Shown here: positions 1 through 64,000 of the stretch, one piece after another
Layout: each line of letters starts with the position of its first letter
How positions within the stretch are numbered: position 1 is the stretch's first letter
Origin: Candidatus Levyibacteriota bacterium
GTDB taxonomy: Bacteria > Patescibacteriota > Microgenomatia > Levybacterales > UBA12049
Direction of reading: 5' to 3'
Assembly: GCA_016186625.1 (NCBI GenBank)
Contig: JACPLG010000003.1
Span: 9,645 to 73,644, forward strand
Length of the DNA: 64,000 nt
Notes under the pieces: model-generated
What the model was told of the DNA's origin: nothing
Databases searched by the model: none
The model's input: the letters and a program-made list of their open reading frames with translations, nothing else
Translations under genes and position numbers: made by a program

Positions 1-8102: not shown

Positions 8103-8564
8103 TTAATACAGAGGCAAATGACACCCACAAGAGGCAAATGACACCCACAAAATATACGGAAGCAAAAGATAGGATGCGCTCCTTGAAATAAGAAAAAAGG
8201 CCCGGATTGTCAGAAAAATCATTACCCATAAAGCTATAATATTTACTAATCCAAAAAGAGGGTTTTGAAATCCGAAAAACACAATGGACCATGAAGTGTT
8301 AAGAAACAATTGGATAAGAAACAGCTTGATTGCCCGCTCTTTATTTTTTGAACCTTTGGAAGTCCAAATTAGATAAAATGAGATTCCCATCAGGATATAA
8401 AGAGCTGTCCAGACCGGACCGAATAGAAAATCCGGAGGACTGAATGAGGGTTTCTCAAGGGTGCGGTACCAGGAATCAATTGAAGAAATAGTAAAATATG
8501 ATCCTATTCCTCCTGCTATAAATGGCAGGGCAAGAGAAATAATTAACTTTGGGAAACTCTTCAC
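8103..8564 (-). CDS. tspO: TspO/MBR family tryptophan-rich sensory protein, 3' end frameshifted by a 20-bp tandem duplication
   Basis: WYRTLEKPSFSPPDFLFGPVWTALYILMG matches the TspO signature. The authentic C-terminus (VSFASVLNFAIVVLN) is in the other frame (ORF 8077..8292). Confidence 0.65.
   Translation of the reverse strand: MKSFPKLIISLALPFIAGGIGSYFTISSIDSWYRTLEKPSFSPPDFLFGPVWTALYILMGISFYLIWTSKGSKNKERAIKLFLIQLFLNTSWSIVFFGFQNPLFGLVNIIALWVMIFLTIRAFFLISRSASYLLLPYILWVSFASCGCHLPLY
8111..8150. repeat. Exact tandem duplication of the 20-bp unit GAGGCAAATGACACCCACAA (2 copies)
   Basis: Read directly: 8111-8130 equals 8131-8150. Confidence 0.9.
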
Positions 8565-8636
8565 AAATTAAGTATAGCAATTTTCCCCAAATTTCTCTTT
8601 GATTTGATTCTAAAATTGGTGTATTATATTCACACT

Positions 8637-8846
8637 ATGCCTCATATAATTGAGCAAAACCCAAAGATTTTAAGCGGACAACCGGTCATTAGGAACACAA
8701 GAATTCCTGTAGCTAGAGTATTGGCTCTAATTGGAATGGGATATACACTTCCCAAATTAAAAAGAGAACTTCCGGACCTAAATAAACTAACAAAGAAAGA
8801 TCTCGCAGATATATTTTTCCACTATTCCCAACTTGCGTCAAAGTAA
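8637..8846 (+). CDS. DUF433 domain protein (antitoxin-like), orphan
   Basis: ILSGQPVIRNTRIPVARVLALIGMGYTLPKLKRELPDLNKLTKKDLADIFFHY matches the DUF433 pattern (GG.P.I.GTRI.V..VL......G.S.EEI...YP.L...DI..AL.Y). No DUF5615/PIN partner is adjacent. Start taken at the internal M (the track ORF begins at 8604). Confidence 0.55.
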   Translation: MPHIIEQNPKILSGQPVIRNTRIPVARVLALIGMGYTLPKLKRELPDLNKLTKKDLADIFFHYSQLASK

Positions 8847-8883
8847 ATAATCCTGATGATTTCTGGGGAAAGGCGATAAAAAT

Positions 8884-9303
8884 TTAATTTGGTCTTTGGG
8901 GATTTTGGGCAGGTGCTACAAATACATCTACCTCAATTCCGGAAGGATCCTCCGGAGCTTCAAGCAATTCAATACTAAGACCTTCATCAGGTGCTGAATA
9001 TAAACCAATCAGGTCTTCATGGGGACGTCTTGGATTCATTATGAAATCAATTGTAGGCTGTCTTCCTAATGCTTGACTAATTTGTATGATGCCTCTCTCT
9101 ATTTTCCCGTCGTCAGCAACCATCATTAATTCTCCGAATGTGTAAAGAGGTGTTGACTCATCAAGATCATCCATCTTATCAACCTCTTCATCGTCAAGAT
9201 ATCTTACAATTATTAATTGTTTGTTTCCCTCCGGTGACTTGATACCGTGTTGTTCAAAAAATACATATTCTTTCTCCTTATACATAATGCGGCAATTATA
9301 CAT
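8884..9303 (-). CDS. Hypothetical acidic protein (139 aa)
   Basis: ORF track. Confidence 0.4.
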   Translation of the reverse strand: MYNCRIMYKEKEYVFFEQHGIKSPEGNKQLIIVRYLDDEEVDKMDDLDESTPLYTFGELMMVADDGKIERGIIQISQALGRQPTIDFIMNPRRPHEDLIGLYSAPDEGLSIELLEAPEDPSGIEVDVFVAPAQNPQRPN

Positions 9304-9323
9304 CAGGAGGCCTTCTTTGCAAA

Positions 9324-9866
9324 TTATTCCTCTGGCTCTGGTGTTGGGGTTTCCTCTTCCGGACTAGGAGTGGGGGTTTCTTTGGGCTTAATTTCCAAAA
9401 GTTCTACCTCAAATTGGATTGGAGTGTTGGGAGGAATTGGTCCTGCTCCCCTTTCTCCGTAAGCCAAGTTTGAGGGAATTAAAATTCTTCTTTTGCCTCC
9501 CAATTTCATGCCCACAACTCCCTGCTCAAATCCCGGTATAACTTGTCCTGCGCCTACCGTAAGCTCAAACGGCTCCCTCCTCTCATATGAGCTGTCAAAG
9601 GAGCGCCCGTCCAAAAACGCTCCTATATAATGAACCGCAATTGTGTCTCCCGCCTCAACCTGGGCCGAGCCGCTTCCCACCTTAGTATCCTGAAATTGGA
9701 GCTGGGTTACATTTGGCGGTGGAGTTGGCGCAGGCGAAGTATTTAAATTAAAATCCAGAGGATTTTCTTCAATAGAAGGCGCTTTATTTGATTGAAATAC
9801 AAGAAGAATCATTAGAAGTATAAGAAGAGCAAATCCGGCTGCGCCAATTATGTATTTATTTTCCAC
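9324..9866 (-). CDS. FKBP-type peptidyl-prolyl cis-trans isomerase with N-terminal membrane anchor and Pro/Thr-rich linker
   Basis: GDTIAVHYIGAFLDGRSFDSS...FELTVGAGQVIPGFEQGVVGMKLGGKRRILIPSNLAYGERG...FEVELLEI is a canonical FKBP domain. Confidence 0.8.
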   Translation of the reverse strand: MENKYIIGAAGFALLILLMILLVFQSNKAPSIEENPLDFNLNTSPAPTPPPNVTQLQFQDTKVGSGSAQVEAGDTIAVHYIGAFLDGRSFDSSYERREPFELTVGAGQVIPGFEQGVVGMKLGGKRRILIPSNLAYGERGAGPIPPNTPIQFEVELLEIKPKETPTPSPEEETPTPEPEE

Positions 9867-9899
9867 GCCCGTTATTATAGCAAATAAGAGGCTTAGTTC

Positions 9900-10166
9900 T
9901 TAGGCTGTTTTTGTAACCGGTCTTTTAACGCTGCGTTCTAATTTAAGCTGCCTGAGTTTTTCTCTTTTTAGTGTCTCTTCAAGAAGCGTCTTTTCAAATT
10001 CTTCTTGACACTCTCTATTTGTGCAAACTATTTGGCTATGATAAAGAATCATAAACCCGTTAGGGTTTTGGATTTTTTCTATCCACGTTTTTGATATTTT
10101 CCTTTTGCTGTTACACCTTTCACAGAGAATATCTTCATCTGGAAGTGAATTACCTATTTTTGGCAT
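9900..10166 (-). CDS. Hypothetical Cys-containing (Zn-ribbon-like) small protein
   Basis: ORF track; CERC...CTNREC cysteine pairs. Confidence 0.4.
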   Translation of the reverse strand: MPKIGNSLPDEDILCERCNSKRKISKTWIEKIQNPNGFMILYHSQIVCTNRECQEEFEKTLLEETLKREKLRQLKLERSVKRPVTKTA

Positions 10167-10185
10167 AGGCTAGTTTCCCATTGAT

Positions 10186-10509
10186 TTAATATCTATTTCT
10201 AGAACTCTTATTATCTCTTCTTTGGAAATTATTTCTCTGTCCGCGCCTTTGGCCAAACTCTTCTCTTGGACGCGCCTCTTTGACAACAATTGTTCTATTA
10301 TCAAGTGTTGAGCCATTAAGCTTATCCATGGCGAGCCTTGCTTCTTCATCAGTTGACATCTCTACAAAACCAAAACCTTTGCTTTGATTTGTATATTTGT
10401 CCATTATGACCTGCGCTGATGTGACGGTTCCGACTTCTGAAAAATGTTTGTTAAGGCTGTCTGATGTTGTATCATACGAAAGTCCTGCTACGAATAAATT
10501 TTTTGCCAT
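10186..10509 (-). CDS. RRM-type RNA-binding protein
   Basis: LFVAGLSYDTT...KGFGFVEM carries RNP2/RNP1 motifs, with a basic Arg-rich tail. Confidence 0.8.
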   Translation of the reverse strand: MAKNLFVAGLSYDTTSDSLNKHFSEVGTVTSAQVIMDKYTNQSKGFGFVEMSTDEEARLAMDKLNGSTLDNRTIVVKEARPREEFGQRRGQRNNFQRRDNKSSRNRY

Positions 10510-10664
10510 TTTGTTTTCTCCTTTCTTTAAATATTTAATTAATAAATAGAGGAAAAGTAAAAAACGGGGAGTTTTTTATTTAAGTCTAAGAATTAATCCT
10601 AAACCCTATTATACCAGATATTAGCTTGTAATAAAACCGGCGGGACAAGTATAATTCAGCCTGA

Positions 10665-10677
10665 TATAATACGGTTA
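10665..10677 (+). promoter_or_regulatory. -10 box TATAAT placed 7 nt before the alaS ATG (leaderless-type promoter)
   Basis: ctgatataatacggttaATG, read directly. Confidence 0.35.
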
Positions 10678-12516
10678 ATGAGCGCGCAAGATATTATAAA
10701 CAAGTATATTAAGTTTTTTGAGGACCGTGGTCACAGGAGGATTCCAAACAGTCCGCTTGTTCCTGAGAATGACCCCACAACTTTGTTTACAAGTTCCGGC
10801 ATGCAGCCATTAGTTCCCTATCTTTTGGGCGAACCTCATCCGGAGGGAAATCGATTGGTTGACGTCCAAAACTGCTTCCGCTCCGTTGATATTGATGAAG
10901 TTGGAGATAACCGTCATACCACTTTTTTCCGAATGCTTGGCAATTGGAGCCTTGGAGACTATTTTAAGGAAGAAGAAATTCCCTGGCTATGGGAATTTCT
11001 AACACGCGAACTCGGACTTCCAAAGGAAAAACTTTACATAACTGTTTTTAAAGGCTTTGAGAATATTGAATACGATCATGCTTCTGAAATCATATGGAAA
11101 GATATATTCGAGCGGGAAAATCTCGAACCAAAAGTTTTTGCGGATGAAACAAATTGGTGGAGCCGCTCCGGAACTCCCGAGCAAATGCCTGCGGGAGAGC
11201 CCGGCGGACCCGACACTGAAGTCTATTTTAAATTTGACGATGTTAAACATAGTGGCCAGTGCAAAGGAGATAACCCAACTAAGTGTGGGTGCGGAGGATT
11301 TTTTGAAATTGCAAACAGCGTTTTTATGCAATACATCAAAGGGAATAATGGATCCTTTAAGGAGTTGCCCAAAAGAAACGTTGATTTTGGAGGAGGACTC
11401 GAGCGACTTCTGGCAGCAGTTGAGGATAAGAGCGACATTTTTCAAACAAGCACATTTTCTTCGATACTACGTAGTATCGAAGTTTTGACAGGAAAAGAAT
11501 ATTTGGGAAATGAGAGGACGTTTAGAATTACCGCAGATCATTTGAGAGCAGCTGTTATGGTTGTTGAAAGTGGCGCTGTACCTTCAAATAAAGAACAGGG
11601 TTATATACTGCGAAGGCTCCTGAGGCGTAGTTTTGATAATTGGCACGTTTTGAAAGGAGGGGATCTAGCTCCCGTTATTGAGGGAGTTATTGAAGAAGGA
11701 AGTAAAACAGATCCGCAGCTTAAAACTAATTTTGAAAGGATTAAAAATACAATTCTTGAGGAACATTCAGTTTATAAAAAGGCCCTTGAGGGCGGAAAAA
11801 AGCTGATTGAAAAAGAGCTTGCAAGAAAGGGTGTTAGGACAGGAGATGAGCTTAAGGGCTTGGTTGAAATTTCAGCAGATTTAGCTTTCAAATCTCTCGC
11901 TTCATACGGACTAAGCCCGACCCAGCTTAAAAGTTTGGGATATGATTTTAACGAGCAGGAACTGGCTGAGAAAATAAAAGAACATCAAGGAATTTCTCGC
12001 AAAGGTGCTGGGAAAAAATTCTCAGGAGGGCTTGCTGACCATTCCGCACAAACTATTAAAGGGCATACTGCAACCCATCTTCTCCACCAGGCAATAAGAG
12101 ACATGCTGGGGACAAAAATCCATCAGTCCGGATCAAATATAACCAGTGAGCGTGTGCGATTTGATTTTAATTTTGACAGAAATCTAACCCATGAAGAACT
12201 CGCCAAACTCGAACAAAAGGTAAATGAAAAAATTAGGCAAAACTTGCCAGTTAAGTTCGAAATTATGTCCATTGCAGAAGCAAAAGAAATGGGCGCAATA
12301 GGACTGTTTGATGATAAGTATAGCGATAAGGTTAAGGTTTACACCATAGGTCCTTCGACAGCTCCCTCCAAGGGCGGGCAGGCACTGGGACCTTACTCGG
12401 TTGAGTTCTGCGGAGGGCCTCATGTTAACTTTACCTCTGAGGTAAAATCGTTTAAGATAAGAAAGCAGGAAAGTTTAGGACGCGGCCTGCGCCGGCTTTA
12501 TGCCGTTGTTGGCTGA
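10678..12516 (+). CDS. alaS: Alanine--tRNA ligase, short form (catalytic plus editing domains, no C-Ala domain)
   Basis: FTSSGMQPLVPYLLG...FRMLGNWSLGDYFK is the class II AlaRS core. The editing domain carries HxxxH (HTATHLLH) and a C-terminal CGGPH. Confidence 0.9.
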   Translation: MSAQDIINKYIKFFEDRGHRRIPNSPLVPENDPTTLFTSSGMQPLVPYLLGEPHPEGNRLVDVQNCFRSVDIDEVGDNRHTTFFRMLGNWSLGDYFKEEEIPWLWEFLTRELGLPKEKLYITVFKGFENIEYDHASEIIWKDIFERENLEPKVFADETNWWSRSGTPEQMPAGEPGGPDTEVYFKFDDVKHSGQCKGDNPTKCGCGGFFEIANSVFMQYIKGNNGSFKELPKRNVDFGGGLERLLAAVEDKSDIFQTSTFSSILRSIEVLTGKEYLGNERTFRITADHLRAAVMVVESGAVPSNKEQGYILRRLLRRSFDNWHVLKGGDLAPVIEGVIEEGSKTDPQLKTNFERIKNTILEEHSVYKKALEGGKKLIEKELARKGVRTGDELKGLVEISADLAFKSLASYGLSPTQLKSLGYDFNEQELAEKIKEHQGISRKGAGKKFSGGLADHSAQTIKGHTATHLLHQAIRDMLGTKIHQSGSNITSERVRFDFNFDRNLTHEELAKLEQKVNEKIRQNLPVKFEIMSIAEAKEMGAIGLFDDKYSDKVKVYTIGPSTAPSKGGQALGPYSVEFCGGPHVNFTSEVKSFKIRKQESLGRGLRRLYAVVG

Positions 12517-12524
12517 GACTGCCT

Positions 12525-14765
12525 ATGAACATACCAAATCTGCCTTTTTTAGAGAAAAAAGGGAAGAGCGAATATTTTCTTTCTCTTGTTATTCGAGACG
12601 AAAAAGCAAGCGCAGTTGTTTTTGAGGAGATCAACAGGAAAATAAATGTGGTTGGAGAACATGTGGAGAATTTCAAAACTTCTGTTGAAGACGCAACTGA
12701 GGAAGAGTTTTTAGAAGTTATTGACAGAGCCGTCTCAACTGCCGAGAAAAGTCTTCCGCCAGATACTGAAAGCCACAAGACTGTTTTTGGAGTTAAAGGG
12801 GACTGGATAGATGAAGGGAAAATTAAACCAGAGTATCTTGCAAAACTTAAAAAAGTAAGCGACGAGCTAGATTTTAAGCCAATGGGGTTTTTGGTAATTC
12901 CTGAGGCTATCGGCCATCTTTTGCAAATGGAAGAAGGCGCACCTCTTACGGCAATTCTTATAGAAATCGGGCAAAAAGGTGTAAACTTATCCTTATTTAG
13001 AACGGGTAAAATTATTGCTACAAAACAAGGAAGCATTGGAGAATCTATTGTTTCAACCGTAGAAGGGCTTTTAAAACACTTTTCAGCTCTCGGAGACCTG
13101 CCTCCTCGGATAATTCTTTTTGATGGCGGGAGGGAAGATCTTCAGCAAAAATTTATTAGCCACAAATGGGCTAAGGAGCTTTCCTTTTTACACCTTCCCC
13201 AGATAAGCGCACTCTCATCCAATTTTGATGCCCGTGCGGTTCTAAACGGAGCAGCCCAGCAGATGGGCTTTGAAGTGCTTGAAGCCTCACTTGCAACTGC
13301 GGCAAAAGAAGACATGAGCGAAACAGATGCTCTCACTGCTGCGGTGGGAGAAGATGAGGATAAAACCCTGGCAGAAGTTGCCTCCGAATTTGGATTTTCA
13401 GAGCATGACGTTAAAACTAAAGAAGAAGCGGGAGAAAAACCCAAAACCGCGGTATCCGAAGCACTTCAACATGAAAATATTACCCTTTCTGATCAGTTCC
13501 GAGAAATTCCCGAAGAAGTGAAAATAAGAACAGCCGAGAGGAAATCGCTTCCTATAAATGCAGCACTGATCACAACTGGCATATTAAGATTCGTTAAAAA
13601 AATAAATATAGGTTCTCTCATAAGAGGCGCAAACAGTTCGCGGAAAAAACTTATGCTTGGAATAATTCCTTTTATATTAATTCTTCTATTTTTATACGTT
13701 TATTTGTTTGGGAAAACTGCTACAGTTACTCTGGGTATAGATTCTAGGCAGGAAGAACAATCCGAAAATATTACTTTCTCACAAAGTGCGCAAACCAATG
13801 CCTCTGAAAACACAATAAACGCGGAGTTTATAACGGTTTCCGAGGACGGGAAAAAGGGAGTATCAACATCCGGCAAAAAAGAAGTCGGAGACAAGGCCAA
13901 AGGCACTGTCACTATGTTTAACAGCAATACCACCGGCGTAACAATTCCAACAGGAACCGTCATCACTTCTTCCAATGATTTGAAATTTATAACGGATAAA
14001 GCCGTAACTGTTGCTTCAGCCTCCGGCGACATTTTCTCAGGAACCGATCCTGGAAAAGCAGACGTCACTGTAACAGCCGAGAAGTTTGGGACAAATTATA
14101 ATTTTCCGAGTGATACAAAATTCACGGTTGAAGGAAGTACGTCTGTTGCCGCAAAAAATGACAAGCCGTTTTCAGGAGGAACAAAAAAAGAAGTGAAGGT
14201 AGTTGCAAAAAAAGATCTTGATAAATTGGCAAGCGATCTTCAAAAAGATCTTGAGGGCAAAGCAAAAGAGGATATAAAAAAGAAGGCGCAGGGTAACTCT
14301 TTAGTCCTTCCCAATTTTATTTCTGTTGAGTTTGATAAAAAAAGCTATAGCAAAGACGTAGATGATGAGGCATCAGAGGTAAGCCTGACCGCAGTCATAA
14401 GCTTTAAAGGCGTTTCGTACAAGAAGGAAGATATGGCTCTTTTTGTCAAGGACAAATTAAGCGATGGGGAGGAACTTGAAGTTGATGCCGACAGTATCAA
14501 GGTAAACGCGGCAAATCTGAAAGAAGAAGACGGCGGTGCAACAGCTAAGCTTGAAATTACGGCAAGCCTTGTCCCTAAGCTTTCCCATAAAGAAATTGCC
14601 CAAAAAATTAAAGGGAATTCTGTAAGAGAAGCTACCGCAAAGTTAAGCAGAATTGATGGGGTAATTAAAGTCGACATAAAATTATTTCCGCCAATTCCCT
14701 TCCTTCCCGAAAGAATTCCATTCTCCTCGGGAAAAATAAAAATAGTGACGGAAAAAAATGGCTAA
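12525..14765 (+). CDS. Membrane protein with N-terminal actin-fold (FtsA/PilM-like) cytoplasmic domain, one TM helix and a large extracytoplasmic domain
   Basis: YFLSLVIRDEKASAVVFEE ... ILIEIGQKGVNLSLFRTGKII resemble the phosphate-1/phosphate-2 regions of actin-like ATPases. TM segment LMLGIIPFILILLFLYVYLFG. Inference only. Confidence 0.5.
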   Translation: MNIPNLPFLEKKGKSEYFLSLVIRDEKASAVVFEEINRKINVVGEHVENFKTSVEDATEEEFLEVIDRAVSTAEKSLPPDTESHKTVFGVKGDWIDEGKIKPEYLAKLKKVSDELDFKPMGFLVIPEAIGHLLQMEEGAPLTAILIEIGQKGVNLSLFRTGKIIATKQGSIGESIVSTVEGLLKHFSALGDLPPRIILFDGGREDLQQKFISHKWAKELSFLHLPQISALSSNFDARAVLNGAAQQMGFEVLEASLATAAKEDMSETDALTAAVGEDEDKTLAEVASEFGFSEHDVKTKEEAGEKPKTAVSEALQHENITLSDQFREIPEEVKIRTAERKSLPINAALITTGILRFVKKINIGSLIRGANSSRKKLMLGIIPFILILLFLYVYLFGKTATVTLGIDSRQEEQSENITFSQSAQTNASENTINAEFITVSEDGKKGVSTSGKKEVGDKAKGTVTMFNSNTTGVTIPTGTVITSSNDLKFITDKAVTVASASGDIFSGTDPGKADVTVTAEKFGTNYNFPSDTKFTVEGSTSVAAKNDKPFSGGTKKEVKVVAKKDLDKLASDLQKDLEGKAKEDIKKKAQGNSLVLPNFISVEFDKKSYSKDVDDEASEVSLTAVISFKGVSYKKEDMALFVKDKLSDGEELEVDADSIKVNAANLKEEDGGATAKLEITASLVPKLSHKEIAQKIKGNSVREATAKLSRIDGVIKVDIKLFPPIPFLPERIPFSSGKIKIVTEKNG

Positions 14766-15465
14766 ATATTACCACAAAGGCAAAAGAATAAACTATAAAA
14801 TATTTTTAAAACTTGCAAGCCTTGCTGTTTTAGTACTGGGTGCTTCCTTATTTTTTTATATCTTTTTCCCTCTGATTTCATGGCAAGTATATTTTGCTCC
14901 GGTGTTTGCTTCCCAAAAAATACAAACCCCTATTCCTAACAACTTAGTTATAAATCCGGCAAATATTGGCAATCTTATCGCAACCGCAACAAACACCATA
15001 GGAACGGACTACACTGATGCCAGAAATTGGTACCCCGGAATAGACCAAGGCCAAAATATTGCAACATACAAAATCTCCATACCTAAAATTAATATAGAAG
15101 ATGCTCTGGTATCAAATTCTGATACAGATCTTACCAAGCATCTTGTGCAATATAATTCGGATACTCTTCCCGGAAAGGATGGAAACTCGGTAATCTTTGG
15201 CCACTCAACCCTTCCGCAATTATTTGATCCGGGCAATTACAAAACAATTCTGGCAAATGCTTACAAACTTGAAGTTGGAGATAAGGTAATTATTGAAATT
15301 AACAATAAGCTGTATTCTTATAAAATAGAAAGTATTATAGTAGTTGACCCTTCGGACACTTCAATCCTTGCTCAGAATTTTACCGACAGTTTTATAACAA
15401 TAATCACCTGTACTCCTCCGGGAACTGTCTGGAAAAGACTGGTGATAAAAGCGCGAATTGCCTAG
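14758..15465 (+). CDS. Sortase family transpeptidase
   Basis: N-terminal TM, catalytic His context GNSVIFGHST, TLxTC-type motif ITIITCTPPGT, C-terminal Arg (RLVIKARIA). Confidence 0.8.
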   Translation: MAKYYHKGKRINYKIFLKLASLAVLVLGASLFFYIFFPLISWQVYFAPVFASQKIQTPIPNNLVINPANIGNLIATATNTIGTDYTDARNWYPGIDQGQNIATYKISIPKINIEDALVSNSDTDLTKHLVQYNSDTLPGKDGNSVIFGHSTLPQLFDPGNYKTILANAYKLEVGDKVIIEINNKLYSYKIESIIVVDPSDTSILAQNFTDSFITIITCTPPGTVWKRLVIKARIA

Positions 15466-15632
15466 CGAAGTCGGGTCAAGTTTCTAGAATGGGGTAAGAT
15501 GGAAAGAATAGGAATTAAAAGAATTTTATATAATATCTGGCCAACTATTTATAGGCTGGTCAACGGAACTTTTTATTTTATCCTTCAGCTTACAAGATCA
15601 ACAATCCGGCGTATGATAGATCAAATTAAATC

Positions 15633-16907
15633 ATGACTGAAAGAGATTTGGCAATTGCTGCCATTAGAAAAAAACTTGTAGGAAAACCCCTAAGATACAA
15701 AGAAATCTATTCAATAATGGATCAGATTTCCCAAAATAAGTTGGGAGACGTCCTAACAACCTATTTTGCCGCTTCCGGTTTTTCCAAGGGATTTTCAGAT
15801 GAAGAAATTTACTGGCTGATAAAAGCAATGGTTGAGACAGGCCAAAAGCTCAAATTCAAAGGAATTGTTGCTGATAAACACTCAATTGGCGGAGTCCCGG
15901 GAACAAGGACTACCCTAATTATTGTTCCTATAGTTGCCGCTGCGGGATTTAAAATTCCAAAGAGTTCATCCCGGGCAATTACAACTCCATCCGGAACTGC
16001 GGATGATATGGAAATCTTGGCTCCCGTTAATCTGTCACGAAGAAAAATTTATAGCGTAGTGGAGCGGACCAACGGATGCATTGTCTGGGGAGGAAGTTTT
16101 AATATTGCACCTGCCGATGATGTGATTATAAAAGTTGAAGAAGTACTTCTTTTTGAAAGTTTTGACAAAATTTTAATCTCCGTCATGGCAAAAAAAATTG
16201 CTTTTGGAAGTAATCATGTTGTAATTGATATTCCTTACGGAAAATCCGTAAAAGTCCACAGGCTCTCCGATGCAAAAATAATTAAAAATAAATTTGAAAA
16301 AATGGCCAAAAAATTTGACATTAAGATAGAAGTTTTGATTCATAAAACTGATGAGCCTGCTGGGAGAGGAATTGGGCCAATTTTAGAAGTAAAAGAAGCA
16401 TTAATGGTTCTAGAACAAGATCCCAATAGATCACTCGACCTTGAGGCAAGGAGTATAAATCTTTCAGGCAGCCTTCTTGAACTTTGTCTCTCTTCCTCCA
16501 GTAAGGGACGGCAGGAGCTAATAAGAAAAAAGTATAAAAATGGATACAATTTGGCAAAAGACATTCTAGTCTCAGGCGCTGCTCTTTCAAAAATGAAAGA
16601 AATTATAAAAGCACAAGGTGGAAATCCAAATGTCAGCAGCAAATCTTTAAAACCCGGCAAATATTCTTTTAAAATCACGGCTCACAAAAAAGGTGCTGTA
16701 ACCTCAATTAATTCAAAAAATCTAACACTGATTGCAAGAATTCTTGGGGCACCTGATATGAAGGGTTCTGGAATTTTTCTTAATAAAAAAATTGGTGAAA
16801 AAGTGAGCCGTGGCGATCCAATCTGTACTTTTTATTCTGATTCCATGTATAATCTTAGGGAAGGAAAAGATTCGCTTAAAAATTTTTCGCTAATTTCGAT
16901 TAAATGA
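15633..16907 (+). CDS. AMP/thymidine phosphorylase family (pyrimidine-nucleoside phosphorylase fold)
   Basis: ADKHSIGGVPGTRTTLIIVPIVAAAGFKIPKSSSRAITTPSGTADDME matches the KHSTGGVGD...GR...TGGT.D signature of the family. Confidence 0.8.
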   Translation: MTERDLAIAAIRKKLVGKPLRYKEIYSIMDQISQNKLGDVLTTYFAASGFSKGFSDEEIYWLIKAMVETGQKLKFKGIVADKHSIGGVPGTRTTLIIVPIVAAAGFKIPKSSSRAITTPSGTADDMEILAPVNLSRRKIYSVVERTNGCIVWGGSFNIAPADDVIIKVEEVLLFESFDKILISVMAKKIAFGSNHVVIDIPYGKSVKVHRLSDAKIIKNKFEKMAKKFDIKIEVLIHKTDEPAGRGIGPILEVKEALMVLEQDPNRSLDLEARSINLSGSLLELCLSSSSKGRQELIRKKYKNGYNLAKDILVSGAALSKMKEIIKAQGGNPNVSSKSLKPGKYSFKITAHKKGAVTSINSKNLTLIARILGAPDMKGSGIFLNKKIGEKVSRGDPICTFYSDSMYNLREGKDSLKNFSLISIK

Positions 16908-17860
16908 GAAGGCTCTACATAACACTTGCTCTACTTACCGCAGTAGTGATTCTTTCCTTAGCATGGTGGGTCAGAGGAAACGCTGCGGCTAATCCCAATG
17001 ATAACAGCCCAAAGATATTTGTAATAGAGAAAGGTCAGGGAGTAAGGACAATTGCCAGAAATTTAAAAGACCAGGGACTCATAAAAGATCAGGTTGTCTT
17101 CTTTCTGCTCACAAAAAAACTTGGACTTGACCAAAAAATTCAAGCGGGAAGCTTTAGGCTTAATCCCGGGATGAGAGCCTCGGAAATTGCAAATCAACTA
17201 ACGGTGGGCACACTTGATGTTTGGGTCACAGTTCCCGAAGGGCAAAGAGCCGGAGAAATTGGAGACATACTTGAAAAGACAATGCCAAATTACGATCCTT
17301 CCTGGGAGGCCGCACTTGGAAAAAATGAAGGCTTCCTTTTTCCGGATACTTACCTTTTTCCAAAAGACTCAACGGTTGAGACAATAATTAAAATCATGAC
17401 AGCTAATTTTGAGGAAAAGTATAAGACTCTTGATACTTCAAAAGTTGATTTTTCAAAAGAAGAAATTACTACAATTGCCTCGCTCATTGAAAGAGAAGCA
17501 AGACACGACGAGGATAGACCGCTTGTTTCAAGTGTAATTCATAATAGACTGGGCCTGGGAATGAAACTAGATGTTGATGCGACTTTGCAATATGTTCTAG
17601 GTTATCAAAAAGATCAAAAAAGATGGTGGAAAGAGGGACTAACAGATCAGGACAAATTAATTAGATCTCCTTACAATACTTATCAAGTGGCCGGGCTCCC
17701 TCCAGGACCGATCTCAAATCCCGGACTTTTGAGTCTTGAAGCCGCAGTAAACCCTGCGCAAACCGATTACCTTTACTATATTACGGACTCAACCGGAACT
17801 AATAGATACGCCAAAACTTTTGAGCAGCACCAAGAAAATATTGAAAAATACGGCCTCTAG
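16904..17860 (+). CDS. mltG: Endolytic murein transglycosylase MltG (YceG-like)
   Basis: N-terminal TM; EGFLFPDTY; SPYNTYQVAGLPPGPISNPG; DYLYYI. All are conserved YceG motifs. Confidence 0.85.
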   Translation: MRRLYITLALLTAVVILSLAWWVRGNAAANPNDNSPKIFVIEKGQGVRTIARNLKDQGLIKDQVVFFLLTKKLGLDQKIQAGSFRLNPGMRASEIANQLTVGTLDVWVTVPEGQRAGEIGDILEKTMPNYDPSWEAALGKNEGFLFPDTYLFPKDSTVETIIKIMTANFEEKYKTLDTSKVDFSKEEITTIASLIEREARHDEDRPLVSSVIHNRLGLGMKLDVDATLQYVLGYQKDQKRWWKEGLTDQDKLIRSPYNTYQVAGLPPGPISNPGLLSLEAAVNPAQTDYLYYITDSTGTNRYAKTFEQHQENIEKYGL

Positions 17861-18030
17861 ATCATAGAAGTATCACAGGTACCAAAGGTATCAGATGTAT
17901 CAAAGGGGGAATTTGAGCGAGGGGTGGTGCGAGTGGAAGGGATCCCGACAGCGCTCAGGCGAGTGAATCGTCGACGAGCACTGGCGGGAGGGAGAACGAG
18001 CGACAGGACCCCGAGCGACTAAACAAATAG

Positions 18031-18360
18031 TTAATTTTTGGGGGGGGATTTTTTGAAGAATCTTTTTACCGCAGGCTTTGGAGGTTTGCTACCGTTCCCA
18101 TCTCCGTCTGAGGCATCTGTAACCTCAATTGAATCCTGGATCTCTCCTATTTTCTCTTCCAATTTATTAAGTTGTGTCTTTGTTCCTTTTTTAGCCTCAT
18201 TCTCAATCTCGCGGGCAATTTCCCCAAGCCCAGCAAATCCATCCTCGGTTATAGCTTTTAGGATTTTATTTCCTTTTTTTGTTCCAAGTAGAAAAACCCC
18301 TATACCTCCAACAATAAGTCCTAATAAAAATCCATCAGAAAATCTAGAACTATTTCCCAT
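18031..18360 (-). CDS. Small membrane protein (YtxH-like)
   Basis: ORF track; single N-terminal TM plus coiled-coil-like region; the C-terminal SPP is encoded by a C8/G8 homopolymer. Confidence 0.45.
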   Translation of the reverse strand: MGNSSRFSDGFLLGLIVGGIGVFLLGTKKGNKILKAITEDGFAGLGEIAREIENEAKKGTKTQLNKLEEKIGEIQDSIEVTDASDGDGNGSKPPKPAVKRFFKKSPPKN

Positions 18361-18718
18361 TTTCCTTCTCCTCTCTCTTATCCTTAGTTTGCTCGTCTCG
18401 CTGCGAAGCAGGCCGATCGGAATCGTCTTCTGACACTTTTTTTATAATTCTTGCAATAACTCCTCCGGCCTTAAGCCCCATCAAAAGAGAAGACAAACCA
18501 GAAATGGGAGCAGAAACGCTTTCTGTAATCTGCCCTGTATTATCCAAAACTTTATTTGCTTTTGAAATGGTCTTGCGAAGGTCTCTTAGAATAAAAAATA
18601 CTTGAATTCCCAAAACCATTAGAAGTATGGTAAGGGTTATAATTACTATAAATAAAAGAATTTGGGCAGGGTCAAACATTGCAATATTAAACTTATACCA
18701 ACAAGTAGTTGGTGTCAA
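18350..18718 (-). CDS. Small membrane protein (DUF948-like); true start probably the internal M at ~18679
   Basis: ORF track; TM ILLFIVIITLTILLMVLGIQVFFIL. Confidence 0.45.
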   Translation of the reverse strand: MTPTTCWYKFNIAMFDPAQILLFIVIITLTILLMVLGIQVFFILRDLRKTISKANKVLDNTGQITESVSAPISGLSSLLMGLKAGGVIARIIKKVSEDDSDRPASQRDEQTKDKREEKENGK

Positions 18719-18733
18719 GATATCTTCACTATA

Positions 18734-19372
18734 TCAATTACCTGGTTCTACATTAATATTTCGCTCAAGCACACTCACTCTTCCAAACTTATTTTCAACC
18801 TGAAAAATAAGCGTCCTTCGTCCCGGAAAAACGCTGATTTGTTTTTTAAAATTCCCATCACTATCAATCGGGATCTGCTCCCCATCAACAGTGAGTGTTG
18901 CATTTGGATCTGTTTCTCCTTCTACCTCAACAGTTAAGGAGTTAATTGTTTGGTTTTCGGAAGGAGAATCAACTTCCAGACCTGGGTCAAAAAGAGCAGA
19001 TCTATACTGAAAAAATAAAAAAGCAACAACAACTATAAGAACTACACTTATTAGAAATGTACTTCTTCCTATTTTAAATTTAGGAATAGAAAATTCTGCG
19101 GAAGTAAGACCTTTTGGTAGAACTTCAATTGATCTTTTTTCATCAAATTCGCGTCTGAAAAGTGCCAGAGTCTTTTCAACGGGAAGCCCTAGGAATTTTG
19201 CATAATTGCGCACAAACCCATAAGCATAGGCTGGGGAAGGAAGTTTTTTATGATCTCCCCGCTCAATTGCCTCTAGAAACTCTTCTCTTATTTTTGTAGC
19301 TTTTGCTACCTCTTCTATGGACAAATTTTGTTTTTTGCGCTCTTCTGCAAACTGCGCACCTACTCTTATCAT
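18734..19372 (-). CDS. RodZ-like cytoskeleton protein (N-terminal HTH, single TM)
   Basis: N-terminal XRE-like HTH (LSIEEVAKATKIREEFLEAIERGD ... YAYGFVRNYAKFLGL) followed by a TM helix. Confidence 0.6.
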   Translation of the reverse strand: MIRVGAQFAEERKKQNLSIEEVAKATKIREEFLEAIERGDHKKLPSPAYAYGFVRNYAKFLGLPVEKTLALFRREFDEKRSIEVLPKGLTSAEFSIPKFKIGRSTFLISVVLIVVVAFLFFQYRSALFDPGLEVDSPSENQTINSLTVEVEGETDPNATLTVDGEQIPIDSDGNFKKQISVFPGRRTLIFQVENKFGRVSVLERNINVEPGN

Positions 19373-19381
19373 TGTTTTCGG

Positions 19382-21469
19382 TTAAACCTGCTGTTCTCCT
19401 ATTATTTGGGAAGGGTCTTTAATTAAAACGTCTCGAGGCTTGCTGCCTTCAGCATGTCCCACAATTCCCTCTGACTCAAGCTGGTCCAAGATTCGGGCAG
19501 CTCTGGAGTATCCGATTGAAAGACGGCGTTGAAGAAGGGAAGCTGATGCTTTATCATATTCACAGATTATTCTCACCGCATCCGCAAATAAATTGTCTCT
19601 CCCGTCCGCTCCCGTGCCGAGACCTGCTCTTTTAGAAGTGTATGGCGTTGAAACAATTTCCTCGGTATACTCAACTGCCGGAGATTTTGCCTTAAGAAAA
19701 TCAACCAACTTTTTTACTTCTTTTTCCGAAATGTACGCTCCCTGAATGCGAGTTGGTTTGGCTTGATCAGGAGGAATATAAAGCATATCTCCTCGGCCCA
19801 GCAACTTTTCACCCCCGGGCATATCTATAATTACCCGCGAATCTATCATTGATGTAACATTAAATGCAATTCTGCAAGGGATATTTGCTTTTATTAAACC
19901 TGTAATAACGTCGACTGACGGACGTTGTGTTGAAACGATAAGATGTATGCCTGTTGCGCGGGCCATCTGGGCAAGACGGGCAATTGTATCTTCAACCTCA
20001 ACCGGAGCAAAGGCCATCAAATCTGCAAGCTCATCAATAAAAATAACTATATAGGGAAGCGCCTGAAACCCTGCAAGCTCATTATAACCATCAATATTTC
20101 TAACTCCCCTCTCGGCAAATGTTTTGTAGCGCCGATCCATTTCATTTGTTGCCCACTTAAGAGCAGAAAGTATTTTTTCAACGTCAACTATAATAGGTAC
20201 CATCAAATGCGGAATTCCGTTATATCCGGTTAATTCCACCCTTTTTGGATCTATCAGAATTAATTTTACCTCCTCAGGGCTGGCGCGAAACAATAGGGAA
20301 GAAATAAACGAATTCATTAGAACTGATTTTCCTGATCCTGTTGTTCCGGCAACTAAAACATGGGGCATTTTCCCAATATCTGCAATAATCGGATTCCCGG
20401 ATACATCAAGCCCTAGGGAGACTATAAGCTTTGATTTGCTCTTCCGCATAAGGTCTGAGGAAAGCATTGTTCTAAGAGGTACTATTTCTAAGGATCTATT
20501 GGGAATTTCTATTCCAACCAGATTTCTTCCGGGAATTGGAGCTTCAATTCTGATTTGTCCCGTAGGGGCACGGGTATTGAGTGCAAGGTCGTTTGCCAGT
20601 GACGTAATTCTAGAAACTTTGGTGCCCAAGGCAATTTCAAGCGCGTATTGTGTTACTGCCGGGCCTAAGTTTACTTCGACTACTTTTGCGGTAATTCCAA
20701 AGCTCTGAAGTGTTTTCTCAATTACGGTGGCTGTCTCTTTTGGGTCTCCCCGGTCAGCTTTTCCTCCTTCCATCTCGGAAAGCAAATCAAGCGGCGGATA
20801 TTCCCAGATAAGTCCTGATGAAAGTTTATTTGAAACAAGTTTTTCTGAAATTAAAGATTCGTCTCTTTTCACAGCGTTTGAAACAATTGCCGGACCCCCC
20901 TTATTAAACTGGGAATCTTTAATTGTCATTTGTCTGTTAAGAAACGAGTCTGTCTTTTTCTTAAAAAATGAGGCCGGGACTAATTTGCCAATTGTTTTTT
21001 TGACTCCTAATAACCCTTTGACAATTTCATCCACCGAGGTATCAAATAAAACTACCAGGCCAATAAATATTCCTGCCAAAAATACCATAAAAGTTCCAAT
21101 CGGAGAAATAACTTCAGAAACATTGGCAAAAAGGAGCTGTCCTAGGTAGCCTGATCTAAAAAGTACAACTGCTGAACCGAATACCAATAGAAACCCAATA
21201 GCGACATTTGGACGAGATAGGGCGAATTTTGTTTTAAAAAATAAAAACCCAAAAAGAATTAGAACAAATCCTAGAAAAAATGAGAAAGGTCCAAAATATT
21301 GTCTGATGAGCGTATTGACGTAGATAAAATTGCTGCCGTAGCCTGTAAATGAGAGGAAAATGAAAAATCCTGCTAAAATCAGCCCAAATGCAAAAATGGT
21401 ATAAATTGTCTTTTTTCTTAGCTTTACTCTAAATTTAGCACGCCTACCGTAAGGCCCACGTCTTGCCAT
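19382..21469 (-). CDS. ftsK: DNA translocase FtsK/SpoIIIE
   Basis: N-terminal TM helices, Walker A VLVAGTTGSGKSV, C-terminal gamma winged-helix domain (DNLFADAVRIICEYDKASASLLQRRLSIGYSRAARILDQLE). Confidence 0.9.
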   Translation of the reverse strand: MARRGPYGRRAKFRVKLRKKTIYTIFAFGLILAGFFIFLSFTGYGSNFIYVNTLIRQYFGPFSFFLGFVLILFGFLFFKTKFALSRPNVAIGFLLVFGSAVVLFRSGYLGQLLFANVSEVISPIGTFMVFLAGIFIGLVVLFDTSVDEIVKGLLGVKKTIGKLVPASFFKKKTDSFLNRQMTIKDSQFNKGGPAIVSNAVKRDESLISEKLVSNKLSSGLIWEYPPLDLLSEMEGGKADRGDPKETATVIEKTLQSFGITAKVVEVNLGPAVTQYALEIALGTKVSRITSLANDLALNTRAPTGQIRIEAPIPGRNLVGIEIPNRSLEIVPLRTMLSSDLMRKSKSKLIVSLGLDVSGNPIIADIGKMPHVLVAGTTGSGKSVLMNSFISSLLFRASPEEVKLILIDPKRVELTGYNGIPHLMVPIIVDVEKILSALKWATNEMDRRYKTFAERGVRNIDGYNELAGFQALPYIVIFIDELADLMAFAPVEVEDTIARLAQMARATGIHLIVSTQRPSVDVITGLIKANIPCRIAFNVTSMIDSRVIIDMPGGEKLLGRGDMLYIPPDQAKPTRIQGAYISEKEVKKLVDFLKAKSPAVEYTEEIVSTPYTSKRAGLGTGADGRDNLFADAVRIICEYDKASASLLQRRLSIGYSRAARILDQLESEGIVGHAEGSKPRDVLIKDPSQIIGEQQV

Positions 21470-21531
21470 AATAACTTATTATAAACGCTAGGATAAAGGA
21501 GTACAAGAAAAGAGGGGAAGAGAGAAGTATG

Positions 21532-21810
21532 TTATCCCTCTCCGTTGGATTTCCGATAAACAGTGTCACCTTCACCGAGCCTTTTTATTGCGATAGGTGC
21601 TCTTTGCAAACCCAAATCAGGAGAAAAAAATATTAATTCTGCTTGGGCATTTCCTTCCCTATCTACACTTATTCCTAATCCCTCAGCTATGAATCTTCCC
21701 CCTCTTAATCCTTGCTGCCACCTAATCAAATCATATTTTGCTAAACTTCCGCGGCCCATACTTCCCGCTTTGGCTACATCCATTGGTGTAGGCGTTCCTC
21801 GATCTGTCAT
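21532..21810 (-). CDS. Hypothetical protein (92 aa from the internal Met; the track ORF extends to 22131 through a repeat-rich region)
   Basis: The N-terminal part of the track ORF is low-complexity and overlaps the intergenic repeat region, so the start was placed at MTDRGTPTP. Confidence 0.35.
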   Translation of the reverse strand: MTDRGTPTPMDVAKAGSMGRGSLAKYDLIRWQQGLRGGRFIAEGLGISVDREGNAQAELIFFSPDLGLQRAPIAIKRLGEGDTVYRKSNGEG

Positions 21811-22137
21811 GCGAACATAATAGATTAATAAATTTAGGATATCTTGACTCAAAAACAATTTTTTTCTGACACATTCCTGACAAAAGAATATATCAAATAG
21901 TAAAAAGTAAATAGAGAATATACATAGAAAATATGAGATAGAATAGCCGGCGGGTGTCCCCAATATCAGAATACTCAGAAAACTCAGATTGCCAGAGAAT
22001 TCAGATGATCCGATTTTCAGAAACCCGGAATTCTGAAACACTGGTTTTCCGAGAATATCTGGTCTGCTGAGTATTCCGAGTTTTCCGAAACTAGACGGAC
22101 TCTGGATATTTGCCAAACCAAATCTAAACAATTAAAA

Positions 22138-23439
22138 TTGAAGCCTATGAATCCGAATTTAATAGAGCAAAGCTATCCTATTGACTTTCGCAAAGATGAG
22201 GCGCAAAGTCTTGGAAATCATATCAAGAACCGCCGCTCTGTGGTCTTGGCCGGAATGAAAAGGGTAGGAATTAGTAATTTCTTACGTTTCTTTTTATATC
22301 ACGACGAGATTGCAAAAAAATATTTAGACGATAAGAACTATTTCATAGTTCCAGTGGACCTTAACGATTTAGTAGAGCGGGAGATTTATCCCTTCTGGGT
22401 TCTCACTTTCAAGCGCTTGGCGGATGCTGTTGAAAAGAGGGATATGCCCCAAAAAATCAAAAAGCAAATTGATTTTTATTTTTCAGACAGCATCCAGTCT
22501 CAAGATCTATTCTTAACGATTGATTTTTTGCGAAAGAGCTTGGTCCTTTTATGTGATCAGGGCTATCTTCCTACCATTTTTCTCATAAGATTTGATCGTA
22601 TGAAAGATGCGCTAAGTCATGATCTTTTTGCAAATATCCAGGGACTTTTGGACGCAACACATAATAGGCTTTCATATATATTTACCAGCGCAAGAGCGCT
22701 TGATCATATTGAACCTTCTATTTTTACCCGTCAGGAGGTATTGGTTTTCTCTGATAACGTTTATGTAAAACCTGCCAAAAAAATAGATGCGCAAATTATT
22801 TTTAATTCAAGCATTAAGCAATATAATTTAAAGCTAAACGGTCAAGCAGTAAAAGAATTGCTCAGGCTGGTTGACGGTCATGCTCAATATCTTTTATTTG
22901 CTCTGATTTCCTTAAAAGAACTTGGTCCAAACATAAAAACAAATGAACTTTTTGAATTTCTAAAAAAAGATGAGCGAATTTCTTTGCAGTCCGAAGAGCT
23001 ATGGGAAAGTTTAACCTCAACTGAGCAGGATATTTTATTAAAGATAGTTGGTAAAAAAGGGCTGTCAGACAAAGAATTCAAACAAGCTGAATATTTAATT
23101 AATACCGGATTTTTTGATTCAAAAACTCTTAAAATTTTTAGTCCTATTTTTAATCACTTTATTAAAACTAAGGCGGAAGAAAAGAAGAAAGAAAAAGGAG
23201 GAGGGGAATTTTCAAAAAAAGAAAATCTTCTTTTAACTTTTCTTGAGGAAAACAAAAATGAGATTTGCGAAAGAGAGCAAATTATAGAAGCAGTCTGGCC
23301 GGAGACTGAAAGCTTAGGTGTGACTGACTGGGCAATTGACAGATTGGTTGCAAGAGTGAGAAATAAACTTAAAGACCGTGATAAGAATTACGAAATTGTC
23401 ACTATTAAAACCCGTGGTTATAAATTAATTGATAAATAA
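22138..23439 (+). CDS. Putative regulator: N-terminal degenerate P-loop/ATPase-like domain with C-terminal OmpR/PhoB-type winged-helix DNA-binding domain
   Basis: C-terminus ICEREQIIEAVWPE...DWAIDRLVARVRNKL...IVTIKTRGYKLI matches the trans_reg_C signature. N-terminus RSVVLAGMKRVGISNFL looks like a degenerate Walker A. Confidence 0.55.
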   Translation: MKPMNPNLIEQSYPIDFRKDEAQSLGNHIKNRRSVVLAGMKRVGISNFLRFFLYHDEIAKKYLDDKNYFIVPVDLNDLVEREIYPFWVLTFKRLADAVEKRDMPQKIKKQIDFYFSDSIQSQDLFLTIDFLRKSLVLLCDQGYLPTIFLIRFDRMKDALSHDLFANIQGLLDATHNRLSYIFTSARALDHIEPSIFTRQEVLVFSDNVYVKPAKKIDAQIIFNSSIKQYNLKLNGQAVKELLRLVDGHAQYLLFALISLKELGPNIKTNELFEFLKKDERISLQSEELWESLTSTEQDILLKIVGKKGLSDKEFKQAEYLINTGFFDSKTLKIFSPIFNHFIKTKAEEKKKEKGGGEFSKKENLLLTFLEENKNEICEREQIIEAVWPETESLGVTDWAIDRLVARVRNKLKDRDKNYEIVTIKTRGYKLIDK

Positions 23440-23441
23440 TA

Positions 23442-24038
23442 ATGGATAAAGCTTTTGCGCATTTTAAAAAAGTTGACTCCGCTCTTTATGAAATCGCACT
23501 TCAAGTTGAGCTAAAAGAACTTGTCAAACCAGAAGATCCTTTTGTTGATTTGGTTGAGTCAATTATTAATCAGCAGTTATCAGATAAAGCAGCCGCATCG
23601 ATATTTGGAAGATTCAAAAAATTATTTCCCCGCGAACAAATAAGTCCCGAAAAACTTCTCAAATTATCAGATCAAAAAATAAGAAAAGCCGGTATTTCTT
23701 TCAGCAAAATAAAATACATAAAAGGAATCGCGAAGGAAATAAAAGATAATAAATTAAATCTAATATCTCTCGAAGGTTTAGCTGATGAAGAAGTTATAAA
23801 TGAACTAACTAAACTTAAAGGAGTAGGACAGTGGACTGCAGAAATGTTTTTAATGTTCACTCTAGGAAGAAAAGATGTTTTTTCAACTGGTGATTTAGGA
23901 CTTCAGAATGCTATGATCAAACTATATAAACTTAAAAACAAACCCAACCGAGAAAAAATTTTGGAAATTTCTTCTAAATGGTCGCCATACAGAACTATTG
24001 CCAGTCGAATCCTCTGGAAGAGTCTTGAGCTTAAATAA
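23442..24038 (+). CDS. HhH-GPD superfamily DNA glycosylase (AlkA-like 3-methyladenine DNA glycosylase II)
   Basis: LTKLKGVGQWTAEMFLMFTLGRKDVFSTGDLGLQ is an HhH-GPD motif with the catalytic Asp. Confidence 0.7.
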   Translation: MDKAFAHFKKVDSALYEIALQVELKELVKPEDPFVDLVESIINQQLSDKAAASIFGRFKKLFPREQISPEKLLKLSDQKIRKAGISFSKIKYIKGIAKEIKDNKLNLISLEGLADEEVINELTKLKGVGQWTAEMFLMFTLGRKDVFSTGDLGLQNAMIKLYKLKNKPNREKILEISSKWSPYRTIASRILWKSLELK

Positions 24039-24045
24039 CCAACTA

Positions 24046-24720
24046 TCAAACTAGCTCCCAGACGTTAAGGTCACCATTTTTAAGAGGGATTTCACCCTTC
24101 CAGCCTTTTACAACCATATCTGCAACCGCTCCCGGATCTGCACCTGTTTGAAAATTCCACATTTCGGTCTTCACAGCGCCCGGTGAAACACTAAAAATTT
24201 TAAGATCCGGATACTCAAGCGCCAAACTTTTGGTGAAACCGATCACTCCGAACTTCGTCGCACAATATACGCTTCTTCCGGGGTAGGGGATATGTCCTGC
24301 GCGGCTGGAAATATTAATTATTCCTTCTTTAATCTGCGGAAGAGCGGCACAAGTCATTTTAATCATCCCTTCAAGATTTGTCCTTAGTTGGTTTTCTATC
24401 TCTTCAAATGTTTCTTGCTCAAATTTCTCCCAGCCTATTACCCCTGCATTATTAATTAATATATCAATATGACCAAATTTCTCTTCGGTTTTAGTGATAG
24501 CGTCCTTAATACTTGTATCTTCTTTAATATTTAATTTAACTACCAAAACTTCAGGGGAGCCAAGCTGAGCGCATTTGTCTGCCACTTTTTGCGCGCCCGC
24601 ACCATCACTGTTATAAGTAACAACTATTCTTGCTTTTTCTTTGGCAAAAGCATAGGCAATTGCTTCTCCAATACCTTTGCTTGCGCCTGTTATTAAGACA
24701 ATTTTATTTGATAAATCCAT
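24046..24720 (-). CDS. Short-chain dehydrogenase/reductase (SDR) family oxidoreductase
   Basis: ITGASKGIG (TGxxxGxG), NNAG, and YCATK as the YxxxK catalytic motif. Confidence 0.85.
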   Translation of the reverse strand: MDLSNKIVLITGASKGIGEAIAYAFAKEKARIVVTYNSDGAGAQKVADKCAQLGSPEVLVVKLNIKEDTSIKDAITKTEEKFGHIDILINNAGVIGWEKFEQETFEEIENQLRTNLEGMIKMTCAALPQIKEGIINISSRAGHIPYPGRSVYCATKFGVIGFTKSLALEYPDLKIFSVSPGAVKTEMWNFQTGADPGAVADMVVKGWKGEIPLKNGDLNVWELV

Positions 24721-25163
24721 TAATTACCTCTTTGGTAAGTTCCCACAAGCTGCGCTTTATCAATAATGCTCCCATCTATCTCTCTTTCCAACTCTTCACG
24801 GCTAATATTTGGGGTTATATTTAACTTTCTGTTGAGCGCATAAATCTTAAAATAATAATGGTGCATGCCAGTTGGAGGACACGGAGGAAAATAGCCAACT
24901 CTACCCCCGCTGTTTAAACCCTGGATTGCTCCTTCAGGAACCCCTCCTTCTGGAATTTCTTTGATTTGGGGAGAAATGTTCCACATCATCCAGTGTGTGA
25001 AAGTACCATTTGGAGCGTCCGGATCATCCATTATTAGGGCTAGGCTTTGTGCATTGGCAGGAGTTTCCAAGATATCCAGATGAGGATTTATATTATCTCC
25101 ATCGCATGTATAAATTGTGGGAATTATTTGATTTTCCGAAAAAACAGGACTTTTTATTTTCAT
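24720..25163 (-). CDS. YbhB/YbcL family (PEBP-like) protein
   Basis: DPDAP...FTHW...GYFPPCPPTGMHHYYFKIYAL is the PEBP signature. Confidence 0.8.
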   Translation of the reverse strand: MKIKSPVFSENQIIPTIYTCDGDNINPHLDILETPANAQSLALIMDDPDAPNGTFTHWMMWNISPQIKEIPEGGVPEGAIQGLNSGGRVGYFPPCPPTGMHHYYFKIYALNRKLNITPNISREELEREIDGSIIDKAQLVGTYQRGN

Positions 25164-25490
25164 AGTTCGATTTTCCTCACTGATCTCTTCGAGTCCGAGC
25201 CCTCAGAGTCGAGGACCTGAGCGGAGTCGAACGGATCATGATTTAATTTTAACCCTTAAATCAAAAAAAGCAAGCTAATAATAATTCTCCTTGGTGCAGG
25301 AGGAGTTTTTTTATATAGCAGAAATAGTTCGCAGGAGCTTCAGCCAAATACGACAACCTCCGAAACTTCGCAAAATACACAATCAAGCTTAGGTAATACT
25401 CTTACATCACTTCTTAAATCTGGGAAAACTCAGCAGTGCAGTTTTTCTTATACAGATGCTGATGGGAGCTCCTCGCAGGGCGTTGCTTAC

Positions 25491-25910
25491 ATGTCGGGAA
25501 ATAAAATGCGAACTAATGTCATAATTACCTCCGATAACAAGCAATCAAACATTTATGTAATTAGGGATGGTGATACCAACTATATTTGGGGGTCTGAATT
25601 TCCTGATAATTCCGGGATTAAAATGACATTGAACTTAGATGAATTTGAAACTAGCGAGGACTCCAAAAAATATTTTGACCCAACAAGAAAAGTAGATTAT
25701 AAATGCAACGCCTGGACTGCTAACACAGCTATTTTTATCCCCCCATCAAACATTAAATTTTCCGACCTCTCGGAAATGATCCAGAGTATGATGAAGGTGT
25801 CTGTCACACCAACCAGTCTCCAAACATCGCCATCAGCTTCAAACTGCAGTATTTGCAATTCCTTAACAGGGGAGGCAAAAGACGCTTGTTTGCAACAGCT
25901 TGGCTGCTAA
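25491..25910 (+). CDS. Hypothetical secreted Cys-containing protein; ORF probably extends upstream (~25272) through a hydrophobic segment with no canonical ATG
   Basis: ORF track; the in-frame upstream region encodes KKSKLIIILLGAGGVFLY (signal/TM-like). Confidence 0.35.
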   Translation: MSGNKMRTNVIITSDNKQSNIYVIRDGDTNYIWGSEFPDNSGIKMTLNLDEFETSEDSKKYFDPTRKVDYKCNAWTANTAIFIPPSNIKFSDLSEMIQSMMKVSVTPTSLQTSPSASNCSICNSLTGEAKDACLQQLGC

Positions 25911-25957
25911 GTCCTTATTTGACTCTCATTTAAAAATCGTGTTAATATAAATAGGTA

Positions 25958-26446
25958 TTGAGAAAAAATCCGCTAATTCTTCTGGCAATTTTAATCCCTA
26001 CAGTAATTATAGCAATTTTGCTAGCATTTAATTTTACTGGGCGAAGTGTTAATCCCTTTGCCTCTCCGACTCCATTCCCAACCATTGCTTCGGATTCCGA
26101 AACAATATCTGATTCTATTACAACTGCTCCGGCTTCATCTGAAAATATTGAAATTCTATCGCCTCGCTCAGGAGACACTGTTGGGTCAGGCTTTGCTGTC
26201 AAAGGAAATGCCCGTACTTTTGAAAGTAATGTTGTAATTAGATTACTGGACTCAGAAGGCAATGTTTTAATTGAAACATATACTACTGCAAACGCGCCGG
26301 ACGCAGGGCAATTTGGCCCCTTTGAAAAAGTACTGGAGTTTCAAACAGATGATTCAGCCGGAACTTTAGATGTTTTCCAATACAGCGCAAAAGACGGCTC
26401 AGAAATTGACAAAGTCACAATCCCTGTCATTTTTAAGAAAAACTAA
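25958..26446 (+). CDS. Hypothetical secreted protein (N-terminal TM/signal, Ig-like Gmad2-type C-terminus suspected)
   Basis: ORF track; N-terminal hydrophobic segment. Confidence 0.45.
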   Translation: MRKNPLILLAILIPTVIIAILLAFNFTGRSVNPFASPTPFPTIASDSETISDSITTAPASSENIEILSPRSGDTVGSGFAVKGNARTFESNVVIRLLDSEGNVLIETYTTANAPDAGQFGPFEKVLEFQTDDSAGTLDVFQYSAKDGSEIDKVTIPVIFKKN

Positions 26447-28098
26447 ACCTCAATAACTACCGGGAGGACCAGAGGGCGACGTTTGAGTTTTTTAACTAAA
26501 AACTTTTCAGCAATATTTCCTATTGTTCTTCTCATGTAAGTCCAATCAGTCACTTTATTCTTCTTAGGTTTTAAATTATTTCTTATTTCCGCTGACAAAC
26601 CGTTAATCAGCTCATTAACTTCCATGCCTGAAAATCCTCTGACAATAATGTTTGGCCGCTCCACCAAGCCCCCATATGTGTCTATTTCACAAAGAACAAT
26701 TACTACTCCCTCTTTTGAAATTTTCTCCCTATCTCTGAGAACAAACGTATCAACCTCCTCACCTGATACTTGGTCAACATAGACATTTTGTAAATGAATT
26801 TTATTGCCGAGTCTGGCACTGTCTTTTGTGAACGAAATTTCTTGTCCGTCATCCGCAAGCAAAACGTTCTTTTCCGAAAATCCATTTTTAATAGCTAGAT
26901 TTTTATACGCTATCATATGTTTATACGTCCCCCCAATTGGCAAAACGAAGTTTGGCCTGGTTAGCGCCATCATCAAAGACAAATCATTCTGACTTCCGTG
27001 TCCTGAAACATGAATTTGTTCTGAAATATCACTATAAATTACCCTGGCGCCAAGTTTTGCAATATCATCAATAAGAGCATTTATTGCTTCTTCATTTCCG
27101 GGAATTGGATCTGATGAAAATACAACTGCGTCTTTTGAAGTTAGGCTAATATCCCGGTGATCCCCATTTGCAATTCTTGACAGAGCCGAGCCTTCCTGCC
27201 CTTGACTGCCTGCAACTAATAAAACTACTTGTTTATCATTGTAATTTCTGATCTGTTTCAAATCTATTTCCATGTCCCTGTCTATTTTCATATATCCCAG
27301 GCTTACTCCCACTTCCATTGCTTTTATAAGTGAGCGGCCAACAAAGCAAACTTTGCGGTTCAAGCTCTTGGCAGCATCAAGCGCTTGATTAAGGCGGGAA
27401 ATGTTAGATGAATAAGTGGTAAAAATAAATTTTCCAGAAGTTGCTCTCATTTCTTCATATATTGTTTCTGCAATTTCATGCTCGGACGCAGTAAAACCGG
27501 GGCGTTCCGATCCTAGACAATCAGACATAAGACACAGCACCCCCTCATCTGTTTTTCTGACGATTTTTGAAAAATCCGTTTTCTTTCCATCATATGGGGT
27601 AAAATCAAATTTAAAGTCTGACCCATGATAGATATTTCCTGCAGGAGTTTTTATAAAAATGTTTGAAGTGTCCGGCACTGAATGGGTAATTCTAATAAAT
27701 GAAATTAGGAAATTTCCAAGTAAAATATCTTTGTCATAGTTAATACTTACTACTTTTTTCGAAATTCCAAATTCTTTGAGTTTTTCATTGGCAAAAGCTG
27801 CAGCAAGAGGGGGCGCAAATATTTCAAATTTACCTCGCAGTTGCGGGAGAATATAGGGAAGTGCTCCCATGTGATCTTCATGCCCGTGTGTTATTGCAAT
27901 GCCAACAATTTTTTTATTTGGATTTTTTGTAAAATAAGTTGTATCCGGAAGCACCAGATCAACTCCTAGCATTGTCTCATCTGCAAACCCCAAACCGCAG
28001 TCTACGATCAAAATTTCATTTTTGTATTCATAAAGATGCATGTTTTTAGTAACATTTGCTACTCCGCCAAGTGAAATATATTTTAAAGTATTATCCAT
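26443..28098 (-). CDS. rnj: Ribonuclease J (beta-CASP metallo-beta-lactamase)
   Basis: GIAITHGHEDHMGALPY (HxHxDH); HVSGHGSQNDL. Confidence 0.9.
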   Translation of the reverse strand: MDNTLKYISLGGVANVTKNMHLYEYKNEILIVDCGLGFADETMLGVDLVLPDTTYFTKNPNKKIVGIAITHGHEDHMGALPYILPQLRGKFEIFAPPLAAAFANEKLKEFGISKKVVSINYDKDILLGNFLISFIRITHSVPDTSNIFIKTPAGNIYHGSDFKFDFTPYDGKKTDFSKIVRKTDEGVLCLMSDCLGSERPGFTASEHEIAETIYEEMRATSGKFIFTTYSSNISRLNQALDAAKSLNRKVCFVGRSLIKAMEVGVSLGYMKIDRDMEIDLKQIRNYNDKQVVLLVAGSQGQEGSALSRIANGDHRDISLTSKDAVVFSSDPIPGNEEAINALIDDIAKLGARVIYSDISEQIHVSGHGSQNDLSLMMALTRPNFVLPIGGTYKHMIAYKNLAIKNGFSEKNVLLADDGQEISFTKDSARLGNKIHLQNVYVDQVSGEEVDTFVLRDREKISKEGVVIVLCEIDTYGGLVERPNIIVRGFSGMEVNELINGLSAEIRNNLKPKKNKVTDWTYMRRTIGNIAEKFLVKKLKRRPLVLPVVIEV

Positions 28099-28100
28099 AA

Positions 28101-29159
28101 TCAGTTTAAGAGAAATTGTGAAATGTTCTTAGAATTAAGTGTAACTTGGGTATTGGCTCCAATTTTGCCTTCAACAATTAGACGTGCAACTTTTCTGCAA
28201 ATTCCTTCAATTGTGCGCTCAAGAGTTCTTATTCCAGAATCATATCCAAGTGGTCTAATAATAATTGGCCAGGTATTATCTTCAATTTTTACTATGTTTG
28301 GAGGAAGTCCGCAAGCTTTCGCAATTTTGGGAAAAAGAAAATTTTTCCCAATCATAAATTTTTCTTCGTCGCTATAGGACGGCATTTGTATAATTTCCAG
28401 CCTATCCAGTACTGCTGTTGCAATATTTGTTGTATTATTTGCAGTTGCAATAAATAAGATCCTGGATAAATCAACCGGATAATCAATGTAATGATCAGTA
28501 AATGCCTGGTTTTGCTCAGGGTCCAAAAGCTCAACTAAAACTCCCATAATATCTGCTCGGGCATCCTCTGTTACGCGATCCAGCTCATCTAAAAGAATCA
28601 CGCAGTTTTTTGATTTTGTATGTATCATTTTTTTAATAATTTGTCCCGGTTCTGCATCTGCAAAAAGGCGAGACTGACCTCTCAAATCCCTAACATCTCC
28701 CATTCCCCCCAAAGGGACTCTTTCAAAATTTCTTCCAAGGCTTTGAGCAATTGAAGCTGCCAATGTTGTTTTCCCTGTTCCAACTAGCCCCACCAAACAG
28801 ATAATCGGGGCACGATTGCCCTTCTGTCCATTCTTAAGATTTAGAATAAGGGAAGCTAAATATTCTAAAATTCTGTCTTTTACATCTTGCAGTCCATAAT
28901 GATTTTTATCAAGCATTTGCTTTGCGAAGCTTAGGTCTAAATTGTCTTTTGTTTCAGCTTCAAATGGAATTTGAGAAATTACATTAAGATAATTTGCAAC
29001 ACTTTCTAAATTACTGTAAGTTCCCCCTTGTCTAAGCGATATTTTTAAAATATTAATCATTCCTTTTGCTTTTTCCAAAAGTTCCGGCGGAAACCGGGCG
29101 GAATTTATTTTCTGGTCTAGAAGTTTGATTTGATTATCTAAGTCCTGGGCAGAATCCAT
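28101..29159 (-). CDS. Lon-type AAA+ ATPase module without Lon N-domain or S16 protease domain
   Basis: Matches the Lon ATPase region closely from memory: DHYGL..VKDRILEYLA, Walker A GLVGTGKTTLA, VLVELLDPEQNQAFTDHYIDYPVDLSRILFIATAN, and the sensor GYDSGIRTLER. Confidence 0.8.
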   Translation of the reverse strand: MDSAQDLDNQIKLLDQKINSARFPPELLEKAKGMINILKISLRQGGTYSNLESVANYLNVISQIPFEAETKDNLDLSFAKQMLDKNHYGLQDVKDRILEYLASLILNLKNGQKGNRAPIICLVGLVGTGKTTLAASIAQSLGRNFERVPLGGMGDVRDLRGQSRLFADAEPGQIIKKMIHTKSKNCVILLDELDRVTEDARADIMGVLVELLDPEQNQAFTDHYIDYPVDLSRILFIATANNTTNIATAVLDRLEIIQMPSYSDEEKFMIGKNFLFPKIAKACGLPPNIVKIEDNTWPIIIRPLGYDSGIRTLERTIEGICRKVARLIVEGKIGANTQVTLNSKNISQFLLN

Positions 29160-29203
29160 ATATTAATATTACCAGTTAATAGATACTAGATACTAGTTAT
29201 TAG

Positions 29204-29728
29204 TTAAAAAAATCGAACTGATCTGTATTTACCATCACCCAATACACCTTCATCAATTTGTTTTATGTCGGCAAAGTTCCCGTCATCTCCAACAGCAAAA
29301 AAAGTTTTGTCGCTATCGCTAATTCCTTTTAATAACTTTATAAAGGGGCTGTATATTCTAGCACCTTGAATTTGATATATCACTTCATCGCGGTCTTTAA
29401 ATTCAACAATCCAACCAACATTCCAAAATTTACGGTAATTTTTTGCTTCCAGAATAATATATTTTTTCCATCCACCAAGCAAGGGTATGTGATAAAAAGG
29501 GAAACCTTTAACTGAGTGTCTTGATGGATCATCTCCTGTTATCTTTACAATCTTGTTCTTCGGTACTTTAATTGATGGATAGTTTCTCATGTGCCATCTA
29601 TGTGTTTCTTGGGGAAGTTCAAGTTTAAAACCACAAAGAATCCACATCAAAGGAAAAAGTAAATAGTCGAATACTCTAAAATATGCTGGCACTTTCTGTA
29701 TTTTCATTTCCAAAATGGAGTATAGCAA
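29204..29728 (-). CDS. Hypothetical protein (174 aa)
   Basis: ORF track. Confidence 0.4.
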   Translation of the reverse strand: MLYSILEMKIQKVPAYFRVFDYLLFPLMWILCGFKLELPQETHRWHMRNYPSIKVPKNKIVKITGDDPSRHSVKGFPFYHIPLLGGWKKYIILEAKNYRKFWNVGWIVEFKDRDEVIYQIQGARIYSPFIKLLKGISDSDKTFFAVGDDGNFADIKQIDEGVLGDGKYRSVRFF

Positions 29729-29760
29729 AATAAACTAATTACTAGTCTCTAGTCTCTAGT

Positions 29761-32127
29761 CTAGTAGCGGGTTTTCTTAAACGGCCTGGGTCCTCGGTCT
29801 CTTCGGAATTTTTCTTCTCGCTCGCGTCTGAATTGCATTGCCAGTGGGTGCTCCGATCTTCCACCTCTTAGATCGTCATGTCTGGGTCCTCTCATTGGTC
29901 TTCCTCCCGAAGGCTGATATGAAGGTCTTGATCGAGGATGATAAGGCCTGTCTTCTCCTCTGTCTCCGCGATTGTCAAACCCGCCTCGATCCGAGCCTCC
30001 ACGATCTCCGCCGCTCGGCGCGTCTTTGTCCGAACCAAACTTCATGGAAAGATTAATTCTTCCCTGCTCGTCAATTTCAATAACGCGAACCTTAACTTTG
30101 TCGCCTATATTAACTATATCAGCAGGATTTTTAACAAAATCATCGGACATTTGGGAAACGTGCACCATACCTTCTTTACCTGGTAAGAATTCTACAAATG
30201 CTCCAAAAGGAAGCATTCTTTTTACTTCTCCTTCAAAAATTTCTCCGGGACTAACTTCGCGCATCATATTTTTTACCCAATCATAAGCTTTTTGGACTGC
30301 TTCTTGATCAATTCCTGAAACAGTTACTGTCCCGTCATCTTCAACATCAACCTCTGCTCCTGTCTGGGCAATAATATTCTTTATAGTTTTTCCGCCTGGA
30401 CCAATTAGCTCTCCGATTTTATCAACCGGAATTTTGATTGTTTCAATTTTTGGAGCAAACTCTGAAATATTTTCCCTAGGAGCGGGAATGGTTGCTTTCA
30501 TAACCTCTAAAATTTGAAGCCGAGCTGCTTTTGCTCTTTCAAAAATATTTTTTATTTGCTCAATTGTTAGTCCTGGTATTTTTACATCGAGCTGGATTGC
30601 CGTTACTCCGGTATCAGTTCCGGCAACTTTAAAATCCATATCTCCTGAAAAATCTTCAAGGCCAATTATATCTGTGAGAAGTTCGTATGACTTCCCATCA
30701 GACATCATTCCAATTGAAATTCCGGCAACTGGTTTTTTAATAGGAACTCCTGCATCCATTAAAGCTAGGGTTGAGCCGCATACGGAAGCCTGAGAACTTG
30801 ACCCGTTTTGGGAAAGAACTTCTGAAACAACGCGAATTGTATACGGAAAATCTGTTTGCGATGGAACAACTGCTTCAAGAGCTCTTTCTGCCAAGGCTCC
30901 GTGTCCTATCTCACGTCTTGTTGGTACACCTACACGCCCTGTCTGACCAAAAGAGTAAGGAAGCCCTGAGTAATGATGAATGTATCTTTTTGATTCCTCG
31001 CCCTCGGCAGACTCTATCAACTGCTCAAGCCTTGGAGATCCCAGAGTAACAACAGATAAAGCTTGCGTTATTCCTCTTTGAAATAAGGCAGATCCATGAG
31101 TTCTAGGCAGGATTCCTACCTTTATTTCAATTGGGCGAATTTCATCCATTTTTCGGGAGTCCGGTCTTTTTTTCTTAGTCAAAATATTGCTTCTAATTAT
31201 TTTAAACATTACTTTTTCCAGAGCCTGGGCAACTGTTTTTTTATCAATTTCAGAGGTTGAATCTTTTACTTTTACGCTGTCATAAATTTTATCTATAACA
31301 GCCCCTGTCTCATCTCCTCCGCTTTCTTTATTTACTCTTGAATCAATTAAACCTTGAACTTCTTCTTTGTAGGATTTTTCTACGAGAGCTATCATTTCAT
31401 GAAGATCCTCTTCCTGGGGAATTGGTAATTTTGTTTGTCCCGACTTTTTTATTAGTTCTTCTATCCCCGCAATTATTTTTTGATTCTCCAAGTAAGCTTT
31501 TTCTATTGCTTCTATCAAGATTTGCTCTTCTATTTGGTTGGCTCCTGCCTCAATCATTACTGTTTTATCTTTTGATTGAGAGACTACCAAATCAAGTTCT
31601 GAAAATTCCTGCTCGCTTCCCGGATTTATAATGCAGGCTGTTTCTCCATTTCCTTTCTCTTTAACACACCCAACTCTTACGGCACCAATTGGCCCGTTCC
31701 ACGGAATTCTTGATGTTGACAGCGCTGCGGAGACTGCGTTTAAAGCCACGATATCAGGTTCATTTTCTCCATCAACAGAAAGAACAGTCACAATTACTTG
31801 AACTTCGTTTTTAAATGCTTTGGGAAATAACGGACGGACAGAGCGATCAATTAGGCGTCCCGCCAAAATTGCCTCATCAGAGGGGCGTCCTTCTCGCTTT
31901 ACCCAGCGCGAACCTTTAATTTTCCCACCTGCATATAGCCGTTCTACGTATTCTACTGAAAGCGGAAAATAATCCAGATCCGTCTCTCCTCCTTCAACAA
32001 CTGTTGCAAGAACAACCGTATCTCCAAGCCGGCCCAAAACTGAAGATGTTGCTTGCGCAGCTAAATCTCCCGTCTCAAAGGTTAATTTTTTACCTGCTAA
32101 TTCTAACTCCACTGAGGCTTTTTTCAT
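29761..32127 (-). CDS. pnp: Polynucleotide phosphorylase (PNPase) with Arg/Gly-rich C-terminal tail
   Basis: Two RNase PH domains, KH and S1 (GEIFEGEVKRMLPFGAFVEF), and an RGG-like tail. Confidence 0.9.
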   Translation of the reverse strand: MKKASVELELAGKKLTFETGDLAAQATSSVLGRLGDTVVLATVVEGGETDLDYFPLSVEYVERLYAGGKIKGSRWVKREGRPSDEAILAGRLIDRSVRPLFPKAFKNEVQVIVTVLSVDGENEPDIVALNAVSAALSTSRIPWNGPIGAVRVGCVKEKGNGETACIINPGSEQEFSELDLVVSQSKDKTVMIEAGANQIEEQILIEAIEKAYLENQKIIAGIEELIKKSGQTKLPIPQEEDLHEMIALVEKSYKEEVQGLIDSRVNKESGGDETGAVIDKIYDSVKVKDSTSEIDKKTVAQALEKVMFKIIRSNILTKKKRPDSRKMDEIRPIEIKVGILPRTHGSALFQRGITQALSVVTLGSPRLEQLIESAEGEESKRYIHHYSGLPYSFGQTGRVGVPTRREIGHGALAERALEAVVPSQTDFPYTIRVVSEVLSQNGSSSQASVCGSTLALMDAGVPIKKPVAGISIGMMSDGKSYELLTDIIGLEDFSGDMDFKVAGTDTGVTAIQLDVKIPGLTIEQIKNIFERAKAARLQILEVMKATIPAPRENISEFAPKIETIKIPVDKIGELIGPGGKTIKNIIAQTGAEVDVEDDGTVTVSGIDQEAVQKAYDWVKNMMREVSPGEIFEGEVKRMLPFGAFVEFLPGKEGMVHVSQMSDDFVKNPADIVNIGDKVKVRVIEIDEQGRINLSMKFGSDKDAPSGGDRGGSDRGGFDNRGDRGEDRPYHPRSRPSYQPSGGRPMRGPRHDDLRGGRSEHPLAMQFRREREEKFRRDRGPRPFKKTRY

Positions 32128-32303
32128 TAATATCTAATCTTTCTTTCGTAACTCATTATCAAGAAGCGTTCGGGGGTTTATCACTTATTCTACAGTCCGA
32201 ACAATATTGTTAAATGGTTACATGGCTAAATCTTTAATCGTTTTCAATTAACTATTTAGCTATGTATCTATTCTTCCCTTATAGCTATTTTAGCTTTTTA
32301 TTC

Positions 32304-32573
32304 TTAATCTTTCAATCCTACTTTTTTAGTAATTTCTGACGATCTTGCTTTATCTACTTTTAATAAAAAATTAAGTAGCCTTCTTCTTTTTGCAATCATT
32401 GATAAAAGTCCGCGCCTTGAATGAACATCATGGCTGTGTGCTTTCAAATGATCCGTCAATTTTTCAATGCGGGTTGTTAAAAGCGCAATCTGAACTTCAG
32501 GACTTCCCGTATCTCCTTTTACTGTTTGAAATTTCTTAATTATTTCTTGCTTTTGCGAAGTTGTAAGTGGCAT
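32304..32573 (-). CDS. rpsO: 30S ribosomal protein S15
   Basis: GDTGSPEVQIALLTTRIEKLTDHLKAHSHDVHSRRGLLSMIAKRRRLLNFL is canonical S15. Confidence 0.9.
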   Translation of the reverse strand: MPLTTSQKQEIIKKFQTVKGDTGSPEVQIALLTTRIEKLTDHLKAHSHDVHSRRGLLSMIAKRRRLLNFLLKVDKARSSEITKKVGLKD

Positions 32574-32698
32574 ACCTTATTAATTTAAAATTTCAAATTT
32601 CAAATTCTTTTGTGTATTATACCAAGAATTTTTAAATTTAACAATCTTGTTGTTCAGTCAACTATTCCAACCATTTTAGCCATACAAACTATTTTAGA

Positions 32699-33688
32699 CT
32701 ATTCAACGTTGGTTGAGCCTTTGTATATTTTTGGCGATAGCCAATCCGGAGGGGCTTCCTGCCTGCCGGCAGGCAGGTCATCTTTTTTTTGCTCCCTTGG
32801 AAATTCCCTTATTGATTGTGGCGAAGAGGAACGAGCTACTTGCGATGCGGGTGTTTGAACTGCTTGCGGTGAGACTGATCTGCCCATCCCCGGTCTTGCA
32901 GGAGGGCTGGGATATCCAAAAGATTGCGGGCTAACTCTTTGTGTCATTGGTTGGGTCCTTGGACTAACACTTTCTCTAAATGCACCATTTCTAAGAAGAA
33001 TTCCGGTCATTTCAAATGCGAGTGAGCTTGTTTGCGGACTTTGAAAATCCGCTGTTGCCGAAACTATTCCATCCATTAAATTCTGAGAAATATCAGGATC
33101 CATGGGATATGCAAGGGTCACCAAGATATTGGCGATTTGCTCAGAAATAGACGATGCAGTCTGACCAATTACTACAATATCTCCAAATCCTTCATTATTA
33201 CCAAATTTGTCAATATTAACAATTGTTGTATCCTTAAGTCTGTCTATGCTAAATTGGGCTGAAAGTTCCGAGAGTCTTTTGACTCCTACTGCAATAAGTA
33301 CTTGTGGGACTTCTCCTGATCTTCTGAAAAGAACATCTTTTTCTCCAAAAGAAAGAGAATTTTCCTTAGGTTTGACAATAATGTTTAGAAGTCCACTTTC
33401 AAGAGTGTAAGAAACTTTTCCAATCTCATCTCCTTGATAGGGAAACGAAACCACTAAATCTCCACTTTTTGATTCGAAGTAGGGCTTAACCTTGTCTATT
33501 CCGACTAAATTTGATACCTCTACCAAAGGCTCCCTAGAGGAAATTACTGATACGTCTTTACCTAAAGAGCTAAGCGCAAGATAAAGTGCGAGTGCTCCTC
33601 CCATTTCATCAAGGCTATAACCAGATCCAACAACAATAGCAAAACTTGCTTTTGTATCAAAAATTTCTCTTAATCTTTGGAGTTCCAT
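32699..33688 (-). CDS. DHH/DHHA1-family NrnA-like protein with degenerate DHH motif and low-complexity C-terminal tail
   Basis: Conserved position between infB and rpsO. FAIVVGSGYSLDEMGGALALYLALSSLGK aligns to the NrnA N-terminus but lacks DHH. The tail contains the 20-bp palindrome. Confidence 0.5.
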   Translation of the reverse strand: MELQRLREIFDTKASFAIVVGSGYSLDEMGGALALYLALSSLGKDVSVISSREPLVEVSNLVGIDKVKPYFESKSGDLVVSFPYQGDEIGKVSYTLESGLLNIIVKPKENSLSFGEKDVLFRRSGEVPQVLIAVGVKRLSELSAQFSIDRLKDTTIVNIDKFGNNEGFGDIVVIGQTASSISEQIANILVTLAYPMDPDISQNLMDGIVSATADFQSPQTSSLAFEMTGILLRNGAFRESVSPRTQPMTQRVSPQSFGYPSPPARPGMGRSVSPQAVQTPASQVARSSSPQSIREFPREQKKDDLPAGRQEAPPDWLSPKIYKGSTNVE

Positions 33689-33784
33689 ATTAATCGCTTA
33701 AGCTCAAAATAATAAATTAAAAATTATATCTCAAAGATTTTAGATTTAACCTATTATTTTTAATTTAAATTCTATAGGATATTT

Positions 33785-35236
33785 TTAGCTATGGCATATT
33801 ACCATATCTCCAATATTAAAGTCAAGGGATGGACCAATAATTATTCCTGCTTCCCCCCCCGCCTCCACTTTTGATTTTTGCTCTTTACCCTGTCTTACGG
33901 AATTTATATGGCCACCTCCAATAACTTCTTCTCCCCGTTCAATTCTTACCTTATCACCCTTGGCAACTCTTCCTTCAAGAACTTTTACCCCCATAACGGT
34001 TTGTTTGTCAAATGGAAAACTTGCCAAAATTTTTGCAGTGCCATAAATCTCTTCCAAAAGCGATAGCTCTTTTCCTTCAACTACATCTGCAATTTCATCA
34101 AGCATTTCATAGATGACTGTATAATTCTTCACCAAAACTTTCTCATTTAAAGCCAATTTTGCAATATCAGGCTTTATTTTTATATTAAAACCTAAGACGA
34201 GCGCGCCTGTTGACTTGGCTAACAAAATGTCTGCTGAGGTGATATCCCCAGTTTTTTTAAGGATCACGTTTATTTTTGGAGGAAGAGATGTGTAAATAGC
34301 CTCAAGCGAACCAAATGTATCTGCAACCAAAATAAGAGAAACTACCCCCTCTTCATTTCTTACTGGTCTTTTTTCTGTTTTTTCTTCCTCCGCCGCCTCA
34401 GAGCCTTTGTTAACAACACTACCTACGCCGGGCACTCGCTCAAAGCCTAATACCTCAACTGCTTCTCCTATACTAGCTTCATTTATCTGTTTTCCTGAAT
34501 CTGATATCAAGCTTCTGACTTTTCCGGTGACCTCTCCTGTTGTAATCTGGTCTCTAACTGAAATTCTTCCGTTTTTGACAACAAGTGTTGCTTTTGCGCC
34601 CGCTTTTGGATCTTGTTTTGATTCTATAACTATAGCTTTTAATGGAGAACTCAAACTTACATTCTCTTCTGGGTGTAAATCTGAAACCAATAAAATTAGA
34701 TCCAATAACTCTTTGATATTTGTATTCTTCTTAGCGGAGACTTCAATTACAGGTACGTCCCCACCAAGTCCCTCAATTAAAACTTCTTCTCCGGCCAATT
34801 GTTTTTTTGCCTTTTCTGGATTTTTATGTGGATCGTCTGACTTGGTTAAAACAACAATATAAGGAATTTTTGAGGCTTTGAGTAAACTTATACTTTCTTT
34901 TGTCTGGGGCATTACACCATCAACCGAGGAGACTATTAAAAGACCTATGTCTGCGGCCTGAGCTCCACGTGAACGCATCTTTGCAAAAGCCTGATGCCCT
35001 GGAGTATCAATAAAAGTAATCCACCTTTTTTTGCCTTCATGCTTGTCCTGAGCAGAGTCGAAGGATTCCACCTCAACGCTTGAGGCGCCGATTTTTTGTG
35101 TAATTCCGCCATGCTCCCGCTGCGCAACCCCGGTTTTTCTAATAGCATCAAGAAGTGTCGTTTTACCGTGGTCAACATGACCCAAAACTGCTACAACTGG
35201 AGGGAATTGCTGAATTGTTTTTTCGTTTTTTTCCAT
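33785..35236 (-). CDS. infB: Translation initiation factor IF-2 (short form, G domain to C-terminus)
   Basis: VVAVLGHVDHGKTTLLD (G1); DTPGH (G3); C-terminal beta-barrels. Confidence 0.9.
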   Translation of the reverse strand: MEKNEKTIQQFPPVVAVLGHVDHGKTTLLDAIRKTGVAQREHGGITQKIGASSVEVESFDSAQDKHEGKKRWITFIDTPGHQAFAKMRSRGAQAADIGLLIVSSVDGVMPQTKESISLLKASKIPYIVVLTKSDDPHKNPEKAKKQLAGEEVLIEGLGGDVPVIEVSAKKNTNIKELLDLILLVSDLHPEENVSLSSPLKAIVIESKQDPKAGAKATLVVKNGRISVRDQITTGEVTGKVRSLISDSGKQINEASIGEAVEVLGFERVPGVGSVVNKGSEAAEEEKTEKRPVRNEEGVVSLILVADTFGSLEAIYTSLPPKINVILKKTGDITSADILLAKSTGALVLGFNIKIKPDIAKLALNEKVLVKNYTVIYEMLDEIADVVEGKELSLLEEIYGTAKILASFPFDKQTVMGVKVLEGRVAKGDKVRIERGEEVIGGGHINSVRQGKEQKSKVEAGGEAGIIIGPSLDFNIGDMVICHS

Positions 35237-35382
35237 AAATTATTTAAATCCGAATATCGAATATCGAAACTCGAAACAATATCAAAATTCAAATGTTCAA
35301 ATTGACTAAACATATGTTTTGAATTTCGAATTTCTACTATTTGAATTTGTTTCGTATTTAGTGCTTCGGATTTCGAATTTGT

Positions 35383-36699
35383 TCATTTTTTAGCATCTGT
35401 ATCCGGATTTTCAGGCTGCATTGTTTCATTTTCCGACACTTCTTCTTTTATTTCAGCAGGAGCTTCGTCAGATTCATTGGCGGTAGCGTCCGAACCCTCC
35501 TGAGGTGAATCGGAAACCAACCCCTCGGCAGATTTTGTTCGTTTCTTAGCTTCTGTAGGTTGGTTTCCGCTTAGCGAGGAGGTGTCCAAACTCGATGCCT
35601 CCTCTGTAACCGTCTGAGCGTCACCCGAAGGAGGCGTTTGGTCGCTGGCGCCTTTTTTCTCATCATCTTTTTCAACTTTTGAAGTCTTTTCTTTTGCCTC
35701 GACCTCTTCAGACGGTGCTTCTTCCTCATCCTCCAAAGCTTCACTGGCAGATAGCTCACCTTCAATCTCAATCCTATATCCTGTAAGCTTTGAGGCTAAT
35801 CGGACATTCTGGCCGTCTTTTCCAATCGCCAGGGATAACTCTTCCTGCGGAACTTTAACTCTTGCAGTTTTTTCTTTCTCCGAAATTTCAACTGTTAAGT
35901 TTTTAGCAGGAGAAAGCGCCTGTATAACATAGTCCCTGGGGTTTTCCTGCCACTGAATTATGTCAATTTTTTCAAGACCGTTAAACTCCGCAATAATTGC
36001 CTGTACCCTAACACCTTTTTGGCCGACACAGCTTCCTACCGGATCGATTCCTGCCTGGGAGGAGGATACTGCAATTTTTGCTCTGTTTCCTGGTTCTCTT
36101 TCTATTGCTCTTATCTCAACAGAGCCTTGGGCAACTTCAGGAACTTCACGTTTTAATAAACCTTCGAGCAAACCATTATCTGCGCGAGAGACAACTACTT
36201 CTTCTCCTTTTGGACCTTCGTGGATTTCCTTAAGATAAACAGCCAATCGCTGATTCAGGTGATATTTTTCATTTGCAATCTGCTCCGCCGTAGGCATTAC
36301 TCCTTCTGCTTTTCCAATATCAACTATAATATTTGGGCCTGCAAATCTAAGAACCATGCCGTTAACAATTGTGCCAATTCGGACTTTGTAGTCTGTGATT
36401 ATTGCTTCTTTTTCTTTCTCTCGGATTCTTTGAAGTATGACTTGCTTGGCGGTTTGGGCGGCAATTCTTCCAAATCCTGGAGGAGTTACATCTTCTTTGT
36501 CATGGAAAATTCTGGCCTCACCTGAGTTAGAGTCCAGCGTTGCCGAGTACTCTTCAATTACAATATCAGGGTGATCTTTCCTATAGGCCGCCAGAATTGC
36601 GTTCTGGACTGTCTCAAGAACTATAGAGGGGTCAATGCCCCTTTCATTTGCTACCTGATTTAATGCGAGAGCAAACTCGCTTCTTTGGATTGCCGGCAT
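35383..36699 (-). CDS. nusA: Transcription termination/antitermination factor NusA with acidic C-terminal extension
   Basis: N-terminal NusA domain, S1, KH1/KH2 (GSCVGQKGVRVQAII; LAIGKDGQNVRLASKLTG). Confidence 0.9.
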   Translation of the reverse strand: MPAIQRSEFALALNQVANERGIDPSIVLETVQNAILAAYRKDHPDIVIEEYSATLDSNSGEARIFHDKEDVTPPGFGRIAAQTAKQVILQRIREKEKEAIITDYKVRIGTIVNGMVLRFAGPNIIVDIGKAEGVMPTAEQIANEKYHLNQRLAVYLKEIHEGPKGEEVVVSRADNGLLEGLLKREVPEVAQGSVEIRAIEREPGNRAKIAVSSSQAGIDPVGSCVGQKGVRVQAIIAEFNGLEKIDIIQWQENPRDYVIQALSPAKNLTVEISEKEKTARVKVPQEELSLAIGKDGQNVRLASKLTGYRIEIEGELSASEALEDEEEAPSEEVEAKEKTSKVEKDDEKKGASDQTPPSGDAQTVTEEASSLDTSSLSGNQPTEAKKRTKSAEGLVSDSPQEGSDATANESDEAPAEIKEEVSENETMQPENPDTDAKK

Positions 36700-36816
36700 A
36701 ATATAAATTAGGATTTAGGAATAAAGGATTTAAGTGATAAGTGACTTATCATTGTTTTCTTTTAATCCTGAAATCCTGTTGATAGAGTATACCAGAATAT
36801 GAGCCTAGCTTCAAGG

Positions 36817-39174
36817 CTAAGGCTGTTTGACAAAGGTTAGGTTCGAACGGGGATCTACGGAAGCTAGAATTTTATCTCCTCGGACAAATTCACCGGCGAG
36901 GATTTTTTTGGCAATCACATCTTCCGCCTTGTCCTGAATGTAGCGAGCAAGAGGCCGCGCGCCAAATTCTTCGTTATATCCCCCTTGGGCAATCTTCTCA
37001 ATTGAGGCTACGTCAAAATTAAGAATAATGTCTTGTGAGGCCATCCTGCTTGATAATTCAGTAAGTAAAAGTTTGGTGATCTGAGCAATCTCATAAGAAT
37101 TAAGTGGTTTAAAGAAAATAATATCATCAAATCTATTCAAAAGTTCGGGAGTAAAAATAGCATTCTTTTGAAGATAGTCTAAAAGTGTTCTGCTGTTAAG
37201 ATCAGCATTATAGACCAGACTTTCCCTAATAAACTCTGATCCGGCATTGCTTGTTGCAATAATAATGGCATTTGAGAATGAAATTGTTTTACCATTGTTA
37301 TCAGTAAGGCGTCCATCATCAAAGACCTGTAAAAACAGATTCAAGATCTTTTCATTCGCCTTCTCAAATTCATCAAGTAGAACCAGTGAAAAAGGATGTC
37401 TTGCAACTTTATCAAGAAAACTGCCGGATTCGGACTCAAGCAGTCGAGTGAGAGCGTCAGGATTTGCGTATTCGCTCATATCTGCCCTAATAATATGTGC
37501 CTCTCCTCCAAAATATATTCTGGCAAGGGTTTTGGCAGTTTCAGTTTTTCCAACACCTGTTGGGCCAAGAAATAAAAATGATATCGGTTTTTCCCGGGCA
37601 ATCCCTACCCTTATTCTTCGCATCGCCTCAGAAACTTGGCGAATTGCCTCATCCTGTCCAATAACAAACTTATGCATTTCATTTTCCAGATTCAAAAGAA
37701 GCATTTTTTCACCTGCTTTGGGACTTCCAATTGGGATATGGCTTTTTTGTTCAACCTTTTCAAGAATATCTTCCTCTAAAACAATTTTATTTCTATTTTT
37801 CCCCAAATAGACTGAGTTTGCCGTCTCTGTCAAGAGATCTACCGCTGATCCAGGAAGCGAACCGTTTGGATCAAATTTATCTGCATATTTAACTGCCGTA
37901 ACAACAGCTTTATAACTTAGGGTAACTTTATTTTGCTCTTCTATCTCTTCTGTTTTTTGAAACAGCATTTTTAAAGCTTCCTCAATGCTTGGGGCTTCCA
38001 GCTTTATAACCTCAAAAAACTCTCTAAGCGCATTATCTTCGAAAAATTGTTTATAGTTAGAATTAGTCATTGTTGCAATTATTGGCAATTTTCCATCTTT
38101 AAGGTATGGAAGAATTGCTCCGGAAAGCTCAATTCCGAAGGACTGGGAGCCTAAAATATTTTGAAACTCGGGAATATAAATAACTACATTTCCGGAATGT
38201 TTCACTTCATCAATTAGTGCTTGTAGTCTTTCTTCCAGTTCCTCTCTGTTTTTGGCACCTGCCACTAGTTGCCCCACCGCTAACTCTAAAAATCTTCGGT
38301 GATTAAGTTTTCGTGATAAATTCGCCTCATAACTATCATAGATAAAATCGTCCACCAAATTGCTTTTGCCAGTCCCAATATCTCCAACAAGAAGCACGTT
38401 ATTATTTTGGCTTTTTTGCATTGCCTCAAGTAACGTTTGGTATTCCCTCTCTCTTCCCTCAACAAATGATTTTCGCCTCACATTTGAGAAGGTTAGGTCC
38501 TTAGTGTATTTTTTTGTTTCAGGAGTCCAGCCGTATACAAGAGTTTCAGCAAATCCAATTCCTACAAATCTGGCTTTTGTTTCCTTAGGCCTTTCTTCCT
38601 CATAAATTACCCTCCCCCAATGATTGATATTTAAAACATCTATTTCTTTTAATTTACTATCAAAAAGAAGTTTCGTCTGCTCTTCAGTAATGAGTAAATA
38701 TGCGCTAATTAAATCTATGGAGGTTACAAATTTACCATTAAGTCTTCTTGCAGTATCATATGCCTTCCTTGACAGTTCTATTTGAGAAACGCTTAAAATT
38801 TTTATATTTTTTCTATCAATAGCTGCTTTTTCCAAAAAGAATTTTACCTGTGGAAGTTTAAATAAATAATTTAAGATAGAGCCGGCGTCTTTTTTAAAAA
38901 GGGCTGACATTAAAGCCTGTTTTGTGAAAGAATTATAGGGATCTTGAGGATTTTCAGAAACTGAAGACAGCGGATTAATTCTCCCTAATTCATATTTAAT
39001 AAATATATGAATTATTAAACTAAGCGATAAAAGGAATAATGGAAATTTAGGAAAAGAGCCTCCGGCCAGTTGATAAAAAACCCATATTAATAGGCCGTTA
39101 ACGGCGACTAGTCGAAACAGTATAAAAACTGCTGAGTTATAAATTAAAGATATTCTTATTTTTTCGTCTCTCAT
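36817..39174 (-). CDS. Clp/Hsp100-type double-AAA+ ATPase with N-terminal transmembrane segments in place of the Clp N-domain
   Basis: Walker A1 LLVGDIGTGKSNL; Walker A2 LFLGPTGVGKTETAKTLA; ClpB/ClpC-like sensor regions; two N-terminal hydrophobic helices. Confidence 0.7.
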   Translation of the reverse strand: MRDEKIRISLIYNSAVFILFRLVAVNGLLIWVFYQLAGGSFPKFPLFLLSLSLIIHIFIKYELGRINPLSSVSENPQDPYNSFTKQALMSALFKKDAGSILNYLFKLPQVKFFLEKAAIDRKNIKILSVSQIELSRKAYDTARRLNGKFVTSIDLISAYLLITEEQTKLLFDSKLKEIDVLNINHWGRVIYEEERPKETKARFVGIGFAETLVYGWTPETKKYTKDLTFSNVRRKSFVEGREREYQTLLEAMQKSQNNNVLLVGDIGTGKSNLVDDFIYDSYEANLSRKLNHRRFLELAVGQLVAGAKNREELEERLQALIDEVKHSGNVVIYIPEFQNILGSQSFGIELSGAILPYLKDGKLPIIATMTNSNYKQFFEDNALREFFEVIKLEAPSIEEALKMLFQKTEEIEEQNKVTLSYKAVVTAVKYADKFDPNGSLPGSAVDLLTETANSVYLGKNRNKIVLEEDILEKVEQKSHIPIGSPKAGEKMLLLNLENEMHKFVIGQDEAIRQVSEAMRRIRVGIAREKPISFLFLGPTGVGKTETAKTLARIYFGGEAHIIRADMSEYANPDALTRLLESESGSFLDKVARHPFSLVLLDEFEKANEKILNLFLQVFDDGRLTDNNGKTISFSNAIIIATSNAGSEFIRESLVYNADLNSRTLLDYLQKNAIFTPELLNRFDDIIFFKPLNSYEIAQITKLLLTELSSRMASQDIILNFDVASIEKIAQGGYNEEFGARPLARYIQDKAEDVIAKKILAGEFVRGDKILASVDPRSNLTFVKQP

Positions 39175-39191
39175 CTAATAAATCCAGCATC

Positions 39192-39533
39192 TTAGAAAGG
39201 TGCTTGGATAAAAGGTATAAAAAGAGTTATAACTGGCCACCACAGAAAAAGAGCCAAGAGGCTCAGTTCCACAAAAATAACAAAAATGAAAATTATCAAA
39301 TCTACAAGGATAAGAATACTTTTTATAAATATTCCCATCCCTATTGAAAAAGCAACAAGACCTTTGCGGTATTCGTTTTTTAATGGCTTAAAAAAAGTTC
39401 TGACCATCAGAGGAAGAGAAAGAATTTGCAAGACTGCGTGATTAACAGATCCAAAATATTTAACAAGTCTAAGAGGCGAATCTATATACCAAAATTTGAT
39501 AAATAAGGTAGGTATGGACAGATACAAATTCAT
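39192..39533 (-). CDS. Small membrane protein
   Basis: ORF track; hydrophobic. Confidence 0.35.
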   Translation of the reverse strand: MNLYLSIPTLFIKFWYIDSPLRLVKYFGSVNHAVLQILSLPLMVRTFFKPLKNEYRKGLVAFSIGMGIFIKSILILVDLIIFIFVIFVELSLLALFLWWPVITLFIPFIQAPF

Positions 39534-39600
39534 TAACTACACCCTAAACGCTATACGCTAAACCCTAGGGCAATCTAAGTATAAGAACTTGAGGCCAAAA

Positions 39601-40674
39601 TTACAAATTATTTTTTATTTCTTGTGCTAATAATGGATTCCACATGGCTCCGGTTGCGCTCATTACTGCGTCTGCACCTCCCAATCGATATTCAAAATAA
39701 TCATTGGGGTCAGTTACTCCTCCTACTCCAATAATGGCAAACCGCAAACCCAACTCCTCACGAATACTTTTAAGCCTTCGTACCATTTCAAGCCCTGCCC
39801 ATTTAATAGGATGGCCACAGACTCCAGATCTTAAACGATTTTCTCCGGGAAGTGCCTGCTCACCCTTTTCATTATAAATTCTTGCAGGAATTGTATTAAT
39901 TGCTGAAATGCCCTCAACTGTTTTACCAACCAGGAGAACAAGTTTTTCAAGTCGTTTCGGGTCATCAAAGTATGCAATTTTTATTATTAAAGGTGTATTT
40001 CCGATCTCATTTTTTATTACCTCAACAATTTCCCTAGTTCTTGGTAAGTCGAAACAAAGAAGATGCGCTGATCCTTCATTTGGACAAGACAAATTGACTT
40101 CTAAAGCTTTTGCTCCGGTTTCCTTAACCAAACGCGCTGCTAGTACGAAGTCTTTAATATAATTTTTGACATCCCCTTTTGAGTTAGTTGTTCCCTGAAA
40201 ACTTCCGACTACTATTTGTCCCGGCTTTGCATGTTTTACGGCTTTTGCCATGTCTTTTTGCCAAATATCTGGATCATAAGACGGTACACCAAATGAATTT
40301 GTAATTGCAATTGGAGGAGTATATTTATTTATTCCTATCAAGCCCTTATCCGCTTGTTTCAATGTTAAATTTCCGCGTACTTTTACAGCCAAAACATTTG
40401 GCCACTCATTGCAAGTGTGAGGACGAGTTCTGACAGTTTTATAGCTAGTAATATCAAACCCTTTATCTAAAGCCGCATTGACAAATTTTGAATTTAAAAG
40501 TGGACCAGCGGGGATTCCGAAAGGTGTATAGATCGGGATCCCAAAAAGATAGTGATCCGGCTTTCCTTTTTCTTTATATTTTCTTTTATTTACAAACTCT
40601 CCAAATGGTCCTTTTTCATAATTTTCATAGTAAGATTTATTTGGGTCAAAAAATGGAGTACGCAACATTTGCAA
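39601..40674 (-). CDS. pyrD: Dihydroorotate dehydrogenase (class 1, Cys active site)
   Basis: ITNSFGVPS; NLSCPN (catalytic Cys); GVGGVTDPNDYFEYRLGGADAVMSATG (FMN-binding). Adjacent to pyrC. Confidence 0.75.
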   Translation of the reverse strand: MQMLRTPFFDPNKSYYENYEKGPFGEFVNKRKYKEKGKPDHYLFGIPIYTPFGIPAGPLLNSKFVNAALDKGFDITSYKTVRTRPHTCNEWPNVLAVKVRGNLTLKQADKGLIGINKYTPPIAITNSFGVPSYDPDIWQKDMAKAVKHAKPGQIVVGSFQGTTNSKGDVKNYIKDFVLAARLVKETGAKALEVNLSCPNEGSAHLLCFDLPRTREIVEVIKNEIGNTPLIIKIAYFDDPKRLEKLVLLVGKTVEGISAINTIPARIYNEKGEQALPGENRLRSGVCGHPIKWAGLEMVRRLKSIREELGLRFAIIGVGGVTDPNDYFEYRLGGADAVMSATGAMWNPLLAQEIKNNL

Positions 40675-40676
40675 AA

Positions 40677-41711
40677 TTATAACACTTTTGTTGATCCGGG
40701 TTTGGCCAAGACTTTTCCGTTGTCAAAGACTAATCTATTCCTGATATAAACTTTCCTTACTCTGCCTTTTAGTTTCCAGCCTTCAAACGGTGACCATTTG
40801 CATTTTGTGAAGAGTTTCGAACCCTCTACTATCCATTCTTGGTTTTCATCCACTTCGATCCGAGCATTTTGTTTAATACCGAATAATTTTGCCGGCCCGT
40901 CATAACAAAGGCGTTTTATTTCTTTAATCGACAAACAATCCTGCGATACTGCTCGAAGAAGTAAACCTAAAGTAGTTTCAAGTCCGGGAACTCCAAACGG
41001 CGGTTGTTTCGAACGTTTTTCAGAGGCGATATGCGGTGCGTGATCTGATTCTATGCAATCTACCCATTTTAAATTTTTCCATACAAACTCTGAAAAGGCA
41101 TCATCAATTCGGGGTTTCATGAGGCCAAACGTTCCCAATTTCTTAATATCTTTTTTTGTGAGAAATAAATGATGGGGAGTAACACCACAGGTTATTGGTA
41201 AACCGGCTTTTTTTGCTTTTATTATTTTTTGGAGACTTTCTATTGTTGAGACATGACAAACATGCGTTTTCTTTTTTGTTTTTTTGCAAACATCAATTAC
41301 CAGATCAATAACATCTTCCTCCGCGTGGACTAAGATAGGTTTGTTAATATTATAAGCTTCATAAATTTTTATCAAACTTTTTTTATTAATAATAAAATTC
41401 CCAGTTGTTTTATTTAGAAAAAGTTTCAAACCAAACACTTGGTTTCGAACTTTTGCAAATTCTTCTAAATTATCTCCAAGCGAACCGAAATAAAATCCAA
41501 TGTCAGCAACTATTTGTTTCCTGGCAATTTCTTTTTTTTCTTTTAGAAGTTTTGAGGTTGTTATCGGAATAGCATTGTTTGGCATATCGATTACAAACGT
41601 GTAACCGCCAGCAAGTGCTGCTGAAGTTCCTGTTAAAAAATCTTCCTTATGCGTTTGTCCCGGAGTTCGCAGATGCACATGAGGATCAATAAGCCCTGGT
41701 AAAGTAATCAT
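40677..41711 (-). CDS. pyrC: Dihydroorotase
   Basis: LPGLIDPHVHLRTPG (HxH metal site); amidohydrolase fold. Confidence 0.8.
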   Translation of the reverse strand: MITLPGLIDPHVHLRTPGQTHKEDFLTGTSAALAGGYTFVIDMPNNAIPITTSKLLKEKKEIARKQIVADIGFYFGSLGDNLEEFAKVRNQVFGLKLFLNKTTGNFIINKKSLIKIYEAYNINKPILVHAEEDVIDLVIDVCKKTKKKTHVCHVSTIESLQKIIKAKKAGLPITCGVTPHHLFLTKKDIKKLGTFGLMKPRIDDAFSEFVWKNLKWVDCIESDHAPHIASEKRSKQPPFGVPGLETTLGLLLRAVSQDCLSIKEIKRLCYDGPAKLFGIKQNARIEVDENQEWIVEGSKLFTKCKWSPFEGWKLKGRVRKVYIRNRLVFDNGKVLAKPGSTKVL

Positions 41712-42277
41712 TTTAATTTTTTCTTAATATACTCTATTGCATCATTTGGAGTATCTGCGAAATAGAATAGATCCTCATCCAACGGATGGCCAAGAGATGA
41801 TTCCAAAAAACCTTCGTCTTTCATTTTTTGGAGTTGAATCTTTAAACCATTATAAAAATTGTCAGTATTTAAAAATATAATTGGTTTATTATGGTGTTTT
41901 GTTTTCTTAAGTTCAATAATTTCAGTTATCTCGTCCAGTGTTCCTATCCCGCCAACCAAGGCAATAATCGCGTTTGACCGCTCAAGCATTGCTGCTTTTC
42001 GCTCGCCCAAAGATTTGGCAATAATCATCTCATCTGCGTCCTTTCTTGCCAAATGCTGAAAAACTCCATGAGATACCCCATGCAATTTTCCTCCGCCATT
42101 CTTCACTTCATCAGCAATTACTTTCATTAGTCCCTCATCCGTTCCTCCCCAGACAAGATGATATTTATTTTTTGCGAGTAATTCTCCAAATTCCGTAGCA
42201 GCCTTTACATACTTTTCATCAACATTTTGTGCAGAGCAAAAAACAGCAATATATTTCATAGTTCTTTTTTTGCCCAA
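41708..42277 (-). CDS. LOG family protein (cytokinin riboside 5'-monophosphate phosphoribohydrolase-like, TIGR00730)
   Basis: VWGGTDEGLMKVIADEV...ERKAAMLERSNAIIALVGGIGTLDEITE is the LOG PGGxGTxxE motif. Confidence 0.8.
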   Translation of the reverse strand: MGKKRTMKYIAVFCSAQNVDEKYVKAATEFGELLAKNKYHLVWGGTDEGLMKVIADEVKNGGGKLHGVSHGVFQHLARKDADEMIIAKSLGERKAAMLERSNAIIALVGGIGTLDEITEIIELKKTKHHNKPIIFLNTDNFYNGLKIQLQKMKDEGFLESSLGHPLDEDLFYFADTPNDAIEYIKKKLK

Positions 42278-42564
42278 TTTTCTACATCTTTTGTAGTTTG
42301 ATTTACCAGAAGCGACGTTAGAACAAAGGTTTTATAACTATGCAATTTCTTAACCTCACTATTTATTTTTTCAAAATTTTCCGCAACAGAATCCATTATT
42401 AATAAGATCTCCTCCGAAGATTTGATTTTCTTCTCCCAAAGAAATGATGAAGAGACAGGAAGTTTTTTTGCGCAGACTATTAATTTTTCCTTAAGAAGAG
42501 TATTGGCAATTTTGTCCGCTTCCTTCTCATTTGCACAAGTCAAAAGAAGAACGATCATTTGCAT
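42256..42564 (-). CDS. cutA: Divalent-cation tolerance protein CutA
   Basis: CutA1 fold signature (LLTCANEKEADKIANTLLKEKLIVCAKK...SSFLWEKKI). Confidence 0.7.
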   Translation of the reverse strand: MQMIVLLLTCANEKEADKIANTLLKEKLIVCAKKLPVSSSFLWEKKIKSSEEILLIMDSVAENFEKINSEVKKLHSYKTFVLTSLLVNQTTKDVENWAKKEL

Positions 42565-42570
42565 GCGCCA

Positions 42571-42576
42571 ATTATA
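42571..42576 (-). promoter_or_regulatory. -10 hexamer TATAAT 6 nt upstream of the cutA ATG (leaderless-type)
   Basis: Minus strand reads tataattggcgcATG. Confidence 0.4.
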
Positions 42577-42623
42577 ACAAAAGTATTTTAGAAAATTTGT
42601 TATAAAGTTTTCTCAGTACAACA

Positions 42624-42728
42624 CTACGCTATAGCATATCATTGTAATTTGATATTTTATGTTTAGATTGATCTAAAACGAGAAAATTAAATCATCACAA
42701 ATTTTGCTCGAGCAAAATTTTCGTGGAG
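42624..42728. repeat. Copy 1 of a ~105-bp direct repeat (about 93% identical to 44110-44213); contains the perfect 22-bp palindrome AAATTTTGCTCGAGCAAAATTT (42699-42720)
   Basis: Aligned by eye: 7 mismatches over ~105 bp; the 49-bp core is identical. Confidence 0.85.
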
Positions 42729-42740
42729 TTAAAGGAGAGT

Positions 42741-43247
42741 TTACCCTCTTATTTTATCTGCAAGCTTTGCTAATTCTTTATCTGGAGCTCTTTTGTAGTC
42801 GTGTGAAGAGATATATCCTTCATATTTTTCAAAATATTTATCTACATTAGATTTAATTTCTTGCCATTTTTTCATATCAGCGGTTCCGTGCATTGGGAAA
42901 AGTTTGGCATGAACATGATCCACTCCAAAACCTTCAAAAATCATTCCAGTTCTACCAACTCCTTCTAATTTATTGTCGAGAAGCCTTCCAACTTTCTGTG
43001 AAGCCAAAACAAGATCAATCAAAACATTTCTAGGTAAATCAAAAGCATAGCTTGCATAATGTTTTTTAGGAATAACAACAGTGAAACCTTTTGTGTTGGG
43101 AAAAATAGAAAGGAAGGCTATATGTTTTTCATCTTCCCAGATTTTATGGGATGGGGCTTCTCCATTTACAATCTTACAAAAAATACAATCTTTCACCTCG
43201 CCAATTATAGCCCTTCGGCTTCGCTCAGGGCAAGCACCCCACTTCAC
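42741..43247 (-). CDS. HIT (histidine triad)-like nucleotide hydrolase, H-x-H-x-K variant; the true start may be the GTG at 43196
   Basis: CIFCKIVNGE...GVDHVHAKLFP is a HIT-like motif with Lys at the third His position. The N-terminal 17 aa of the track ORF come from a GC-rich leader segment. Confidence 0.65.
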   Translation of the reverse strand: MKWGACPERSRRAIIGEVKDCIFCKIVNGEAPSHKIWEDEKHIAFLSIFPNTKGFTVVIPKKHYASYAFDLPRNVLIDLVLASQKVGRLLDNKLEGVGRTGMIFEGFGVDHVHAKLFPMHGTADMKKWQEIKSNVDKYFEKYEGYISSHDYKRAPDKELAKLADKIRG

Positions 43248-43300
43248 TTCGGTTTCACTCAGTGTAAACGCCGAGGGCTACGAGGGGCAGGGGAAGAAAA

Positions 43301-44047
43301 TTATTCGAAGAGCGGATGTCCTGGAAGAATTATCCTATCCCCTGTTTTTAGTTGATTTTTAATCCTAGTATAAGCCGATTGGTTGAGAAATCTAAGACTC
43401 TTGTAAATCATCTCTTGATCAATAGTCTTTCCATTTCTTACATCCATAGCATGATTAATAACTATTGATCCATTAACATCAAGGAATTTTAATTTTTTAG
43501 ACTCCACGTATATATCTTTATGAGTTAGCGGGAATTTACCAGACTCCAGTATCACCAAAGCTCTTGCGGCAAATAAAACAGCTTTTGAAAACTGTATGGA
43601 TGCTGTGACTAAATCATTTTTTCTGGCGGAAAGTAAAGCGCCAAGTGCGTAGGATGTTTCAAAGATAATTACTTCAATTAAATCAGATAGTTTAATTTGA
43701 GGAGACTTTAGCTTTCGTATAATATTTTCTCCTGCAATTGTAATTGATTCTTCAACCAATTCTTTTAAATAAACTGCCTTAGGAAAAGGAGTATCAATTA
43801 TGTACCGCTCAATTTCTTCCAAAACAAACGAGTAAATATTAATATTTGGATTGTTGTGAAGTTGGGCTAGCTTAATACGCTCCCATCTCTTAGTTTTACT
43901 AAAAATAACTCCGACTTCATAATCACTGTCCTCTTTAAAATCATCTCTGGCTCTAGATCCATAAACAAAAATTGAAACAGGCTTAGCTTCTTTCTCAATT
44001 TTATCAATTACAGAAAGTATATCTTTTGGAAAATCTGTTTTTTTCAT
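43301..44047 (-). CDS. Pol-beta superfamily nucleotidyltransferase (MNT-like) with C-terminal helical domain
   Basis: IFVYGSRARDDFKEDSDYEVGVIF carries the GS...D.D NTase motif. Start placed at the ATG directly after TATAATTGGCGA; the track ORF extends to 44128 through the repeat. Confidence 0.65.
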   Translation of the reverse strand: MKKTDFPKDILSVIDKIEKEAKPVSIFVYGSRARDDFKEDSDYEVGVIFSKTKRWERIKLAQLHNNPNINIYSFVLEEIERYIIDTPFPKAVYLKELVEESITIAGENIIRKLKSPQIKLSDLIEVIIFETSYALGALLSARKNDLVTASIQFSKAVLFAARALVILESGKFPLTHKDIYVESKKLKFLDVNGSIVINHAMDVRNGKTIDQEMIYKSLRFLNQSAYTRIKNQLKTGDRIILPGHPLFE

Positions 44048-44053
44048 TCGCCA

Positions 44054-44059
44054 ATTATA
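44054..44059 (-). promoter_or_regulatory. -10 hexamer TATAAT 6 nt upstream of the nucleotidyltransferase ATG (leaderless-type); same architecture as cutA
   Basis: Minus strand reads tataattggcgaATG. Confidence 0.4.
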
Positions 44060-44109
44060 GCAGAAGTGCTTGAAACATTTGTCTTGGGAGACTTTCTCTT
44101 GGTACAAGC

Positions 44110-44213
44110 CTACGCTATAGCGTATCATTGTAATTTTATATTTTATGTTCAGGTGGTCTAAAACGAGAAAATTAAATCATCACAAATTTTGCTCGAGCAA
44201 AATTTGCGTGGAG
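44110..44213. repeat. Copy 2 of the ~105-bp direct repeat; palindrome at 44184-44205
   Basis: See copy 1. Confidence 0.85.
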
Positions 44214-44501
44214 GGAGAATAGATTTATTAAATACTTCAATACTTTAAAGTAATGAAGTATTCCATTTATAAGTTCCTTTTTTGTGGAATGGTTAAGCGG
44301 TATAATATAGGTATGGATTTACTAAAACCAATTAAAGTCGATGGTGTGCACCCCAGGTTTACACCCCGGGGGTGGATTTTCCTTTACACCCTAGGATTGA
44401 TAATATAGAAAGAATTAGAACCAGCCTTTTCTTTTCGCCCTCAAACTTTCTGAATCTTCCTTCCCACTTGGAATGTGGGAAGGTAGTTTTGAGTACTAGT
44501 A

Positions 44502-45389
44502 CTAGAACCAGCTGCGTTTTTTAGAGTTATCAAACTCGCGAAGCAATTCTTTTTGGCGGGAGGAAAGATTTTTAGGAACTGTAACTTTTATTTGGACATA
44601 GTGATCTCCTTTGCCAGTTCCGCGAACATGAGAAATTCCTTTTTGGCTCAATCGAATAACTGTATTTGGCTGTGTCCCTCCCGGTATCCTAAGTTTTACT
44701 TCCCCCTCAACTGTTTCAACATTAATCTCAGTCCCCAAGGCAGCCTGGGCAAAACTAATTTCCTCTTCTGTAACAACATCGTATCCTTCTCTTCTAAACT
44801 TAGAATGGGGACGAACTTCAATAAGAACATCATAATCTCCAAAACGGACACGCGAACCATTATCAACTCCGGGTGGAATTTTTACAGTTTGGTTTTTACC
44901 TTCAACAGAAATTCTCTTCGTCACCCCTTTTACAGCTTCCATAAAATCGATTTGCAAAGAGTAGACAGGGCGTCTTTGTGCCCGGCCAAAAGGTGAAGCG
45001 CCGCCAAAGAATTGTTCGAATATTTCAAACGGGTCTGAAAACCCGCCAAAGTCAAACCCGCCGCCGTTACCCGATGTTGTGTAAGTGTATGTAAACGGCC
45101 CGTATTGACCTGTTTGCGTTCCACCAAAAGGACCACCAGCTCCAAAAGGTCCTTGACCTGCTCCTTGTTCAAATGCGGCGTGACCAAACTGATCATAGGC
45201 TTGTCTTTTTTGCGGATCCGACAAAACCTCATAGGCTTTTGTTACCTCTTTAAATTTTTCCTCCGAGGCTTTATCCCCTTTATTCCTGTCAGGATGATGC
45301 TGCAGGGCAAGCTTACGATATGCTTTTTTTATTTCAACATCCGTTGCGCTTTTTGTAATTCCTAAAACTTGATAATAATCTTTGTTCAT
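44502..45389 (-). CDS. dnaJ: DnaJ-class co-chaperone (J domain, G/F-rich, C-terminal domains; no Cys-rich zinc finger, CbpA-like)
   Basis: DYYQVLGITKSATDVEIKKAYRKLALQHHPDRN (J domain with HPD). Confidence 0.8.
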   Translation of the reverse strand: MNKDYYQVLGITKSATDVEIKKAYRKLALQHHPDRNKGDKASEEKFKEVTKAYEVLSDPQKRQAYDQFGHAAFEQGAGQGPFGAGGPFGGTQTGQYGPFTYTYTTSGNGGGFDFGGFSDPFEIFEQFFGGASPFGRAQRRPVYSLQIDFMEAVKGVTKRISVEGKNQTVKIPPGVDNGSRVRFGDYDVLIEVRPHSKFRREGYDVVTEEEISFAQAALGTEINVETVEGEVKLRIPGGTQPNTVIRLSQKGISHVRGTGKGDHYVQIKVTVPKNLSSRQKELLREFDNSKKRSWF

Positions 45390-45532
45390 AAATTAGTTAT
45401 TAGATACTAGTTAATAGATATTAGTCTCACCGCTAATTATATAATACTTGCGCGGGAAGCTGGTGAAATTTTCGCAGGACGACAAGCGAATTGCGTGTCC
45501 AAGAAAATTTTACTAGCGACCTCAGCGCTTTC

Positions 45533-47338
45533 TCATTTCACAGTGACGCTTTTTGCTAAATTTCTTGGTTTATCCGGATCTTTAATACCACGAGAAAGTG
45601 CCAGATAATAAGCAAATAGCTGCGAAATTACGACTTGCGGAATAATTGTTGCTTCTGTAATATCGCGTGTTTGTAAAAATCTGTCAAACACATCACTTTT
45701 TCGCGGTCCAATGCCAATAATAAATCCTCCCCGTGCCTTAACTTCTTGCGCATTTGAAATAATATCGTCAAACGTCTCGTCATTTGGCGCAATAATGAAA
45801 ACCGGGGTACCTTTTTCAATAAGAGCAATTACCCCATGTTTTAATTCTCCACCCGCAAAGCCTTCAGCGTGAACATATGTAGTTTCTTTTATTTTTAAAG
45901 TCGCCTCAAGAGCTGTAGCATAAGACAGCCCGCGGCCTAGTATATAAATATGTTCTTTATTTTTAAACTCCAAGGCAAGCTTTTTGATATTTTTTGTGTA
46001 ATCTTCTTTAAGAATTTCCTCAACGTTTTTTGCTGCGGATAATAATAAGTTTTTGGCTTCTTTTTGTTTTTTAACCAGTGTATATGCTGTTAGAAAAAGA
46101 ACAGATATCATTGCGGTAAAGCTTTTTGTCCCAATAACTGCCTTTTCTGAACCTGCTCCTAACAACACTTTAAAATCTGATTGTCTATATAGTGTAGAAC
46201 CTAACACATTTACCAAAGACGCTACCTTAGATCCTTTTTGTTTTGCTCTATTAACAGGTTCAACAATATCAATTGTTTCTCCACTTTGGGAAATAGGAAT
46301 TACTAAGCTTTTTGGAGTTAAATAATTCTCAAGGTAATTAAACTCAGAACCAATTGAAAAATTTACGTGTCTTTTAGCAATACTTGAAAAAAGATAGGTA
46401 CCAAAAAGCCCAGCGTAAGAGGCAGTTCCACAGCCTAATAAAAATGTACCATATGATTCTTTTATAAGTTTCGCAAGCTTCTTTGTTTGATCGCTGTAAT
46501 TTAATGCGATATTACTGATAACCTGAGGTTGTTCATGGATTTCTTTTAACAAAAAATGCTCAAATCTACCTTTGATTGCGTCTTCAAACTTCCAGTCTAA
46601 AGTATTTACCGCTGGCTCAAGCTCTTCACCTTCTGGCAATTTTGTGAGTCTCAACTTTTTACCCAACATTACCATCTGATTGTCCTCGAGAAATACTATT
46701 TTATTCGTATGCTTTAGTATTCCTATAGCATCAGATGCAACATAAAATTCATTTTCTGAAACGCCAATTATTAAAGGGGAACCAGTTTTTGCAGCAGCAA
46801 TTTCATTTGTATCAGCGTTTATTGCAACAATCGCATTGAGTCCTTTGATTTGGTTAAACGCCAACCTAAACGCCTCAGTAAATCCTTTGCCTTGCAAGGT
46901 CTCACCTTTTGAGGCTAAATATTCCTCGATGAGGTGTGGAAATACTTCAGTATCGGTCTCGGAGAGAAAACTGTGTCCTTTTTTTAATAAAACTTCTTTT
47001 AACTCCTGATAATTCTCGATTATTCCGTTATGAACTACTGCAATATTTTTGGTGCAGTCCAAATGAGGGTGAGAATTTTCTTGCGTTACTCCTCCATGCG
47101 TTGCCCAGCGGGTATGACCGATTCCGAGGGCGCTTTGGGGTAAGTCAACTTTCGCATCCCCAATCTTCCCAACATGCTTTTCAACGGCTAAGAAACTTTT
47201 GACTTTTGCATTTTGACTTTTGACTTTCGTTGCTATTCCCCAGGAATCATAACCGCGATACTCCAAAAGACGAAGTCCTTCAAGAATCATTCCTGCTGCA
47301 TTTGTCTTTTTCCCAACGTAACCAAAAATCCCACACAT
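45533..47338 (-). CDS. glmS: Glutamine--fructose-6-phosphate aminotransferase
   Basis: MCGIFGYVG N-terminal nucleophile Cys; SIS domains; C-terminal ...KSVTVK. Start set at the Met before the Cys. Confidence 0.9.
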   Translation of the reverse strand: MCGIFGYVGKKTNAAGMILEGLRLLEYRGYDSWGIATKVKSQNAKVKSFLAVEKHVGKIGDAKVDLPQSALGIGHTRWATHGGVTQENSHPHLDCTKNIAVVHNGIIENYQELKEVLLKKGHSFLSETDTEVFPHLIEEYLASKGETLQGKGFTEAFRLAFNQIKGLNAIVAINADTNEIAAAKTGSPLIIGVSENEFYVASDAIGILKHTNKIVFLEDNQMVMLGKKLRLTKLPEGEELEPAVNTLDWKFEDAIKGRFEHFLLKEIHEQPQVISNIALNYSDQTKKLAKLIKESYGTFLLGCGTASYAGLFGTYLFSSIAKRHVNFSIGSEFNYLENYLTPKSLVIPISQSGETIDIVEPVNRAKQKGSKVASLVNVLGSTLYRQSDFKVLLGAGSEKAVIGTKSFTAMISVLFLTAYTLVKKQKEAKNLLLSAAKNVEEILKEDYTKNIKKLALEFKNKEHIYILGRGLSYATALEATLKIKETTYVHAEGFAGGELKHGVIALIEKGTPVFIIAPNDETFDDIISNAQEVKARGGFIIGIGPRKSDVFDRFLQTRDITEATIIPQVVISQLFAYYLALSRGIKDPDKPRNLAKSVTVK

Positions 47339-47441
47339 AAAACTAGCTACTAGCAACTAGCCATTAGCTACTAGTTTCGACATTATATAATAAAAACCGC
47401 TCCCCGCGGTCATTTTTTAGATTTTATCTTTAATTTTTTAT

Positions 47442-49385
47442 TTAGTTAACGACTTCGCCTTCAACAGGTTTATCCTCCGAAGCTTTAGCAGAGGAGGACT
47501 CATCCTTTTTTTCCTCCGAACTCGAACCGTCTCCGCTTGAAGCCGTTTGCCCATCCCCAGTTGTTTGTTGGGTGCTGTCTGTTGGCTGTTGTCCTTGGCT
47601 ATACATTTGCTGACCTACTTTTTGAAGACTGTCTGATAAATCTTTGGTTTTGGTCTCAATTTCTTCCTTTGCTCCAGTTATTAGACTATCTTTCAGCGCT
47701 TTTATTTTATCTTCAACCTCTTTTTTATCTTCTTCCGCTACTTTGTCGCCTGCATCTTTAAGAGTTTTCTCTGCTGTAAAAATCAGCGAATCTGCCTGGT
47801 TTCTGGTCTCAGCCGAAGTTCTTGCCTCCTCGTCTTCTTTAGCATGAGCCTCGGCGTCTTTGGTCATCTTCTCGATTTCTTCGTCCGTTAAACCAGTTGA
47901 GCCGGTGATTTTTATGCTTTGTTCTTTTCCAGTTGCTTTATCCGCTGCTTTTACATTTAAAATTCCATTGGCATCTATATCAAAAGTTACTTCAACTTGA
48001 GGAACGCCCCGGGGTGCAGGAGGAATTCCGTCCAAAATAAAGCGGCCAAGCGATTTATTATCCGCTGCCATTGCGCGCTCTCCCTGCAAAACATTAATTT
48101 CCACTTGCGTCTGATTATCTGCAGCCGTTGAAAAAACCTGAGATTTTGAAGTTGGAATTGTGGTATTTTTGGTAATTAGAGGTGTTGAGACTCCACCTAA
48201 GGTTTCTATTCCCAAAGTCAGAGGTGTTACATCCAAAAGAAGTACATCTTTTACTTCTCCGCCCAAAACTCCAGCTTGAACAGCAGCTCCAACTGCTACA
48301 ACTTCATCAGGATTAACGCTCTTATTAGGCTCTTTGCCAAAGAATTTGGTTACTGTTTCAACTATTTTTGGCATTCTGGTCATTCCCCCAACCAGAACCA
48401 CCTCATCAATATCTCCCACTTTTATTTTTGCATCTTTAAGTGCCGTCTCAACCGGTTTTAGGGTTTTTTGAATAAGAGGATCAACTATTTGCTCCAGTTT
48501 TGAACGGGATAGATTCATTGTCAAGTGTAGTGGACCGGATGCTCCCTGGGTTATAAATGGCTGGTTAATCTGGGCTTCTTGTGAGCTTGATAATTCTATC
48601 TTTGCTTTCTCCGCCGATTCTCTAAGTCTTTGAAGTGCTTGTGGATCTTTCCGCAAATCTACCTGATTTTCTTTTTGGAACTCCTCAGCAATGTAATCAA
48701 TTATTGCCTGATCAAAATCGTCCCCTCCCAAATGTGTGTCTCCATTTGTGGATTTAACTTCATAAACCCCTTCTCCAAGTTCCAATATTGAAATGTCAAA
48801 AGTACCACCGCCAAGATCATATACGGCAATTGTATGAGCATTCTTTTTGTCTAGACCATATGCAAGCGCCGCAGCTGTGGGTTCGTTAATAATTCGCAAA
48901 ACTTCAAGACCTGCAATTTCTCCAGCTTGTTTTGTGGCTTGACGCTGTGAATCATCAAAATACGCCGGGACTGTAATGACTGCTTGGGTAACTTTTGATC
49001 CAAGGTAAGCTTCTGCGTCAGCTTTAATTTTTTGTAAAATTTTGGCTGAGATTTCCTGAGGAGTAAATGTCCTTCCTTCAACTTCCACGTCAGCCATTCC
49101 ATCCCTGCCAGCCTTAATGGTGTAAGGAAGCCATTTGATATCAAACGCAACTGTTGAATCTTTAAACTTTCTTCCCATCAACCTTTTTATTGAAAAGATT
49201 GTAGTTCTTGGTTTTAGAACAAGCTGGCGTTTGGCCACATCGCCCACTACATGACTAATCGGATCAACCACTGATGGAATAACATTGCGGCCCTCCCGGG
49301 AGTGGATGACCTTAGGAGATCCTCCTTCCATAACCGCAACCGCTGAATTTGTTGTACCAAGGTCTATTCCTATAATCTTTGCCAT
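47442..49385 (-). CDS. dnaK: Chaperone DnaK (Hsp70)
   Basis: [14 protein letters not shown]; DLGGGTFD; canonical Hsp70 throughout. Confidence 0.95.
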
Positions 49386-49483
49386 AATACTTTAATTTTC
49401 AATTATTAATTTCTAATTTTCAATCAATTATCAATGCTTAAATGTTTCATTGAAAATTCATTGTAAACTGAAATTGCAAATTG

Positions 49484-49924
49484 TTAATTAGTTTGCTTCC
49501 CGACAACCACCTGTGCTGGTCTCAGGATCTCACCATTTAGGCTAAACCCTGGTCTTATTTCTTCAAGTACCTTCCCTTCTTCTCCCTCTGCTACCCTCAC
49601 ACATTCCATAGTGTTGGGGTCAAACTCCTCAGTCTCCGTTTTCATTCTTTCTACTCCTTCTTCTGCGAGTATGTCTAAGAACTTTCGGATTGACAAGTCC
49701 AGTCCCTCATCTTGTATGTGTTTCTGTGCAAGAAAAAGAGTGTCCAAAACTGGTAAAAGTTTTGCAATTAAATTTTTATTTGCCACTCTTGCAAAAGACT
49801 GTCTCTCGTCTGAAATTCTTTTCTCAAGATTTTGATAGTCTGCAAGTGCTCTTTTTAACTGATTTTCAAGGTTCTCAAGTTCTTTATTTTCGATTTGTTC
49901 ATTTTTCTTATCATCTTTCTTCAT
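49484..49924 (-). CDS. grpE: Nucleotide exchange factor GrpE
   Basis: Coiled-coil N-terminus; C-terminal ...EGEEGKVLEEIRPGFSLNGEILRPAQVVV GrpE beta-domain. Confidence 0.85.
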   Translation of the reverse strand: MKKDDKKNEQIENKELENLENQLKRALADYQNLEKRISDERQSFARVANKNLIAKLLPVLDTLFLAQKHIQDEGLDLSIRKFLDILAEEGVERMKTETEEFDPNTMECVRVAEGEEGKVLEEIRPGFSLNGEILRPAQVVVGKQTN

Positions 49925-49985
49925 TTTCGTTCTAAATCGTATTTGCTATTTTCTATTTAATATTTTGTATCGAGCCTTTGGCTCG

Positions 49986-50717
49986 TTACCATCCGCGTGC
50001 TACTTCTTCTATTAAATTTCCAAAATATCTAACAGTTGGTACTATATAAGTGTAGTTTAAACGAGTTGGTCCTATTACTCCAATTTCTCCTCCAGTCTTT
50101 GCTGGAGTAATGTAATGCCTAAACACAAATCCGTATGGTCCAGAGAGTTTTGGGCCAAGTTCTTCTCCCATAAGAACTTGAATGTCTTCATCCTGACCTG
50201 CCGCTTCAAATAATGGCCTAAAACATTCAAATTCATCAATCGCTGAAAGAAGAGTTTTTGTTAGGTCTATGTCATAAAACTCTGGCATGTCCAGAATATT
50301 TGCATAGCCTGAAATGAAATATTCTCCTCCATCAGTTGCTGCAATTGCAACTGCTCCGGTTTTATTGGCAAGTGCCCGTGTAACTTCCTTGAGAAATTCA
50401 TGTTCCTTATCTCTAATATCCCAAACTTTTTCCTTCATTGAAACTTCTTCAGCAACTGAAAGTTCTTTCTCTTTCATCAGCTGCTTTACATAAAATTTCA
50501 TGGCAGCTGGTGTTGGAACTCTGCCTGATGAAATGTGCGTTTTCCTTAAGTATCCGTAGTTGGTCAAACGAACCATCTCATTTCGGATTGTTGCAGGAGA
50601 AGCTGACAATGAGTGTTTTTTCTCAAGCGTTTCGCTTCCCACTGGCTCTGCTGTTTCAATGTACTCTTCAATTAAAGATTTTAAAATCTCAATCTGCCTC
50701 TGTGTTAAATCATGCAT
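49986..50717 (-). CDS. hrcA: Heat-inducible transcription repressor HrcA
   Basis: LTQRQIEILKSLIEEYIETAEPVGSETL...ASPATIRNEMVRLTNYGYL is the HrcA wHTH N-terminus. Confidence 0.85.
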   Translation of the reverse strand: MHDLTQRQIEILKSLIEEYIETAEPVGSETLEKKHSLSASPATIRNEMVRLTNYGYLRKTHISSGRVPTPAAMKFYVKQLMKEKELSVAEEVSMKEKVWDIRDKEHEFLKEVTRALANKTGAVAIAATDGGEYFISGYANILDMPEFYDIDLTKTLLSAIDEFECFRPLFEAAGQDEDIQVLMGEELGPKLSGPYGFVFRHYITPAKTGGEIGVIGPTRLNYTYIVPTVRYFGNLIEEVARGW

Positions 50718-50792
50718 AGTTCCAACTAATAACTTCTAATTCCTAACTACTAATAGTTTATTTTTGGCTTATCAGAAATTAGTTGTTAGATG

Positions 50793-50832
50793 TTAGCAGT
50801 TGTCATTTTGACGATTCAAAATGACTTAGCAG
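50793..50832. promoter_or_regulatory. Inverted repeat GTCATTTTG-acgatt-CAAAATGAC flanked by direct TTAGCAG half-sites, 85-115 bp upstream of hrcA; CIRCE-like but non-canonical
   Basis: Read directly. The CIRCE consensus is TTAGCACTC-N9-GAGTGCTAA; only the TTAGCA half is shared. Confidence 0.3.
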
Positions 50833-50859
50833 TAATATACCACGTCTGCTAATTCATGT

Positions 50860-51060
50860 CAAGGAGGAAGATGCCAGACGGTATCTTCCGACGCAGACCC
50901 CGCATAAACGCCCCTTCGACGCGAGGACGCCACAGTGGGATACCCCACGTGGTTTCCCATAGACCTCGGGAGAAGGTAAGTTTTGTGCGGGGTCAAGGAA
51001 ATTTAAAGCCGAGCGGTAAGATATGGCGGGTCAAGACCCCGAGCTATAATGTTATACTAG
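50860..51060 (+). ncRNA. GC-rich, hairpin-rich ~200-nt region (candidate structured RNA or 5' leader); identity unresolved
   Basis: Local GC is far above the window average. Hairpin GGAAGA-tgccagacggta-TCTTCC and the palindrome CCACGTGG are present. The only ORF here (114 aa, R/P-rich) looks non-coding. Confidence 0.2.
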
Positions 51061-51064
51061 ATTT

Positions 51065-51430
51065 GTGGAGAAAACTAGGAGAAAAGTTCGGCCTATTGCC
51101 AGAAAAAGGCATAACTTTGTGTATCTTCTTCTTGCGATTTTATTTGCTATCGCTACTGGCTATATATTATATAACTTCTCACCGAGTCACGAGTTTATGA
51201 TTGCGAACATTGGAATACCGATTCTTCCAATTTTCTTTTTGTCCTTCGGTCTTCTTATTTTTTCAACCACAACTTTTCTTTTTATTCAAAAAAATCATGG
51301 GGTTATTATTACACTCCTTATCAGCGGGTATTTACTAATGAGAATAATTGGCCTCACCCACTGGCTTTTTTTAATTTTAACCCTCGCACTTTTTTTTACC
51401 ATTGAACTCTTCATCCTAAAGAAAAAATAA
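51065..51430 (+). CDS. Small polytopic membrane protein (121 aa)
   Basis: ORF track; 3-4 hydrophobic helices. Confidence 0.5.
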   Translation: MEKTRRKVRPIARKRHNFVYLLLAILFAIATGYILYNFSPSHEFMIANIGIPILPIFFLSFGLLIFSTTTFLFIQKNHGVIITLLISGYLLMRIIGLTHWLFLILTLALFFTIELFILKKK

Positions 51431-51600
51431 AACCTATAATTGGTAATACTTTTGCTATATATCCGTGGACTAGTCTATGAAACTATTAGTTACATTAGAC
51501 TACTAGCCTCAGTTCTGTTAAAATTCAATCTAGCCTCTACTAGATTTATCTGTTACAGATTTTAGTTATTAGCAGTTAGTTGTCAGTAGTTGGCATAACT

Positions 51601-53022
51601 ATGCCTAAATTTTATATAACAACAGCTATTCCTTATGTAAATGGTAGGCCTCATATTGGTCATACTTTGGAATATTTTCAGGCTGATGCAATTAAAAAAT
51701 ATAGACAGCTTTTGGGAGATGAAACTCTCCTTCTTTCAGGAGCAGATGAAAACGCGCTCAAAAATGTTCAGGCAGCTGAAAAAGAAGGCTTACCCATAAA
51801 AGAATTCTTGGATAAATATTCCAAAATTTGGAAAGACACATATGGGATTGTTGGGGTTAAGCTTGATGTTTTTCAAAGAGGATCTGATGAAGAAAAACAC
51901 TGGCCGGGAGTACAAAAACTTTGGAAACTTTGTGAAGAATCAGGCGACATTTACAAAAAATCATACCAAGGACTTTATTGTGTCGGTTGTGAGGCTTTTA
52001 AACTTGAAAGTGAACTGGTAGATGGTCTTTGTTCGATTCATCGAACAAAACCGGAAGAGATTTCTGAAGAAAATTATTTTTTCAGACTTTCGAAATATCA
52101 GGAAAAGTTAATAAAATTGATAGAATCCAATACGTTACAAATTATTCCTTCAAACAAAAGAGCTGAAGCGCTATCTTTTATAAAACAAGGGTTGGAAGAT
52201 TTTAGTGTTTCAAGAAGCAATGAACGAGCAAAAGGAGTAGGAGTACCGGTACCGGGTGATCCAAATCAAAAAATTTACGTCTGGTTTGACGCTCTAACTA
52301 TCTATATGACCGGAATTGGTTTTGGAGCGGACGAGAAAAAGTGGAAGTATTGGTGGCCGGCCGATGTTCATGTAATTGGAAAAGATATTAATAGGTTCCA
52401 CACTGTCTATTGGCCGGCAATGCTTCTTTCTGCTAGGTTTCCCCTTCCAAAACAAATTTTAATCCACGGGTTTGTGAATGCTAAGGGTGGAGAGAAATTT
52501 TCTAAATCTTTAGGTAATGCACCTGATCCCAAAGAAGTAATTGATAAATATGGAGTTGAGGCTGTCCGTTATTACATGCTTGCTCAAGTGCCAATTGATT
52601 CTGATCACGATTTTACATATGACCGATTTGAAGAAGTTTATAATGCGGATTTGGCAAATGGCTTGGGGAATTTAGTGGCAAGGGTTGCCAAACTTTGCGA
52701 GAAGATCAAACTTAATACACTTCCTAAACCAAAACTAAGTGAATCGTATAAACAGAAATTTGAACAATATAAATTTAACGAACAATTAGTAGAAATTTGG
52801 GCAAGGATTTCAGAAATTGATCGAGAGATTGAAAAAGCCAAACCCTGGGAAATTGATGATTTGAATAAACTTCAAGGATTACTGCAAAACTGGGTAGAGG
52901 AAATTAATCAAATCGCATTGGATCTAAAACCTTTTCTCCCAAATACGTCTAAAAAAATTCAAAAATTATTTGTCCAACCAAAAATTCAACCCATCCCCCC
53001 TCTTTTCCCAAGAATTCAATAG
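51601..53022 (+). CDS. metG: Methionine--tRNA ligase (short form)
   Basis: MPKFYITTAIPYVNGRPHIGH (HIGH motif); GGEKFSKSLGN (KMSKS). Confidence 0.9.
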   Translation: MPKFYITTAIPYVNGRPHIGHTLEYFQADAIKKYRQLLGDETLLLSGADENALKNVQAAEKEGLPIKEFLDKYSKIWKDTYGIVGVKLDVFQRGSDEEKHWPGVQKLWKLCEESGDIYKKSYQGLYCVGCEAFKLESELVDGLCSIHRTKPEEISEENYFFRLSKYQEKLIKLIESNTLQIIPSNKRAEALSFIKQGLEDFSVSRSNERAKGVGVPVPGDPNQKIYVWFDALTIYMTGIGFGADEKKWKYWWPADVHVIGKDINRFHTVYWPAMLLSARFPLPKQILIHGFVNAKGGEKFSKSLGNAPDPKEVIDKYGVEAVRYYMLAQVPIDSDHDFTYDRFEEVYNADLANGLGNLVARVAKLCEKIKLNTLPKPKLSESYKQKFEQYKFNEQLVEIWARISEIDREIEKAKPWEIDDLNKLQGLLQNWVEEINQIALDLKPFLPNTSKKIQKLFVQPKIQPIPPLFPRIQ

Positions 53023-54470
53023 GGTTTTTTGTGGATAGTATAGATAGTAGAAGAACCAAACTCTTTATATTTTTTAATTACTCCAAACTTCTCCATGTTT
53101 TCAAGCCCTTTAATAAAGTCTTCTCTGTTTGCCAAAAGATGAAGGATATTCCACTCGGGAGATGTATCTACAAACAGGTATTTAGGATCTCCTGCCCATT
53201 TGAACCATTCACAGTCCTCTTTGCCACAAGGAGATTTTTCTTTAAAGGTTCTTTTATCACCCCAGATGGTAACAATAAGCTCTCTATTTGAAATGTGAGG
53301 TGAAATATTTGTTTGAGTTGCTACATATGAATCTTTTGGAAGTGTTTTTATAGCAAGTTCGATATTTTCGATACCTGATGGCTTAGTCCAAAACCACTTT
53401 TTTGTAAGATAAGTAAGAGGTGCATGAAGCATATATGTTGTTAGTGCGGTGAAAAACAAAATATAGAGTGAGAAGAATTTATTGTTTAATTTCTTAAACT
53501 TTTCAATTACAAAAATTGTTGGCCAAATTAGAAGTATTGCACTTGAAAATCTATAGTGTTGGAAAATGCTGTGAGAGGAAGTTGCGGTATCATTCCCTAA
53601 AACAAAAAAATGTCCAAGATCGGCAATATAGGGAATAAGCATTAAAGGATTAAGTAGCGGAAGGTATCCGTATGAATTTAAAGTGTAAAAAAATACGTCT
53701 ATTTTTGCTTGTGTATTAAAAAAATTAAAAAGATTAATATTTGATATCAACCCTTCTGCGTTTGCGTACTGATAACCCAAAGTAAAATTTGGATAGTAAA
53801 TGAAAAAAATAAGAAATAAATAAATTACAGAGGCTAACATGAAAGAAAGATTAATTTTCCTTCTTGTTTTTATAAAATAAATAAAGGAAATAAAAAATAG
53901 CAACAGTCCCATATCCTCCTTGCTAGTGAGACTAAGAATAAAAAACAAAACTGAAAGCCATTTTCTATTGGTATCTAAGTAATAGATGAAAAAGGCCATG
54001 AAACTTAGGCCAAAAACTGAGCTATGAACATCCGACCAGAGTGCATTCTGCACTCCAAAAAACATGAAGTAAGAAATAAGAAGAGAAAGGGCTAAATAAA
54101 AGTTAATTTTATGCTTTCTAGCTAGCAAAAAAATGGGAATTCCGCTTAAAATTGCGGCAAGAACCTGAAGGAATAAAAGCATCCTCGCATCTCCCAATAT
54201 CCAATAAAAGGGTGCAATTAGCAAATAAACAAACTCAACATGATCGTAAAAAATGGGAATAAATGCATAAGCATGAACTGTTACAGTAGGTACTGTTAAT
54301 TGATTAAAGCCCCAAACTATCTGATTTTCTATAGAAAGATCATAGCCTGTCCAATAATGAGCATGCTTAACTAGTACTAAAGTTAGATATGCGAAGAAGA
54401 ATACAATTATTATAAAAAGAGGTAAATAAAATTCTCTATCTAATTTTAAAAACTTGGGAATATAATTCAC
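53016..54470 (-). CDS. Polytopic integral membrane protein (GT-C/DUF2079-like)
   Basis: ORF track; ~12 hydrophobic segments and a C-terminal soluble domain. Confidence 0.5.
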   Translation of the reverse strand: MNYIPKFLKLDREFYLPLFIIIVFFFAYLTLVLVKHAHYWTGYDLSIENQIVWGFNQLTVPTVTVHAYAFIPIFYDHVEFVYLLIAPFYWILGDARMLLFLQVLAAILSGIPIFLLARKHKINFYLALSLLISYFMFFGVQNALWSDVHSSVFGLSFMAFFIYYLDTNRKWLSVLFFILSLTSKEDMGLLLFFISFIYFIKTRRKINLSFMLASVIYLFLIFFIYYPNFTLGYQYANAEGLISNINLFNFFNTQAKIDVFFYTLNSYGYLPLLNPLMLIPYIADLGHFFVLGNDTATSSHSIFQHYRFSSAILLIWPTIFVIEKFKKLNNKFFSLYILFFTALTTYMLHAPLTYLTKKWFWTKPSGIENIELAIKTLPKDSYVATQTNISPHISNRELIVTIWGDKRTFKEKSPCGKEDCEWFKWAGDPKYLFVDTSPEWNILHLLANREDFIKGLENMEKFGVIKKYKEFGSSTIYTIHKKPY

Positions 54471-54535
54471 TTTTTAAATATTATATCCCATGTAATTACC
54501 AAATTCTCGTATTTTGGATGTATATTAAAATAAAT

Positions 54536-54691
54536 CTATGGGGTGGAAACACCCAAGACAGCTTGTCCTGTTGGGGTGTAAAGCAACAAAACTCCTATAA
54601 CTGCGCCAAGCATGACTGCCAGCAGAGAAAACATGACGACTCCCATAATATTTTGATTCGTATAAAGCTTAAAGCTTTTGTATTTAGCCAT
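54536..54691 (-). CDS. Possible small membrane protein (51 aa), below the ORF-track size cut-off
   Basis: Minus-strand translation gives MAKYKSFKLYTNQNIMGVVMFSLLAVMLGAVIGVLLLYTPTGQAVLGVSTP, hydrophobic. Confidence 0.2.
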   Translation of the reverse strand: MAKYKSFKLYTNQNIMGVVMFSLLAVMLGAVIGVLLLYTPTGQAVLGVSTP

Positions 54692-54755
54692 GTACATATA
54701 TCTTATCTAAACTGCAGATTTTGTCAAGAGGAAGTTAAGTTATATAATTTATCAA

Positions 54756-55583
54756 ATGATAGATGTACACTCTCATTTAAATTTCAAGGCATTTGCCAAC
54801 GACTTTGATCAAGTTATCAAGCAAGCTGAAAAAGACGGAGTTAAAACAATAATAAATGTTGGAACTTCAATAGAAACTAGCCTTAGGGCGGTGGAACTGA
54901 CAAACGCATATCACAACTTATATGCAATAGTTGGTATCCACCCCCATCATGCTGACCTGCCTGCCGGCAGGCAGGCAAACTCTCAAGAAGGATGGGAAGA
55001 AAAACTTTTCAAGCTTGCAAAATCTTCAAAAAAGGTTATCGCGATTGGCGAAATTGGATTAGATTATTATTCTTATAAATCAAACGGCATTGTTGATCCG
55101 AAGACTCAAAAAGAAGTTTTTATCAAACAAATTGAAATCGCTCACAAACTTAAACTCCCGCTTCAAATTCACAACAGGCTTGCAGGAAACGATATTATTG
55201 AAATAATAAATAATAAACTGTCACTAATAAATAATGGCGGTATGTTCCACTGTATGTCGGGTGATATCCCGTTTCTGAGACAAGTACTTGGTCTTGGATT
55301 TTATGTGGGTTTTGATGGAAATATTACTTATGAAGGCATTGCAAAAGGAGAAACAACGCCGCTTCCCGATCTTGTTAGGCAAACTCCAATCGAGCGAATT
55401 GTTACGGAGACTGACGCGCCGTTTTTAACTCCCGAGCCCCACAGAGGTGGTAGAAATATTCCATCTCATGTTATAATTGTGGCAGAAGAAATTGCCAAAA
55501 TTAAGGGTTTAGACTTCAAAGAAGTCGAGGCTGCAACAACCCGGAATGCCAAAGATCTGTTCAAACTAAACCCTAGACGCTAG
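54756..55583 (+). CDS. tatD: TatD family metal-dependent hydrolase (DNase), carrying the 20-bp palindrome in-frame
   Basis: MIDVHSHLNF (HxH); AIGEIGLDYY; FHCMSG; ETDAPFL. All are TatD motifs. Confidence 0.85.
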   Translation: MIDVHSHLNFKAFANDFDQVIKQAEKDGVKTIINVGTSIETSLRAVELTNAYHNLYAIVGIHPHHADLPAGRQANSQEGWEEKLFKLAKSSKKVIAIGEIGLDYYSYKSNGIVDPKTQKEVFIKQIEIAHKLKLPLQIHNRLAGNDIIEIINNKLSLINNGGMFHCMSGDIPFLRQVLGLGFYVGFDGNITYEGIAKGETTPLPDLVRQTPIERIVTETDAPFLTPEPHRGGRNIPSHVIIVAEEIAKIKGLDFKEVEAATTRNAKDLFKLNPRR

Positions 55584-55594
55584 ACGCTAATAAA

Positions 55595-64000: not shown

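Follow-up and report, generated by a model that had tools for sequence, protein, structure and literature searches.

An invariant 20-nucleotide palindrome inserted in frame in bacterial genes and its association with tRNA-linked single-domain GIY-YIG nucleases

Hairpin repeats that are paired with a dedicated nuclease, such as those of the REP/RAYT and NTS/Ssn systems, are widespread, and the route by which they multiply remains unresolved. The Ssn nucleases, about 94 aa long and made up of a single GIY-YIG domain, bind to a hairpin repeat, denoted NTS or SRM, and cut single-stranded DNA beside it (Chenal et al., Nat Commun 2025, PMC11893778). The repeat flanks its own ssn gene in 71% of the homologues, usually on both sides, carries an oriented flank of the GTC type and occurs in hundreds of dispersed copies, of which 2% are located within genes (PMC11893778). 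Neither tRNA genes nor CPR or Bacteroidetes are mentioned in that work (PMC11893778). Short palindromes are also known from other settings: Rickettsia palindromic elements (RPEs) are about 100-150 bp long and are confined to Rickettsia, and the GC clusters of yeast mitochondria are mobile, GC-rich, palindromic and sometimes located inside coding sequence. Here we describe a 20-nt palindrome for which the Ssn/NTS pairing is the closest known system, no cd10448 clade assignment having been made.

The palindrome, CCTGCCTGCCGGCAGGCAGG (hereafter P), was encountered in a 64-kb stretch of a Candidatus Levyibacteriota (CPR) genome (64,000 nucleotides; hereafter the window). A preliminary description, made from the window sequence alone, had claimed that two identical 20-bp palindromes containing a GCCGGC site lie in two unrelated genes and encode the peptide LPAGRQ in both. 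Exact matching and the translations of the open reading frames (ORFs) bear this out, including the GCCGGC site within P. The relevant features are the following.

32758..32777, no strand assigned: solo copy 1 of P, exact match; with the extra base at 32757 it makes up a 21-nt insertion
54956..54975, no strand assigned: solo copy 2 of P, exact match; the tatD orthologues of L121 and L122 match it at 20/20 positions
54976..54992, plus strand: stretch 3' of copy 2 with the 1-nt length excess that restores the frame (17 nt vs 16 nt)
32699..33688, minus strand: host gene 1, a DHH/NrnA-like protein of 329 aa (ORF list; homologues named nanoRNase/pAp phosphatase by JGI)
54756..55583, plus strand: host gene 2, a TatD-family hydrolase of 275 aa (ORF list; homologues in Pfam PF01026)

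The copies at 32758-32777 and 54956-54975 are the only two exact matches in the window; no further copies were found there at up to three mismatches, and 100 dinucleotide-preserving shuffles of the window yielded zero copies, the chance expectation being 0. The 20-mer is perfectly palindromic, and its G+C content is 80%, that of the window 37%; as single-stranded DNA, it folds into an 8-bp stem with a 4-nt CCGG loop at about -9 kcal/mol. On the coding strand, both window copies are immediately preceded by TGA, and both are read in the same frame as D-LPAGRQ. No Rfam families were found at either site.

That P is an insertion is best seen in tatD. The P-bearing region of the window ORF reads ...HPHHADLPAGRQANSQEGW, in which the insert amounts to 7 residues (positions 67-73) in a surface loop following the HPHH motif. 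In an alignment with the 120 closest TatD proteins, 116 lack these residues and read GIHPHHAD-K-[VL]xxGW, and DLPAGRQ[AV] is present in only 4 related sequences. Excision of exactly 20 nt from the gene leaves a ghost that reads D-K-[VL], as in the insert-less relatives, in three of the four P-bearing genes; in the window, tatD without P reads D-K-L, matching the insert-less TatD. The distance from the end of P to the following TGG codon is 17 nt in all four P-bearing genes vs 16 nt in the insert-less genes of L124 and L125; the stretch after P is thus 1 nt longer, and the frame has therefore been repaired by one extra base. In the AlphaFold2 model of the window protein, residues 67-73 fall inside a low-confidence loop (61-79) between a strand (55-59) and a helix (80-89), with pLDDT below 50 at residues 69-71. 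In tatD, P has been constrained at the DNA level while the surrounding synonymous sites diverged. It is identical at 20/20 positions in the window, L121 and L122, whose three genes agree at only 36% of their synonymous third positions; at that rate, the probability that six synonymous positions remain unchanged is about 0.002. The fourth P-bearing gene, that of L123, contains a second P-like unit of 21 nt nested at the centre of P, after CCTGCCTGCCG, with both outer halves intact.

In the NrnA-like gene, the P-bearing tail of the 329-aa ORF reads ...KKDDLPAGRQEAPPDW, and P adds the 7 residues DLPAGRQ to the C-terminal tail, a region of low conservation, directly ahead of the conserved terminal APPDWLSPKIYKGSTNVE. 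About 110 of 120 relatives lack the insert and have the tail REFPREQKKD[ED]APPDWL; five sequences carry DDLPAGRQ[ED]APPDWL. Comparison with the closest insert-less relative, L387, which reads AAAGACGA/AGCTCC (GACGA/AGCTCC) vs GATGA[P]AAGCCC in the window, defines a 21-nt insertion. At most 1 nt (A) is repeated beside P, and the 21-nt insert is surrounded by a 2-nt direct repeat, GA...GA, that would permit its precise loss. P is not uniformly conserved at the nucleotide level here: it is perfect in some lineages, such as L384 (66% protein identity to the window protein), where P is 20/20 identical and the flanks have diverged, and decayed in others. Inserts of the same length at the same codon are decayed in L388 (TTACCGATAGATAAGCAAG, encoding LPIDKQ) and L386 (CAGGCTTTGGGCAGACAGG, encoding QALGRQ), decay in these other lineages taking the form of a drift towards A+T or the loss of one arm. 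The five alleles with intact P are dispersed over a neighbour-joining tree, among sisters that lack the insert. The evidence favours neither repeated gain at one site nor an ancient gain followed by many losses; under either history, the copies are bimodal, either perfect or heavily decayed. Lateral transfer of alleles was also considered as the source of the patchy pattern and appears unlikely because the P-adjacent flanks differ among the P-bearing alleles.

For both genes, then, the orthologue alignments confirm the claim of the preliminary description that P was inserted, most orthologues being without the residues; the possibility that would have refuted it, namely that the residues are ancestral in all relatives, is not realized. 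The statement that both genes keep their reading frame requires a correction: 20 nt is not a multiple of 3, and the frame is kept at both sites because one extra base accompanies each 20-nt copy. The preliminary description also proposed to test whether copies are always in frame; P located in long, real genes is read almost only as LPAGRQ, most copies elsewhere being intergenic. Such genes include those for GatB (L104), FtsK (L013), ribosomal protein S6 (L047) and membrane glycosyltransferase-like proteins, as well as a dTDP-glucose dehydratase-like (RfbB-like) gene of L021 that contains a nested double P insert. No consistent placement of P relative to genes was found. The confinement of P in real genes to one frame, together with the compensating base that restores the frame, implies that P is translated; removal at the RNA level, through a mini-intron or ribosomal bypass, was rejected on the same two grounds. 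As part of the main explanation developed below, we lean towards the view that P is tolerated inside proteins and survives in genes only where the extra base restores the frame and LPAGRQ falls in a loop or a tail.

The preliminary description would also have been refuted if just two copies of the palindrome existed, and as framed this is not the case: over 120 stretches of bacterial genome, spread across many phyla, contain exact P. In a collection with one genome per species, we found exact P in at least 120 such stretches. The hosts include many CPR lineages, Bacteroidota, Omnitrophota, Planctomycetota, Bdellovibrionota (Bdellovibrionales), Gammaproteobacteria, Thermodesulfovibrionales, Elusimicrobia, Verrucomicrobia, Ignavibacteria and Chloroflexi. 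Among the Bacteroidota are cultured isolates, namely Winogradskyella echinorum, Flagellimonas yonaguniensis, Longitalea luteola, Flavivirga sp., Aquiflexum lacus, Aestuariivivens sediminis and Agriterribacter humi; assemblies from long reads (Nanopore, PacBio) and a WWE3 genome that is complete and curated likewise contain P. Exact P was additionally detected in 35 stretches of viral contigs, and none was found in the 72,556 plasmids of PLSDB. Most copies outside the window are intergenic, and the sequences flanking P at different loci are unrelated. When the loop was left free in the search, it was CCGG in 42 of 56 matches, with most of the others one base away; when the ends were left free, they were CC...GG in 42 of 55. 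Since loop and ends are both mostly invariant, the conserved unit is the 20-mer, and P is an invariant master sequence shared across phyla. The flank statistics revealed no conserved tag; the sole bias is for A at position -1, which is the base 5' of P in 41% of half-sites, with T in only 9.5%. We found no paper on P or LPAGRQ in the literature searched, and on palindromic inserts and on GIY-YIG proteins with tRNA and CPR, only the Ssn paper was specific.

A connection that the window itself could not have revealed to the preliminary description emerged from other genomes. At four loci (L037, L106, L118 and L157), P lies in a truncated 5' copy of a tRNA gene; 23-29 nt downstream of P comes a small GIY-YIG ORF, and after the ORF the intact tRNA gene. 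Relative to its own intact tRNA, the insertion at each of the four is exactly 20 nt and is not accompanied by duplication; in L118, for example, the orphan copy reads GGCGAA-P-ACTGG and the intact copy GGCGAAACTGG. We then fetched GIY-YIG relatives from metagenomes by protein similarity alone, without the use of P; among 600 candidate stretches, at least 495 proved to be relatives, and 80 were analysed. In 58 of the 80 (72%), P or near-P (some with 1-2 mismatches) is present within 160 nt upstream of the domain, mostly within about 50 nt, and in 59 an intact tRNA gene, the 5' part of which is repeated upstream, is located within 150 nt downstream. The P-like copies in GIY-YIG loci concentrate upstream: the 50 nt preceding the domain contain 51 of 70, the 50 nt following it 8. 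Detailed mapping of 45 modules placed P inside an orphan 5' copy of the very tRNA gene that then follows intact, so that the order is tRNA nucleotides 1..x, P, tRNA nucleotides x+1..y, GIY-YIG ORF, intact tRNA. Within the orphan copy, P lies 8-30 nt upstream of the junction with the ORF; the intact tRNA gene of the mapped modules starts within about 15 nt of the ORF stop or overlaps the ORF. P is thus associated with the GIY-YIG/tRNA module.

The tRNAs in the modules are of the Arg, Leu, Phe, Lys, Asn, Gly, Val, Met and Ser types. P is mostly found between tRNA positions 21/22 to 23/24, where the end of the D-loop meets the 3' strand of the D-stem, and in some cases at 14/15 or 31/32; the base preceding it in the tRNA copies is nearly always A. 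The module proteins, of 75-83 aa, consist of the catalytic domain only, with PF01541 as the sole Pfam match, and their nearest solved structures are those of the UPF0213 proteins 1zg2 and 1ywl and of SLX1. The nuclease clades sort by tRNA identity, and P is invariant among P-linked members that share a median of 54% protein identity (minimum 40%). The presence of P tracks a C-terminal motif, K[ST]GxG[KR], being found in 53 of 70 modules with the motif vs none of the 8 without it. The motif-less modules also possess orphan tRNA copies, and the motif-less KSAAGRR proteins have a different hairpin, CCGAACGTACCGTTCGG, at the same place; this co-variation of motif and hairpin might be confounded by taxonomy. 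The D-loop position taken by P is filled by other GC-rich palindromes in the modules of L039, L255 and L259. Seen from the side of P, the association is sparse, a GIY-YIG ORF being present in only about 9 of 121 loci of 8 kb, and neither a GIY-YIG ORF nor a tRNA gene was found in the 64-kb window.

The sites of P show a preference as to the target. P sits exactly at the loop-stem junction of a hairpin of at least 5 bp at 12.6% of sites vs 3.2% of control sites (p = 1e-6). With minimum-free-energy folding of the flanks, a general enrichment in hairpin loops was not significant (15.6% vs 12%, p = 0.25), so that a general loop preference is unsupported and only the stricter junction test is significant. 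P also enters itself: of 167 copies, about 8 interrupt another P-like palindrome at its midpoint, and nesting at P's own centre was observed in L018, L021, L028, L042 and L123. Solo copies are exactly 20 nt, sometimes 21, and the target-site duplication expected of a MITE or an element with terminal inverted repeats was found neither in the orphan tRNA copies nor in tatD, exactly 20 nt having been inserted.

Comparison with Ssn reveals both substantial likeness and clear differences. Both proteins are small and single-domain (the Ssn criterion is about 90-100 aa, and the P-linked ORFs are 75-83 aa), in both a hairpin repeat of 20-50 nt adjoins the gene in about 70% of the homologues (71% for Ssn and 72% for P), and in both the gene's own hairpin is also scattered as solo copies. 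We recovered NTS-flanked Ssn-type ORFs from viral contigs, e.g., L316 7823-8134, to which the P-linked protein is 34% identical over 70 aa, and 1zg2 (UPF0213) is the nearest solved structure for both. However, P is symmetric, lacks an oriented 5' GTC-type flank and fails the SRM pattern HGTCWY...RNCYNB; it lies on one side of the gene only, in an orphan tRNA fragment, in contrast to the two-sided NTS-ssnA-NTS arrangement, and the gene linked to it is tied to tRNA genes. P has the same sequence from phylum to phylum, unlike the variable NTS-like repeats, and it occurs in frame in housekeeping genes, as opposed to the 2% of NTS copies that are genic. The C-terminal motifs differ as well, with REKYLKSGxG[KR]E in the P-linked proteins vs REKxxKKWxRxWKxxLIE in Ssn.

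REP/RAYT, RPEs, homing endonucleases and GC clusters each have one or two traits in common with P and fail the defining ones. REP/REPIN sequences are likewise dispersed short hairpins paired with one dedicated nuclease-type gene that the repeat flanks, but RAYT is an HUH/Y1 transposase and not a GIY-YIG protein, and REPs are extragenic, specific to their species and tagged with GTAG or CGTC, whereas P is untagged, spans many phyla and enters genes. The comparison with RPEs made in the preliminary description holds only as an analogy, that of a palindromic insert tolerated in frame in unrelated protein genes as an extra loop peptide; in size, taxonomic range and sequence the two differ, P being 20 nt long, invariant, present in many phyla and in need of a compensating base to keep the frame. 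GIY-YIG homing endonucleases (I-TevI, and SegB in the T4 tRNA cluster) similarly reside in or beside a conserved gene the function of which is preserved, and their lineages track the target; however, they carry DNA-binding domains and exceed 200 aa, unlike the bare catalytic domain of 75-83 aa linked to P, and to our knowledge no conserved hairpin partner exists for enzymes of this type. The GC clusters of yeast mitochondria are, like P, mobile GC-rich palindromic mini-elements of an AT-rich genome that sometimes enter coding sequence; they differ in being organellar and longer, in falling into several sequence classes, in duplicating the target and in having no linked GIY-YIG mini-nuclease. 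Collectively, these comparisons present the P system as a variant of the recently described pairing of nuclease and hairpin, with the role of the nuclease in moving P being inferred, and what is unusual about it is the perfect 20-nt unit, its cross-phylum identity, its residence in tRNA gene copies and its survival in frame in housekeeping genes.

The explanation that we prefer, with moderate confidence, is that the solo copies of P are the dispersed hairpin hallmark of tiny, tRNA-adjacent, single-domain GIY-YIG nucleases. The insertion and its exact boundaries, the identity across phyla, the association with the module, the frame of translation, the nucleotide conservation and the nesting are all observed directly. 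That the nuclease binds, cuts and mobilises P, and that nesting and collapse keep old copies identical, is inferred, as is the route by which solo copies spread; there are no biochemical data for this subfamily. By analogy with Ssn/NTS, the nuclease would recognise the P hairpin in single-stranded DNA and would cut at stem-loop junctions, after A. The hairpin may then be released and re-ligated, or copied into such cuts, which host enzymes would seal. P's own loop would be a preferred target, such that a new copy nests in the loop of a resident one and, upon collapse of the duplicated arms, the resident copy is refreshed. Refreshment of this kind would explain the perfect copies at old sites, nested intermediates such as that of L123, and the decay of copies that have ceased to be targets. 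Several points weigh against this explanation: the window contains neither a GIY-YIG ORF nor a tRNA gene, few P loci have a GIY-YIG ORF, and the loop test was null; furthermore, GIY-YIG enzymes hydrolyse DNA without ligating it, and insertion therefore needs host functions. A bolder reading is that P is the smallest autonomous-partnered mobile element yet seen, cut out and written in as single-stranded DNA by a nuclease consisting of the catalytic domain only, with the tRNA-armed hairpin acting as a guide or scaffold made of DNA that leads the enzyme to the corresponding tRNA gene (guide-directed homing) and with nesting and collapse keeping the copies identical; we regard this as unlikely, although the evidence does not exclude it.

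Among the alternatives, the one that remains a real possibility is that P is an independent mini mobile hairpin, moved by another enzyme or by host repair, with a preference for tRNA-like hairpins. The link to the module would then be indirect: the orphan tRNA fragments made by the GIY-YIG proteins would be the sole D-arm targets in which insertion is harmless, so that P accumulates there. This is consistent with the lack of a nearby GIY-YIG ORF at most P copies, with the entry of P into the loops of other hairpins and into its own centre, and with the other GC-rich palindromes that share the D-loop position (L039, L255, L259). However, an occupancy of 72% of the orphan copies would demand a very high hit rate, P is absent from all 8 modules of other GIY-YIG subfamilies despite their orphan copies, and a nuclease that has a hairpin of its own is already known in Ssn. 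It seems less plausible, and indeed unlikely, that P is a filler captured at DNA breaks, a self-complementary 20-mer that is ligated or copied, as a blunt duplex or hairpin, into double-strand breaks made by a homing nuclease in tRNA genes or arising at palindromes. The insertion of exactly 20 nt without target duplication fits such a scenario, as do the position of P in the orphan copy, 8-30 nt ahead of the junction with the ORF, a possible cutting site for a GIY-YIG homing enzyme, and nesting at the centre of a palindrome, a fragile point (palindrome centres are fragile, and hairpins are cleaved by SbcCD). Against it, the source of an abundant 20-mer is unknown and many CPR genomes are not known to possess end-joining; moreover, this alternative overlaps the main explanation more than it excludes it.

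Very unlikely, in our assessment, is a signal useful to the host, be it a protein binding site, a tag of the DNA-uptake type or an RNA hairpin, that is kept by selection and moved between phyla by gene transfer. Such a signal would account for the 20/20 conservation of P at orthologous sites amid diverged synonymous sites and for an invariance across phyla that resembles that of parS. It is difficult to reconcile with the low density of 2 copies in 64 kb, with the copies in junk orphan tRNA fragments, with self-nesting and free decay in some lineages (LPIDKQ in L388), and with the inconsistent placement of P relative to genes. A chance match or an assembly or adapter artefact can be all but excluded. 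An identical short palindrome in unrelated assemblies is indeed the pattern expected of a technical sequence, but chance predicts 0 copies, P has been recovered from cultured isolates, from assemblies of Nanopore and PacBio reads and from a complete, curated genome, it occupies the same codon in orthologues from independent samples, the reading frame is kept, and decayed versions exist. An adapter or artefact origin was accordingly rejected on the basis of the isolates, the long-read assemblies and the orthologues from independent samples.

The properties of P make it an attractive subject in the study of paired hairpins and nucleases: with exact 20-nt boundaries, no target duplication, nesting within itself, and insertions in essential genes that are datable from their orthologous sites, the chemistry of insertion becomes directly testable. 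The peptide LPAGRQ can serve both as an annotation flag and as a marker of presence or absence across lineages. Identity among the partner proteins falls to 40%, yet the same 20 bases recur in CPR, Bacteroidota, Planctomycetota and others, and the invariance of P points to a very strict, base-specific recognition by an enzyme of 75-83 aa; such recognition, which is inferred, would be of interest for tools that act on single-stranded DNA.

The invariant 20-nt GC-rich palindrome, here called P, is found at at least six exact copies on one 29.5-kb viral contig with a G+C content of 60-66% (L146, L153, L154), and no GIY-YIG ORF was detected on this contig. Several of its P copies are enclosed within longer repeats. 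Elsewhere, the following features were noticed in other genomes:

L039, 880-1060 and 1120-1270: orphan tRNA-Val fragment and 3' tRNA remnant, gammaproteobacterial MAG
L093, 4797-5018: related GIY-YIG ORF within a 23S rRNA gene, Saccharibacteria MAG
L112, 1890-2199: array of GGGACAGGTCGCGACCTGTCCC, one unit per ~44 nt

The D-loop position of the L039 tRNA-Val fragment, which adjoins a GIY-YIG remnant, is filled by a GC-rich palindrome that differs from P, CCCGCCCGTACCGAACGGGTACGTTCGGGCGGG, and P itself is carried by the 3' tRNA remnant downstream. Two viral contigs, L127 (8616) and L150 (2284), contain tRNA-Met-like sequences with P at the variable-loop position, where it could serve as a long variable arm if these tRNAs still function. 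The L093 ORF lies in the rRNA gene without an adjoining P. Further perfect GC-rich palindromes, TCCGCCAGCTGGCGGA and TCCCGATAGCTATCGGGA, occur close to P in other genomes (L015, L016, L032, L011; L052, L062).

Within the window, and in a stretch of DNA that overlaps its first ~6 kb (L382), these additional features were delineated:

7169-7240, plus strand: DUF3800-IX RNA (Rfam; bit score 60, gathering threshold 36.8)
35041-35062, minus strand: GC-rich stretch TTCGACTCTGCTCAGGACAAGC within the IF2-like ORF 33785..35236
42558-42741 and 44041-44226: intergenic duplication of ~185 nt, 75-89% identity
L382, 494-4807: MmeI/Eco57I-type restriction-modification gene (1076 aa), after which come a LexA-like repressor and a small HNH protein

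The peptide encoded by TTCGACTCTGCTCAGGACAAGC, FDSAQDK, occupies a variable segment of the IF2-like ORF ahead of ITFIDTPGH, and similar strings (SGQA, SAQDK, RQAQDK) appear again in NrnA-like homologues, in the tail of the protein (P0157, P0161, P0163, P0170). Stretches of this type might constitute a further family of GC-rich mini-inserts.

The DUF3800-IX RNA is the sole Rfam match across the window. Each copy of the ~185-nt duplication contains the AT-rich perfect palindrome AAATTTTGCTCGAGCAAAATTT, and the duplicated stretch may be a common operator or promoter region. Finally, the cumulative GC skew reaches its minimum at ~50000-52000 and flattens afterwards, which possibly marks a replication origin; if this origin is real, both P-bearing genes, NrnA-like and TatD, would be co-oriented with replication.

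Follow-up and report, generated by a model that had tools for sequence, protein, structure and literature searches.

In Actinobacteria and Deinococcus, genes have been described that are leaderless, their −10 box lying about 6–8 nt upstream of the start codon. A similar arrangement is found in a 64-kb stretch of a Candidatus Levybacteria chromosome, which in its whole length is the window analysed here. The pattern TAnAAT-N4-9-start, with no Shine-Dalgarno sequence, is present at about a quarter of the genes (15/61 gene starts in the window, as against 33/1624 ATG triplets, or 2%), so that leaderless-type promoters appear to be a habit of this genome, with leaderless transcription deduced from the spacing alone. 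In contrast to the described examples, neighbouring accessory genes here have a much longer invariant CTGCTATAATTGGCG in common, and the limits of exchanged DNA fall on it.

Integron cassettes, single-gene units swapped at a fixed chromosomal site with a short conserved sequence at every boundary, are also comparable. In this locus, however, genes are bounded on the 5' side by a promoter, where integron cassettes have an attC on the 3' side; every cassette is served by a promoter of its own, and no integrase was detected in the window ORFs scanned. MITEs such as the Correia elements of Neisseria and RUP of pneumococcus provide a third likeness. A repeat found twice in the locus (R) is, like these, about 100–150 nt long, non-coding, intergenic and hairpin-rich, with short target-like duplications and a location just upstream of promoters, where transcription can be altered. 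Unlike these, R has no terminal inverted repeats (neither the repeat listing nor inspection gave an inverted pair joining the core ends), it is known in two copies, and a cognate transposase or related family was found in no collection searched.

The genes of the repeat locus are all on the minus strand. The features, in window coordinates, are as follows.

42256-42564, minus strand: cutA (CutA1 by Pfam), the first conserved gene past the variable region
42566-42576, minus strand: TATAATTGGCG, leaderless-type promoter of cutA, 6 nt before ATG
42603-42607 and 42730-42734, minus strand: CTTTA, 5-nt direct repeat flanking R copy 1
42609-42728, minus strand: R copy 1 (core, 120 nt), located between the stop codon of HIT and the promoter of cutA; 93% identity to copy 2
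42625-42638 (copy 1), no strand: palindrome P2, 14 nt, TACGCTATAGCATA; the copy 2 counterpart, 44111-44124, is perfect
42699-42720 (copy 1) and 44184-44205 (copy 2), no strand: palindrome P1, perfect, 22 nt, AAATTTTGCTCGAGCAAAATTT
42741-43196, minus strand: HIT-family gene, 151 codons, GTG start, motif H-V-H-A-K
43199-43209, minus strand: TATAATTGGCG, leaderless-type promoter of HIT, 7 nt before the GTG start
43210-43294, minus strand: GC-rich insert of about 85 nt between the NTase stop codon and the HIT promoter
43295-44063, minus strand: NTase cassette, 769 bp, 93% nucleotide identity to the copy in the relative L001
43301-44047, minus strand: NTase gene, two-domain Pol-beta-type nucleotidyltransferase of 248 aa
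44049-44059, minus strand: TATAATTGGCG (CTGCTATAATTGGCGAATG), leaderless-type promoter of NTase, 6 nt before ATG
44087-44091 and 44214-44218, minus strand: TCTCC, 5-nt direct repeat flanking R copy 2
44093-44213, minus strand: R copy 2 (core, 121 nt), 5' of the NTase promoter; 93% identity to copy 1
44299-44346, plus strand: remnant of a gene for a GNAT acetyltransferase (its 5' end with upstream sequence), 87.5% identical over 48 nt to L001 7285-7332

Between the dnaK-operon genes and cutA lies what appears to be a hotspot of single-gene gain, loss and swapping. In L001, the closest relative, the order is dnaJ-NTase-GNAT(reversed)-isochorismatase-hydrolase-cutA-LOG with 18-nt gene gaps, and TGCTATAATTGG(CG/CC) precedes every gene. 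This locus has neither the HIT gene nor R. The GNAT gene is intact in L001 and survives in the window as the remnant in the spacer between dnaJ and R copy 2; the GC-rich insert is missing at the corresponding L001 junction. Found between dnaK and dnaJ in the window only, glmS has a copy of ATTATATAAT..CG on either side, along with related leaders. In two other relatives (L005 and L006) the NTase gene occurs in an unrelated context, with CTGCTATAATTGCCCC on both sides. An identical DnaJ is encoded by five Logan contigs of 0.9–1.2 kb, 100% identical to the window, none of which continues past 44233; three of the five (L098–L100) stop at or in hairpins or palindromes downstream of dnaJ.

Synonymous divergence from L001 is uneven across the locus: dS is 0.20 for NTase, compared with 0.94–1.56 for dnaK, cutA, LOG, DHOase and DHODH and saturation for dnaJ. 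The block of high identity, 44063-43295, starts exactly at the promoter motif on its 5' side and ends 6 nt past the stop codon. NTase alone appears to have been exchanged recently, as a cassette bounded at the 5' side by the promoter motif. The original prediction had NTase and HIT inserted or duplicated as a unit, which is not borne out: only the 769-bp cassette shows signs of recent exchange, and the two R copies have different 5-nt flanks.

TATAATTGGCG has exactly three occurrences, before cutA, NTase and HIT; the first two had been noticed earlier and the third missed. The longer TGCTATAATTGGCG form is present at every hotspot gene junction, in L001 too, and also in relatives without R, contrary to the suggestion that the repeats represent duplicated promoter cassettes. 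Each hotspot gene would bring, or land behind, a lineage-specific extended −10 promoter, (C)TGCTATAATTGGCG-N-ATG/GTG, and the closeness of this promoter to the start codon predicts leaderless mRNAs. When GTDB representatives were scanned for exact TGCTATAATTGGCGNATG, 65 single matches turned up in unrelated taxa, about the number estimated for chance (~70), and none in Levybacteria, so the long promoter motif appears to be private to the clade and not ubiquitous.

The 105-base repeats originally reported, 42624-42728 and 44110-44213, are identical at 98/105 positions (93%) in pairwise alignment, and the perfect palindrome in each was likewise found to be exact. Matches per 20-nt block between copies 1 and 2 are 11, 19, 20, 17, 18, 19, 14, 9 and 14. 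The identity drops steeply at both core ends, first to near-random patches and then to about 69%; with this weaker homology, which extends beyond the core up to the start codons, the copies are 82% identical over 180 nt. The R core appears to be a discrete unit of about 120 nt, of which the 105-nt repeat is the well-conserved core. Two paralogous junctions, HIT>cutA and debris>NTase, contain it, in each case on the upstream side of the promoter at a distance of about 45 nt. Read on the coding strand, P1 makes the first hairpin of R, and with up to 3 mismatches allowed it has no third site in the 64 kb (chance expectation, none). P2 (TACGCTATAGCGTA, up to 2 mismatches) is confined to the two R copies. 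Since the genes are all on the minus strand, the palindrome is located upstream, not downstream, of the promoter in the reading direction. A coding origin for R was rejected because the small ORFs, read on both strands, differ between the copies and none is conserved.

Further copies of R have been sought widely. Only the two are found in the window (BLAST with word size 7, and a covariance model), and the covariance model gave no further instance in 10 related loci. None was detected in GTDB representative genomes (exact 20-mer), IMG/VR, phage and plasmid collections (blastn distant mode), or the DNA adjoining three HIT homologues; 18 matches to a gapped anchor pattern in JGI metagenomes were all chance anchors by BLAST. 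The collection scans demanded exact 20–22-mers, so they would mostly miss copies of less than about 90% identity. Rfam gave no match to R at the gathering threshold, nor at E≤5. R thus looks like a small orphan non-coding element, present in two copies within the gene-swapping hotspot.

Both copies are directly flanked by a short duplication, CTTTA for copy 1 and TCTCC for copy 2, as is characteristic of MITEs; adjacent 5-mers of this kind have a chance of 0.0066 per site, but the repeats were spotted post hoc and their significance hinges on where the core boundaries are set. Because each copy has its own duplication and the sequence outside is still about 69% alike, this anatomy suggests two independent insertions into paralogous junctions as the most likely origin. 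By the insertion mechanism inferred here, R would have entered the two junctions separately, 4 nt apart, and would behave as a small non-autonomous mobile element. The window does not appear to encode whatever enzyme moved it, since no recombinase or transposase Pfam family was matched among the ORFs scanned across it. Several points argue against insertion. R is without terminal inverted repeats and without a recognisable transposase partner. Multi-copy behaviour, a hallmark of mobile elements, would be expected, and searches recovered two copies. Two insertions 1.5 kb apart in paralogous junctions also require an assumed target preference. The best explanation as a whole, a cassette hotspot with independent NTase and HIT cassettes and two insertions of R, is held with about even confidence.

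A single junction of R, spacer and promoter (about 185 nt) might instead have been duplicated during recombination of the NTase and/or HIT segment, whether through Campbell-type single crossover with a circular intermediate or through tandem duplication and then gene replacement, with the repeats left as a scar. Such an event would account for homology that runs past the core to the start codon, it needs neither transposase nor recombinase, and the same pattern, a gene bracketed by duplicated promoter and leader, is seen for glmS and for NTase in L005/L006. However, the identity is too uneven for neutral divergence, with a 93% core, near-random neighbouring patches, and then about 69%. The patches flanking the core match within a copy and not between copies (CTTTA/CTTTA versus TCTCC/TCTCC), which is impossible from one duplication, and recent transfer is seen for NTase only, not for NTase, HIT and repeat together. 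Duplication of a junction is considered possible but unlikely.

It has also been considered, with more doubt, that selection keeps the copies similar, R having a function on the coding strand as a structured RNA or cis-regulatory module: a terminator or insulator hairpin with a three-way-junction domain behind it, an sRNA, or a leader transcribed from a second promoter. This would be compatible with origin either by insertion or by junction duplication. For the minus strand, the same fold is predicted in both copies (z-scores −3.3 and −4.0; plus strand, −2.1 and −1.9); the three of the 12 differing columns that fall in predicted pairs all still pair as G-U on the minus strand; and the core is conserved far better than the adjoining spacer. 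RNAalifold, however, also gives an unbroken plus-strand structure of 33 pairs, and two sequences cannot discriminate between strands by pairing. Neither Rfam nor the covariance model adds support. The first hairpin has 2 G-C pairs only and no immediate U-run and was not called by the terminator scan, and copy 1 no longer has the candidate internal −10 (TAAAAT). For R as an inserted element, any effect on expression is probably passive only; its AT-rich hairpins may act as dampers of read-through between cassettes, a putative insulator role.

A further reading concerns the genes that the two copies of R enclose. Pfam agreed with the gene identities first proposed (Polbeta/NTP_transf_2, HIT and CutA1). 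For NTase the Pfam match is to the N-terminal 80 aa only. Its structure model (pLDDT 94) was compared by Foldseek over both domains, and the best matches were AadA (5g4a, TM 0.64) and AAD(9), ANT(4') and the Hailong protein HalB (E 1e-5 to 1e-4), all with sequence identities of only 12–16%. The protein is predicted to have the ANT/KNTase-like two-domain fold, a Pol-beta domain with a C-terminal helical domain. In contrast to Hailong, there is no HalA partner. The suggestion of a helical, possibly HEPN-like C-terminus held for the helices, which belong to this AadA/ANT(4')/HalB-like fold, and failed for HEPN: no HEPN family of Pfam matched NTase, and Rx4-6H is missing, since among the invariant C-terminal residues (D122, D145, K155, R204, N222) R204 has no His 4–6 residues after it in the window sequence. 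As in the type VII toxin-antitoxin system MntA/HepT (MNT-HEPN), NTase has an N-terminal Pol-beta domain bearing the GS...DxE motif, and a helical domain comes after it. It differs as one fused 248-aa protein without a separate HEPN partner, and the MntA model (NCBIfam NF047752) matches residues 18–62 only, at 27.1 bits versus a cutoff of 60.

The HIT gene is assigned by PF01230 at 40.4 bits (gathering threshold 21.5). Aligned with 1y23, HVHAK stands opposite HYHMH; the first two histidines, including the middle one, are kept and the third is replaced by lysine, so the histidine triad of the Hint branch, H-x-H-x-H-x-x, is not matched. With more than 5,200 homologues across CPR and DPANN at 75–85% identity, HIT appears to be a near-universal protein of these groups that has its own promoter here.

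NTase and HIT were originally proposed to be a nucleotidylation writer and eraser, a toxin-antitoxin-like module that arrived as a unit, with the repeats on either side as its mark. Hydrolysis of nucleotidyl adducts is an established activity of HIT enzymes, the N-terminal domain of NTase is weakly like MntA antitoxins and PADLOC PDC-S09 proteins, and NUDIX genes occur near NTase in two distant relatives. Nevertheless, this module is very improbable. NTase lies between HIT and dnaJ in the window, and this adjacency to HIT was never seen in nine other contexts (6 of NTase, 3 of HIT). L001 retains NTase and cutA in one locus with neither HIT nor a repeat, which is in part the arrangement that the prediction itself had named as counting against it. 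The promoter and near-universal distribution of HIT, the lack of a PADLOC match for it, the low MntA score and a fold nearest to the small-molecule ANT enzymes all point the same way. NTase and HIT appear to be independent cassettes, unrelated neighbours in this genome only, and not a toxin-antitoxin-like pair. The weakest alternative, that R is an integron-type attC recombination site in an integron-like cassette array, recalls its hairpin-rich ~120 nt at the 3' end of the short single-gene HIT cassette, and is rejected as extremely unlikely because RYYYAAC ... GTTRRRY core sites are missing from the ends of both copies on inspection and no recombinase or integrase Pfam family was matched in the window ORFs scanned; in addition, the L001 cassettes have no such element between them, and cassettes carry their own promoters. 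An IS200/IS605-type element, considered for the subterminal hairpins, does not fit the differing left flanks and the presence of flanking duplications, and was rejected.

The genes themselves are ordinary, and the possible interest is in the architecture of the locus. Although no recombinase or transposase family was detected across 64 kb of this reduced CPR genome, its accessory genes turn over at a fixed site, and exchanged DNA has its edges at a common leaderless promoter (NTase at dS 0.2 in a background above 0.9). A bolder proposal, regarded as a long shot, is that in the Levybacteria clade the 16–19-nt leaderless promoter CTGCTATAATTG(GCG/CCC) also serves as the junction for exchange of single-gene cassettes between genomes, a promoter-bounded and integrase-free counterpart of the integron, and is specifically invaded by an element of about 120 nt that lacks terminal inverted repeats and makes 5-nt target duplications. 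If this were true, the orphan repeat R would be a first example of a small element targeting such junctions. If general, the arrangement would provide CPR bacteria with a simple route of gene flux in which each incoming gene is expressed at once, and it would offer a handle for spotting recently exchanged genes in uncultivated lineages.

The dnaJ-cutA interval can be read, at about an even chance, as a hotspot for cassette exchange. Its nucleotidyltransferase gene (NTase) and HIT-family gene would be independent and self-promoted, and the two-copy direct repeat R would be a small orphan insertion-like element at two paralogous junctions. All genes of the locus lie on the minus strand and are listed in reading order.

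Genes, spacers and repeat cores of the locus
44502-45389, minus strand: dnaJ, first in reading order
454 nt: dnaJ-NTase spacer
44093-44213: core of R, copy 2
43301-44047, minus strand: NTase, Pol-beta type
104 nt: NTase-HIT spacer, GC-rich
42741-43196, minus strand: HIT gene
176 nt: HIT-cutA spacer
42609-42728: core of R, copy 1
42256-42564, minus strand: cutA, followed by LOG, DHOase and DHODH

NTase and DnaJ each match, at 100% identity, a protein of a Candidatus Levybacteria MAG (CPR/Microgenomates), carried there on a contig of 171,713 bp. The NTase family is small (44 proteins, the source names given being only Levybacteria and Shapirobacteria MAGs). A Pol-beta motif (GS...SDYE) occupies the N-terminus, and the C-terminal half is helical and conserved. 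The AlphaFold model (pLDDT 94) is nearest, over both domains, to AadA, AAD(9), ANT(4') and Hailong HalB (TM <=0.64; identity 12-16%); the MntA model scores 27 bits, below its cutoff of 60, and the Rx4-6H motif is absent. The HIT protein exceeds the Pfam HIT threshold and has H-V-H-A-K where the histidine triad has H-x-H-x-H. Its family has more than 5,200 members, 75-85% identical, spanning CPR bacteria and DPANN archaea, and the protein itself is 76-81% identical to Woesearchaeota, Nanoarchaeota and many CPR proteins (P0053, P0062, P0103, P0125). This cross-domain likeness would reflect either unusually high conservation or exchange between domains.

The closest NTase-bearing relative, L001 (NTase 92% identical in amino acids), has the order hrcA-grpE-dnaK-dnaJ-NTase-GNAT (reversed)-isochorismatase-hydrolase-cutA-LOG-DHOase-DHODH, with gaps of 18 nt between genes and, in the variable stretch, (C)TGCTATAATTGG(CG/CC)-N-ATG/GTG ahead of each gene. 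DNA identity between the window and L001 is 75-77% in the flanking genes and 93% in a 769-nt block (44063-43295) that runs from the start of the promoter motif to 6 nt beyond the stop codon. The dS is 0.20 for NTase, 1.25 for dnaK, 1.04 for cutA, 1.56 for LOG, 1.16 for DHOase and 0.94 for DHODH, and is saturated for dnaJ. The low value for NTase and the bounded block together argue that recent exchange was limited to the NTase cassette.

Four other features agree with the hotspot picture drawn from the NTase exchange. In the assemblies L005 and L006 the cassette follows rpsJ, its surroundings are unrelated, and CTGCTATAATTGCCCC stands at either side. The two assemblies share the identical cassette and diverge fully 18 nt past the 3' CTGCTATAATTGCCCC (L005 6747-6790, L006 1257-1300), which suggests strain-level variation at the cassette edge itself. 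In L001 dnaK and dnaJ are neighbours, and in the window glmS (45533-47338) separates them. On either side of glmS stands a copy of ATTATATAAT..CG (45426-45445 and 47381-47391, minus strand), of which L001 has one, together with related leaders (AACTAGTA.CTAAT). glmS thereby shows the NTase pattern, an inserted gene with a duplicated promoter on its flanks. The dnaJ-NTase spacer holds at 44299-44346 (plus strand) a remnant of a GNAT acetyltransferase gene, with about 11 first codons (MDLLKPIKVDG) and the upstream region; it matches L001 7285-7332, where the gene is intact, at 87.5%, and shows the spacer to be debris from earlier cassettes. An 87-nt segment after the dnaJ stop (44416-44512) forms a strong hairpin (CCTTCCCAC...GTGGGAAGG) and is flanked by the 10-nt direct repeat GCTGGTTCTA, whose distal copy resembles a former 3' end of dnaJ joined to a promoter in decay. 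The segment has the look of a small insertion that duplicated its target. Apart from these four, an insert of 85 nt (43210-43294) separates the NTase stop codon from the promoter of HIT; its GC content is about 60% (genome 37%) and it has a long-range stem (GCCCTCGGC...GCCGAAGGGC). Neither a second copy in the window nor a match in Rfam was found for it, and the equivalent L001 junction is without it. The rest of the window is core chromosome (AlaRS, FtsK, RNase J, PNPase, IF-2, NusA, ClpB, MetRS).

The direct repeats of the original prediction are real: the 105-nt segments match at 98 positions, and weaker homology carries on as far as the two start codons, for an identity of 82% across 180 nt. 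A 22-nt palindrome (42699-42720 and 44184-44205) is exact in both copies, and even when 3 mismatches are allowed the 64 kb hold no third site; a second palindrome, TACGCTATAGCGTA, is likewise confined to the two copies within 64 kb. Matches per 20-nt block (11, 19, 20, 17, 18, 19, 14, 9 and 14) delimit a core with sharp edges, 120-121 nt long (CTCCACG...GAGAAA), beyond which the junctions can still be aligned (TAAA.TCT at left; about 69% over the 32 nt preceding TATAAT at right). That R is the scar of a duplicated junction is possible and rather unlikely. Immediately beside the core, a 5-nt direct repeat brackets each copy, and its sequence is particular to that copy: CTTTA|A-core-A|CTTTA for copy 1 and TCTCC|core-G|TCTCC for copy 2. 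By chance, such a neighbouring 5-mer has a probability of 0.0066 per site, and the pair about 4e-5, though the pattern was spotted after the fact. Flanks that agree inside one copy yet disagree from one copy to the other can arise when paralogous junctions receive two insertions 4 nt apart, and cannot arise by a single duplication. Unlike a classical MITE, R lacks terminal inverted repeats and further copies: none was found in the window, which is the part of the source genome covered, or in GTDB representatives, JGI metagenomes, IMG/VR, phages or plasmids. Copies under about 90% identity would escape those of the scans that used exact words.

An improbable alternative, compatible with either origin, makes R a cis-regulatory module or a functional RNA. 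The two copies share one predicted fold on the coding strand, in which the palindrome hairpin precedes a closing stem that encloses two further hairpins (z-scores -3.3 and -4.0; about -2 on the other strand), and three substitutions in predicted pairs stay paired as G-U. Two sequences do not settle the strand, since RNAalifold also gives the other one an unbroken 33-pair structure. R has no Rfam match, and its AT-rich hairpin was not called by a terminator scan; R may act as an insulator or terminator, or as an sRNA.

The interpretation first placed on the repeats is partly supported as a whole; within it, a toxin-antitoxin-like module with NTase as writer and HIT as eraser is very improbable. 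L001 has neither a HIT gene nor R, the kind of relative that the original prediction had itself named as refuting it. HIT is also absent from five more NTase contexts, each different (L005/L006, L007, L026, L028 and L029), and three HIT contexts have neither NTase nor R-like DNA; the adjacency is therefore a one-off. Next to the NTase homologue of L028, a Shapirobacteria relative, lies a run of small genes (5835-10417: hypothetical, Exo_endo_phos, NUDIX, methyltransferase, hypothetical, NUDIX). Five of the six have their own G(G/T)(G/A)TAAAAT or GGTATAAT box 6 nt ahead of the start codon, a further array of self-promoted, leaderless-type genes. No recombinase or transposase families were found among ORFs scanned across the window, and it is scarcely credible that R is an attC site.

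Promoters bear on the cassette-exchange reading. TATAATTGGCG occurs exactly three times, ahead of cutA, NTase and HIT, the last site being new here. TAnAAT stands 4-9 nt upstream of 15 of 61 gene starts and of 2% of all ATG triplets, an enrichment that points to leaderless-type starts as a habit of this genome and its relatives (e.g., L028). A DUF3800 gene (7240-7863, minus strand) starts with TATAAT-N6-ATG; it directly adjoins, on the opposite strand, a DUF3800-IX RNA (7169-7240, plus strand; Rfam RF02968, 60 bits, E 1e-10). A Type IIG/MmeI-like restriction-modification gene of 927 aa within 2386-6699 has a leaderless-type start; its vicinity includes a LexA-like repressor (Peptidase_S24 + LexA_DNA_bind) and a small ORF for an HNH endonuclease. 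Many 5' leaders without Shine-Dalgarno consist of tandem 7-nt units, many with TAG (upstream of starts at 39533, 29728, 35236 and 55595, and at L001 1645-1684), such as TAGCGTA TAGCGTT TAGGGTG TAG, TAGAGAC TAGAGAC TAG, CGATATT CGATATT, CTAGACG CTAGACG and repeats of TTAGGAT in L001.

The long form, TGCTATAATTGGCG, is limited to this hotspot in the DNA examined from the window and the L001 group. An exact-motif scan of GTDB representatives gave 65 single matches in unrelated taxa, close to the chance number (estimated at about 70), and none in Levybacteria; the long form is thus not ubiquitous. The leaderless part of the proposed duplicated promoter cassettes is reasonable; the motif itself would be a shared cassette junction, not something co-duplicated with the 105-nt repeat. 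Promoter-bounded cassette exchange would be of greater interest only if it is general.
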